The notes under the pieces are model-generated. The model had not been told where the DNA came from. It searched no databases and worked only from the letters and a program-made list of their open reading frames with translations. A stretch of 63,996 nt of DNA, counting the filler, from Guillardia theta CCMP2712 (Eukaryota; Protista; Cryptophyta): NCBI RefSeq assembly GCF_000315625.1. It is 7 parts of 7 records of this genome, joined end to end, with 100 filler letters (N's around TTAATTAATTAA, not from the genome) between each part and the next. Parts side by side here need not be neighbours in the genome. Positions count along the whole stretch, not along the records: positions 16,747 to 33,373 come from NW_005434332.1; 6 more parts are not named here. One strand, written 5' to 3'. The translations under genes and the position numbers were made by a program. Within the stretch, counting starts at the first letter, position 1. The number at the start of each line of letters is the position of its first letter. Shown one piece after another: positions 1-63,996 of this stretch.

Positions 1-1354
1 GCACTCGCCATCAAGGTGACGACACGCGGCAGCTCTGAGCGAGGCTGCGAGAGCAGAGCTCCAGCTGCAGCACGCATGTGTCAAGCAGCATCAAGCGAGC
101 ATCAGTGAGCGCTAGAGCCATCAGAGCCTTCTTGGACTCCAGCTGCCATCAAGCGGCTCAAGCACCACGAGGACTGTAGAGGAGCTTGTAGACTAGCTTC
201 ACCCCTCAGCTCCTTCTCCTCTCATGCCCCTCCGTCCTCCCGCTCCCTCCCTCCCCTCCCTCCCTACCTCTCCTCACAGCACACACTCCCCTCCCCTCCT
301 CCTGCTGTTCCTCCTCCTCTCTCCTCCATCGCTCCTGCCGCTGTTGCCTCTGCCCCTCCTCCCCGTCGACCTTGTCCCTCAGAGCTCTGACAGCCTCAGC
401 TACTCTTCATCCGCGACCTCCGTCACCGCCGATCTCCATGTCAGCTCTCTCCCTCTCCTCGCATCTTTCTCTCCCGCATCAGACCTCCCAGCAGCACCCC
501 AGCACAAGTCCTGGCTACCTCTCCAGCTGCTGGGCACATGCCTCCATCTCGCTCCTCTTTCTCACTCCCTACCTCATGCTTGGATGGGTTGGAACCCCTC
601 GCATGACCCCCCACCCCTCCTTGTCCTTACCCACCCCTCTCTTCCGCTCGGGTCTGGTTAACTTCCCACACTACATCACCCCCTACTCGCATGACCCCCC
701 TACCCTCCCCGTCTCCCCTCATCTCCACCCCCTTCCGCCCCTGCCCCCGTCAGGTCTAGCCAGTCGGGCCCCGCACCCTCCCCGGCCATCTNNNNNNNNN
801 NNNNNNNNNNNNNNNNNNNNNNNNNNNNNNNNNNNNNNNNNNNNNNNNNNNNNNNNNNNNNNNNNNNNNNNNNNNNNNNNNNNNNNNNNNNNNNNNNNNN
901 NNNNNNNNNNNNNNNNNNNNNNNNNNNNNNNNNNNNNNNNNNNNNNNNNNNNNNNNNNNNNNNNNNNNNNNNNNNNNNNNNNNNNNNNNNNNNNNNNNNN
1001 NNNNNNNNNNNNNNNNNNNNNNNNNNNNNNNNNNNNNNNNNNNNNNNNNNNNNNNNNNNCGGCTTGCGCAGTAGAGCAGAAGCGAGCACTAGCCCGCATA
1101 GACAGACATGGGGATGGAGGACGAGAAGAGCTGAGAGGTAGAGAGCNNNNNNNNNNNNNNNNNNNNNNNNNNNNNNNNNNNNNNNNNNNNNNNNNNNNNN
1201 NNNNNNNNNNNNNNNNNNNNNNNNNNNNNNNNNNNNNNNNNNNNNNTACTCGACGCTCGTCTCACCGCCAGCTCTTGCCCCTAGCAGCACGAACAAGCTC
1301 TGTCCCTTCCCCGCCATCCCCGCCTCCCCTCCAGCTCTACCTCGACCCTCCCCA

Positions 1355-4317
1355 TCACTCGGCATCGCGTCGCTCGAGCACGGACCTGAGCCGTCGGCCC
1401 GCCTCAGAAGCACGGGTGTCGGGGATGTTGGGAGGCAGGGCGGCGCCTCGGAGCCGTCGGATGCGTCGGATGTTGTACGAGTTGTCACTAGCAAGACTGC
1501 TCAGAGCCTCCATCGCGCTATCCTCCAACCACCCGCTGCCCTCATGCCTTTGCATCGCCCTCACTACCGCCTCGATCGCTCCCGCCTCTCGCGCCCGCGC
1601 CTGGCTGTCAGCCATGCCCTCTGTCATGCTGCGCAAGGCCCTGCATCCGTCACGCTGTATCCATTGGTCGCCTGCGTGCGTGGACATGGCGCTGACGACG
1701 GCCTCGATCGCTCCCGCCTCCCGCGCCCGCGCCTGGCTCTCTTTGATGCGACTGACGGTATGTCTCAGGGCCCTGCACGCAGCCTGCTGTACGCTACCGT
1801 CGTCCGCGTGCCTGGACATCGCCCTCACTACCGCCTCGATCGCTCCCGCCTCGCGCGCCCGCGCCTGACTGTCTGCCATGCCCTCCGTCATGCTCTCAAG
1901 TGCTTCACAGGAAGATCCTTGTACCCCAGCGTCTTCCGCGTGTCTGGTCATGGCGCTGACGACGGCCTCGATCGCTCCCGCCTGCATGGCCGGGAGCTTG
2001 TTCTGCTCGTGGCTCTCGGCTATCGCTGTCATCACCTCGCATAGACCTTGCTGTATCTTCGCGTTGCTCTGGTGCCTGGTCATGGCGCTGACGACGGCCT
2101 CGATCGCTTTCGCATCTCTCGCTGTGCCCTGGTATCGGAAGTACTGCATTGTGTACTTCAGGGCCCAGCACGCAGCCTGCTGCACTTTCGAGTCGTCCGC
2201 GTGCTTATCGAGGCATCTCATGACGGCCTCGATCGCTCCCGCCTCCCCCGCCCGCGCCTGGCTCTCCTCCCTGAAGCTGATAGTGTAGTCCAGGGCCTCN
2301 NNNNNNNNNNNNNNNNNNNNNNNNNNNNNNNNNNNNNNNNNNNNNNNNNNNNNNNNNNNNNNNNNNNNNNNNNNNNNNNNNNNNNNNNNNNNNNNNNNNN
2401 NNNNNNNNNNNNNNNNNNNNNNNNNNNNNNNNNNNNNNNNNNNNNNNNNNNNNNNNNNNNNNNNNNNNNNNNNNNNNNNNNNNNNNNNNNNNNNNNNNNN
2501 NNNNNNNNNNNNNNNNNNNNNNNNNNNNNNNNNNNNNNNNNNNNNNNNNNNNNNNNNNNNNNNNNNNNNNNNNNNNNNNNNNNNNNNNNNNNNNNNNNNN
2601 NNNNNNNNNNNNNNNNNNNNNNNNNNNNNNNNNNNNNNNNNNNNNNNNNNNNNNNNNNNNNNNNNNNNNNNNNNNNNNNNNNNNNNNNNNNNNNNNNNNN
2701 NNNNNNNNNNNNNNNNNNNNNNNNNNNNNNNNNNNNNNNNNNNNNNNNNNNNNNNNNNNNNNNNNNNNNNNNNNNNNNNNNNNNNNNNNNNNNNNNNNNN
2801 NNNNNNNNNNNNNNNNNNNNNNNNNNNNNNNCGCAGCCTGCTGTACCTCCGCGAGAGCCTCGTACGTCCTCATGTCCTGCATCACCGCCTCTATGCTGTC
2901 GTCAGCTCCCGTCCTCAGCAGCCTCCATGCCTCCCTTGCCGGCTGCTCCGTCCCGCTTCCGTCTTGTGCCCCTAGCGCTGCCGCGNNNNNNNNNNNNNNN
3001 NNNNNNNNNNNNNNNNNNNNNNNNNNNNNNNNNNNNNNNNNNNNNNNNNNNNNNNNNNNNNNNNNNNNNNNNNNNNNNNNNNNNNCGCCACCGCCTCGAT
3101 CCCTCCCCCCGCTGCCTCTCCGATCCTTCTCCATGCAGCTTCTGCCATGCTGCGTATGCCTCGGCATAGCGACTGGTTGCCGGCCCCTGCCCGCTGCTGT
3201 CCAGGCGTCCTGTCTGACCATGTCCATGCAGCAGCCCCCTCATCCCCCTCGGCTCCGGCTCTTCCTACAGCTACCGCAAGCTCGGCGAACCTCGGGCGGT
3301 CCTCCTCCCTCGTCGCCCAGCAGCTCTCCAGCAGGGCCCACAACCCGTCCGGGCACCCTCCGAGGAGGTGCTCTCGAGGCAGCCTCCCACCCCCGCACAC
3401 GTACCCGATCACAGTCGGGTCCGTCATGGGGTAGTAGGGGGTCATGCCCGAGGTCAGGATCTCCCAGCACGTGACCCCGTAGGCCCACACGTCGCTCTTC
3501 TCCGAGCACCGGCCTCTCTGCATGGACTCTGGGGGCATGTAGCGCACCGGCAGCGCTCGCCCCGCTACCCTCCCGTCACTCCCGTCCACCAGCTCCCCTG
3601 CCCGCCCGTACCCCGCCACCTTCACCGACGTCCTCCTCACGTCCTTCTTGTCGAAGCCCATGACCAGCACGTGCCGAGCCGCGAGGTCCCGGTGCACGAC
3701 CCGCTGCTCAGCCAGGTGCTCCATGCCCTGCGCGATCTGCTCCATCATCGCCGTCTGGTGCCCTCGTGTCACCTGCCCCGCCAGCCTCCCCAGCAGAGCC
3801 TCCCTCAGCGACCCCAGCTCGGCGAGCTCGGTCAGCAGCAGGGGACAGCCGTCGGCGTCGTGGCTCTGCCCCATGTAGCGTACAAGCCGAGGATGCGGCC
3901 CGAGTCTGAGCATGACCGCGGCTTGTCTGCCGCCGTCGTCTTGCCTGAGCTTGAGCACGGCTACCTTGATCTTGCCGGGCCCTGCTCTCTTTCCTTGCNN
4001 NNNNNNNNNNNNNNNNNNNNNNNNNNNNNNNNNNNNNNNNNNNNNNNNNNNNNNNNNNNNNNNNNNNNNNNNNNNNNNNNNNNNNNNNNNNNNNNNNNNN
4101 NNNNNNNNNNNNNNNNNNNNNNNNNNNNNNNNNNNNNNNNNNNNNNNNNNNNNNNNNNNNNNNNNNNNNNNNNNNNNNNNNNNNNNNNNNNNNNNNNNNN
4201 NNNNNNNNNNNNNNNNNNNNNNNNNNNNNTGGCCACCAGCACACTGACAGGGTCGGTCATGAGCGCCATGCTGATGGGGCAGATGAAGGACCGGAGCGCT
4301 CCCTGGTCCGCTGCCAT
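1355..4317 (-). CDS. U-box + TKL-type (pseudo)kinase + Armadillo-repeat protein (gapped; possible frameshift near 3230)
   Basis: ATG at 4317 gives MAADQGALRSFICPISMALMTDPV (U-box start). ORF 2972..3958 has kinase motifs HRDLAARHVLV, YMPPE and KSDVWAYGVTCWE. ORF 1355..2221 has ARM repeats (AGAIEAVVSAM..H....VQ..AC.AL). N gaps interrupt the gene. Confidence 0.75.
1550..2299 (-). repeat. 132-bp coding tandem repeats (44-aa ARM repeats)
   Basis: Anchor GCCTCGATCGCT at 1569, 1701, 1833, 1965, 2097 and 2226. Confidence 0.85.
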
Positions 4318-5389
4318 GGCGGGGCCGAGGAGCGAGGGGAGGGGAGGGGAGGGGATAGGGGGGTACGTGCAGCGAGGGAGCGAGGGGGTGCGAGGCCGGT
4401 CTAGGGAGGGGTAGGGGGTGGTACGAGGAGGGGAGAGGAGGGAGGAGGGGTGGTCCAAAAAAGAAAAGCTAATCCTACCAGCGGCTACGGGGGCAGTGTA
4501 AAACTAAAAAAAAGAAGAAGAAGTCTTGTTGCTGCCTTTTGTGTGCGAGGGTACCTTCCGGGTATGTCTTGTTGCTGCCTTTTAAGCATTTGCTGCTGAT
4601 TGGCTGAGGCGGGTGGCTTTCTACTAGGGAGAGGACCAAAGGGATCAAGGGGCTGGGCATACAGAGCTTCAGGATCGTTTAAAAGGATAGATAGCAATCA
4701 TTTCAAAGATATCTGATCAAGAAATGACAAGGTGGATGTCTGATGTGGAAAAAACGACAATGAATCCTTTGATTGTGAAGTTCAACAGGATCAATCTTGA
4801 GAACTCTTGCTTGAGTGACGTCAAGGACATTATCTTTGATAGGTACATGGAGGTAAGCAAGCCAGAGATCGAGGAATTCAACAATGCCAACTTAAGGGCC
4901 AGAATTGCTGCTCTTGGACACCTTCTGAAGAGTGCAATAGATTGTCTGCCTGCAAGACCTGCACAGATAATTATTTTGTATGGAGATGCTCTACATGTGA
5001 TGATGTGTTTGAGCACCTCGACGCGATTGAAACCGCAGTATGTCGCGATGGACGCTTGATAAAGGAGCGACACTGCAAGAGATGTGAAGCGGAGCTCGAG
5101 TTGTCATGCTGGGATTGTGGAATGGTATACAAACTGTGCAATGGATATGATGACGAGTATTGCTCATATGGCTGCAAGTCTAGAAACGCATGGTTGTAGT
5201 CAACGAGAACCCAGGGGGTACATCTTACTGACTGTGCAGCCTCATATGGTTGCTTATATGGTTGCTTATATGGTTGCATGTCTGGAGACGATTGGAGAGA
5301 TTAAACAACAAGGATCCAGGGGGTATATTTTACTAAGTGTGCACCCTGAATACAAGCTTATTGTTTGATCAATGTTTGGATGTTAATTC

Positions 5390-5600
5390 TTACAAGTCTC
5401 TAGTAAACTCCTCAGAATCTAGCCTTCTTCTCTTGTGGCTACATTGTTCATCTTCACAATCCAGCCTTCTTCTCTTGTGGCTACATTGTTCATCTTGTGT
5501 CTCGCAGCCCTTACAGTTACACCTTCCGTTGTTGTGGATGCATATAGAGCCACATCCACACTCCTTGCATTGGCTCCTTACCTATTGTGCTCATATATAG
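5390..5600 (-). pseudogene. Frameshifted remnant of a Cys-rich 'ICEHNRxRSQCKECG' repeat protein
   Basis: Minus strand reads IYEHNR, then a 1-nt shift, then RSQCKECGCGSICIHNNGRCNCKGCE, followed by a duplicated 39-bp unit (DEQCSHKRRRLD). Confidence 0.5.
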
Positions 5601-6900
5601 AGCCTTCTCTCTGTTATCTACTCTCCTCTCCGCCAGCCTTTTCCTCTGACCTGATCTTCTCTTCTCTTTGATCTGCTCTCCTTTCACCTGCTTCCCCTCT
5701 CCTCTCCTCTCGTGCAAGATCTTCTTCTCTCCGGTCAGATCTGCTCCTCGCAGTCCCTTTCTTTCCTTCTTTCCGTCTCTTTCCTTCTTCCCCCTTCTCC
5801 TCGCTCCTCCATCTCTCTTTACTCGTCCTCTCCCTTGTCCGCTCCCATTGTCATTGCACTCCACTACCTCCCTCCTGTCTATTCCTCTTCTCCGCTCTCT
5901 GCTCTCTGCTTTCCCCTGCTCTGCTCGTCTCCTCTCCTCCCCTCCTCTCTCCTCTCCTCTTCCCTTCCCTTTGCTTTTCTGATCGCCTTTCTACTCTGCT
6001 GTCTTCTCCTCTTCCATCCTTACCTCCTCTGCAAGAGGAGAAGCTCTCGCCTCCTCTCTCCTCGTCTCCTCTCTTTCGCTCTCTTTCTTTTATCCTCTCT
6101 CCTCTCCCTTGCCTCCCCGTGCGCTTCCTCTGACGGTACGCTTTTCTGTTCTTCACTTGTCTCCTCTCCCTCTCCTCTTCTCTCTCTTCCCCCGTCTCGT
6201 CTTTCTCTCTCTGCTGACAGCTGAGGCTAGAAAGAGAAGCAGCTTGACAGGGAAGAGCAACGAGAGAGCAACGAGAGAAGAGAGAAAGACAAGGGAAGGG
6301 AGAGAGAGAGAGGGTGAGAAACAGGAAATATGAACAAGCAGTAGACAACGAGAGATGTTTACAAGATAGGATGTTTGAGATGTTTAAAAGATAAGATGTT
6401 TGACATGTTTACAAGATAGGATGTTTTAAGAGAAGGTGAGAAAGGGAAAAAGGTTTCACAGAGAGAATGAAGAGAGAAAGAGCAGAATCACGACCAGCAG
6501 CCCAGATGCAGAAAGAGGGAGAGATAGAAGGATAAGACGTGAGGTATGTATGAGGAGACAGACGCGAGCGGAAACAAGAGCAGAAGAACAAGCAGAAGAG
6601 AACAAGAAATGTTTACAAGACAGACAGAAGAGAGGCAAAGGGAGACAAGCTGTCACATTGTGAAGAAGGATGATGACAAGGGAGACAGGAGCGAATTGGC
6701 CCCGAGGCCCCGGGGCCCCGGGCCGGTGCTTCAGCTACTCCCGTCCCGGGCCCGAGGAGGGACTCGGGTGAGTAGAGGATGAAAGCTGCGAGGCTGTACA
6801 AGACATGTGCTATCCGAGTCATACGGCAGTAGATGGCTCACTAGTGCAAGCACAAGCGATGAGAGGCCTAGACCAGTCTCCTCGCATGTCTCCCTAGTCA

Positions 6901-9462
6901 CTAGTAGATCCTGCACATGCTCGTCCCGCTCGAGCGACACATCGGGCATGACCTCGACGTCGCTGCCTCCTTGCAGTCCCCGCACAGACACTTGTGACCG
7001 CAGGGGACCAGCGCCCATTCAGCTCTCCGATCCATGCAGACGACGCATGGCTGCCCGCGCTCTCCGACGGCATCATCGTATCGCTGCTGAAGCTTCTTCC
7101 GCAGCTCGCTGAAGCTCGGCCGCTCCTTGATCTTCTCCCGCCAGCACTCTCGCATGATCGCATACACTGCTGGAGGGCATGCAGCAGGAGCCGCTAGTCG
7201 CTCCCCGTCCACAACCTTGGGTCCTACAAGCTCATCGTCGGTGATGGCCCAGTAAGGGACTTTGCCGTAAGTCCAGACCTCCCACAGCGTCACCCCGAAC
7301 GCCCACACGTCGCTCTTCTCCGAGTAGCGATGTCTCAGCAAGCTCTCCGGCGCCATCCATCGCGCCCGTCCAGCCCTCGAGCCTGCCGAGCTCTCGCTCC
7401 CTACCCGACTCACTCCGTCACCGCGCCAGCCCATGATCCATCGCCCGTAGTCGGCTACCTTGACCCTCACCCCGAGGTGATCCTGCCTTGCAGACTCCAG
7501 ACAAGCACGCTCCTCGCCGCCAGCTCCCGGTGTACAACATCGTGCAGCGACAGCTGCTCCATCCCGTCGCAGATCTGCCTCGCCACCTCCAGCTGCACCA
7601 GCTCGCCCATCGTCTCCTCCTCCTCCGCGAAGCTGTGCAAGGTCCTCTCGAGAGAGCCCTGGCAAGCGTACTCAGTCACCAGGCAGTAGTCGCCAGAGCT
7701 TGGCTCGACGGTGACGGCAAGGAGGCCAAGCAGGCTGCGGTGACGGCCCAGCTGGTGCCAGGTCTTGACCTCCTGCTCGAGAGCTTGTCTGCTGGCAGTG
7801 GCTCTGCTGCCTCGGATACGTAGGATGGCCACGTCAGCGGTGCTGGCGTGCGGCTGCCGCCAGCGAGCCTTGTAGATGAGCTTGGAGGAGCCTGAGCCGA
7901 CCTGACGACTGTCGACCAGGCTGTCGTAGTCCACCGATGGCACGCTTCCCAGCTGGAGACGAGAGGATCACGTCAGTCATCGACCCTCGTTAAGACACAA
8001 ACAGGACCTGAGCAACAGCGCCATGCTGGTTGTCGTCGTCAGACGCCTGCTGCTCCGCGTCTCTCTGCTGGCGCTGGCGCTTGCGCTTCTTGCTCTTGTC
8101 GCTTCTACACCTCTCACGTCGCTCGATCCCCTCCTGCGCTGGCTTGACGCTGCGTTGCAGTGCCGCTGACAGAAGCTCCCCGCTCCATAGCCGCCGCATC
8201 CAGCCCTCTATCTTGCTCGCCAGCTCCTCGTCCTGCCTCTCTCGCGCTGCCTCCGCCGCTGTTCGTCCCAGCGAGTCTCGCAGCTCCCCGAGCTCTCCGC
8301 CCCCGACCTCCAGCAGCCTCTCACAGACAGACCAGACGCCTCGCGCCGCCGCCACGTGCAGCGCCGAGCCATCGGACTCCGTGACACACTTGATAGACAT
8401 GCAGGTCACCCAAGCACTATGACCTTGTAGACCACTATGAGCTCGTACACCTAAATCAAGACAAGCCTTCTGCGTCATGCTCACAAGGTCCCACACCCTC
8501 AAGGTACTCATCCCACTCCCGCTGACAGCCGTCTTGCCGTCCTCGCTGATCGCCACGCTCGTCACCCAACCACTATGACCCTCAAGACAAGCCTTCTGCT
8601 TCATGCTCACAAGGTCCCACACCCTCATCGTCTCATCGTTACTCCCGCTGACAGCCGTCTTGCCGTCCCCGCTGATCGCCACGATCCCTACCGCTTTACT
8701 ATGACCCTCAAGACGAGCCTTCTGCGTCATGCTCCCAAGGTCCCACACCCTCAGCGTCTTATCGTCACTCCCGCTGACAGCCGTCTTGCCGTCCTCGCTG
8801 ATTGCCACGCTCCATGCGCACTCACTGTTATCTTCAAGACGAGCCTTCTGCGTCATGCTCCCAAGGTCCCACACACTCAAGGTTCTAGACCAGCTCCCGC
8901 TGACAGCCGTCTTGCCGTCCCCGCTGATTGACACGCTGTTGATCGGACCACCATCACCCTTAAGACAAGCCTTCTGCGTCATGCTCGCAAGGTCCCACAC
9001 CCTCAACGTTTCATCGTCACTCCCGCTGACAGCCGTCTTGCCGTCCTCGCTGATCGCCACGCTCCATGGCGTACTCCTATGACCCTCAAGACAAGCCTTC
9101 TGCGTCATGCTCCCAAGGTCCCATACCCTCAGCGTCTCATCCCAGCTCCCGCTGACGGCCGTCTTGCCGTCCCTGCTGATCGCCACACTCGTCACCCAGT
9201 GATTATGACCCTCAAGACAAGCCTTCTCCTCCATGCTCCCAAGGTCCCACACCCTCAGCGTCTTATCCCAGCTGCCGCTGACTATGGTCGTGACTCTCGC
9301 TGGTCCTACTGGATGCTTCTGCTTCAGTCGCTCTGCTCCTGCACTCACGGCCAGCGCTCTCACTTGGACCTCATCTCCTCTCTCGATCGCTTCGATCAGC
9401 TGCAGCCGCTTCCTCTCGTCCTCCTCCATCCTCTCCCGCTCGTCGTCGGAGACCTGGCTCAT
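6901..9462 (-). CDS. Ankyrin/WD40-repeat + TKL-type pseudokinase + C-terminal RING-HC protein (intron 7953-8007; 1-nt frameshift near 7485)
   Basis: About 7 WD40 repeats (GH....SVAIS.DGKTAVSGS.D.TLRVWDL) and ankyrin ALHVAAARG...RDSLGRTAAEAA. A phase-0 GT..AG intron joins to the kinase N-lobe (VGSGSSKLIY, HRELAARSVLV). The C-lobe (WMAPE, KSDVWAFGVTLWE) is in a shifted frame. Ends with RING CVVC..VPCGHKCLCGDC..CPMCR. Start codon uncertain. Confidence 0.8.
8410..9290 (-). repeat. 126-bp near-identical coding repeats (WD40)
   Basis: Anchor CCGCTGAC(A/G)GCCGTCTTGCCGTCC at 8519, 8645, 8771, 8897, 9023 and 9149. Confidence 0.9.
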
Positions 9463-10260
9463 CCTCCTGCCTTGCTCGTCCCTCAGTTCATACTCAGGTT
9501 GTGCGTCCAAACCTTCGCTCCTCTCGTCTCCTCTCTTTCTATCGCTTCTCTCTCCTTCTCTCTCCCTCACATCACCTGACCTCTCCCTTCCCTCTCCCTT
9601 CCCTTATCCTACCGAGCTCTGTCAGGACCCCTCCTTTCTCCCTCCCTCCCCCCCCCCACCCCACTCCCTTGCCCTCAACCCCCTGGATCTAGGGGGTGGT
9701 ACGAGGAGGGGAGANNNNNNNNNNNNNNNNNNNNNNNNNNNNNNNNNNNNNNNNNNNNNNNNNNNNNNNNNNNNNNNNNNNNNNNNNNNNNNNNNNNNNN
9801 NNNNNNNNNNNNNNGGGTCGAGAGCTCAACCCTCTTTCTCATTGAGGGTCACGTTGTCCTCCCCGGCTGCACTACAAGGGCCCGGGCCCGTGGAATGTCC
9901 CTGGCCCGGGCCCCGGGCCCGGTCTGTCAGTGACGTTGGCACGGTCCTAGGGTCTTGAGCCTCCGAGGCTCCGGTGACTGAGACTTGAAGCGGGTGATGC
10001 TGTCGCTAGATTGAGACGCGAACTTGGTGGGTGAGATGGGGCAGACAGCCAGGCGTCAGCCGGGAGACGGGCAGGTGGAGGACAAGCAGGAGAAGCTGAG
10101 AGATGGTACAGCTGGACCTGAGAGGTGAAGGAGGCGAGAGAGGACCTCGAGGACATCAGTCACCTCCGGCTCACCTCCAGCTCGCGCTCCTCTCAGGTCG
10201 ATGAAGGAGGAGGAGAAGAGGCTAGCTGATATGTCGTGCAGCAGTAAGATACAGGAGGGC

Positions 10261-10268
10261 ATCATCTC

Positions 10269-10346
<78 letters not shown>

Positions 10347-10490
10347 CGTCGTCGTCGTCGTCGTCATCATCATCATCCTGAACCTGATCCTGACCCTGAT
10401 CCTGATCCTGATCATCATCATCCTGATCATCATCATCATCATCAGCATCCTCATCATCATCATCGTCGTCGTCGTCGTCGTCGTCTTCAG
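10261..10490. repeat. Compound (ATC)n/(AGC)n/(GTC)n microsatellite
   Basis: Directly visible. Confidence 0.95.
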
Positions 10491-10506
10491 AGGTAGTTCT
10501 TATCTG

Positions 10507-10606
10507 NNNNNNNNNNNNNNNNNNNNNNNNNNNNNNNNNNNNNNNNNNNNTTAATTAATTAANNNNNNNNNNNNNNNNNNNNNNNNNNNNNNNNNNNNNN
10601 NNNNNN
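10507..10606. other. Artificial scaffold-joining spacer (N-run + TTAATTAATTAA + N-run)
   Basis: The 12-mer at 10551-10562 has stops in all six frames; the same 100-nt spacer recurs six times. Confidence 0.97.
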
Positions 10607-10705
10607 AGTAAAAGATGAGGCTAACTACGGGTATGATGAAGAGTCTAAAATCCATATCCGCATGATCATCGATGATGGCTGGCATAGTGACACGGACGCC
10701 GCGTA

Positions 10706-13700
10706 TCATCCCACCCCTGGCGACCCGCTTCCCAGCGGCTGCCCAGGCAACGTGAACCCTGGGATCCTCGAGACAAAAAGAGCCGCCATGCTAATTGCCA
10801 TAAAGCTCCAAAGACTCTTCTGAACCTGTGAGATGCTCGCCACTACCTGCGATCAGTTTGTCACGAATGAGCTAACACATTCATCGGTCTCAGTCAGTCG
10901 CCTCGGAAACACCCAGCGAGACTCTCAAGTACAGGATGCACCGCCGAATACCTTGTCGATACTCGCCTCAACCTGCGATCCTTTGTCACATGATCGTATC
11001 CGACAAACATCCCTCAGGCTACGCTGACACTGGTATACCTTGTCAAACCTGCTATTGTTGCTTTCCTGCACCTGCGATCGTTGTCACCGTTCAACCAGCG
11101 AGAAGGGAGCTTGAACACTGACGATCAGGTTCGAAAATACCTCGCAAAATCTGTCCTCTAGATGCACAAGACTCGTCTGAACCTGTGAGATGCTCGCCTC
11201 AACCTGCGATCCTTTGTCACATGATCGTATCCGACAAACATCCCTACTACGCTCGGACACTGGTATACCTTGTCAAACCTGCTATTGTTGCTTTCCTGCA
11301 CCTGCGATCGTTGTCACCGTTCAACCAGCGAGAAGGGAGCTTGAACACTGACGATCAGGTTCGAAAATACCTCGCAAAATCTGTCCTCTAGATGCACAAG
11401 ACTCGTCTGAACCTGTGAGATGCTCGCCTCAACCTGCGATCCTTTGTCACATGATCGTATCCGACAAACATCCCTCAGGCTACGCTGACACTGGTATACC
11501 TTGTCAAACCTGCTATTGTTGCTTTCCTGCACCTGCGATCGTTGTCACCGTTCAACCAGCGAGAAGGGAGCTTGAACACTGACGATCAGGTTCGAAAATA
11601 CCTCGCAAAATCTGTCCTCTAGATGCGCAAGACTCGTCTGAACCTGTGAGATGCTCGCCTCAACCTGCGATCCTTTGTCACATGATCGTATCCGACAAAC
11701 ATCCCTACTACGCTCGGACACTGGTATACCTTGTCAAACCTGCTATTGTTGCTTTCCTGCACCTGCGATCGTTGTCACCGTTCAACCAGCGAGAAGGGAG
11801 CTTGAACACTGACGATCAGGTTCGAAAATACCTCGCAAAATCTGTCCTCTAGATGCACAAGACTCGTCTGAACCTGTGAGATGCTCGCCTCAACCTGCGA
11901 TCCTTTGTCACATGATCGTATCCGACAAACATCCCTCATGCTACGCTGACACTGGTATACCTTGTCAAACCTGCTATTGTTGCTTTCCTGCACCTGCGAT
12001 CGTTGTCACCGTTCAACCAGCGAGAAGGGAGCTTGAACACTGACGATCAGGTTCGGAAATACCTCGCAAAATCGTTCNNNNNNNNNNNNNNNNNNNNNNN
12101 NNNNNNNNNNNNNNNNNNNNNNNNNNNNNNNNNNNNNNNNNNNNNNNNNNNNNNNNNNNNNNNNNNNNNNNNNNNNNNNNNNNNNNNNNNNNNNNNNNNN
12201 NNNNNNNNNNNNNNNNNNNNNNNNNNNNNNNNNNNNNNNNNNNNNNNNNNNNNNNNNNNNNNNNNNNNNNNNNNNNNNNNNNNNNNNNNNNNNNNNNNNN
12301 NNNNNNNNNNNNNNNNNNNNNNNNNNNNNNNNNNNNNNNNNNNGCTCGCCTCAACCTGCGATCCTTTGTCACATGATCGTATCCGACAAACATCCCTACT
12401 ACGCTCGGACACTGGTATACCTTGTCAAACCTGCTATTGTTGCTTTCCTGCACCTGCGATCGTTGTCACCGTTCAACCAGCGAGAAGGGAACTTGAACAC
12501 TGACGATCAGGTTCGAAAATACCTCGCAAAATCTGTCCTCTAGATGCACAAGACTCGTCTGAACCTGTGAGATGCTCGCCTCAACCTGCGATCCTTTGTC
12601 ACATGATCGTATCCGACAAACATCCCTCAGACTACGCTGACACTGGTATACCTTGTCAAACCTGCTATTGTTGCTTTCCTGCACCTGCGATCGTTGTCAC
12701 CGTTCAACCAGCGAGAAGGGAGCTTGAACACTGACGATCAGGTTCGAAAATACCTCGCAAAATCTGTCCTCTAGATGCGCAAGACTCGTCTGAACCTGCA
12801 AGGCCGACACCCTTCGTCAACGTGTGTGATCAAACATTTTGGTTCACTGGCAGCACTCCGAGCGGCGCTCATCACCTGGTCCATCGAGCTGAAGAGATTT
12901 CTGCATGGGGTGTAGATGAGAAAGATTGGTACTCCTGATTTCCCGATGAGTATCGCTTCTTTGTGTTCTCTCCATCTGCTCAATTGCAATCACTTACTCA
13001 GTGGCCCCAGCATGTACTGAGCTTACCTTGCCAATATATTTACCGAGTTTCTCTTGAAGATTTCTTTGTTCCCGTTGACAAACACTCCCATTGCCTTGAT
13101 CACGACGTTGGTCTTGTGAATCCGATTCCGAAGGGCATATGCTCGATCCAGCTGATACATCTTTTCAAGTATACAGCTCGGGCTTTCAGTTATCTCGAAG
13201 TGGAAACACTCCCCTCGCTCAAGACGTATGTCGCTGAGGCATTCGGCGGCGGATGTCGTAGCCTGACCATCTTCATTGCTGAGGCAGACGATGCTCTCAC
13301 TGTCATTCAAGTCCACGACACGATTGAAGATGCTGTCCAGATGAACCGGCCCATCTCGTACTTTGACATACAGGTCTAATTCGAAGTAGTGGCCCTTGCT
13401 GTATTGCTTCTGCTTTTGATCGATACCACTGAGAGAATGGATCGAGAACCTCTTGCGCAGGTTTGTCCTGTACTCCGTGCTGTTCACATGTTGCAGGGCC
13501 GCTATGTCGTTGGAGTCTCTCAAGAAGAACCTCCTGCACATCATGGTCGCCGGGACATGAGCGAGTTGCGAGTAAAGCTGATTAGCGAAGTAGTCCCGCG
13601 CAGAGACGAGGTTGAGCTGAACCTCCTCCCAGTGCGGCAGCTCGTGAGGCTCCAAGTTGCTCATGCTGGGGGAGCTGGTGCCCGCCGGCGACTCCCCTGA

Positions 13701-13712
13701 CCCCTCTGGCAT
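10706..13712 (-). CDS. Copy 1: multi-exon protein with a putative PD-(D/E)xK-like head, an exon-repeat coiled-coil stalk and a C-terminal hydrophobic segment (~560 aa if 8 modules)
   Basis: Exon 1 13712-13027, intron 13026-12976, exon 2 12975-12876, intron 12875-12796, exon 3 12795-12754. Then alternating 33-nt (VQESNNSRFDK) and 63-nt (VEASISQVQTSL[V/A]HLEDRFCE) exons, a 21-nt exon 10972-10952, and last exon 10846-10706 ending TGA. All junctions checked are GT..CAG and in frame. Confidence 0.75.
10952..12795 (-). repeat. 230/231-bp tandem array (7 sequenced units plus about 1 in the gap); each unit is exon-intron-exon-intron
   Basis: Anchor ACCTGCGATCCTTTG at 10971, 11202, 11432, 11663, 11893, 12354 and 12584. 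The 231- and 230-bp variants alternate. Confidence 0.95.
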
Positions 13713-14092
13713 TGCCACAAACTTTTTCCAAGGCGCGGGAAACTGAAGTAAATCCCACCCTACCCCTGCTGATCGTTCGGAATCCTACCAGAGGTGCTCT
13801 CTTGGAGGGGGTGGTGGTGGGAGGAGGAGGGACTCGGGAGAGCTATCAGAACATTCATAGAACAGGTTTTCGCTGCCTCGTCCCTCTGGCTGAGGCGGAT
13901 TTGTTGGTACGAACATCACTCTTGTGGTGACTCACGGCCCTCTTTGACTCTCCCAGTCTGAGTGATTTGTCGGCATGTATGAGTCATAGGCATAGTAAAA
14001 AGATGAGGCTAACTACGGTAAGATGAAGAGTCTAAAATCCATATCCGCATGATCATCGATGATGGCTGGCATAGTGACACGGACGCCGCGTA

Positions 14093-15702
14093 TCATCCCA
14101 CCCCTGGCGACCCGCTTCCCAGCGGCTGCCCAGGCAACTTGAACCCTGGGATCCTCGAGACAAAAAGAGCCGCCATGCTAATGCCATAAGCTCCAAAGAC
14201 TCTTCTGAACTGTGAGATGCTCGCCACTACCTGCGATCAGTTTGTCACGAATGAGCTAACACATTCATCGGTCTCAGTCAGTCGCCTCGGAAACACCCAG
14301 CGAGACTCTCAAGTACAGGATGCACCGCCGAATACCTTGTCGATACTCGCCTCAACCTGCGATCCTTTGTCACATGATCGTATCCGACAAACATCCATAC
14401 TACGCTGACACTGGTATACCTTGTCAAACCTGCTATTGTTGCTTTCCTGCACCTGCGATCGTTGTCACCGTTCAACCAGCGAGAAGGGAGCTTGAACACT
14501 GACGATCAGGTTCGAAAATACCTCGCAAAATCTGTCCTCTAGATGCGCAAGACTCGTCTGAACCTGTGAGATGCTCGCCTCAACCTGCGATCCTTTGTCA
14601 CATGATCGTATCCGACAAACATCCCTACTACGCTGACACTGGTATACCTTGTCAAACCTGCTATTGTTGCTTTCCTGCACCTGCGATCGTTGTCACCGTT
14701 CAACCAGCGAGAAGGGAGCTTGAACACTGACGATCAGGTTCGAAAATACCTCGCAAAATCTGTCCTCTAGATGCGCAAGACTCGTCTGAACCTGCAAGGC
14801 CGACACCCTTCGTCAACGTGTGTGATCAAACATTTTGGTTCACTGGCAGCACTCCGAGCGGCGCTCATCACCTGGTCCATCGAGCTGAAGAGATTTCTGC
14901 ATGGGGTGTAGATGAGAAAGATTGGTACTCCTGATTTCCCGATGAGCATCGCTTCTTTGTGTTCTCTCCATCTGCTCAATTGCAATCACTTACTCAGTGG
15001 CCCCAGCATGTACTGAGCTTACCTTGCCAATATATTTACCGAGTTTCTCTTGAAGATTTCTTTGTTCCCGTTGACAAACACTCCCATTGCCTTGATCACG
15101 ACGTTGGTCTTGTGAATCCGATTCCGAAGGGCATATGCTCGATCCAGCTGATACATCTTTTCAAGTATACAGCTCGGGCTTTCAGTTATCTCGAAGTGGA
15201 AACACTCCCCTCGCTCAAGACGTATGTCGCTGAGGCATTCGGCGGCGGATGTCGTAGCCTGACCATCTTCATTGCTGAGGCAGACGATGCTCTCACTGTC
15301 ATTCAAGTCCACGACACGATTGAAGATGCTGTCCAGATGAACCGGCCCATCTCGTACTTTGACATACAGGTCTAATTCGAAGTAGTGGCCCTTGCTGTAT
15401 TGCTTCTGCTTTTGATCGATACCACTGAGAGAATGGATCGAGAACCTCTTGCACAGGTTTGTCCTGTACTCCGTGCTGTTCACATGTTGCAGGGCCGCTA
15501 TGTCGTTGGAGTCTCTCAAGAAGAACCTCCTGCACATCATGGTCGCCGGGACATGAGCGAGTTGCGAGTAAAGCTGATTAGCGAAGTAGTCCCGCGCAGA
15601 GACGAGGTTGAGCTGAACCTCCTCCCAGTGCGGCAGCTCGTGAGGCTCCAAGTTGCTCATGCTGGGGGAGCTGGTGCCCGCCGGCGACTCCCCTGACCCC
15701 AT
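14093..15702 (-). CDS. Copy 2 of the same gene with only two repeat modules (~370 aa)
   Basis: Near-identical to copy 1 (ORF 15019..15708 vs 13023..13718) with the same splice sites. Units are 228 bp, at about 14350 and 14580. Three 1-nt deletions in the last exon restore the frame. Confidence 0.7.
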
Positions 15703-16646
15703 TGCCACAAACTTTTTCCGAGGCGCGGGAAACTGAAGTAAATCCCACCCTACCCCTGCTGATCGTTCGGAATCCTACCAGAGGTGCTCTCTTGGAGGGG
15801 GTGGTGGTGGGAGGAGAAAGGGACTCGGGAGAGCTACCAGAACATTCATAGAACAGGTTTTCGCTGCCTCCGAGGCTCGTCCGAGGCTCTTTGGCTGAGG
15901 CGGATTTGTTGGTACGAACATCACTCTTGTGGTGACTCACGGCCCTCTTTCAACGACTCTCCCAGTCTGAGTGATTTGTCGGCATGTATGAGTCATAGGC
16001 ATAGTAGAAAGATGAGGCTAACTAGGCATGGACGCCGCGTATCATCCCACCCAGCGGCTGATCTCTTGGTCTTGGTGAGGATGCGGCTCGTCGTCCGATC
16101 ATTGCGCACTGATGGCCCAGTGGCGTGCCGCATGGCGGGATAGCAGGGGGGGGGGACTCAGGGAAGAGGAGGAAGAGGAGGGATATTCGCGTGTACGGTA
16201 TGCACCCCTTCCCGTCGCCGAATCTCCGGGGCCGAGGCTTCCTCTACCCTTCCCCTCCCTCTCGTCCTCCCTCCTCCTTCCCTCACTGTCTCCCTCTCAC
16301 CTTCTCGCACTGCGGCAGGAGTAGGACATGTACGTCGGTCACCAGGGTTGCGACTCGGGCCAACCCTCCCCGGTCATACCCAGGCCTGCCCCAGGCCGCG
16401 CGGCCTCTTGTACGCATTGCTTCGATCAAAGATTCATTCCTGAATGCGCCAATGGCGCCAGGCAGACGAGCCGTCAGGATCCTCCTCCCCGTCTTGGGCC
16501 CTGCTGCATCTTCGCGGTCGTCTTACTGGCTCTGCAGCCAGTCAGGTGTTGTCATGGCACCAAGTTCTGAGACAGTCAGTCACCTGCACTCCGCCATGTT
16601 GTCCTTAAGAGCGTCAGAGTCAGGGATGAGACCTCCTAGAACGGGC

Positions 16647-16746
16647 NNNNNNNNNNNNNNNNNNNNNNNNNNNNNNNNNNNNNNNNNNNNTTAATTAATT
16701 AANNNNNNNNNNNNNNNNNNNNNNNNNNNNNNNNNNNNNNNNNNNN
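16647..16746. other. Artificial scaffold-joining spacer
   Basis: TTAATTAATTAA at 16691-16702 within Ns. Confidence 0.97.
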
Positions 16747-16797
16747 GAGTAGAGAGAGAGAGAGAGAGGGCGGGGGGGGCGAGGAGGAAATCTGACT

Positions 16798-17088
16798 TTA
16801 CAATTCCCACCAATAACGCGGGGAATTTTCGGTCTTGGCTGTGAGCGCCTCAACTCCATCCTTGGTGATGAGAAGGGTGTGTTCGAACCTGGGAGATGAT
16901 AAGGTGAAGGAAAGCTGAGCAGAGTAGGCAGAGCAAGGAAGAGGAGCGCAAAGAAGAGAAGAGAAGAGAAGAGAAGAGAACAGGGGAGAGAAGTGGAGAG
17001 GAGAGGAGAGGAGAGGAGAGAACAGGGGAGAGGAGAGGAGAGAACAGGGGAGAGGAGAGGAGAGGAGAGGAGATTAAGTGAATGAGAT

Positions 17089-17126
<38 letters not shown>

Positions 17127-18116
17127 CTCACTGGGCGGATCTCTTCCCGTCCCTGGTGGTAGCAGTCCAGTTGTCCTTCCACATCATGTTCTGCACGCCT
17201 CCCTCGTTGATCATGGGCTCTATGGTGAAGATGTGACCAGGAGCCATCACTCCGTTGTTCTGCTTGTTCTTGTAGTGCAGGACTGTCGGGTTGCTGCGGG
17301 GAGATGGTGAGCGACGGAGGGAGAGCTAGCGGTTCAGTCACGAGTGAAAGATCTTGCCCACTCCGTGCCCGCAGAAATTTCTGGTCGAGGTGAAGCCCTG
17401 GAGCAGCAGGTGAGGGACAGAGAAGAGGTGAAGCAGTCGTTGCAAGATCATCATCATCAGTTTGACAGTAGTCAAGTAATCGTCGTCAACACCACCACTA
17501 TCAGCAACAGTACCACGAGCACCAGCACCAGCACCAGCACCATCAGCGGCAGCATCAGTAGTAGAAGCAGCGCACGCAACCGTCAACAAGCTCTCCTCAC
17601 CTCCTTGGTCACGATGTCATCGATCACTCCTCCGATCTGCGAGTAGGGGACGCCAGGCTTGCAGATCTTGATCGCCGCCTGCCACCTCCCTCAACGTCTG
17701 CGAAGGTGCCCCGACCTGCCCTCTCCCCTCACCTGCCAGGCGTCGTACGTGACTTTGACAAGCTTCTTTCCCGCATCGTCCACCTCGCCGACACAGAAAG
17801 TCTCGCTGCCATCGCAAGGCAAGTCAGTTGTCATTTTTGAGATGCGGCGAAGCACAAGAGGAGAAGAAGACATGATTCTTGTCAAGAATATCGAATGTTC
17901 TTCTGCACCTGCAGTCTCCGTGATACCCGTTGAGATAGCAAGTGACGTCGATGTTGATGATGTCGCCCTGTGGTTATGACACGGTGACTTGAGATCCTCT
18001 CCAAGTTCTCCCATCCACTTTCACCACCACTACCAACAGCAACAACAGTAGCAACAACATAATCATCGTCATCATCAACTGAGAGTACAAAGTGTTTTCT
18101 TAGTCAGTAACAACTT

Positions 18117-18155
<39 letters not shown>

Positions 18156-19224
18156 CGTTATCATCAATTGAAAGAACTAAAGCAAAACCCGCAGCAGCAG
18201 CATCTCACTTCTTTGAGACGTGTGTTCGTGCAAGGAATTCCGTGGCAGATAACCTGTCGGGCCACTGCAAGTCACCAACCTCAACAGCCTCCTGCTGAAA
18301 GCGCTAAACATGCCTCGTTGATAGACGTGCAAACGCTCTTAGGGAAACCGTTGTAGTTGAGCGGGGAAGGATAACTGGGTGAAACAAGTCAACGGGAGAG
18401 AAACGAGCCGAGCAAGGTGTAGAAAACTCACCATCCTCTCTTGATCGTCTCCTCGTGTACCTGGGCCAAGAACGATCAACATCTCGACAACAACAACTGC
18501 TCAACTCAGCACGCCCTTCTCACACAGCTGGGACAACCCACACAGCAGTTCACATCAAGAACATCTCGATCTCTCTCACAAGGGCATCGATCTCGTCCGT
18601 AGTCATCCCCGGCTTCACAGCAGCTCCTGCGATGTCCAGCACCTCCCTCGCCGCTCGACTTGCTGTAGGCAGACGTTAGATCACAACGACGATCGAGCAG
18701 CGTGTGAACAGCAGCAGTAGCAGCACGGAGAGAGGCAGAAGCAGGAGGAACCTGCGCGGACTCCCTCGATATCTTCCGGTGAGTTTACAGGAATGTCCCA
18801 AGGCATCCCCAGCTGTCTCGCCTTGGGTGTTCCGTCCTCTGCGTTGCCAGTCAGACAAGAAAAGGAGGGGATGAGCGAAGGAGGAGGAGGAGAACACAAG
18901 TGCCAGCTAGAAAGCAGGGAGGAAGGACAGGCGCAGTCGGGAGGGGACAGGACGACACGAGGCAAGGTCACCAGCATAGTCGGGCTTCATGATGTTGTCA
19001 GGGATCTGTCTTGGAGGAGACAGACGACTGGGTCTCTGTGTTCCTGTGTACTTGAAACTGTCGCGTGCAAACCCGAAGCCCCCTCCCACCTCAACCCTTG
19101 TCCTGGCGGCATGCCTCCGCCCCATCGAAGATTCAGGAGCCCTCAGGATGCTGCCGCACCCTGAGGAGCAGAAGGCGTGCACCCATGAGTTGGACAAGAA
19201 CACAAGAGCAACGCCAACGAGCAT
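16798..19224 (-). CDS. MAP1: Methionine aminopeptidase type 1, probably plastid-targeted (multi-exon)
   Basis: Exon peptides [74 protein letters not shown] and [20 protein letters not shown]. The N-terminus [21 protein letters not shown] resembles a signal peptide plus Phe-start transit peptide. Confidence 0.9.
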
Positions 19225-20248
19225 CGTCGATGCTGGGGAGGAATCAGTTCACTCAAGGTCGACATGTAGGAATTCTTTGACCTCCTTGCTTGCCGACAAG
19301 AAACATTTCAGAGGCCAGTGATACTCTCGCAGGAAACTAAGGAGAAACAAAGGTCAGGTAAAAGAATACATAACCATCGAGATAAGAGTAAACTAACATG
19401 TTCTCGTGCCCTATCCAATACCACCCCATTCCCTCCCATCCACCCCTTCTTATCCCATCCATTTTCTCCTCTCCATCTCACTTGCTCTTGTTCCACTCTG
19501 CTCTCTCTACTCCATCCTGAACTTTGCATCCTCTTCCCCTTCCTTGTACTCCCTCGTCTCCTCCTCCTTCCCTCCCCCTCCCCCTCTCATCTCCTCTTTG
19601 CGCCATCAAGCGCATGGAGGCCAGGATCTCACAAAATGAGACACCGGTAGGAGGAAATAAGCAAGGGTGGAACGGTTCCATGGAGGTGAAACAGGGGTAC
19701 TTTTAACGTTAAAATTAGGGGTACTTGAATGAAAGGGTGGGTACCTTCTGAAATTGGGTAGAGGGGTAGAGTATAACGTTGAAGAGAGATGCCCCGAAGA
19801 AAGCACAAGATCCGATCGCAGCGACAGCATGTCGCGAAAGAAATGAGGAGGACGAGGACGAGGACAAGGACGAGGAGAAGGAGAAGGAGAAAGAGGAAGA
19901 GGAAGAGGAAGAGGAAGAGGAAGAGGAAGAGGAAGAGGAAGAGGAAGAGGCCAGAGCGAGGACAAGGACGAGGATAACGACGAGGACGAGGACAACGAGA
20001 AAGGCGAGGAGGAGGGCGAGGAGTTAGGAGAAAAGTGGGGAGGATAAGAATACGGAAACCAAGAAGTTCCACGAAGACAAGGATGAGACAGGAAAGGCAA
20101 AGAAAACAACCGGGAAGGAAGCAAGAGAGGGGTTGATGCTGATCTTTGATCCGCGAGAAGAGCAGCTTTTTATTCATCTCAAGTTCTTCAATGAAATGTA
20201 CCATGACTCGGCTCTTACCATCGCAGGAAGAGAGAAGAGGCGACAAGC

Positions 20249-21026
20249 ATGGATCTCGACGTCCTGTTCAGTTGGCTGCACGACCAATCCTTGCTGAATG
20301 AAGTAAGCCCCATGATGCTTCTGAAGGCCCCGTGAATGACTCTTGTTGAAGTTGGCGATAGCTGCATCCTTGAACGTTGCTGCTGATGTTCTTGCGCAAT
20401 CGATCGTGAAGTTGAGGGAAAAGGAGCAGACACGATCTTGGCTGTTATGGGATTTCTTGTCCATGACAAGAGCATTGATCTGGGCGCTAATCTGCACTCC
20501 GATCATTCTAAGATGGTACTTCGATGCTACAGAGCACGGGCTGATTTGTAACTTGCTATCCCAAAGGCTCGTGTTCCTCGATGTGACATTTGGGAGAGAA
20601 GAAACGATTTCTGCGGTGCTGATGAAGCTCTCAGCGGATCAGGTAAATGTGCAACTGTCCTTTCCTCATCATGTCTTACAAGTCGCCAGCTGGTTTTCAG
20701 TCCTTTCCTGCTCGCCATGTTTCTCATCTACATCGGAGCTTTCCGTGCTGCCACAAGCTCGTACAGGTTCTCAGAGACAGCTCAGGTTATCAAGAAAGAG
20801 CTGCTTCCGATGCAGATCAGCGGCATGTTCTTCTGGGTGCCAGTGAGCCTTTCCTTGTTCACTGTCGTTCCGGACCATCTGAAGATTTTCGTGATCAACA
20901 TCGCCGGTCTCTTCTACAACACCATGTGAGATCTCCCCGGCTGCTGCGATCCGATCCCTTCTGAGAGGAATCTGTTGCAGGCTCGCCTTGAAGATCAGCT
21001 CGCAAGACACAAAGAAGAAGGACTGA
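20249..21026 (+). CDS. Mpv17/PMP22 family membrane protein (multi-exon, start uncertain)
   Basis: AADVLAQ, WDFLSMTR, KLSADQ|LVFSPFLLAMFL and FFWVPVSLSLFTVVPDHLKIFVINIAGLFYN fit the family pattern. Confidence 0.75.
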
Positions 21027-21097
21027 ACGATGTCTAGTACATGTAAATAGAAATCATGCGACCTTTGCGCTAGTTATGTTGTGAAGATGTCTCTCCA

Positions 21098-22287
21098 ACT
21101 ATCTCTGCCTCCCAGCTCCTGGATTGACCCCGATACGTGTGAACGGCGTCTCGCCAGCGGATCCGATCCCATGACTCTCGAGCAGCACCTGAGTGGCTCT
21201 CAGCGTTACAAGGGGGAGGCACACGGGAGGGTACCTTTGCTTCCTCCAGGAATTCCTTCACCATCCTTCGATGCGCCTTGTTGTTGATCTCGTGGAAGAA
21301 CTTGGCAGACTGTGCAAGGCATCATGGGAGGGACTATGTCACGACAACAGTTGTCGCAACGTTGTCAACAACTTTCACCTTCTGAAAACACGAGATCGCG
21401 TCCTGCCACCGACCATCCTGTATGCACTCGAGCCCCAGCTTCTTCCAACCCTCCGCTCGCTTCAGCGAGTCGTCTGCCGATATGTCCTCATAGCTCAGCA
21501 GCACAATGCCGGAGTCCTTTTTCTCAAACTGCACGCCGAAACGAAAGCCTTGAGGGAGAGGAGGAGGCTGAAGGTTGCTGATGGTGATCTGGGGAGTGTC
21601 GATCATTCTCTCCTCAGAGTTCATCGTGCTCCTCAGTCTCTTCCGCTTCTGGAATGTCGCCGTGTTGCTGTTGGCGTTGAGTATGGCGATGACGATGTCT
21701 CCCTGGTCGAACGAGGGGTAGGAGGTGCTGCGATCGCTCCTGTTGCCGTCGTACACGTTTCCCATACTGCTGTAGTACCACGCCTTCCCCACTCTCTGCG
21801 CCGACATCCAGCAGTCTTTCTCGCTCACATCCGAGCGGAAGAACCCGATCTTGATCTGACCTGTCTGGGGGAGGAACGTCGCGTGCTCCTTCTCCCTCAC
21901 AAGGATCTCGAACTTGTGCATCCCTGCGGTGAAAATCTGCCGGCATGCCACCAGCGGGCAGTGCCTGATGATGCTGTCCATGTTGTCTTGCACCAGCACG
22001 TTCCATGCTAGCCCGTAACCCCAAGAGATCGCGTCCCTTCCCATCCCCGGGATCTCCGTCCTCTGCTTCTCTAGCACGACCTTGCGGTTTCCCGTGGGGA
22101 CGAGACCATATTTCTTCAGCTCGTAGTCCCTCACAACCTTTGTCTTCTCGCTCGATTCTGACCTAGAGTCGGAGAACAGGTGGCTCATGGTGCCGTTCAT
22201 CTTCTGCCTGTACTCCTGCGCTTCTTTCCTCCGTCGTTCCAGCTCCCATCTTTCCTGATCCTCGTCTACCGTCTTCCTCCCTGTCAT
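21098..22287 (-). CDS. SPRY-like domain protein with a C-terminal TPR-like helix pair
   Basis: HKFEILV..GQIKIGF..AWYYSSMGNVYDG..FDQGDIVIAILN, then AEGWKKLGLECIQDGRWQDAISCFQK. 3' exons approximate. Confidence 0.6.
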
Positions 22288-22947
22288 CTTCCAACTCCCA
22301 CCGTTGACCGGGCAGGATCGACAGCCAACACAGCTCAGATCCTTCTCCTCCTCCCAGTGAAGCTCGAAGTTTACTGTGACTTCTTCTCCTCAGTTCAGCT
22401 CTTTCCTAATCCGTCGGCGCCTGGCGCCATGCTGCCGAACCCAGTAGGCCGCCACCGCACGGTGGCATCCGTTAAACTTTCATTACAGATCTGATACGCA
22501 GTGTGACTCTCAGTTAGCCCGACCCGGGGCATCGCGGCACCGGGGCCCGGGGCCCGGGGCCCGGGGCCCGCCTGTTATTTTCCGCCTGGTGGAAAAATAA
22601 CAATGATCCTTTATTGACTGAAAAATAGTATACGACTCACCACCGATGGTACTGGAGCAGGAGTATTGAGAGTTGAAGTGGGTAAAAATATTAGTCATAA
22701 GTGAGATCCAACTTCCTAGCTGGTACCCTACCCCTCATCACTCCCACATTTATCAGAATAAAGCACCCGTACTCCTCCGGCAAACTCGGAGGACTTGGTG
22801 TGGTTTGTAGCCCACGAACGATTATAGATTTTGCCGGAAAAAATTCAAATCTGTTCTGAAACTTCCAAAAATGGATCAATCATTACAAATTATTGTCCCA
22901 AAGATTGCATTACCCCCAATCTAAAGCTTGTGCGAAACCTAGCGCTG

Positions 22948-25900
22948 ATGATGCGAGGGGAGCACCGGAAAGTTATGGTGAAGGTAGAGGTGAAGGAAGA
23001 GGCGAAGGAAGAAGCAAGAGACGTCATGATGCAGGAGGGTAGCTCCACGGAACACACAGAGGACGGCCAACCATCGGGTCAGGAGCGAGAGTTGAAGAGG
23101 AGGAGGATCGATGGTTCTCGCTCAGATGACGAAACTGACGAATCTGCGGGAGAGGAGCATGAGGAGACTGAGGTCCCGAACTTCTACAGCACTAGGATCG
23201 TACAACTCAGGAATCTCCTCCAAGATATTGATGTGATGGTGCCCCAAAGCCGCAGACAGGAGCTAGGTGGGCTGACAGAGCTGTGCTTCCAACTCCAGCA
23301 GATGGTCCAGAAGTCGAAAGTCTGCTTGCTGGGAACGAACGGGGTTGGAAAAAGCTATCTGATCAACGTATGGCTCATGATAACCTCTTGCCTGCCATCC
23401 GAGTATGAGCAGTGGAATTGGAACCAGAAATCCTCGCTCATCCACGAAAACGTTAAATCATTCTTGGAGAAAACAGGCTTGACCAAGGATGATGTGAAGA
23501 GGATTGATGACACGACATCAAGTCGAACGAACGACATTGATGATATGATTGGTAGCCTGACCAACATCATTCACCCTGAGCGCACAGGACTCTCTGGTGA
23601 TGGCCAGGCTTACTTGTTGCCCAGTCAGGAGCTCGGCACCAGCAACACTACTTGCGCTATCACCTTGATTCACTCCAAGTGCTTTTGCATGCTTGTGGAG
23701 TACAGGAGCAAAGAGGAGCTACTGAAAGACGCGGACCAGTGGCTGCTGCAACCGAGGTGTAGGGAGTCGGAGCCTGACTATGACGACACGTTGCAGGAGG
23801 AAGAGATACAAAGCTGGATCGATCGATACAACGCTGTCGTTGCAGATCAGTACAGCGCTTCTGAATTTGGGATTGTCCCTGAGTATGTCAAAAGCATCGA
23901 TGATGTTCAGATGAAGCCAGAGCTTGAAAAACTCGCAGGTCGTCGGAACCTTTATGTAGGCAAAGGAAGAGATCTGCACAATGACAGAGCTTTCATCAGA
24001 GAGCTTCTGGTCAACCTTCAAAACAGTGAGGAGTTCAAAGTTGCCGTCAAGTCCGTCATAGTTGGTGTCCCCAGCGCGATTCTTGAGGAGGTGGATCAGC
24101 TGACAGACTGCCCAGGTGATGATTGTCTTGATTGGGAAGGTGCACGTAGCTGAGAAAATGTGCAGGTACGAACGAGAAGGATACTTTTTTGAAAGCTGCA
24201 ACAAGATCAGCAATCGAGGATCATGATGTGATCGTGATCCTTGCAGACAAGGCACTTCAAGCGCAAGAAAGCAGCATGAAACCACTTTGTAAGAGTGAGT
24301 TCTTGAAAAACATGGTGAGGCATCCAGAAAGGTTCAAAATTGTGGTCTTCTTCTGTAATGAGAACAGTAAAAATCTTGTCAAGTGGAGTCAACAAATCAT
24401 AGGAGATTCAGTTAAGGATCAGCCAAATCGTGAAGTTATGCTTTCAAAGAGCAAGGTCTACATGTATCAGATATTGGTGCAGGCATGTCAGAAAGCAAGG
24501 TTGGACAGAGTGATTGAAAGGGCCAAGGAAATCAGCGAATCGATTTTATACACTCACATCTATCCTTCCCTGTACGCTGCCATCGAGTTTGACAAGACGT
24601 GGCGAGATCAGAACGCACCTGAGCTGTCGCGCATCTTCAACTACATCGACAGCGAAACGATGATGGGAGTATTCCGGAAATTGCATGCCAGGAACCTGTC
24701 GAAAGCTGCGCCGAACCTCTTTGAACGAATTCAAACTTTCATGGACGAGCTCCTGAGGAATGAAAGCCAGGCAAGCGCAGTCAGTCCGGTGCAAGCAGAC
24801 ACGGCGCTGCTTGAAGGAGCTCGAGAGTTCAAGAAGCTGTTCAAGTTCCACTCACGTACAATCAAGCAAGTGAAGCAGAAGACACTGCCGCTCGTCGAGG
24901 GGCTTCGAAAACACTTTCTTGGGAGCGAACATGTCCCTGAACAAAGAAATCATCAAGTAGAAAAACTAGAAGATAGGATCAGAACGTTCATCAACAAGGA
25001 TCGCAACGGCGCTTTCGAGAAGAACTTCGTTGAATTCTTCAGTGCGTTAGTCGACGAACTTGACATCAGGGAGAACAACAAAGTCTGGATGTCGAGCAAG
25101 TGGGCCGGGAGGGGGGAAGAGTGTCACTTCTACCCTCAGATTTCTGGTTTCTTCGACGAGTCATTGCAATATGAACACCTCAAAGAAGTTCTCACACAAT
25201 TTCTGTCTGAGATGGTGGCAGATGGCATCAAAATGATGGAAGAATTCATGTCGGGGGATTTCTTCCCGGAGTACAAAAAGTCTGCAAACTTCCCGATGCT
25301 CTTGAAGCAATACATCAAAGAAACGCTGGTTGACGACCAGCTCGCTAAGGCGAAAGAAAGATTCTTCGATTTCGGCAGCGTGACCCAGAAACTGTCAAAA
25401 AGCAACTTCGAGACCAAGATCATCAGCGAAGCGACGCAGAAAGCAATCAAAAAGTACCTCAAGGAACTCGAGAAGGATCTGAAAACCTTGACTATCGTCG
25501 AGTACAAGGCGAACCTGAAGGCAGGAGCTCAACGCCTATTAGCTTATTTCTCGGATTTGTGTTTGGAACAGCTGATGAAGAAGGCAGAGTACGCGTATAC
25601 CCTCCTCGTGTCACGCTTCATTACTCTGAGCAAGAGAAACCAACCGCCCAGGATCTCCTTTCCCATCGCTTGCTACGAGTTCGCCACCTACGTGCTTACT
25701 AACTCTGGGGAAGACTGCAAGCCCTTGACCCAGGACGTGATCGACCTCCCGACCATCTGCAGGCAGATGACGGAGTGCATCCCGCGCACGCAAGCTGACA
25801 AGTACGAGGAGGTAGTTGGGAGGGAAGTCGCAGAGGCCATGGCCAGGAGGAGGATGCACAGAGAGCTGGACGGCAGTCAGCGAGAGCACGGAAACCTCCT

Positions 25901-27158
25901 GCTGGGTCCAAGCTTGAAGCCTATCAAGGATAGGGTGTCACAATCTGCTACGATGCTACAACTGCCTCTTGCCATCGAGGCCGACAAGGTGGAGGACATG
26001 CTGAGGGAGCTCAAGCAGAACAAGCTCAAGGTCTGGCCGAGCACGGAGAAAGTGAACGCAGGAGAGAGCGGGAGCATGTGTCTGTTCGAGGCCATCGCTC
26101 ACAACAGGTGGGAAGGTGAGATGCACTTGAAGGAGAAGATGATGCAGCTGAAGATTCTTTTCTGCCTTGAGATGTCGAGGAGCAACGAGACAGCTGAAAG
26201 TAGAGCAGAGTTCGCGGAGACATACCGCCACGTCATCCCCCAGCATCTCGACTGGAAGCGAGACTGGAAGTCATACCTGCAGGAGGCGGAGAAGGACGAC
26301 TGGGCTGGCGACTTCTTGTGCTTGGCGGTCTTGATGGAGAGGCTGTTCAAGCAGCCCTGTAACGCCCTCGTCTGGTGCCCAGGAATGCCGAGCGTGCTCA
26401 AGACAAACGACAAGTTGGAGCCCTACTATCGCTTCGCTGTCTTGTCGCAGGAGAACGGGCACTATGACTTCAGGATGGTGACGTCCAAGGACAGGAGGCT
26501 GGAGGAGCCGCAGAACCAGGAGGAGCTGCAGGGCGCGGAAGAGCCACAGGAGAAGGGGAGAGAGAGGTACACCCTCAGGTCGCGAGCCCCGTCAGCAATG
26601 CTGCTCTTCACCTTCAAGGTGCTGGAGTGCGATCGCTTCGAGGACCTGTGCAGCATGGCGTTGGAGCTTGGCATCAAGATCCACATCCCCAGGTCCCAGC
26701 TGCTAGCCATCGATAAGGACCGGCCGGGCTCACAGAGGATGACAGATCTGAACATGTACATCAAGGAGATGTGCGTCAAGAAATCGTCGCTCTTCCAAGT
26801 CGGAAAGCCAGGACAACATCGAAAACGACGAGACATCGAGGAGGACCCGTCGCTGGATCAGCTCGTCAGACTAGCGCAGTTGCTGCAGAACGATGAAGTC
26901 GTCATCGTGGTAGCCGAAGAGGACGAGAAGGTCTACGGAGACTGCATGAAGGCCAGGGTCCCAGTGTTTCCCTCAGGCTTCGGTAGCAGGCGAGGCCGTA
27001 CTGGCTCGGGAGCAGTCAGCATGTCTGACTTGCTCCAGAGATTGCAGAGCCGCTCGCCTGAGGCTCCAGCAGACCGTGTGAAGTTCCTGCAGGAGCAGTG
27101 GGACGAGAAGTGCGGGAAGAAGCGGAAGATTTCACAAGAAGGAGCTGCTGGCTGCTGA
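22948..27158 (+). CDS. Dynamin-superfamily (NUGGC/SLIP-GC-like) GTPase with helical region, OTU-like protease and PIN-like C-terminus (~1386 aa; one intron 24116-24165)
   Basis: G1 GTNGVGKS, G2-like LLPSQELGTSNTT, and G3 LTDCPG spliced to TNEKD by a 50-nt GT..AG intron that joins the two long ORFs in frame. OTU-like SMCLFEAIAH..WAGDF..NGHYDF. Confidence 0.8.
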
Positions 27159-27972
27159 CTCTAAGACAAACCTTAGAGACACAAGAGGAACAGTAGTCCG
27201 TTTCACTAACTGTGTGCAGACTCTCATTTAAGACGGCAATAAGAGTTGAAAGCTGCTGCTGAGTCTACAATGAACAATTAAACAACAATCACAACATGAG
27301 TCTGACGATGACTGACTGTTGCAACTGCGCTCTGGGTACTTGAGTACTTGAAACGGTCACAATCCCTGGCCGCCCCGCCGCCCAGGCACTGCTGCAGGCC
27401 CCGGCGGGCCCCGGGCCCGCGACTCGGTCTGACGGTCCGGGCCCTCTGCCGACTCGATCACCCGACTCGGACTGGCAGTGACTAAGAGAGTCACTATTGA
27501 GGCGGGCCTTGCGTGTCCCTCTGAGTGACGCCCCCTTGTCGACCGTTGGTTCTCTATGGGTGGGTACTCAAGCAGAGGGGTATATTTAACGACAAAGCTT
27601 TTACAAATGACGGGGTGGGGGTGAGTTGATTGGTGGAAGTGGGTGGGTAGGGTAGGATCACCAGGATTTTGACCGGGTAACAGTTCTAATCAATTTTTTC
27701 GGCGCACTAAAACAGATAGATTTCGAAATTTTAAAAGTATGTATGGTGCACTGACAAAAAAGTTGCAAAATTTTAATGATTGACAGTGCAACCTGCAATG
27801 TACCGGTACTATCCAGCCCATTGGATGGGCAGGAGTGGGTGGTACTGCATTCACAACGTTATTTTGTCAAAATAATTGTGCAAAGCGCACTCCAAGGTAG
27901 CACCACGCAATAATGCTGACTCATGGTGACATTGAGTAAACATTTTTGTATCGAACCAGAACTGCCCGAAAA

Positions 27973-30747
27973 ATGCAATCCAGCAGAGCAAATGATGCCA
28001 TGTTGCAGGAGCGACAACGACGACAAGAAAGGGCATTTGACCTGATAGAGAACAAAGTCATCGCTGATAGTACAAAGAAAGTTTACCGATGCAAGATCAA
28101 TAGGATCGTGCGTCTGTTACTCAAAGTGAACCCCAGGGCTGTCGACGAGGACGGCGAATTGATACTCCCAATGGCATGGAAAGATTTGAAGAGTTTGTTT
28201 GGAGACCTTGTCACCAATACTGACTTACCAAAATCTAGAAGGAGAAGAGGAGGTCAAGAGCAGGAAGAGCAGGAAGAGCAGGAAGAGCAGGAAGAGCAGG
28301 AAGAGCAGGAAGAGCAGGAAGAGCAGGAAGAGCAGGAAGAGCAGGAAGAGCAGGAAGAGCAGGAAGAGCAGGAAGAGCAGGAAGAGCAGGAAGAGCAGGA
28401 AGAGCAGGAAGAGCAGGAAGAGCAGGAAGAGCAGGAAGAGCAGGAAGAGCAGGAAGAGCAGGAAGAGCAGGAAGAGCAGGAAGATCAGGAAGAGCAGGAA
28501 GATCAGGAAGATCAGGAAGACGACGATCAGGAAGACGAAGATCAGGAAGACGACGGAGATCATGAGGATGAGGAAGAGCAGCAAGATGATCCGCATAACG
28601 TACACGAGGGTGAGAACGAGGACATTTCAGGATACCAGGCAAGCAAGAGAACGCTGTCGTTAGGAGCACTGCAGGGGTACAAGAGTGCGTTGAAAGCATA
28701 TTACAGAGACAGAAATGTAGCTTTTGACGCGACTGGAATGCCATCGGGCAGTACTTTAAACGACCGGCTCAGTCGACTCATCAAAGGTTATGGAAGGGTG
28801 GTTACTCAAAAGAAATCCACGGGAGTGATGAAATTGAAAGAAGGCAAAAGTGTCTTGGCAGTGAGAGAGTATGGAATTATTTGTGAAAAGATGACCCAGA
28901 TACGTTCAGACACTATGGCACGAGAAATAGGATCAACAGGCTTGTTCGGATTTGCTGGTACCACGATCATGTGGAACTGTTGCTGTAGAAGCGAAACTTT
29001 AGACATTCTACATCTTGAACACTTTGATTGGGAGAACGACTGCTTGAAGCTGACAATATTGAAGACCAAGATGGACCAAGGGGGTGTTGACGCCGACATT
29101 TTTTCTCCCAGAACAAGGCACATATTTGCAGCACCCAACAAACCTATGTCTTGTCCTATCTTGGCCATTGCTTTGTATGCGTTTTCCCAAACCAGAATGA
29201 GGATAAGTCACACCAAATTTTTTCTGGGAAACGACCAGAAGCAGAGGTTTGGCCAAGTCTTGAGAAGGGTATTGTCCACAGAGGACATGCAGGAGGAAGT
29301 ATGGAGGGATGTTGGTAAGTGCTAGCCTGAGGAAGTCTTGAGACTGAGATTGAAATGTGCAGGTTCGCACAGTTTTAGGAAGGGGAGCGTGACGCATCTA
29401 CTAGGCATTCCGGGAGGACCAGTCAGTACATCAATATTTCAACGAGCCAGCTGGTCCTTAGGCAACACCAAGGACAGGTACATCGGAACAGTGGAACCAG
29501 GCAATGATCAATACTGTGGGCGTATTCTAGCAGGGAACAACACCAAGAGCGAGAATTTCGATGTGTTACCTCCTCATTTCACAAGAGAAGGTCTGGCAAG
29601 AATCAACGATATTGGTATGCACAAGTTCATTGATGGATACGACACGTTCCCGGACAGCTACAAGAGATGTTTACCAATGTTCCTTGCGCAGATAGTGTAC
29701 CATCTGGACCGTCTCAAAGACATGTTTCCAAGTCACCACTTCCTATGGGGGTCACCTGTTTTTGCAGTGAAAGGCTCAAGAACAATGCAATTTTTACAAG
29801 AATTGAAAGAGCATCATATCAGTGTTTGTCGCGGGGAATGCGAAGAATGCGGTATGACCTGCAGTGGAGTTCCGATGCACGTGATGAATGTGGCTGAAAT
29901 CAGGAAGCTGCGAGAGAGTCAAGAACAGGGAACAAAGCTGTTGCACGATACAGTGTTGAATGTTTCAACTTCGCTACCGCAAGACATTTACGAGCTGATC
30001 ATTAGAAACTTTGAGGTGAACGGAGCCATTCCACTAGCTCAACGAGATCTGGAAAAGCTGCGGGAGGATCTGACATCCATGATGAATACAGGATTCAGTG
30101 AAATCATGCAAGGACTTCTGACGTCGAGACTCAGGATGCAGGGTCCTGAGGAACTGACAGGGAGAGGGGGTGGAGGGGAACTGCCAATTATTGACGACAG
30201 GACAGGCATACTGATTGAAGGCGAAACGTTTACATGGGGGGGGATGCAACATCCTGTACCTCAAGGTTTTATTTTCCCTCAGAAGACGCCGTGCAAAAGT
30301 ATGTGGCAGAAATGGCACCTAGGGCAAGAGGAGAAGATTAATGGAGAATGGAAGCGTATTGGTCCACTCAAACGTTTGGAAGGAACAGATCTAGTGTGTG
30401 CCAACATGAAGAAGAACCTTTGCAAAGCAAAAGCAGTCATGTTGGCCATCGAGGTAATGGGCAGAAGACTTGCAAATTTGAGTACTGATATTGGGATCGA
30501 CCATGAGAACTATTCAGAGTGCTTCAATCATGGTTACGTTGAACTTGTCAAGGAGAAGTATGGACCGAATGCATGGAAAAAACAGAGAAAAAGATTCACC
30601 GAGCTTTCATACACGACTATGTACAAAAGGTTATGTCGGAGCAACACAGGCCGAAAGAACAAGAGGAAGAGGAATGCGGTTGCCAACCGTGACGAAGGTG
30701 TACGACGGTGCGTGTGGACATGTTACATTGCAATGGACAGTGACTGA
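27973..30747 (+). CDS. Crypton-type tyrosine recombinase (~908 aa; intron 29315-29362)
   Basis: Catalytic set CCRSET (R), KTKMDQ (K), GSHSFRKG (HxxR), RASWSLG (W) and KDRYI (Y). The C-terminal WGG.QHPVPQGFIFP..MWQKWHLG..IGPLKRL resembles CryptonS/GCR1_C-like tails. The intron joins ORFs 27946..29325 and 29338..30747 in frame. Confidence 0.88.
28258..28520 (+). repeat. In-frame 9-bp repeat (GAGCAGGAA)n encoding (EQE)n, about 25 perfect copies plus GAT variants
   Basis: Directly visible. Confidence 0.95.
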
Positions 30748-31270
30748 CTTTGTGTAGGGTAAGAAGAATTGACGCTGCTCGAAGCCTGACCCAACAGACT
30801 CATTCTCCACTTCATTCAGACGTTGACATGGAGAGCAGCGATTGACATGCAATAGCCTACCGGACTGTAAGATGACTTACAACCAAGTCAGTGTAATATT
30901 GGTATAAACTGCGCAGATGTGTTTGCATACAACGATTATGTCTCACCCGCCTTTCACCATTTTTTCGGCTAAGTCACATACAACTTGATTATAAAGAATA
31001 ATCCAGTACTGATTTGTACCAGTTTTGGAAAACACTCATCATGATTTGTACCGTCCTGAAATGTGTTCCTTGTACCAATCTTTGTACCAAAATATTTAGT
31101 CAATATCTTTAAAACTAGTGCTATAAGCTGTGCACTCACAACAAGGTCTGTTTAGTTTCTAGGGTGTAGGTTTTTCTCTACCACGATCTCAGCTGAGCAA
31201 CTCAGACTGGCAGTGCAGCCTCCACTCGCTGCTCACGACGCCATCGCGCCTCTCTACCAGCCACATGCAC

Positions 31271-33163
31271 TCAAGCTTGCTTGTCCCGAGAGAGGAAGAA
31301 GGACGTGAAAGCCAGCTGAGCCTGCTGCTTCATCCAGGACTGATCGCCAAAGCGGTAGTCACAACCTTGAGGCTTGTTGGGAGGCACAAAATCCTCCTCC
31401 TTGATGGGATAGAGCACAACGCGCACGTCATCCCTGGAAGGAAAGATGCTGAACAAGTAATCGACTTCATGATTGTAGCACGAGCTGACGAGACACTGCG
31501 AGCAGAAACTGCCGAGGATGAGCGTCGACTTGGCAGGCAAGAACACTGAGATCATGGAGGCAGCTCCTCCTGGAGAAACTAACAGGAAGGAGCGAGAGAC
31601 CATCTCAACCTGCTCAGCAAAAGCCAGGAGGCTCAGATCATGTAGCAACACCCTTGTCGAAGCATTGCCAAGGGCATCTTGCACAGAACCTCTGACTTGT
31701 TCCATGTTGGTGACCCTTTTTCGCAGACCAGGCTTCTTCAAGATGATCAGAGCATGGTACGTCTCACTCCCTGTACGAGAGAACGAATGTATCAAAGTCG
31801 AGCGGAAACGCTTCCACAGAGGACGTGGGATCAGTTTGTTTCCTCCAGAGTAAGCGAAGAGACCATACTTGCAGTTGGAGGAGATCAGAGTCTCGAAGCA
31901 CACGGGATGTCGCATCGCCTTGACATAGATCACTGACTTGGCGAGCTCCGGCAAGATGCGTTGGCTCATCCTGTCACAATCAGCAGCTGAGTACTCGAAC
32001 AGACTCGCTCCGTCATCGCAAAGGTCGTCAACGACGATGTTTTCTGGAAGCGAGACATTTGGTATCATTGTGTACAAGGAGATGAAGGCAGGAACAATGG
32101 AATCCAAAAGAAAGTGCCCGAAGTTCCCGGCTGAGTATCTGCGCAGGAAGATGGAGGGCCCCGGAACCCACTGAGATCGACGAGGAAGCGTCAGCGAGGT
32201 CTCACTCTCCACTACCCACGCGTGCCTCTCGTCCGAGTCGTCGCAGCGACCTAGTCCAGCCCCCACGAACTGTGCGTCCTCACCCGCGTACATCACGTAG
32301 CGTCCGTGCACGTGACAGACCTGCGAGGCAGCACAAGAGCTTGTCTGCCATGCCGACGGTCCTCTCTCGCACTCCCAGCCTGCTGCATGCCCAGGAAGAC
32401 TCCAGGACCCCGAGGCTTGGTCCAAGACCCGCGACTGCCAGAAGCGAACGGCATAGAAAGCCTGTAGCTCGGCGACGTCTGCAGGCTCAGGAGAATCCTC
32501 GAGCTGGTTGAGCGAGGGCTTGTCAAATATTGCTTCCAGCTCCTCCACATTGCTGGGGTCGACAGGGACTCTCCTCTTGTGCAAGTAGATTGACATCCAC
32601 TGATCTCCTGCTCGCCTCGCTGGAAACGCGATAGGAAACGCGCGGAGCTGAGCGAGGACATGTCTGCGCATGAGCAACCCGAAACGACCAGCAACCATCC
32701 CCCCGCTCGAGTTGCGCTGCAAGTGTCGGTGCCGATTCTGAAGGACCAGGGAAGAAGGGGAGACGTCGGAGAGCATGCGGCCGATCAGTGTCGGGTGAAA
32801 CTCTTGCTCGTCATCCGTGAAGAAGATCCATGCATCGTCATAGGCTGATGCTGTCGCTTCGAGACTCGTCAGGTACCGCGCCGGAGCTCCGACGTCCTCT
32901 CCCCATGTGACAGAGATGTTGCGTTCCTTGCTCAACCCGCCGTCGTCATTCAGAGCTCCCCAGTCGGAGTAGACGCGGCTCAAGCACACGAAGACATGCA
33001 GTACTTGAGGGGCGAGCGAGCGAGCGACTCGTCGGCACTGACCTGACGCGACCCGTGGAGGGATGCAGGCAATGCTTGCGACCACTCGAGGAGGCGCACA
33101 AGAGAAAGAGCCCTCCATGCCTGCCGTCACCACCAGAAAACTGTCGCCTAGAACCTCCTTCAC
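31271..33163 (-). CDS. Two-domain glycosyltransferase: GT-A-like N-domain + GT61 (DUF563)-like C-domain; 5' end probably incomplete
   Basis: 630-aa ORF with VVASIACIPPRV..WIFFTDDEQ (DD motif), GNFGHFLLDSIVPAF, RKRVTNMEQ, and LAFAEQVEMVSRSFLLVSPGGAASMISVFLP. Confidence 0.7.
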   Translation of the reverse strand: MKEVLGDSFLVVTAGMEGSFSCAPPRVVASIACIPPRVASGQCRRVARSLAPQVLHVFVCLSRVYSDWGALNDDGGLSKERNISVTWGEDVGAPARYLTSLEATASAYDDAWIFFTDDEQEFHPTLIGRMLSDVSPSSLVLQNRHRHLQRNSSGGMVAGRFGLLMRRHVLAQLRAFPIAFPARRAGDQWMSIYLHKRRVPVDPSNVEELEAIFDKPSLNQLEDSPEPADVAELQAFYAVRFWQSRVLDQASGSWSLPGHAAGWECERGPSAWQTSSCAASQVCHVHGRYVMYAGEDAQFVGAGLGRCDDSDERHAWVVESETSLTLPRRSQWVPGPSIFLRRYSAGNFGHFLLDSIVPAFISLYTMIPNVSLPENIVVDDLCDDGASLFEYSAADCDRMSQRILPELAKSVIYVKAMRHPVCFETLISSNCKYGLFAYSGGNKLIPRPLWKRFRSTLIHSFSRTGSETYHALIILKKPGLRKRVTNMEQVRGSVQDALGNASTRVLLHDLSLLAFAEQVEMVSRSFLLVSPGGAASMISVFLPAKSTLILGSFCSQCLVSSCYNHEVDYLFSIFPSRDDVRVVLYPIKEEDFVPPNKPQGCDYRFGDQSWMKQQAQLAFTSFFLSRDKQA

Positions 33164-33373
33164 ACATGAAATAGAATCTCTTACACAAGAGGATACAGCA
33201 GGGAGGGAGGGAGCGAGCGAGCGAGCAAGGGAGGGGAGAGGGAGGGACGGAGGGAGGGAGGGACGGAGGGAGGGACGGAGGGAGGCGGAGCGAGGCGTAG
33301 GGAGGGAGGGAGGGAGGGAGGAGGGAGGGAGGGAGGCGTAGGGAGGGAGGGAGGAAGGCGGAGGGAGGGAGGC

Positions 33374-33473
33374 NNNNNNNNNNNNNNNNNNNNNNNNNNN
33401 NNNNNNNNNNNNNNNNNTTAATTAATTAANNNNNNNNNNNNNNNNNNNNNNNNNNNNNNNNNNNNNNNNNNNN
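33374..33473. other. Artificial scaffold-joining spacer
   Basis: TTAATTAATTAA at 33418-33429. Confidence 0.97.
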
Positions 33474-33967
33474 CCGTCCCCTCCGTCCCCTCCCGTCCCA
33501 CCCCCCCCTCCCTCCCTCGACATTTCAAGGACCGTGCGCATTTTTTACCTACTTTGTCAGTATCCAGACTTCAACCAAGTGTTTTGCAATAATCCATCTC
33601 TCTTGGCCCGTTTGATACCTCTGCGGCTGTGAAGATTTGGTGGAAGGCATCGTGTCACATTAATCTGTACAGTGCTGGCCAATCCAAGTCAGATAAGATG
33701 GAAAAAGAATTTACCATAAGGGTGCAACATCCCCTCACAATTCACTTCTACACCTGCATTCAGAAACGGAAAGGCAGGTTGTTCTTGGCTCATGGCAACA
33801 AACGCAGGCAGTTGCTTGCAGCGAACGAAACAACGAAAATGGAGCAAGCATCTCTCCCAAAATATCCTGATTTCACACTGAGGAACATTCTGGGAGTGCA
33901 ACAGCGACTGAAAACCCAAAGGGAGACAGTACAGTCACTGAACGATGAATCAAGAAAAGAAATTTGA

Positions 33968-34103
33968 CGAGATGAGATGAGTTCAGATCAGATCAGATCA
34001 GATCAGATCAGATCAGATCAGATGAGATGAGTTCAGATCAGATCAGATCAGATCAGATCAGATCAGATCAGATCAGATCAGATCAGATCAGATCAGATCA
34101 GAT
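33968..34103. repeat. (GATCA)n/(GATGA)n pentanucleotide microsatellite
   Basis: Directly visible. Confidence 0.95.
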
Positions 34104-35444
34104 AAAATGCAATAAAGTGTAAATGTGATGAGATGGATGATATAGAATCAGATGGGATGGAATGATATGGGAAGAGATGGGACAAGACGAGTTGCACAGC
34201 AATCAATCCAGTAACAATGTTCTTTATCTGCTTCTTTGTTTTCGCTGCTTCCTACGATAGAAAGATTTTGATAAGAAGTGCTTTGAAGGAAGTACGATTA
34301 CAAGAAATGGCATCAACCGATTGAACTTGACTCTGTCAGTGAAATGATGAGATCATGTCTCTTCCGAGTGTGTACCGTACCCGGTGACCGCGAGGCTCCG
34401 AAGCCTAGAACCGTAGTACACAGGGCGCGGTTCTTATGATGGGCCCGGCCTGTAAGTCGCGCAGGCTAAGTTCCAACGCCGGCCCGGTACCGGGCCCGCC
34501 GGGGCGGACTTGGGCCTGGCGCGGCCGGCCCCCGACCCTAGTAGTACACAGGCACCGTCCGTGCCACGGTGACTCTGACTGGCACGGCCCCCGTTGAACC
34601 GTTGAACGGCGCGGCCGGGCGGTACGGTCGGCTCGGCGAGTCCGACGGTCCAGGCCCTCCTGGCACTGCAGCGGCACTGCCGCGCGGCAAGCGGCGGCCC
34701 GCCACCGTGGACGGTGCCACCGTGATCGGACCGTCACGGCGGCGGCACGCCACCGTGGACGGTGCCACCGTGATCGGACCGTCACGGCGGCGGCACGCCA
34801 CCGTGCCACGCCGTGCAGCAGGCTGCCGCGGGGCCCGGCCCTGCCGCCCTGGCATCCCCGCGATCATCGCCGGATCATCCTGATCAGATCCGATGATCCG
34901 GGACCGTACGCCGAATCCGGCCCGGCCGGCAACTTGCCTTGAGACAGTACTAAGCGGCTGTTACGCCTGAGCGGCCTCCGACGATGACACTGCCATGACT
35001 CGGAGTGTCACGGCGACACCGTGTGACACGGCCCGGCCTGCCACCGGACGTCCACTCAGTGACTGTCATGACGGTCCGACCATGATTCAGACCGGGCCGT
35101 CACGGCCCGGTACGGCCCGGAAGTTCCTCAGTATGCCATCATCCGAGCCTGAGCCGCCGCCCCGCGAAAAACTTCTGGGCCGCAACTTGGCAACGCGGCG
35201 GCTATGGCGGCCGCGCCCACGGTCCGACTCGCCCGCCCGGCCCGGCGGGCGCCGCCCGGCGGCGCCCCCCCGGCAGTCTCAGTGGCAGAGACAGCCGCTC
35301 CGACTTCCGAGGCCGGCGGGAGTCCGGGCCGCCGCCGGGCAACCGGTGATGGCCGGCGGGCCCCGGGGCACCGTGCCGCGCGGCTGCGGGGCCCGGCCCT
35401 CAGCATTAGTCCACACGGGGGCCGAGGCAGGCTTGCGCATCAGG

Positions 35445-38240
35445 ATGGACCATGTCCTGTTCATCCATCGCAGTGTCAGGTGAGAGAAGAGGAGAAGGGA
35501 GGAGAGGAGAGGAGAGGAGAGGAGAGGAGAGGAGAGGAGAGGAGAGGAGAGGAGAGGAGAGGAGAGGAGAGGAGAGGAGGGATGAGGGGAGAAACGGACA
35601 GGGCACGAGACAAGAGGAGAGGGTAGGACAGGAGAGAAGAGATGAGGTAGGGAGGGGAGACGAGAGAAGAAGTAGAGGGATGAAAAGATGCTCTCTCCCA
35701 ACTGAGGGAGGGCAGTGAAGGGGAGGGAGAGGCAGGTGAAGAAATAAGGAGAGGAGAGAGGAGAAGGAGGAGAAGCGTTGAGGTAGAGAGGGGAGGAGGG
35801 AGGAGGGAGGAGGGAGGAGGGAGGAGGGGAGAGGAGAGAGGAGAAGGAGGAGAAGCGTTGAAGTAGAGAGGGGAGCCCATGGTTGGGTATGAGGGAGAGG
35901 ATGTGTAGTCGGAATAGGAGCGAGGGCATTGAGGTTGAGAGGAGAGGGATGAAAGAGAAGAAAGGAGGATGCGTCCAGGCAAGGGAAGAGGAGAAGCGAG
36001 GGAGAGAGCGATGAAGGAAGAGGGGCGGAGGTTTGAATCAGAAAGGGAATGCAGGTCAGTTGAAGGGATCCAGGCAGGGAGTCTGTAAGGATGGGGGGCT
36101 GAAGGCAGATGAGAAGGGAGGTAGAGGAAGATAATATTTGATCAAACCCCCTGAGTTCTCCTTGCTCAGTGTCTATCGGATTCCTCCTAGAGACTCCAAC
36201 AGAAGCTTGAGGTGAAAAGATGCTTTTGTTCTTCCTTTCCTGTGCATTCGGTTGTCCTCATGGTATCATCGCCGCCTCCCAATCCTTGTTCTACCACGTC
36301 CTCGTCCCCGTCCTTGTCCCTGTTCTCGTCCTTGCCCATTTGTTCCTCCTCCTCTGAAAGTTGTAATTGTAATCCTTTTCCTGAAAGTTGTAATTGTAAT
36401 CCTTTTCCTGACATTGCTCCGTTTTCTCCTTCACCTCCATCTCCATCCTCATTTCCATCTCCATCTCCATCTTCATCTTCATCTCCATCTCCATCTCCAT
36501 CTTCATCTCCATCTTCATTTCCATCTTCATTTCCATCTCCATCTCCATCTTCATCTTCATCTCCATCTTCATCTCCGTCTGCATCCTCATCTTCATCTTG
36601 ATCTTCATCTTCATCTCCATCTCCATCTTCATCTTCATCTCGATCTTCATCTTCATCTTCATCTCGATCTTCATCTTCATCTTCATCTCCATCTTCATCT
36701 TCATCTCGATCTTCATCTTCATCTTCATCTCGATCTCCAACTCCAACTCCATCCTCATCTCGATCCTCATCTTCATCTCGATNNNNNNNNNNNNNNNNNN
36801 NNNNNNNNNNNNNNNNNNNNNNNNNNNNNNNNNNNNNNNNNNNNNNNNNNNNNNNNNNNNNNNNNNNNNNNNNNNNNNNNNNNNNNNNNNNNNNNNNNNN
36901 NNNNNNNNNNNNNNNNNNNNNNNNNNNNNNNNNNNNNNNNNNNNNNNNNNNNNNNNNNNNNNNNNNNNNNNNNNNNNNNNNNNNNNNNNNNNNNNNNNNN
37001 NNNNNNNNNNNNNNNNNNNNNNNNNNNNNNNNNNNNNNNNNNNNNNNNNNNNNNNNNNNNNNNNNNNNNNNNNNNNNNNNNNNNNNNNNNNNNNNNNNNN
37101 NNNNNNNNNNNNNNNNNNNNNNNNNNNNNNNNNNNNNNNNNNNNNNNNNNNNNNNNNNNNNNNNNNNNNNNNNNNNNNNNNNNNNNNNNNNNNNNNNNNN
37201 NNNNNNNNNNNNNNNNNNNNNNNNNNNNNNNNNNNNNNNNNNNNNNNNNNNNNNNNNNNNNNNNNNNNNNNNNNNNNNNNNNNNNNNNNNNNTACCATCA
37301 CCGCCTCCTCGTTCATCTCCTCCTCCACCACCACTTCCTCCTCCTCTTCCTCCTCCACCTGCTCCTACCCCCCCCGCCTTCCTTTGCCGCAGCCTCAGGC
37401 CCCATGCAGGCATATCCAAGTCATCAGCTCTGACTGAGCCCTTGGCCGCCTTGTCTCTTGACCCCCCTCAGGCTGGTAGGTCTTGCTGGTGACCAGGCAT
37501 GATGGCTGACTCGGGGGCCAGGAACTTCCAAGAGGAGGATGCAGATGCAGGTGGCAAGTGGAGCGCAAGGGCCTGCAGAGCGTCAAGCATCGGAAGGTGG
37601 TGGAAGAGAGAGTGAGGAGAGGAGTCGAGGGATGGGGAGAGGAGAGAGAGAGAGGGGAGGAGTCGAGGGATGGGGAGAGGAAGGAGAAAGGGAGGGAGGG
37701 AGGGAGGGAGGGAGGGAGGGAGGGAGGGAGGGAGGGAGAAAGACAGAGAGAGAGAGAGGAAGTGTTATCTCCTGACGTGGAGAGTCAGGAGGAGATGTCC
37801 CCCCGGCACAAGCGAGTTCGAGGTCCGCTGGTCCGCACATGATCATCTGCCTCGCTGTGACGAGCTCCTGCAGCGACCAGTGGGAGGCAGACTTCAGCGA
37901 GTTTGAGGGAAATTTTGCAAAGGAGGAGGAGAATAGGCAGAGGGAGGTTCAAGGTGCTAGCAGGGGCAGCGCGAGCGATGCGGCAGGGGATGGGAGTGAC
38001 TTTGGAGACTTTGGGGATTTCAGTGCTTTCAAGGTGAGCTGACAACTTTTTTCTACATCATATTCTTGTCCCGTGTGCATGTTTGAAAGACGGTCATGAT
38101 CAGGATCAAGGCTCTTCAACGCAGTGAAACAGCAGCACGGAAGGGAAGAGAAATCGCAGCAGTGCTGGCAGGTATACTGTCCTTGGTCGAGCCGGAAACC
38201 TCCCTGGAAATGTGTGGAAAGAAGAAGAAATTAGTCTAGG
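35445..38240 (+). CDS. NECAP: NECAP-like adaptin-ear-binding protein (small exons, partly in a gap; 3' end approximate)
   Basis: Exon 1 35445-35479 plus exon 2 36170-36211 splice to [25 protein letters not shown], matching the NECAP VYRIPPR signature. A downstream exon carries W..DF and DFGDFGDFSAF adaptor-binding-type motifs (37873-38033). Confidence 0.6.
36430..36782. repeat. (CATCTT/CATCTC)n hexamer repeat, probably intronic
   Basis: Directly visible; lies between NECAP-like exons. Confidence 0.85.
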
Positions 38241-38606
38241 AGAGAGGGAGCAAGCTGACAACTAATCAGCTCATGGGAATGTTGCTGTTTGACGCATCAA
38301 GCACAACAACTACTGCTAGATATCAAGCCTCAAGGCAAGGAAGTGAAAGGAGACGGCGTTACAGGTTACAGGCGTGTAGATTTATTACAAATCACAACCT
38401 CACTTCGGGTACTCGGACTTTCTCTGGAAAATTGTTGCTGTGCAAGATACCCGAGGAAAAACATTGATCTGCTTTAAGAGGCCGAAAACAATTATGCTCA
38501 TCAATATGATGGTAACTTTGATGACATTTGATGCCTTCATGACGTCATTCCGAGCTTGTTGAAACCGTGTCTTCAATGACGCCTTTCTTCTTCTTGCCCA
38601 GGCCAT

Positions 38607-39131
38607 TCAGTTATCAATCACTGCCTCTGTCCCTTCAACGTGCGCTAGACTCTCCTCCAGTAGCTCCCCCCACTCCCTCCTCCTTCTCCCTCCTTGTCCT
38701 CGCTTCTCCTCTCCTACGCTCCTCCCCCTCTGCTCTCCCTCTGCTCCCCTGCTCGCTTCGACGCGGTCGCCTTCGTACCCGTCGCGCTCCTCTGGAGTCC
38801 GCAGCGTAGCAACGTGGTCCTCCCGCTGCCCCCTGATCGCTTCCTTGGTCTCGGGGGAAGCCGAGGCTCTCGAGTACGGCCAGCTGCCGAGCCCGAGCTT
38901 CCTGCAGGCGTTCTTGATGGCAGTGAGAGAGATCCCGAGGGAGCGGGCGGCGTCAGTCTGCCTATGGGAGCGCTGGAGGGCCAAGAGAAGATGGCGGTCG
39001 AGGCGGACGGAAGAGCGAGGGGGTTTGGAGGCGTTAGCGCGCCGACGGCAGAAGACGAGGACTGCGGCGTCGTGATCCAGGTTGTCAATGCCATGGTGCT
39101 GCCACGACTGTTCAGGATATGAGTCAATCAT
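38607..39131 (-). CDS. RWP-RK domain transcription factor, copy A
   Basis: HRQTDAARSLGISLTAIKNACRKLGLGSWPY. Confidence 0.85.
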   Translation of the reverse strand: MIDSYPEQSWQHHGIDNLDHDAAVLVFCRRRANASKPPRSSVRLDRHLLLALQRSHRQTDAARSLGISLTAIKNACRKLGLGSWPYSRASASPETKEAIRGQREDHVATLRTPEERDGYEGDRVEASRGAEGEQRGRSVGEEKRGQGGRRRREWGELLEESLAHVEGTEAVIDN

Positions 39132-39270
39132 GGTTGTTGCTGCTTTCCTGCTGCTTTCTGCCGCTCCTCCCGCTCCTGTTGCGGCGAGGAAGCTATGACC
39201 AGGTCCTAGCAGGCGGGTACCTCAAGCGGAACTGTCTAGGCTTGTGACTGTGAGGGAGACTTTTAAAGAC

Positions 39271-39354
39271 CAAATTCAATTTCGCAAATCAGAATGAAAT
39301 TGAATTTGCTTAGGCCAAATTCAATTTCGCAAATCAGAATGAAATTGAATTTTG
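39271..39354. repeat. Two tandem 13-12-13 palindromic sites (45-bp period)
   Basis: CAAATTCAATTTC-GCAAATCAGAAT-GAAATTGAATTTG at 39271-39308, and again at 39316-39354 with one extra T. Confidence 0.9.
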
Positions 39355-39583
39355 CCTGCGTTATAATAAAAAAAGTCTCCCCTGACTGGAGTCCGTGGAC
39401 CAGCAAGAGATCTCGAGGTTGATATCTTTTCTCCAACAGGCGTACGGTACCATAATGTTTAGTCAATCTGTGAGAGCCTCCCACTCTTGGGGGTCAACAA
39501 TGTTTTATTCGAGATATGTAGTAAAATAAAAAAAAAATTAGAAGGCTACTCCCCCTCTCCCTCATTGGCGCCCTCCAACTCAC

Positions 39584-40066
39584 ATGCAGCCATCGGATCA
39601 CGACGCCGCAGTCCTCGTCTTCTGCCGTCAGCGCGCTCACGCCTCCAAGCCCCCTCGCTCCTCCGTCCGCCTCGACCGCCATCTTCTCTTGGCCCTCCAG
39701 CGCTCCCATAGGCAGACCGACGCTGCCCGCGCCCTCGGGATCTCTCTCACTGCCATCAAGAACGCCTGCAGGAAGCTCGGGCTCGGCAGCTGGCCGTACT
39801 CGAGAGCCTCGGCTACCCCCGAGACCAAGGAGGCGATCAGGGGGCAGCGGGAGGACCACGTTGCTACGCTGCGGACTCCAGAGGAGCGCGACGGGGACGA
39901 AGGCGACCGCGTCGAACCGAACAGGCGAGCAGGGGGAGAGCAGAGGGGGAGGAGCGTAGGAGAGGAGAAGCGAGGACAAGGAGGGAGGATGAGGAGGGAG
40001 TGGGGGGAGCTACTGGAGGAGAGTCTAGCGCACGTTGAAGGGACAGAGGCAGTGATTGATAACTGA
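39584..40066 (+). CDS. RWP-RK domain transcription factor, copy B (new short N-terminus)
   Basis: HRQTDAARALGISLTAIKNACRKLGLGSWPY; near-identical to copy A from DHDAAV onward. Confidence 0.78.
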   Translation: MQPSDHDAAVLVFCRQRAHASKPPRSSVRLDRHLLLALQRSHRQTDAARALGISLTAIKNACRKLGLGSWPYSRASATPETKEAIRGQREDHVATLRTPEERDGDEGDRVEPNRRAGGEQRGRSVGEEKRGQGGRMRREWGELLEESLAHVEGTEAVIDN

Positions 40067-40657
40067 ATGCCCTGGGCAAGAAGAGGAAGGGCGTCATTGA
40101 AGACATGGTTCCAACATGCTCGGAATGACGTCATGGGGGCATCAAATTTGACATGTCAAGTTACCATCATATTGATGAGCATAATTGTTTTCGGTCGCTT
40201 AAAGCAGATCAATGTTTTTCTCGGGTATCTTGCACAGCAACAATTTTCCAGAGAACGTCCGAGTACCCGAAGTTAGGCTGTGATTTGTAATAAATCTACA
40301 CGCCTGTAACCTGTAACGTCGTCTCCTTTCACTTCCTTGCTTTGAGATTTGATATCTAGCAGTAGTTGTTGTGCTTGATGCGTCAAACAGCAACATTCCC
40401 ATGAGCTGATTAGTTGCCTCACACCCCTAGACTAATTTCTTCTTCTTTCCACACATTTCCAGGGAGGTTTCCGGCTCGACCAAGGACAGTATACCTGCCT
40501 TGTTGCTGATAGGATATGTTATCTCTGGGTCGTGATCAATTATATCATTGATCACCCTTGCCTTGACCTGCTGCTCGTGCTTGGTCAAGTTCGTCGTGTC
40601 TCAACAACACACTCTTACGAGAGCAATGCACACACAAGGCATCTCATCAATCGCCCT

Positions 40658-41185
40658 TCACTCACGTGTTGCTGATATGTTGAGTTTAGCATTTCGCTTC
40701 AATCTCCCTTCTGACACGGATAGTAACCCAGAGACATGGAGCAAGCCTTCGTCCATCAGCTCCTGCATCCTCATTTCCATCCAGTCTCGCCCCCTGCTCT
40801 CCGATTCATTCACTCCTTCATCTTCTTTTGACAAGTCGGAGTTGTTGTCACTGCTTCTCTCAGCCTTTCGAGCAGCCTGCACATGCTCTCCTCCACGATT
40901 GTAAGGCCATTTGTTGATTCCAATTCTGCGGCAGGCAACTTTAAGGGAAGAGAGCGAGAGCCCGAGGCGTCGAGCAGCGTCGGTCTGTCGCAAGTGGAAG
41001 AGGGACACGATTGCGTTCTGATCGAGGTCGACAGGACTAGGAGGGTTGAGGGTTGAGGAGCCATCGCGTGGGCGGGGCTGTACGATGACGCGAAGAGGAC
41101 GCTCATGGTGCATGGCGGCGCGGGACCAAAAACACTTTTTTATTGGTTGTTTTCCGACATGAAGCGTTGCGTTTTGAAGATCCAA
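40658..41185 (-). CDS. RWP-RK domain transcription factor, divergent paralog (likely ATG ~41116)
   Basis: LFHLRQTDAARRLGLSLSSLKVACRRIGINKWPY; the C-terminal W.E....ELMDEGLLHV is shared with copies A and B. Confidence 0.85.
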   Translation of the reverse strand: MDLQNATLHVGKQPIKKCFWSRAAMHHERPLRVIVQPRPRDGSSTLNPPSPVDLDQNAIVSLFHLRQTDAARRLGLSLSSLKVACRRIGINKWPYNRGGEHVQAARKAERSSDNNSDLSKEDEGVNESESRGRDWMEMRMQELMDEGLLHVSGLLSVSEGRLKRNAKLNISATRE

Positions 41186-41298
41186 GACCGTTACAAGTCG
41201 TTTCGTTAGAGCCCTTTATCCTGAAGCGTTGCGGACCCGTTACACTTTTAGTTATCGGAGAAAGACTCTGAGGTGGACTTGGCTTGTGGCATGTTCGC

Positions 41299-41440
41299 AT
41301 GGCGGTCAAAGTGCTCTGTGAGATCGTTGAAGATGGTGAGAAGTGCCGGACGAAATGTTGATGACGATGATGATGATGATGATGATGATGATTGAGATGA
41401 CGATGATGATGATTGAGATGATGATGATGATGATGATTGA

Positions 41441-41508
<68 letters not shown>

Positions 41509-41528
41509 GGATGATGAGGATGAGGATG

Positions 41529-41559
<31 letters not shown>

Positions 41560-43313
41560 GGAGGAGGAGGAGGAGGACGACGACGACGACGACGATGACG
41601 ACGAAGACGACGACGACGACGACGATGATGATGTTTACGTGGATGATTCTGATGATATTGTGGAGGAGGAGAAAGTTGAAACTGATGTTTCAGTCCTGGG
41701 CATCAGTGGCGTGAAGGAGGATGATGATTTCTTCATGCTGGGTGGAGACTCACTTTCGTCCCTTGCGGTGGGTCATGTCAGCGCGGGAATGTCGTGAAAC
41801 TGATCGGAGCGTAGGTGGTTAAGGTGCTGGTTGAGTTAGGAGGAGACGATTGGCCGGCAGACGGGCTTGTTTCAGGACCATTGAGTCCAATGTGATGTGC
41901 TAGGAGGAGGTAGGAGAGAGGAGGCTGATTCATTTCCGCAGCTTTCTGCATGAGCATCGCGTGCTATCAGACTATGCCAGATTCCTGGAGGAAAGGGAGA
42001 TACCCAGGACATGGCAGCCCTGCTGCCTTTCGAAGTCTCTTTCTCTGTTCCCTCCGTGATGATAATAACGAGATGCAGACTGAAGAAGACTCGAAAAGAC
42101 GCGGAGGAGGAGCAGGAGGAGCAGGAGGAGCAGGAGGAGCAGGAGCAGGAGCATACGCTGGAGCAGGAGGAGGTGTGCAGGAAGGAAGAGGAGGAGCAGC
42201 AGCTGTTGAGGCGGGCAGCAGCGGCTGGGGACATCGAGGGTGTGAGGCATGTCGAGCTGCTGCTCCTTGGGCTGCTGGGGAGCAGCTGAACTTGAGGCAG
42301 GAGGCTGCTGGCGAGTAAAGTGCATCCCACGGTCGGGGAGGACAAGCTCGCCTCCGTGCATGCCGGGATATCAGCGCTGCACGTGGCCGCGAACGCAAGG
42401 AGACCGGAGATTGTTGCTGTACTCTAGAGCCTGCTCTCCTGTCTCATGCTGGGCGGCAGGTGGGGATGCTGCTGGAGGCGAGGGCCCAGCCCAACGCCAA
42501 GATGTTTTTCTACAAGAGGACCCCAGCCCACTGCGCGGCAGCTTCCGGTTGCCATGAGGTAGGAGAGGGAAGTTGCTGCCCACGTCACTGAGGAGGTGGA
42601 AGGCGCTGCGGCAGATCCTCGATAGAGGGGGAGCGGTGCGAGCGCGGGACAAGAGCAGACTGACGCTGCTGCATGACGCGGCGAGAGGAGGTAGAGGAAA
42701 ACCGTTTTCTTACCCTTCTCCCTACCCCCCTTCCTTCTCTTCCTTATTCCCGCCCTTGCCCCCGCTCCTCCTCCCTTTCCTCCCCTCTCCACCTCCCCCT
42801 CTCCTGGCTCCCCGCTCCTTTCTCTTCTCTTCTCCCCTCTCTCCCCTCCTGTGCTCACATGAGTTGAGATCAGGGGACGTCAAGTGCATTCAGATGCTGC
42901 TGGAAGCCTCGGCATTCGCTGACATGGAAGCGCGGGACAAGTGGGGGAGGACGCCGCTGCACTGGACGGTCCTGAATGGATCGAGTGAGGCTGCTCGGCT
43001 CCTCATTCAGCACGGAGCCGAGCTGGAACCCAGGCATCAGCCTCGGAGGATTCAGAGGAGGAGGACGAGCCTGGTGCAACCTCCGTCCCTGCGTGCGCTT
43101 GCGGTTGAGATGCATCCAGCCACCCATCCCATCCACAGCATCTTTGAGGAAGGGCACACGAGGAAGCTGGAGGCGAGGGAGGAAGGCGACAGTCCTGCAG
43201 GCGCCTCAGTTTCTGCTCAACGCTCGTGCTCTCCTCCGCCTCCTGCTCTTTCAGCCTTGGCTCCTGCCTCCTCCTCTCTTGCCCCTCCTCCTGTCCAGCC
43301 ACCTCCTACCTAA
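41299..43313 (+). CDS. Phosphopantetheine carrier (ACP/PCP) domain + ankyrin-repeat protein (multi-exon)
   Basis: Exon 1 41299-41335 plus exon 2 41694-41767 give MAVKVLCEIVEDVLGISGVKEDDDFFMLGGDSLSSLA. Later exons: ISALHVAAN, RTPAHCAAASG, TLLHDAARGG, RDKWGRTPLHWTVLNG. Confidence 0.7.
41358..41635. repeat. Intronic (GAT)n/(GAG)n/(GAC)n microsatellite
   Basis: Lies inside intron 41336-41693. Confidence 0.9.
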
Positions 43314-43777
43314 CTCAATCTCTGCTGAGGGAGGAAGGTACTTGCGGGGACAAGAGCATCGTAAGATGAAAGCACAGCAGAAGTAGGAGAAAGAAGAGGG
43401 TGGAGGGAGGCAGCAGCAAATTGCTAGAGGGGGAGGAAACAGTAGACCGAGCAAGGGAGCGGGGGTGTTGGAGTGTGGGAGTTGAAGTACTAGTGGTTAG
43501 AAGGATGCTAGTGCTGGGAATGAGATGCAACTCAGACAGGAATGAGACAGTTTGTTAAAACAATAAGAGGCATAAATACAGTTAGAATCCTTTCAGCCCA
43601 CCATCACATGCGAAACGCGTCCAGACAACCACAAGGGTTGACGAGCCGGCGGCTGCAACATAAGGCTGTACTTCATAGTGGTGAGAGACCTTCTCCCCTC
43701 AGTCAAGCCTGAGCTCGAGCAATTCGGAGGGATGAAACAATCAGTCAGGTCGGTGACAAGAGGAGGAGCTGACGTGA

Positions 43778-57510: not shown

Positions 57511-58743
57511 ATGGGGAATAATGCTGGCAAGACCGTCAAGTCAGCAGTAGGAAAAGCTCAAACAGTAGTGGAGGGAGGAATCCACGGCCTCTCGGCCTGC
57601 ATGTCCAAGGATACGGGAGATATATCCGACATCAAGAAGTAAACATGGATTTCTCCGTGATCTTTCATTTCATGTCTTGCTATCCCTTGCTCGAGATTTT
57701 ATGTTTGCCTTTCACGAGCTGACTTGTATCGTGCAGAGAAACTCCTGTCACGATCGGCTTTCACGGCCCTGACATTCACTTCGACGACCTGAGGGTTTCC
57801 GGCAGCGGCGTTGCGCTCGCGTCAGAGTCAATATCACAGGTTCGTTCACTATGAGCGGAAGAAAGGAACTTCGACTGAGGGCCATGCAGGATAAAGCATA
57901 CTTCGAGGTCAAGATCGGTACAGCAAAGGAAATGCCCTCTTGCATACTCTGATGTTGCCGGTAGCGAAAGCGGAAGGCCGATGGGGTGTCGGCGTTTGTA
58001 AGCAGAGCGTTCACTGTGAGTTGATGGGGAAGAGCTGAGAGACCAATGTTTTGTCGCTTCATGACTGTTTTCTCTCCTCCTTCCCTCCTCTCCTTGTCTT
58101 TGCCTGTTCCTCTCCCTCTCTTGCCCGCGAGCTATCACCCTCATCGATCCGATGAACTCGTGCGATGCCTGCTGCTTGCTTCCTTGCTCACTTGGTTTTC
58201 CAGCTTCGGACGAGCTGAACGTGGAAGGAGAAGGATGGTGTCTGAGCTCTGGTACCCTCGTTGCTTCTTGCCACCTGCTCCTCACATGCTCCTGCTCCTG
58301 CTCAGTGCAACTTGAATACGGTGAAGGAGACGTCATCGGAGTCACCTATGACCAGAGCATATTCCCCACTGCTTTGCGATTTTACCATAATGGTGAGTCG
58401 CGGGCATCGTTAGAGGAAGGAAGATGCGTTTGTCAGAGATGTTTCTTGTTAGCCCCTGAATGTCATGCAGGTGAAGTTTTAGAGGAGCTAACAATCACTA
58501 GCATTCGGGGAGAGGTGACAACAGCTCTCGTCTGCCAGTCTCTATCCCATGAGCAATGTCTTCAGGTCTTCCCGGCGGTACATGTCACAGACGGCGCAGT
58601 GGTGGACTGCGAGTTCGATGGGGAGAACGGGTTTGCGTGAGTTGGCGAGGTGAGGGATGGTCGACTTGTGTTTGAAGCTCTTCCGCAGTTATCCTCCTCC
58701 TGCGGGATTCACTGGGGTTGTGAGCATGAGAAGCGTGATGTAG
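57511..58743 (+). CDS. SPRYD7: SPRY domain-containing protein 7-like (multi-exon)
   Basis: LRVSGSGVALASESISQ|DKAYFEVKI, GRWGVGV, EGDVIGVTYDQ..LRFYHNG, IRGE|VFPAVHVTDGAVVDCEF|YPPPAGFTGV..*. Confidence 0.8.
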
Positions 58744-58868
58744 ATCGGAACAAGCATCATGGTTTTCCTTTTCTTCAGAGGCGATCAGCCTTTTTTGTAT
58801 TATTTGAATAGCTTTCGGAGAAACACGTTTTCTGGAGTTTGCACAACAGAATAAAACACACAGTCACT

Positions 58869-59081
58869 GGTATCTCGTCCCCTCCTTCTCCTACCCTCCC
58901 TTCTCGTCAGGTATCTCGTCCCCTCCTTCTCCTACCCTCCCTTCTCGTCAGGTGTCTCGTCCCCTCCTTCTCCTACCCTTCCTTCTCGTCAGGTATCTCG
59001 TCCCCTCCTTCTCCTACCCTCCCTTCTCGTCAGGTATCTCGTCCCATCCTTCTCCTACCCTCCCTTCTCGTCAGGTATCTC
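58869..59081. repeat. 41-bp minisatellite, more than 5 copies, at scaffold end
   Basis: GGTATCTCGTCCCCTCCTTCTCCTACCCTCCCTTCTCGTCA at 58869, 58910, 58951, 58992, 59033 and 59074 (partial). Confidence 0.93.
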
Positions 59082-59181
59082 NNNNNNNNNNNNNNNNNNN
59101 NNNNNNNNNNNNNNNNNNNNNNNNNTTAATTAATTAANNNNNNNNNNNNNNNNNNNNNNNNNNNNNNNNNNNNNNNNNNNN
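59082..59181. other. Artificial scaffold-joining spacer
   Basis: TTAATTAATTAA at 59126-59137. Confidence 0.97.
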
Positions 59182-61588
59182 ACCTCCTCCTGCAGCTTAA
59201 GAATCTTGTTCTATGAGACGATGAGACAGGAGGAGGAGGAGGAGGAGGAGGAGGAGGAGGAGGAGAGAGAGAGAGAGAGGGGGGAGAGGGAAAGGGGGAG
59301 AGGATGAGGGGAGGAGAGGGCGAGAAGGAGGAGGACGAGGAGGACGAGGACGAGGACCTGAGAGGTCTGGCGATAGTCTTGGAGGAGGGAGGAGGCAGAC
59401 GAGAGCTGGGAAACGAAGTCGTTGTTGCGAGACTTGAGATGTTGGAGCTCGAGCAGCAGGGAGGATCGTTCCTGAGGTTGTAACAAAGCTCTCAAACAAG
59501 GCGAGTACTGAACCAATAGATAGAGGAAGCACCACCACCACCACCACCACCACCAGCAAGATCATCATGTTGGTTTGGCTGACTTGTTTGATGTCGTTGA
59601 GATCAGTCAGAAGAGAATCTCGTTGATCCGTGAGCAACTTGATGGCTGAAATGGGAAGATAAGACAACAAAACACAAGACAAGACAAGAAAAGAAAAGAA
59701 AAGAAAAGAAAAAAGACATGAGCGAGGTGGAGGGCGGGAGAGTCACCTGACATGAGGATTTCCTTGAGCCTTTTCTGCTTGTCGGCCTGCTCCCATTCAT
59801 TTCGAGAAGCAGCGAGGGAGTGCAGGGAAGTAGGAAAAGAAGAAGAGAAGAACAGAAGAACAGAAGAACAGAAGCAGAGAAGAAGCAGAAAAGAAGAAGT
59901 GATTGAGGAAAGGACGAGGACGAGGACAAGCTTGTAGAGGAAGCAGACGAGGAGGTGAGAAGTTGGTTTACCTCTTGCTCCATCTCCCTCTTGTACCTCT
60001 CCGTCTCTCGTATCCTCTCCTTCTGCGACGCTTGCAGCTGAGCCTGAAGCTGCAGACCATTCGGATGTCAAGAGCAAGCGACGCGGAGCGAGGAGGAAGG
60101 GCAGGAGAGGCACCTGTCGGATTCGTTTTAGAAGTTTTTCTTGTTCGTAGGCGAGCTTGAGGTCTTCGCCTGCTGGGGTGAGAGAAAGAGGGGGGGAAGC
60201 GACCGAGTCCTCATCGTGTAGAGGAGACAACGAGATCTGCTGTAGCCCCGCACTCCCTCTCTCTCCTTCCTGAGCCCTGCCCAAAACAACTCACCTCCTC
60301 CTCCTCCTCCTCCTCCTCCTCCTCCTCCTCCTCCCCTCTTCCTACTTCTACTCTCCTCCTACTTCTCCTACTCCTCTGGTTTCAGTTGTTGCAGCTGTTC
60401 TAACTTCTTTCGTGTTTATCCCAGGTGAATGTATGCGGTACCGAACTTGTGAAATTATCTCAGATATGCTATCTCCTTCTATGGCTCGTCCTCTACTTCT
60501 CTCTTCTCCTACTTCCTCCTCTCCTCCCCTCCTCTTCTCTCCTCTCCTCTCCTCTCCTCTCCTCTCCTCTCCTCTCCTCTCCTCTTCTCTTCTCTTCTCT
60601 TCTCTCGTCCTTTGCCGTCTTCGCATTCCTCACCACTGTCAGCCTGCATGAACAGAATGAGCGGGAGGAGAGGCAGAGGTGAGTAAGAAGAGCAGCGGGA
60701 GCAGGGGGAGCGGATCACCTTAGCTCGCCCTTCCGCTGCTCGTCCATTCAGGCGATCAATCTGACAAGAAAGAGAGCGTTTAAAGACAGGACAAGAGGAA
60801 CAAGGGAAAGGGACAGTTTGAATGTATAATCAGAACACAGAGCAGAGCAGAGCGGATCGGAGGGGAGGGGAGTCACAGGAAAGTCAAGAGGAAAGGAGAG
60901 GAGAAGAGAGGAGAAGAGAGGAGAAGAGAGGAGAGGAGAGGAGAGGAGAGGAGAGGAGAGGAGAGGCTCCAGCAGGTTCACCTCTTCTCGTAGGGAAACG
61001 ACTTGAGCCTCATGCGCAGCCTGGAGACTCGCGTGCTCTTCTTTGAGCAGGGACAGCGCTACCTGACAGCAGAGGAGCACAACAAGAGGAGGGGGAAGGA
61101 TGGGGGAGGAAGCGAAGGAGGAGAAGCGATGAAGGGAGTAGAGGAGGGGAAGAGGAAACAAGGAGTTAGGTTCGCTTCAGCATCGCCTGCTCGTCACCGT
61201 TTGCTTCCTCAACTTGTCTTGCGTCTGCTTGAGAACCTCTTGGCTCTCTTCTAACTTCTCTCGCAGACTCTGATTCTCCTCCAGCGCTCGCAGTACAGCC
61301 TGTGCCGATCTTGGAGCATACAAGCTGCTTCCTCCCTCCTGCCCCCTTTGACTAGCAAGCGTGAAGCTGCTTCCTCCCTCCTGCTCTCTCTCGGTGAGGG
61401 AGGAGGGCGACGGGCTGCACTCTCGGGGGTTCTGCTCTCTGATCCCCGTTATCCTCTGAACAAGCCTCTCCTGTCGCTCGCTCAGACTCGCCAGTGTCTC
61501 CTCCAGCATGGGCTTGTAGCTCCAGTCCAACTCCATCCAACCCTCGCCTCCCGCTCGCCTCCTTCAACCTGCAAACTTCGTCATCCAA
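59182..61588 (-). CDS. Probable multi-exon coiled-coil protein (both ends uncertain)
   Basis: Successive AG/GT-bounded exons with heptad-like peptides (LEENQSLREKLEESQEVLK, LLKEEHASLQAAHEAQ, EDLKLAYEQEKLLKRIRQ). Confidence 0.4.
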
Positions 61589-62189
61589 CGCTCCCTCGCC
61601 TCTAAAGACCGTGCTCCTGTTCTTTCTACAACCTTCCAGTAAAGACCGTGCTCCTGTTCTTTCTACAACCTTCTCCTCCTCCCTCTCAATCCTTGCTCGA
61701 GCTTTAACCTCTCATCTCTCTCTTCTCTTCACCTTACCATCCTCGCGTGCTCTCTCCCTCCCACACTCCTCCCTTCTCCTTCATTCGATTGCTTCGTCAC
61801 GTCAAATTTGACAGCCGTTATGAAGACATGTCAAGTGTACCAGGATAATCTTTAACTTAACTAATATAACTAGTACTGACTCGTGAGTATATTTTAGTGC
61901 TCCCCCCTGGTGACGGGGCCCTGAGTCCTTGGGCACTCACTCACTCACGCGGCGGCGGCGTCGTCGACACCATCAATGGCAATCTCGGTCTCGGCTACCG
62001 CTGCGCCCGCTGAGGACAGTGAGGCCTGAGGACTGTTTTGCTTCACCGTTGGAGCAGTACCCGGGTGACCGTCAGCATGCGCCCGGCCTCCATGGGTCCG
62101 CTGCCCCAGGCGGACCCCCGGGCAGCGCCGGCTCCTTGTCGGCGTGGGCTGGCGATGCCGGGTCTGCTGACAGTTGCCAGCAGTGCTGG

Positions 62190-62289
62190 NNNNNNNNNNN
62201 NNNNNNNNNNNNNNNNNNNNNNNNNNNNNNNNNTTAATTAATTAANNNNNNNNNNNNNNNNNNNNNNNNNNNNNNNNNNNNNNNNNNNN
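62190..62289. other. Artificial scaffold-joining spacer
   Basis: TTAATTAATTAA at 62234-62245. Confidence 0.97.
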
Positions 62290-62328
62290 AAGTGCAGGAG
62301 GAGGAGAAGGAGTGGCCAGCAGTGTGAT

Positions 62329-62621
62329 ATGAGCCGCTACTTGCGCGCAGCTACTCCACGTCAGAAAGAAGAAGACAGGGAGAGGAAGAGGAAGAGGAAG
62401 AGGAAGAGGAAGAGGAAGAGGAAGAGAGGGAAGGGAGAGGTGGGGAGCAGGAAACGAATGAGTAGGAGTAGGAGGAGGAAGACGAGGAGGAGAAGGACGA
62501 GGAGGAGGTGAGAAGAGGAGGCAGGAAGAAGCTGAGGGAAGGGGAGAGGAGGACCTGTCATCTTGAGCGTCTGTGTGAAATTGTTCGAGGAGAAACTTGA
62601 AGAGATGTAAGAAAGGAAAAT

Positions 62622-62685
<64 letters not shown>

Positions 62686-63523
62686 ATGACCTCATTCAGC
62701 TCCTGCATCAACTCGTCCGCATCGATCTCCTGCTCCTCTACAAACTTCTTGCAGATGTATTTGTGCTGCTCCCCTCCGTCAGCTCCAACCCAGCAGCCAG
62801 CCCCCGCTCGAACTCACCAGCTCGTTCTTCCTGCTCTCACCTTCCTGCCCTCCCCACCTGCTTGCCAAGTTGAGAAGAGCAGGAGGGATAGCCGGTAACA
62901 GGTAGGAGTAGGGCAGGAGCAGGAGGGGAAAGAACTGAACGAGGAAGAAGGGAAGACAAGCAAGAGGGAGGAGCAGGAGGAGCAGGAGGAGCAGGAGGAG
63001 CAGGAGGAGCAGGAGCAGGAGTGAACAAGTAGGAGAGGAGGGACGAGGCATAAGGGAGAAGGGGGGAGGAGGGAGGAGGGAGGAGGGAGGAGGGAGGAGG
63101 GAGGAGGGAGATGGTGAGGAAGATAGTGAGGGGATTGGGGTCGGAAGAGCAAGGAGTGCGAACCCGTTAGTAATGGCGAGACTTAACGCAGTCCACCTGC
63201 ACTCAGACTGAGAGTTAGAAGATGGTGAGGGGGGAGGAGGAGGAGGAGGAGGAGGAGGAGGAGGAGGAGGAGAGGGAGAGGAGGAAGAAGAGAAAGAGGA
63301 AAAGGAAAAAGAGGAGGAGGAGGAGGAGGAGGAGGAGAGTAGTAGGAGGAGGCAAGAGGCAGGAGGAGAGGGCGAGGGAGAAAGAAGGAGGGAGGACGGG
63401 CGGAAGATCGACCGGTCAAGAATTGTTGAAACTGCATCCTCGAAAAGCTGCTGTATCTCCTCTCCTCCTCTCAGTCTCATCGAGGAAAAGGTGAATGGTT
63501 CAAGAAGGTAGCTTCCCGCGCAA

Positions 63524-63559
<36 letters not shown>

Positions 63560-63560
63560 A

Positions 63561-63637
<77 letters not shown>

Positions 63638-63685
63638 CCCCCTTCATTCTCCACTTCAGGCCCTCCTCCACGCAGGCCTGTCAGT
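62329..63685 (-). CDS. Fragmentary multi-exon gene of unknown function
   Basis: Short exons between microsatellite-rich introns (MRLRGGEEIQQLFEDAVSTILD; HKYICKKFVEEQEIDADELMQELNE; FSSNNFTQTLKMT). Confidence 0.3.
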
Positions 63686-63996
63686 CAGCAGTTCAGAGAA
63701 AGGATGCATTGGAGAAAAGGAGAGAGACGGAGGCAGAGGATGGGAAAAGAAAAGAGGAAGAGGATGAATGGGAGGAAAAGAAGAGGAGGAGAAGTTTTCA
63801 ACGGTCCGTGGAAGGGTTAACTAACTTTTTTTCAGTCTTCTTTGGCTTTTCGATGGTCTGAGAGGAAGGAGTCAAGCAAGAACAGAGAGAGAGACAGAGC
63901 AGAGCAGAGCAGAGCAGAGAAGAGCAGAGGGAGGGAGGAGAGGGGAGTAGAGGAGAGGAGAAGATATGAGGAGAGGAGTGGAGTGGAGGGGAGGGA

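What the first reader, a model, noticed from the sequence alone, without database searches (positions are those of the whole stretch)
10706..15702. A 'satellite' that is a tandem exon-intron cassette array tuning coiled-coil length
Seen: on the minus strand each 228-231-bp unit parses as a 63-nt exon (VEASISQVQTSLVHLEDRFCE), a 69-nt GTAT..GATCGCAG intron, a 33-nt exon (VQESNNSRFDK) and a 63-66-nt GTAT..GATCGCAG intron. All these introns are phase 0. The length differences between units fall inside the second intron and never in the exons. The array splices in frame to upstream exons and to a terminal exon with a stop. Copy 1 has at least 7 modules and the adjacent copy 2 has 2. Inference: a 32-aa (3 heptads + 1 hendecad) coiled-coil stalk whose length can vary by unequal crossover and potentially by frame-preserving exon skipping. 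The ORF track cannot show this gene.
Basis: partly seen in the sequence, partly recalled or inferred. Interest (0 to 1): 0.9.

Follow-up and report, generated by a model that had tools for sequence, protein, structure and literature searches.

The report
Spliced exon–intron repeat array gene
The 230-bp "satellite" is a run of real, spliced exon–intron units inside two neighbouring genes of the alga Guillardia theta. Each unit adds 32 amino acids to a helical stalk, a known kind of gene architecture that the public genome annotation already models as exons.

Summary
The piece is the whole 6,040-nt scaffold JH993433.1 of Guillardia theta CCMP2712, and it carries two tandem paralogous genes on the minus strand. 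Each 228-231-bp unit parses as a 63-nt exon, a 69-nt intron, a 33-nt exon and a 63/65/66-nt intron, all GT..AG and phase 0.

Contigs from two RNA-like public runs are spliced exactly at these borders, while a DNA run keeps the introns. JGI already models the units as exons (GUITHDRAFT_122836 and _122835).

A third paralog, GUITHDRAFT_113919, has one such unit with homologous introns. So a pre-existing exon–intron segment was amplified in tandem.

- **Module count.** The same locus on the main scaffold JH993035.1 has 2+2 modules and no gap, so "2 versus at least 7" may be an assembly matter. RNA junction depth (about 4-5 junctions per transcript) favours the long array.
- **Last intron.** The 105-nt intron before the hydrophobic C-terminal exon is retained in every RNA contig seen, which puts a stop eight codons in.
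- **Coiled coil.** It is plausible but only moderately supported.

The N-terminal domain looks like a restriction-endonuclease (PD-(D/E)xK) fold. Verdict: a new member of a known kind, of moderate interest.

The parts
15023..15702 (-). Upstream gene (GUITHDRAFT_122836), exon 1. It encodes most of the N-terminal domain.
   Evidence: ORF. 100% match to G. theta proteins. RNA-like contigs cover it.
14972..15022 (-). Upstream gene, intron 1 (51 nt, GT..AG).
   Evidence: Joint 14971->15023 in X1 and X2, absent from DNA run X15. Frame check.
14872..14971 (-). Upstream gene, exon 2 (100 nt, ends ...NLFSSMDQ).
   Evidence: Same in the JGI models.
14792..14871 (-). Upstream gene, intron 2 (80 nt).
   Evidence: Joint 14561->14870 (308 = 80 + 228) is the repeat-shifted placement of this intron. 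The 25 letters beyond the joint belong to exon A, not exon B.
14357..14791 (-). Upstream gene, cassette array. It runs partial exon A (42 nt), intron 69, exon B, intron 63, exon A, intron 69, exon B, intron 63.
   Evidence: Parse. Joints 14678->14748 and 14450->14520, plus loose ends at 14358, 14418, 14586 and 14646, show both intron types spliced.
14336..14356 (-). Upstream gene, 21-nt exon (VEASIDK).
   Evidence: Joined to exon B in an X1 contig (loose end at 14358).
14231..14335 (-). Upstream gene, 105-nt last intron (GTAT..GATCGCAG). It is retained in all RNA-like contigs seen, and read through it gives VFGGASCT then a stop.
   Evidence: X1 record 1 (14050-14358) and X2 record 16 (14210-14358) are contiguous across it. 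Translation.
14093..14230 (-). Upstream gene, terminal exon with the hydrophobic tail and stop. On this scaffold it carries three 1-nt deletions that are absent from the main scaffold and from all laid contigs.
   Evidence: table 4 (14181, 14187, 14209).
13027..13712 (-). Downstream gene (GUITHDRAFT_122835), exon 1.
12976..13026 (-). Downstream gene, intron 1 (51 nt).
   Evidence: By identity with the upstream gene.
12876..12975 (-). Downstream gene, exon 2.
12796..12875 (-). Downstream gene, intron 2 (80 nt).
12344..12795 (-). Downstream gene, cassette array before the gap (2 exon-B copies).
12078..12343 (.). Assembly gap of 266 N. It falls inside an exon A and is in register for one extra unit.
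10973..12077 (-). Downstream gene, cassette array after the gap (5 exon-B copies). 66- and 65-nt second introns alternate, giving the 461-bp higher-order period.
10952..10972 (-). Downstream gene, 21-nt exon (VEASIDK).
10847..10951 (-). Downstream gene, 105-nt last intron.
10706..10846 (-). Downstream gene, terminal exon (VVASISQVQKSLWSFMAISMAALFVS...) and its stop at 10706-10708.

Best explanation
The piece is nuclear DNA of the cryptophyte Guillardia theta CCMP2712 (scaffold JH993433.1). It holds two tandemly duplicated protein-coding genes on the minus strand.

The '230-bp satellite' is the 3' half of each gene. It is a head-to-tail array of a unit made of two symmetric phase-0 exons (63 + 33 nt) and two short GT-AG introns (69 and 63-66 nt). 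The spliceosome removes both introns from every unit (shown). Each unit therefore adds 32 residues of a proline- and glycine-free helix whose hydrophobic residues sit at 1, 5, 8, 12, 15, 19, 22 and 30.

This stalk follows a 260-residue N-terminal domain that models as a restriction-endonuclease-like (PD-(D/E)xK) fold. That domain defines a small family, mostly of G. theta paralogs, and every member carries some heptad or 11-mer repeat tail.

The array arose by tandem duplication (unequal crossover or replication slippage) of a pre-existing segment, exon A - intron - exon B - intron. Paralog GUITHDRAFT_113919 has this segment in single copy, with homologous introns at the same places (inferred from the comparison). 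A later two-unit (461-bp) duplication and a whole-gene duplication followed.

Because the unit's coding length is 96 nt and all borders are phase 0, any gain or loss of units keeps the frame. Stalk length can therefore change freely.

Whether it really differs here (2 versus at least 7-8 modules) is not settled. RNA junction depth favours a long array in at least one expressed copy.

The last 105-nt intron is mostly retained in the RNA examined. The main product there would end soon after the array, and the hydrophobic C-terminal tail would need the minor spliced form.
For: Identity: the exon-1 ORF is 100% identical to G. theta proteins, and the piece equals JH993433.1 reversed.

Parse: all units are GT..AG, phase 0 and in frame from the ATG to the stop.

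Splicing:
- Joints of 69 nt at 14450->14520 (X1) and 14678->14748 (X2), of 51 nt at 14971->15023, and of 80 nt (shown as 308).
- Loose ends at 14358, 14418, 14586 and 14646 that join exon B to exon A.
- All of these have CT..AC ends on the plus strand. None appears in DNA run X15, whose contigs run through the introns.

Coding constraint:
- Indels among units lie only in the second intron.
- Against paralog 3, exon length differences are 0, 0, +33 and -24 nt, while intron differences are +7, -5, -8 and -11 nt.

Origin: paralog 3 has one unit with homologous introns.

Long array:
- The exon A|B junction contig has depth 668 against 122 for the intron-1 junction in X2, and 63.6 against 15 in X1.
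- Three second-intron variants occur only on this scaffold.

Stalk:
- The 32/9 hydrophobic harmonic is reached by 948 of 20,000 shuffles.
- ABC_tran_CTD (E 3.5e-10) and HSBP1 (E 1.6e-9) score above their Pfam cut-offs on the multi-module model.
- Homologues' tails hit coiled-coil families.

Head domain:
- The AF2 model built on 26 sequences has pLDDT 86.9.
- The best structural matches are almost all PD-(D/E)xK nucleases: Can2 Z 6.0, VC1899, McrC, NucS, XisH, Card1 and BglII.
- D113, E173 (invariant), K184 and Q187 are conserved.
Against: - X1 and X2 are labelled RNA only by a guess. Their RNA nature is inferred from the joints themselves.
- The on-record RNA run X22 gave only 13 reads.
- The main scaffold of the same assembly shows 2+2 modules.
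- This small scaffold has base errors in the terminal exon of the upstream gene. Its long array could be misassembled or allelic.
- DNA contig depth over the modules was uninformative, with holes at 14395-14532.
- In X1 the 3' end is 5 times deeper than exon 1, so depth ratios are rough.
- The coiled-coil signal is modest (p about 0.05). The single-sequence AF2 model is poor (pLDDT 43.7).
- Structural Z scores of 4-6 lie below the level at which a match is safe. The canonical lysine position of the (D/E)xK motif is Thr175.
- The tail's hydrophobicity is borderline (Kyte-Doolittle 19-residue mean 1.39). The intron before it is retained in all RNA contigs seen.
Confidence: 0.8

Rival explanations
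1. The 2-versus-at-least-7 difference is an assembly matter. JH993433.1 would be a redundant leftover or alternative assembly (or an allele) of the locus on JH993035.1. Either the main scaffold collapsed the array, or the small scaffold over-extended it. The two paralogs need not differ in stalk length.
For: - Both flanks of the piece match the main scaffold. There are no differences from 16646 to 14398 and only 4 small ones before the arrays.
- The main scaffold has 2+2 modules and no gap.
- The small scaffold carries three 1-nt deletions that no DNA or RNA contig supports (table 4).
- The array contains an N gap.
Against: - Second-intron variants (65-nt type, TCTG, CATG) exist only on the small scaffold, so reads exist that the 2+2 version cannot hold.
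- RNA junction depth implies about 4-5.5 A|B junctions per transcript, against 2 expected for 2+2.
Confidence: 0.35
2. The units are a non-coding satellite that only by chance parses as exons and introns. The genes would end before the array.
For: - The units are 97-99% alike, so there is little room to see purifying selection within the array.
- The 63- and 66-nt introns are open in frame.
Against: - Spliced joints at both intron types appear in RNA-like contigs and not in DNA.
- Contigs run from the array into the terminal exon.
- Exon lengths differ from the third paralog only by multiples of 3, while intron lengths do not.
- The related transcriptome protein P0009 carries the homologous exons.
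Confidence: 0.03
3. The repeat is not a coiled-coil ruler. It would be an amphipathic or disordered repeat tail whose copy number is neutral, a by-product of unstable tandem DNA. The main protein would be the soluble form that ends 8 codons into the retained last intron.
For: - The last intron is retained in all RNA contigs of X1 and X2, and this gives an early stop.
- In the third paralog, transcriptome protein P0002 retains the last intron while P0009 splices it.
- The hydrophobic periodicity is weak.
- Tails of family members differ freely in sequence and length.
Against: - The hydrophobic tail is conserved in frame between paralogs, with only a 3-nt indel inside the hydrophobic stretch.
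- Every family member keeps some heptad or 11-mer helical tail after the conserved domain, which suggests the tail is needed.
Confidence: 0.3

Closest known systems
[quoted passage not shown]
   Same: These are protist genes in which a short exon plus its intron is the tandem repeat unit. Intron phase is constant, the number of units is very variable, and the paper attributes this to unequal crossing over.
   Different: There the unit is one 90-bp exon with phase-2 introns, it encodes a leucine-rich repeat, thousands of genes are involved, and a retrotransposon is implicated. Here the unit has two exons (63 + 33 nt) with phase-0 introns and encodes a helical heptad-type stalk. It is seen in one small subfamily, and no transposon was seen.
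Human LPA kringle IV type 2 repeat (my own knowledge, not tested here)
   Same: A multi-exon unit (two exons plus introns) is repeated in tandem within a gene. Every unit is in frame, and copy number sets protein size.
   Different: The LPA unit is about 5.5 kb and encodes a folded kringle domain. Its copy-number polymorphism is proven in populations. Here the unit is 230 bp and polymorphism is unproven.
Paralog GUITHDRAFT_113919 (P0042, locus L004)
   Same: It has the same N-terminal domain and the same intron positions, with homologous intron sequences. It also has the same exon B and a hydrophobic C-terminal exon.
   Different: It has a single unit. Its length variation comes instead from a 21-bp heptad repeat (VEERxGK) inside the exon, with 2 copies in the genome model and 3 and 4 in transcriptome proteins.
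PD-(D/E)xK (restriction-endonuclease-like) nucleases such as Can2/Card1, McrC, NucS, BglII
   Same: The N-terminal domain's best structural matches are almost all of this fold. An Asp on one strand and a Glu on the next are conserved.
   Different: There is no sequence-level match (Pfam, PDB, PADLOC and PHROGs all blank for the domain). Z is only 4-6. Thr175 takes the place of the motif lysine, with a conserved Lys184 on the next helix.

Membership tests
Tandem exon-intron cassette arrays (coding multi-exon tandem repeats) | The repeat unit contains whole exon(s) and whole intron(s) with splice signals. | tested here: met
   Every unit has two GT..AG introns and two exons.
Tandem exon-intron cassette arrays (coding multi-exon tandem repeats) | The unit's coding length is a multiple of 3 with one constant intron phase. 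| tested here: met
   63 + 33 = 96 nt, and all introns are phase 0.
Tandem exon-intron cassette arrays (coding multi-exon tandem repeats) | The introns of the units are removed in RNA. | tested here: met
   Joints and loose ends in X1 and X2 that are absent from DNA run X15. Caveat: the RNA label of X1 and X2 is a guess.
Tandem exon-intron cassette arrays (coding multi-exon tandem repeats) | The number of units varies between alleles or paralogs. | tested here: inconclusive
   2 versus at least 7 on this scaffold, 2+2 on the main scaffold. RNA depth favours more than 2.
Alpha-helical coiled coil | Heptad or hendecad spacing of hydrophobic core residues in a helix-compatible sequence. | tested here: met
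   Hydrophobic residues at 1, 5, 8, 12, 15, 19, 22 and 30. No Pro or Gly. The 3.56-residue harmonic is reached by 4.7% of shuffles. Coiled-coil Pfam families score above their cut-offs on P0006.
Alpha-helical coiled coil | A confidently predicted or observed long helix, and oligomerisation. | tested here: inconclusive
   The single-sequence AF2 model gives helices 250-295 and 300-339 at pLDDT 50-70 only. No multimer prediction was possible.
PD-(D/E)xK nuclease superfamily | The restriction-endonuclease-like alpha/beta core fold. | tested here: inconclusive
   The model has pLDDT 86.9. The top VIA matches are nearly all of this fold but at Z 4-6. Foldseek finds nothing with E below 0.49.
PD-(D/E)xK nuclease superfamily | The catalytic D ... 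(D/E)-x-K motif. | tested here: inconclusive
   D113 (23 of 25 sequences) and E173 (26 of 26) are conserved. The x-K position is Thr175. K184 (25 of 26) sits on the following helix.
Tail-anchored membrane proteins | A single hydrophobic segment close to the C-terminus. | tested here: inconclusive
   The segment FMAISMAALFVS... has a 19-residue Kyte-Doolittle mean of 1.39, which is borderline. It is conserved in paralog 3.
Tail-anchored membrane proteins | The mRNA actually encodes the tail. | tested here: not met
   In X1 and X2 the intron before the tail exon is retained, giving a stop, and no spliced joint was seen. Only two runs were examined, and they are contigs rather than reads.

The most novel reading that the evidence does not exclude
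The array is a truly hypervariable, intron-bearing coding minisatellite. It would give a cryptophyte-specific, nuclease-like head domain a stalk of variable length. Retention or removal of the last intron would switch the protein between a soluble form and a membrane-anchored form, making an adjustable 'spacer' on a membrane-tethered enzyme.
Probability: 0.2. Interest if true: 0.55.

Novelty: new member of a known kind. Interest (0 to 1): 0.35.

Why it matters
It is a clean, small example of protein length growing by tandem duplication of a pre-existing exon-intron segment. The single-unit ancestor state is still present in a paralog 95 kb away, and a second paralog-level route to the same end exists (a 21-bp heptad repeat inside an exon).

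It also flags three practical problems in the G. theta reference:
- A redundant scaffold, with a locus whose repeat number the assembly does not resolve.
- Gene models that skip a 42-nt exon which the RNA includes.
- A terminal exon on this scaffold with three single-base errors.

The protein family itself is uncharacterised: a nuclease-like head, a helical repeat tail and an optional hydrophobic end.

Tried and rejected
- **My first intron 1 (126 nt).** RNA joints and the JGI models show a 51-nt intron and a 100-nt exon 2.
- **Exon skipping.** The only long joint (308 nt) is the 80-nt intron 2 placed one repeat further on. JGI's skip of the 42-nt exon is contradicted by the RNA contig, whose 25 letters past the joint are exon A sequence.
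- **DNA copy number from Logan contig depth.** Holes over the repeat core made it uninformative.
- **Searches for the N-domain.** Pfam, PADLOC, PHROGs and the PDB sequence search returned nothing, or only coiled-coil noise on the tails.
- **Foldseek against PDB.** No significant match.
- **Single-sequence AF2 of the 358-aa model.** Poor.
- **Longer multi-module proteins in the protein database.** None found. Only P0001 and the third paralog came back.
- **Exact exon-B pattern in metagenome contigs.** No match.
- **Other family paralogs.** P0039 is intronless and P0029 has about one intron. Introns inside the repeat are therefore special to this subfamily.
- **Two ENA contigs of a 1-2% divergent relative.** They are genomic and break off in the first unit, so they give no count.
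- **Literature.** No paper on these genes was found.
- **Joined spliced protein.** I did not build or search one from the window. Window exons were searched singly by reference, and whole-protein queries used only database proteins that the tools returned.


Full report
**What the piece is.**
The exon-1 ORF (window 15023-15702, minus strand) is 100% identical to hypothetical proteins of Guillardia theta CCMP2712. The piece, reverse-complemented, is letter for letter the whole 6,040-nt scaffold JH993433.1 of assembly GCA_000315625.1. JGI called two genes on it:
- GUITHDRAFT_122836 (P0004, 355 aa).
- GUITHDRAFT_122835 (P0006, 495 aa, flagged partial).

**The observation.**
Tandem Repeats Finder gives periods of 228-231 bp at 96-99% match, plus a 461-bp higher-order period. 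On the minus strand every unit parses as:
- exon A, 63 nt;
- an intron of 69 nt;
- exon B, 33 nt;
- an intron of 63, 65 or 66 nt.

All introns run GTAT..GATCGCAG and all are phase 0.

Variation across nine units:
- Exon B is invariant.
- Exon A has one variable site (Val/Ala).
- The 69-nt intron has two substituted sites.
- All gapped columns lie in a 12-nt hotspot of the second intron.

Three of the second introns are 65 nt long, which excludes coding. The upstream gene has 2 exon-B copies. The downstream gene has 7, plus the gap.

**The gap.**
- The sequence ends 12 nt into an exon A (12344) and resumes 15 nt before an exon-A end (12077).
- The missing part is 36 nt plus n whole units. Each unit adds 96 coding nt, so the frame holds for any n.
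- The 266 N equal 36 + 230, in register for one extra unit.
- The bases just after the gap differ from the consensus by substitutions only, with no indel.
- No sequence bridges the gap. JGI's model jumps from exon B to exon B.

**RNA evidence.**
I laid one raw RNA-seq run (X22), two runs guessed to be RNA (X1, X2; Logan contigs) and one 2011 run that behaves as DNA (X15) on 14050-16100.

X1 and X2 show these joints, all with CT..AC ends on the plus strand (GT..AG on the minus strand):

| Joint | Size | Run(s) |
|---|---|---|
| 14971->15023 | 51 nt | X1, X2 |
| 14561->14870 | 308 nt | X1, X2 |
| 14678->14748 | 69 nt | X2 |
| 14450->14520 | 69 nt | X1 |

- The 308-nt joint is the 80-nt intron 2 placed one repeat (228 nt) further on.
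- Short loose ends at 14358, 14586, 14418 and 14646 are the ends of exon B and the starts of exon A. The second intron type is therefore spliced too.
- None of these joints is in X15, whose contigs run straight through the introns (records 9 and 10).
- The 25 letters beyond the intron-2 joint are exon A sequence. The RNA thus includes the 42-nt exon (VQTSLAHLEDRFCE) that all four JGI models skip.
- X22 gave only 13 reads, all near the 3' end, so it adds little.

**Two further RNA observations.**
- First, X1 record 3 (14574-14675, depth 20, against 38 for the spliced form) retains the 63-nt second intron. That intron is open in frame and would add 21 residues.
- Second, and more important, X1 record 1 (14050-14358) and X2 record 16 (14210-14358) are spliced at the preceding intron but run uninterrupted through the 105-nt last intron (14231-14335). 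No joint or loose end for that intron was reported.
- Read through, the frame stops after eight codons. In these runs the main message therefore does not encode the hydrophobic C-terminal exon.
- That exon is nevertheless conserved in frame in a paralog. In that paralog the public transcriptome proteins include both a spliced form (P0009) and an intron-retaining form (P0002).

**How many modules?**
- The same locus lies on the 443-kb scaffold JH993035.1 (L001) as GUITHDRAFT_113957 and _113956.
- The first 2,249 nt of the piece have no differences from it, and only four small ones precede the arrays. Both genes there have 2 modules and there is no gap.
- Three of those four differences are 1-nt deletions in this scaffold's upstream terminal exon. 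No DNA or RNA contig supports them (table 4), so this scaffold has base errors.
- On the other side, three second-intron variants occur only here.
- In X2 the exon A|B junction contig has depth 668, against 122 for the intron-1 junction. In X1 the figures are 63.6 against 15.
- That is 4-5.5 junctions per transcript, where 2+2 predicts 2 and 2+8 predicts 5.
- I therefore favour a real long array that the main scaffold collapsed, at about 0.6. An allele or a misassembly is not excluded. Long reads would decide.

**Origin.**
- A third paralog, GUITHDRAFT_113919 (P0042, L004), lies about 95 kb away on the main scaffold.
- It has the order exon A-like, intron, exon B, intron, terminal exon once only, with recognisably homologous introns.
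- Between it and the downstream gene, exon lengths differ by 0, 0, +33 and -24 nt. Intron lengths differ by +7, -5, -8 and -11 nt, at similar substitution levels.
- This is the signature of coding exons. It also shows that the introns pre-date the amplification.
- Its own length variation is a 21-bp heptad repeat (VEERxGK) inside the exon: 2 copies in the genome model, and 3 and 4 in transcriptome proteins.

**The protein.**
Residues 1-262 have no Pfam match. They define a family of 28 cluster representatives, many of them G. theta paralogs.

- In all members inspected the domain is followed by some heptad or 11-mer repeat tail, of unrelated sequence and variable length.
- Those tails hit generic coiled-coil families.
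- With a 26-sequence alignment, AF2 gives pLDDT 86.9 and pTM 0.85.
- Foldseek finds nothing significant. An exhaustive alignment against PDB representatives lists almost only PD-(D/E)xK nucleases at Z 4-6: Can2, VC1899, McrC, NucS, XisH, Card1, BglII, HamA and FokI. ESM Atlas neighbours include DUF4143 and YhgA-like transposases.
- D113, E173 (invariant), K184 and Q187 are conserved.
- I read this as a probable restriction-endonuclease-like fold. Activity is unknown.

The 32-residue module has no Pro or Gly, and its hydrophobic residues have coiled-coil spacing. The signal is modest, reached by 4.7% of shuffles. The multi-module model P0006 passes the Pfam cut-offs of two coiled-coil families.

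**Comparison and verdict.**
Arrays in which a short exon plus its intron is the tandem unit are known:
- Tetrahymena LRR genes have a constant intron phase and a variable number of units, attributed to unequal crossing over (PMC6564038).
- Human LPA is a further case (my own knowledge).

This case is a two-exon, phase-0, helical-stalk version in a cryptophyte, with the single-unit state preserved in a paralog. It is a new member of a known kind and is already annotated as exons. The "tuning" story rests on a module count that the assembly itself contradicts, and on a terminal splice that the RNA does not show.

Whole-protein queries were database proteins returned by the tools.

Noticed in passing
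window 14183-14211: The upstream gene's terminal exon on this scaffold has three single-base deletions, each shortening a run of 2-3 identical bases. Together they shift and then restore the frame, giving FRRVFGAYG in P0004. The main scaffold and all DNA and RNA contigs carry the undeleted version, so these are probably sequencing errors in JH993433.1.
   Followed up: yes
window 14750-14791 and 12754-12795: All four JGI gene models (P0001, P0004, P0005, P0006) skip the 42-nt exon VQTSLAHLEDRFCE. The RNA-like contig joins exon 2 to this exon, so the deposited proteins are probably 14 residues short.
   Followed up: partly
window 14585-14647: The 63-nt second intron, and its 66-nt versions, are open in frame. 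They would add a 21-22 residue insert with four cysteines. One X1 contig (14574-14675) retains it at about half the depth of the spliced form.
   Followed up: partly
window 16474-16646: By the gene calls on the main scaffold, the first 173 nt of the piece (minus strand) are the 3' end of a Peptidase_S41 gene (L001 3291-7236).
   Followed up: partly
window 13902-16024 versus 10607-14015: The whole gene with its upstream region is tandemly duplicated, with a period of about 1,990 nt outside the arrays and about 98% identity. After the second copy about 190 nt of the repeat recur, then unique DNA follows (loose end at 15907 in DNA and RNA contigs).
   Followed up: partly
window 14050 downstream; X1 record 1: A 901-nt RNA-like contig runs from the array through the stop and several hundred nt into the intergenic region. 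This suggests a long 3' UTR or read-through.
   Followed up: no
L004 3007-3259: The JGI model of the third paralog starts with a 33-bp in-exon tandem repeat (PAPVAAKTLIL, about 6 copies). It is absent from the transcriptome proteins, which start at MSNLEP. The 5' part of the model may be wrong.
   Followed up: no
P0002 and P0009 versus P0042 and P0006: The transcriptome proteins have an exon-1 part identical to the downstream gene here, but exon 2 and the tail of the third paralog. They are either chimeric transcript assemblies or a fourth, unannotated copy.
   Followed up: no
P0012 and P0036 (GUITHDRAFT_105177 and _105176): These adjacent family members have two and three whole copies of the nuclease-like domain in one protein (422 and 634 aa). 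This is another tandem length difference in the family, or a model artefact.
   Followed up: no
window 16267-16312: A purine-rich 24-bp imperfect repeat lies in the region upstream of the first gene.
   Followed up: no

What the first reader, a model, noticed from the sequence alone, without database searches (positions are those of the whole stretch)
22948..27158. Unusual GTPase-OTU-PIN-like fusion, a candidate innate-immunity protein
Seen: dynamin-type G1/G2/G3 motifs and a long helical stalk. An OTU-like segment follows with a Cys box (GSMCLFEAIAH, ~26070), W-x-G (WAGDF) and a His box (NGHYDF, ~26455). Then a PIN-like pattern (IKIHIPRSQLLAID ... DQLVRLAQLLQNDEVVIVVAEEDEKVYGDCMKARVPVF). Established: dynamin-superfamily GTPases act in antiviral defence, OTUs are deubiquitinases and PINs are RNases. 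I do not recognise this combination. It has one 50-nt intron in 4.2 kb, unlike the intron-dense genes upstream. The PIN call is the weakest, as several acidic residues appear lost.
Basis: partly seen in the sequence, partly recalled or inferred. Interest (0 to 1): 0.8.

Follow-up and report, generated by a model that had tools for sequence, protein, structure and literature searches.

The report
Dynamin-like GTPase fused to OTU and PIN
This is a real, expressed gene of the alga Guillardia theta whose protein joins a dynamin-type motor domain to a ubiquitin-cleaving (OTU) domain and a dead RNase-like (PIN) domain; it belongs to a large, unnamed and unstudied protein family found from algae to frogs and sharks, and its biological role is still only inferred.

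Summary
The piece is a 16.6-kb Guillardia theta scaffold, and the gene is GUITHDRAFT_149387 (1386 aa). Transcript contigs from three studies carry the predicted 50-nt GT..AG intron.

- **G domain (residues 110-560):** the AlphaFold model (pLDDT 89) matches dynamin-superfamily G domains best, at Z 17.6 for SynDLP, mitofusin-1 and Campylobacter DLP. G1, G2 and G3 are present. G4 is non-canonical.
- **OTU (992-1166):** Z 13.9 to OTUD3. Cys1028, His1155 and Asp1157 are present.
- **PIN (1198-1335):** a PIN fold, Z 11.7 to SMG6. Two of the four catalytic acidic residues are lost, so it is probably not a nuclease.
- **Family:** an exhaustive search found 113 clusters sharing this G domain, in cryptophytes, a haptophyte, Chlorokybus, amphibians, bichirs and sharks. 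None is named.
- **Variable ends:** relatives pass Pfam thresholds for OTU and PIN_4 in the same order. Others carry GIY-YIG, kinase, NIF phosphatase, BRK, ARID, PHD or Tudor domains.
- **Paralogues:** G. theta has three intact copies, 38-45% identical, with the intron at the same place. Two are mis-annotated.

An immune or genome-defence role is plausible from this architecture but has not been tested.

The parts
22947..27288 (+). mRNA of GUITHDRAFT_149387, from the start of the transcript contig to the poly(A) site
   Evidence: the X1 contig of 4287 nt lies on 22947-24112 and 24163-27283. Raw RNA reads (X16) end in a run of A behind 27288.
22948..24115 (+). Coding exon 1 (residues 1-389 plus the first base of the Gly390 codon)
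24116..24165 (+). 50-nt GT..AG intron, phase 1, inside the Gly codon of the G3 motif DCPG
   Evidence: sequence; the joint is seen in contigs of runs X1, X2 and X3. The same position and phase occur in both paralogues, with introns of 53 and 49 nt.
24166..27158 (+). Coding exon 2 (residues 390-1386 and the stop codon)
22948..23274 (+). Acidic, low-complexity N-terminus (residues 1-109) with a KRRR motif (residues 50-53) conserved in all three paralogues; possible nuclear localisation signal (inferred)
23275..24677 (+). Dynamin-superfamily G domain with first helical elements (residues 110-560; spans the intron). G1 at 23332-23355, G2 Thr234 at 23647-23649, G3 from 24106
   Evidence: AlphaFold2 with a 50-sequence alignment: pLDDT 89.3, pTM 0.90. 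VIA Z 17.6 for SynDLP, mitofusin-1 and Campylobacter DLP; 15.3 IniA; 14.0 BDLP; 12-13.8 for dynamin, MxA and EHD. Foldseek E 4e-6. Motif conservation.
24678..25970 (+). Middle region or 'stalk' (residues 561-991), presumed helical
   Evidence: Low Pro and Gly content and no hydrophobic segment. A spacer of similar length, about 440-520 aa in most, separates the G domain from OTU in relatives. The profile finds nothing significant in the PDB. Not modelled.
25971..26495 (+). OTU-fold cysteine isopeptidase domain (residues 992-1166). Cys1028 at 26079-26081, His1155 at 26460-26462, Asp1157
   Evidence: Model pLDDT about 90 over this part. Z 13.9 OTUD3 (rmsd 2.7, 134 of 141 residues), 13.7 yeast Otu2, 12.8 OTUD1. 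A profile of 21 relatives built without G. theta sequences hits residues 1019-1172 at 38.9 bits, E 4e-14. Pfam OTU on this protein alone is below threshold (13.1 against 23.3 bits).
26496..26588 (+). Acidic linker (residues 1167-1197), predicted disordered
   Evidence: pLDDT below 50 at model residues 183-209.
26589..27002 (+). PIN-fold domain of the PIN_4/SMG6 type (residues 1198-1335), catalytically degenerate
   Evidence: Z 11.7 SMG6/EST1A PIN, 10.9 Nmd4, 10.7 SMG5. ESM Atlas neighbours are PIN_4 clusters. There is no acidic residue in strand 1 in any of the three paralogues, and the second acidic residue is Ala1237. No sequence-level match to PIN.
27003..27155 (+). C-terminal tail (residues 1336-1386) with a helix conserved among the paralogues and a KKRK motif (27117-27128)

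Best explanation
**Shown.** The gene is real, spliced, polyadenylated and expressed in Guillardia theta. Its 1386-aa protein has no predicted membrane segment and reads, in order:
- an acidic N-terminus with a conserved KRRR motif;
- a dynamin-superfamily G domain of the BDLP/mitofusin/SynDLP type;
- a spacer of about 430 aa;
- an OTU domain whose Cys-His-Asp residues are in place;
- a disordered linker;
- a PIN_4-type fold that has lost key metal-binding acids;
- a basic tail.

It belongs to an undescribed eukaryotic family built as 'dynamin-like NTPase + spacer + exchangeable end domains'. The end domains include OTU, PIN, GIY-YIG, kinase, NIF phosphatase and chromatin readers.

**Inferred mechanism.**
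- As in other dynamin-superfamily proteins, nucleotide binding drives G-domain dimerisation and stalk-mediated assembly on a target.
- That assembly concentrates or switches on the OTU isopeptidase, which removes ubiquitin or a ubiquitin-like modifier.
- The dead PIN domain acts as a nucleic-acid- or protein-binding adaptor, as the inactive PIN of SMG5 does.

**Inferred role.** The NLS-like motifs here, and the BRK, ARID, PHD and Tudor domains in relatives, suggest that it acts in the nucleus. The variable effectors, repeated loss of catalytic residues, multiple divergent paralogues and patchy distribution fit a conflict role (antiviral or genome defence) better than housekeeping.
For: **Gene and expression:**

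**G domain:**
- AlphaFold2 pLDDT 89.
- Z 17.6 to SynDLP, mitofusin-1 and Campylobacter DLP, against 12-13.8 for classical dynamins and 12.1 for Era.
- The family profile hits IniA, Campylobacter DLP and BDLP around and beyond G3.
- ESM Atlas feature neighbours all carry Dynamin_N.

**OTU:**

**PIN fold:**

**Family:**
- 113 clusters, all named ones 'uncharacterized'.
- OTU follows the spacer in more than 20 clusters.
- Pfam-significant OTU plus PIN_4 in P0069, and PIN_4 in P0102. The Baffinella relative P0005 scores just below threshold.
- GIY-YIG in amphibian and caecilian members; kinase, NIF, Tudor, PHD and WW domains in tails; BRK, ARID and PHD-like domains in heads.
- Only 9 of 23 OTU-bearing clusters keep the Cys, and only 7 keep both Cys and His.

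**Paralogues:** three intact G. theta copies with a conserved intron.

**Precedent:** bacterial dynamin-like pairs protect against phage and need their P-loops (bioRxiv 10.1101/2022.05.11.491447).
Against: - No functional or expression-under-infection data exist, and no paper mentions this gene.
- G4 is non-canonical, so the nucleotide used is not established.
- The stalk was not modelled, so assembly is assumed by analogy.
- The Asp usually found three residues before the OTU Cys is Gly here.
- The other two G. theta paralogues have lost the OTU His, so catalysis may not be the conserved role of this domain.
- The PIN call rests on the predicted fold only. The alignment given to AlphaFold contained PIN_4-bearing relatives, which could have helped that fold along. 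Sequence profiles do not link the region to PIN.
- The chromatin-type partner domains fit a non-immune nuclear function equally well.
Confidence: 0.55

Rival explanations
1. It is an RNA-surveillance or ribosome-quality-control factor. The OTU domain removes ubiquitin from ribosomal or RNA-bound proteins, as yeast Otu2 does on the 40S subunit. The SMG5/SMG6-type PIN domain tethers the protein to mRNA-decay complexes. The NTPase remodels ribonucleoprotein particles. This would be a regulatory housekeeping role, not immunity.
For: The best OTU structural matches include yeast Otu2 (Z 13.7). The best PIN matches are the nonsense-mediated-decay proteins SMG6, Nmd4 and SMG5. Like SMG5, the PIN here lacks catalytic acids.
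Against: Fold similarity to Otu2 and SMG6 is no closer than to other OTU and PIN structures; Z values lie within about 1-3 of each other. The family is patchy, absent from most model eukaryotes among the named hits, multi-copy, and highly variable in its end domains. That is unusual for core RNA-decay machinery. Relatives carry DNA- and chromatin-binding domains and a GIY-YIG nuclease.
Confidence: 0.15
2. It is a scaffold made of pseudo-enzymes. Neither OTU nor PIN is catalytic in G. theta. OTU serves only as a ubiquitin or ubiquitin-like binding module and PIN as a second binding module. The protein acts purely by nucleotide-driven assembly or coating of a marked target.
For: 14 of 23 OTU-bearing clusters have lost the catalytic Cys. 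Two of the three G. theta paralogues lack the OTU His. The Asp at Cys-3 is Gly in this copy. All three paralogues lack the first PIN Asp. Even so, both domains are conserved at 38-45% identity across the paralogues.
Against: This copy keeps Cys1028, His1155 and Asp1157 in canonical spacing. So do seven clusters of the family, several of which pass Pfam's OTU threshold.
Confidence: 0.15
3. It is a membrane-remodelling dynamin of the mitofusin/BDLP type that works on an organelle. Guillardia has a complex plastid and a nucleomorph. The OTU and PIN domains would be regulatory add-ons.
For: The closest G-domain structures are membrane fusion or tethering proteins: mitofusin, Fzo1, SynDLP, BDLP and Campylobacter DLP.
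Against: There is no transmembrane or strongly hydrophobic segment (highest 19-residue Kyte-Doolittle mean 1.24). There is no signal- or transit-like N-terminus; it is acidic. Basic NLS-like motifs are conserved. Relatives carry chromatin readers and nucleases. The family is not conserved across plastid-bearing lineages.
Confidence: 0.07
4. It is a passenger or component of a mobile element, because a Crypton-like tyrosine-recombinase gene lies about 0.8 kb downstream on the same strand.
For: The downstream ORFs 27946-30747 carry tyrosine-recombinase motifs of the HxxRKG ... W ... Y type and have a G. theta paralogue.
Against: The two other paralogues sit among ordinary genes, with no recombinase homologue within 9 kb. 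The paralogues are only 38-45% identical and share an old intron, so they are not recent transposon copies.
Confidence: 0.03

Closest known systems
BDLP/mitofusin branch of the dynamin superfamily (SynDLP, Campylobacter DLP1/2, IniA, BDLP, mitofusin, Fzo1)
   Same: The G-domain fold matches best here (Z 14-17.6, 220-280 aligned residues). G1, G2 and G3 are present. A long region follows the G domain.
   Different: Sequence identity is only 10-17%. Pfam Dynamin_N does not detect this protein. G4 is non-canonical. There is no membrane anchor or paddle. OTU and PIN domains follow the stalk.
Immune dynamin-like GTPases (Mx, GBP, IRG) and the bacterial two-gene dynamin-like anti-phage system
   Same: They are large self-assembling GTPases used in cell-autonomous defence. 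The bacterial system needs its P-loops. The family here shows immune-like evolution: tandem multi-copy arrays in frogs and variable effectors.
   Different: MxA scores lower than the BDLP/mitofusin group (Z 13.8). IRG matches only at the P-loop, and weakly. None of those proteins carries fused enzymatic effector domains. No infection-response data exist for this gene.
OTU deubiquitinases (OTUD3, OTUD1, OTUD5/DUBA, yeast Otu2, nairovirus vOTU)
   Same: OTU fold (Z 11-13.9). Cys box with C-L-F and a His-Tyr-Asp box.
   Different: Below Pfam threshold on its own. Gly replaces the Asp at Cys-3. It has a roughly 10-residue insertion before the W-x-G-D motif. It sits at the end of a GTPase stalk.
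PIN_4 domains of SMG6, SMG5 and Nmd4
   Same: Five-stranded PIN fold (Z 10.7-11.7). As in SMG5 (own knowledge), catalytic acids are missing.
   Different: No detectable sequence similarity. Only the third acidic position is kept unchanged, and the fourth is Glu.
NUGGC/SLIP-GC, a vertebrate nuclear dynamin-like GTPase (recalled from memory, not tested)
   Same: Possibly a nuclear dynamin-like GTPase with a role in genome integrity.
   Different: Homology was not tested here. None of the 60 vertebrate hits to this family carries that name.

Membership tests
Dynamin superfamily | G-domain fold closer to dynamin-superfamily members than to small or TRAFAC GTPases | tested here: met
   Z 17.6 to 12 for dynamin-superfamily structures fills the first 46 rows. 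The first outsider, Era, scores 12.1 over 159 residues. Foldseek E 4e-6.
Dynamin superfamily | G1 P-loop, G2 Thr and G3 DxxG | tested here: met
   GTNGVGKS 129-136, Thr234 and DCPG 387-390. These are conserved in 48-50 of 50 relatives, except that the G3 acid is Asp in 33 and Glu in 16.
Dynamin superfamily | G4 (N/T)KxD base-recognition motif | tested here: not met
   After strand 447-453 the family consensus is Y-x-E-K, and this protein has C-N-E-N. Nucleotide specificity is therefore open.
Dynamin superfamily | Helical stalk or bundle, and assembly-stimulated hydrolysis | not testable with these tools
The profile finds nothing significant in the PDB.
Dynamin superfamily | Match to Pfam Dynamin_N | tested here: not met
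   No hit for this protein. Weak or precomputed hits exist only in relatives: P0010 at E 5e-4, and P0013 and P0171.
OTU cysteine proteases | OTU fold | tested here: met
   Z 13.9 OTUD3, 13.7 Otu2 and 12.8 OTUD1, found in a comparison against 48,161 representative chains that does not depend on Foldseek.
OTU cysteine proteases | Catalytic Cys and His, with an acid two residues after His | tested here: met
   Cys1028, His1155 and Asp1157. They align with the Cys and His of relatives that pass Pfam OTU.
OTU cysteine proteases | Conserved Asp three residues before the Cys (D-G-x-C) | tested here: not met
   The sequence here is G-S-M-C. Relatives have D-G-x-C.
OTU cysteine proteases | Pfam OTU gathering score | tested here: not met
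   13.1 bits against 23.3. However, a family profile built without G. theta sequences gives 38.9 bits, E 4e-14, and five relatives pass Pfam.
OTU cysteine proteases | Isopeptidase activity | not testable with these tools
   Needs an enzyme assay.
PIN-domain nucleases (PIN_4) | PIN fold | tested here: met
   Z 11.7 SMG6, 11.2 and 11.1 for archaeal and bacterial PINs, 10.7 SMG5. PIN_4 clusters are the nearest in the ESM Atlas. Caveat: the model's alignment included PIN_4-bearing relatives.
PIN-domain nucleases (PIN_4) | Four conserved acidic metal-binding residues | tested here: not met
   No acid in strand 1 (residues 1201-1209). Ala1237 stands where relatives have Glu. The third position is kept as an Asp in the 1283-1290 string. 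The fourth is Glu instead of Asp.
PIN-domain nucleases (PIN_4) | Sequence match to a PIN profile | tested here: not met
   No Pfam hit. hhalign probability 0.3%. The profile of the relatives' PIN domains does not hit the region.
Interferon-type immune GTPases (Mx, GBP, IRG) | Specific sequence or fold affinity, and induction by infection | tested here: inconclusive
   MxA scores Z 13.8, below the BDLP/mitofusin group. IRG matches only at the P-loop. Induction could not be tested.

The most novel reading that the evidence does not exclude
This gene marks a previously unrecognised, eukaryote-wide class of nuclear dynamin-like NTPases. They deliver interchangeable enzymatic effectors (deubiquitinase, PIN or GIY-YIG nuclease, kinase, phosphatase) to chromatin or to invading nucleic acid. 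That would make them a eukaryotic counterpart of prokaryotic 'NTPase + effector' defence systems, expanded in tandem arrays in amphibians and kept in several algal lineages.
Probability: 0.3. Interest if true: 0.85.

Novelty: new variant of a known kind. Interest (0 to 1): 0.65.

Why it matters
Dynamin-superfamily proteins are known as membrane remodellers and, in Mx and GBP, as antiviral machines. None is known to carry fused enzymatic effectors. This family has at least 113 sequence clusters, no Pfam model for its G domain, no name and no literature. It couples such a motor to a deubiquitinase, nucleases, a kinase, a phosphatase and chromatin readers.

If the motor controls the effectors, this would be a new way of regulating deubiquitination or nuclease action. 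It could also be an unexplored arm of cell-autonomous defence shared by algae and lower vertebrates. Because the family includes multi-copy Xenopus genes, it can be tested in a standard laboratory animal.

On the practical side, two of the three G. theta paralogues are mis-annotated as tiny genes in the reference assembly.

Tried and rejected
**Searches that found nothing useful**
- Single-sequence Pfam, NCBIfam, PADLOC and PDB searches of both exons gave nothing significant.
- A word-based homologue search with exon 2 found only the protein itself.
- ESM Atlas features for the C-terminus gave only weak leads at 0.81 or below.
- Literature searches for the architecture and for the locus tags found nothing. 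The searches for NUGGC/SLIP-GC found no paper linking it to this family, and no vertebrate hit carries that name.

**Sequence-level tests of the PIN domain, all negative**
- BLASTP against the Baffinella PIN region.
- hhalign of the paralogue profile against the relatives' PIN_4 alignment.
- A leave-out HMM of the relatives' PIN domains.
- A profile search of the PDB.

**Other dead ends**
- A stalk profile against the PDB gave only insignificant hits to designed helical proteins.
- Viral link: one scan of viral contigs with a relative's G domain found nothing, and the alignment was too divergent to scan with. The viral structure library gave only weak giant-virus dynamin hits, best E 3e-4, no better than the bacterial ones. 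A metagenome contig carrying a relative has 52-60% GC and unannotated neighbours, so its origin is undecided.
- Mobile-element passenger idea: rejected, because the paralogues have no recombinase neighbour.
- The careful phylogeny did not finish in time, so only the quick tree is reported, and its deep branches are unresolved.

**Method note**
Every full-length analysis used the database record P0001 returned, which is identical to the spliced model.


Full report
**What the sequence is**

The piece (window 16747-33373) is a 16,627-bp scaffold of Guillardia theta CCMP2712. The finding is gene GUITHDRAFT_149387.

- Two long + strand ORFs in different frames are joined by a 50-nt GT..AG intron at 24116-24165. 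The intron sits in phase 1 inside the Gly codon of the motif DCPG.
The full-length sequence used throughout is the database record P0001 returned, which equals the spliced model.
- Transcript contigs from three runs of three studies skip exactly these 50 nt.
- One 4287-nt contig covers 22947-27283. 3'-biased raw RNA reads end in poly(A) behind 27288.

**The G domain**

On its own the protein matches no Pfam, NCBIfam, PADLOC or PDB entry beyond generic P-loop hits.

An exhaustive phmmer search of 1.84 billion representatives found 113 clusters. Nearly all match residues about 121-540. Iterated local profiles showed a shared domain of about 450 residues in all of them.

With a 50-sequence alignment, AlphaFold2 gave a confident model of residues 110-560 (pLDDT 89.3, pTM 0.90). 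Its best structural matches:

| Structure | Z |
|---|---|
| SynDLP, mitofusin-1, Campylobacter DLP | 17.6 |
| IniA | 15.3 |
| BDLP | 14.0 |
| MxA, EHD, dynamin, Drp1, OPA1, Vps1 | 12-13.8 |
| Era (first non-dynamin GTPase) | 12.1 |

- Foldseek agrees, with E 4e-6 and probability 1.0.
- The family profile hits IniA, Campylobacter DLP and BDLP in the G3-G4 region.
- All named ESM Atlas feature neighbours carry Dynamin_N.
- G1 (129-136), G2 (Thr234) and G3 (387-390) are nearly invariant in the family.
- The (N/T)KxD G4 motif is replaced by a conserved x-E-K (Glu455 in 44 of 50). 'GTPase' is therefore an inference about the nucleotide.
- No hydrophobic segment exists.

**The C-terminal domains**

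A model of residues 985-1335 (pLDDT 79.9) has two domains separated by a disordered acidic linker. All 50 top rows of a comparison against 48,161 representative PDB chains, made without Foldseek, are OTU or PIN structures.

*OTU (residues 992-1166)*
- Z 13.9 to OTUD3 (rmsd 2.7, 134 of 141 residues), 13.7 to yeast Otu2, 12.8 to OTUD1, and about 12 to nairovirus OTUs.
- There is independent sequence support. A profile of the OTU regions of 21 relatives, built without any G. theta sequence, hits residues 1019-1172 at 38.9 bits, E 4e-14.
- Cys1028, His1155 and Asp1157 are in place.
- The Asp usually found three residues before the Cys is Gly.

*PIN (residues 1198-1335)*
- Z 11.7 to the SMG6/EST1A PIN, 10.9 to Nmd4, 10.7 to SMG5, and about 11 to archaeal PINs.
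- The ESM Atlas structure search returns PIN_4 clusters.
- There is no sequence-level support.
- The alignment given to AlphaFold contained PIN_4-bearing relatives. The fold call is therefore good but not independent of them.
- Of the four acidic residues that define active PIN nucleases: the first is absent, the second is Ala1237, the third is kept, and the fourth is Glu.

**The architecture recurs**

The combination is not a one-off. OTU follows the G domain, in most after a spacer of about 440-520 residues, in more than 20 clusters. The table lists domains found by Pfam in relatives.

| Relative | Domain(s) found by Pfam |
|---|---|
| P0069 | OTU (1.7e-11) then PIN_4 (3.1e-7), both above threshold |
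| P0102 | PIN_4, above threshold |
| P0005 (cryptophyte Baffinella) | PIN_4, just below threshold (E 6e-4) |
| P0088, P0042 | OTU, above threshold |
| Cryptomonas paramecium member | NIF phosphatase after OTU |
| Amphibian and caecilian members | GIY-YIG nuclease at the C-terminus |
| Other tails | Protein kinase, Tudor, PHD, WW |
| N-terminal extensions | BRK, ARID, PHD-like fingers |

- Only 9 of 23 OTU-bearing clusters keep the catalytic Cys, and only 7 keep both Cys and His.
- The Baffinella relative appears to have lost the OTU Cys but keeps all four PIN acids. G. theta shows the reverse pattern.

**Distribution**

- Named members come from cryptophytes (Guillardia, Baffinella, Cryptomonas), the haptophyte Chrysotila, the streptophyte alga Chlorokybus, many frogs (often adjacent LOC numbers, which suggests tandem arrays), a caecilian, bichirs and two sharks.
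- All are 'uncharacterized'.
- In a quick tree the vertebrate sequences form one well-supported clade without OTU. Deep branches are unresolved.
- No viral link was found.

**Paralogues in G. theta**

- tblastn of P0001 found two further full-length copies, in scaffolds JH993008.1 and JH993027.1. They lie upstream of, and include, the tiny annotated genes GUITHDRAFT_153162 and GUITHDRAFT_153962.
- Both have two intact ORFs, of 365+991 and 369+982 codons.
- They are 38-45% identical to the window gene and to each other.
- Their introns, of 53 and 49 nt, sit at the same position and phase.
- All three share the N-terminal KRRR motif.
- All keep the OTU Cys, but only the window copy keeps the His. 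All lack the first PIN Asp.

**Interpretation**

*Shown*
- The gene model and its expression.
- The dynamin-superfamily G domain.
- The OTU fold with intact catalytic residues.
- A degenerate PIN fold.
- Membership of a large unnamed family with exchangeable end domains.

*Inferred*
- Nucleotide-driven assembly that positions or activates the OTU isopeptidase.
- The PIN domain acting as a binding module.
- Nuclear localisation, from the basic motifs here and the chromatin-reader domains in relatives.
- A conflict or genome-defence role, from the variable effectors, repeated catalytic decay, divergent paralogues and patchy distribution.

Bacterial dynamin-like pairs that protect against phage in a P-loop-dependent way are a precedent (bioRxiv 10.1101/2022.05.11.491447).

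The rivals I considered are an RNA-surveillance factor, a scaffold of pseudo-enzymes, a membrane remodeller and a transposon passenger. The last two are disfavoured.

**Novelty**

No paper in the searched library describes this architecture or these genes. The parts are known, but the family and its design are not. I rate it a new variant of a known kind, with moderate to high interest that depends on experiments.

Noticed in passing
window 27946-30747 (+): Two adjacent ORFs (27946-29325 and 29338-30747), probably joined by a short GTAAGT..AG intron, encode a Crypton-like tyrosine recombinase. It has a long (EEQ)n acidic repeat and the motifs HSFRKG ... WSLGNTKDRYI. A 794-aa paralogue, GUITHDRAFT_113076, is 52% identical. 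It is not linked to the other GTPase paralogues.
   Followed up: partly
L004 5468-9549 and L005 5463-9540 (G. theta JH993008.1 and JH993027.1): Two intact full-length paralogues of the finding are mis-annotated in the reference assembly. Only the last 182 aa and 103 aa are called as genes (GUITHDRAFT_153162 and GUITHDRAFT_153962), leaving gaps of about 4.5-5 kb without annotation upstream.
   Followed up: yes
P0011, P0022, P0031, P0068, P0188-P0192 (amphibian and caecilian proteins): The vertebrate clade of the same G-domain family lacks OTU. A subset ends in a GIY-YIG nuclease domain. Frogs have several copies per genome with adjacent LOC numbers, which suggests tandem arrays. Sharks and bichirs also have members.
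   Followed up: partly
P0029, P0060, P0149 (heads); P0051; P0086: N-terminal extensions of algal or protist family members carry chromatin or DNA-binding domains: BRK, ARID plus a C4 zinc finger, and PHD-like fingers. This points to a nuclear setting for the family.
   Followed up: no
P0005 (Baffinella frigidus) compared with P0001: The decay is complementary. The Baffinella relative seems to have lost the OTU Cys and His but keeps all four PIN acids. G. theta keeps the OTU triad but has lost PIN acids.
   Followed up: partly
window 31271-33163 (-): A 630-codon ORF has a Glycosyltransferase 61 domain (Pfam E 1.4e-7).
   Followed up: no
window 21334-22287 (-): A 317-codon ORF upstream on the opposite strand has weak SPRY and TPR matches (E about 1e-3). 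It is probably one exon of a larger gene.
   Followed up: no
window 22947: The longest transcript contig starts one base before the annotated ATG (22948), and the others start 11-21 nt inside the coding sequence. The true 5' end and start codon are therefore uncertain by a few codons (other in-frame ATGs follow at codons 2, 10, 27 and 28).
   Followed up: no
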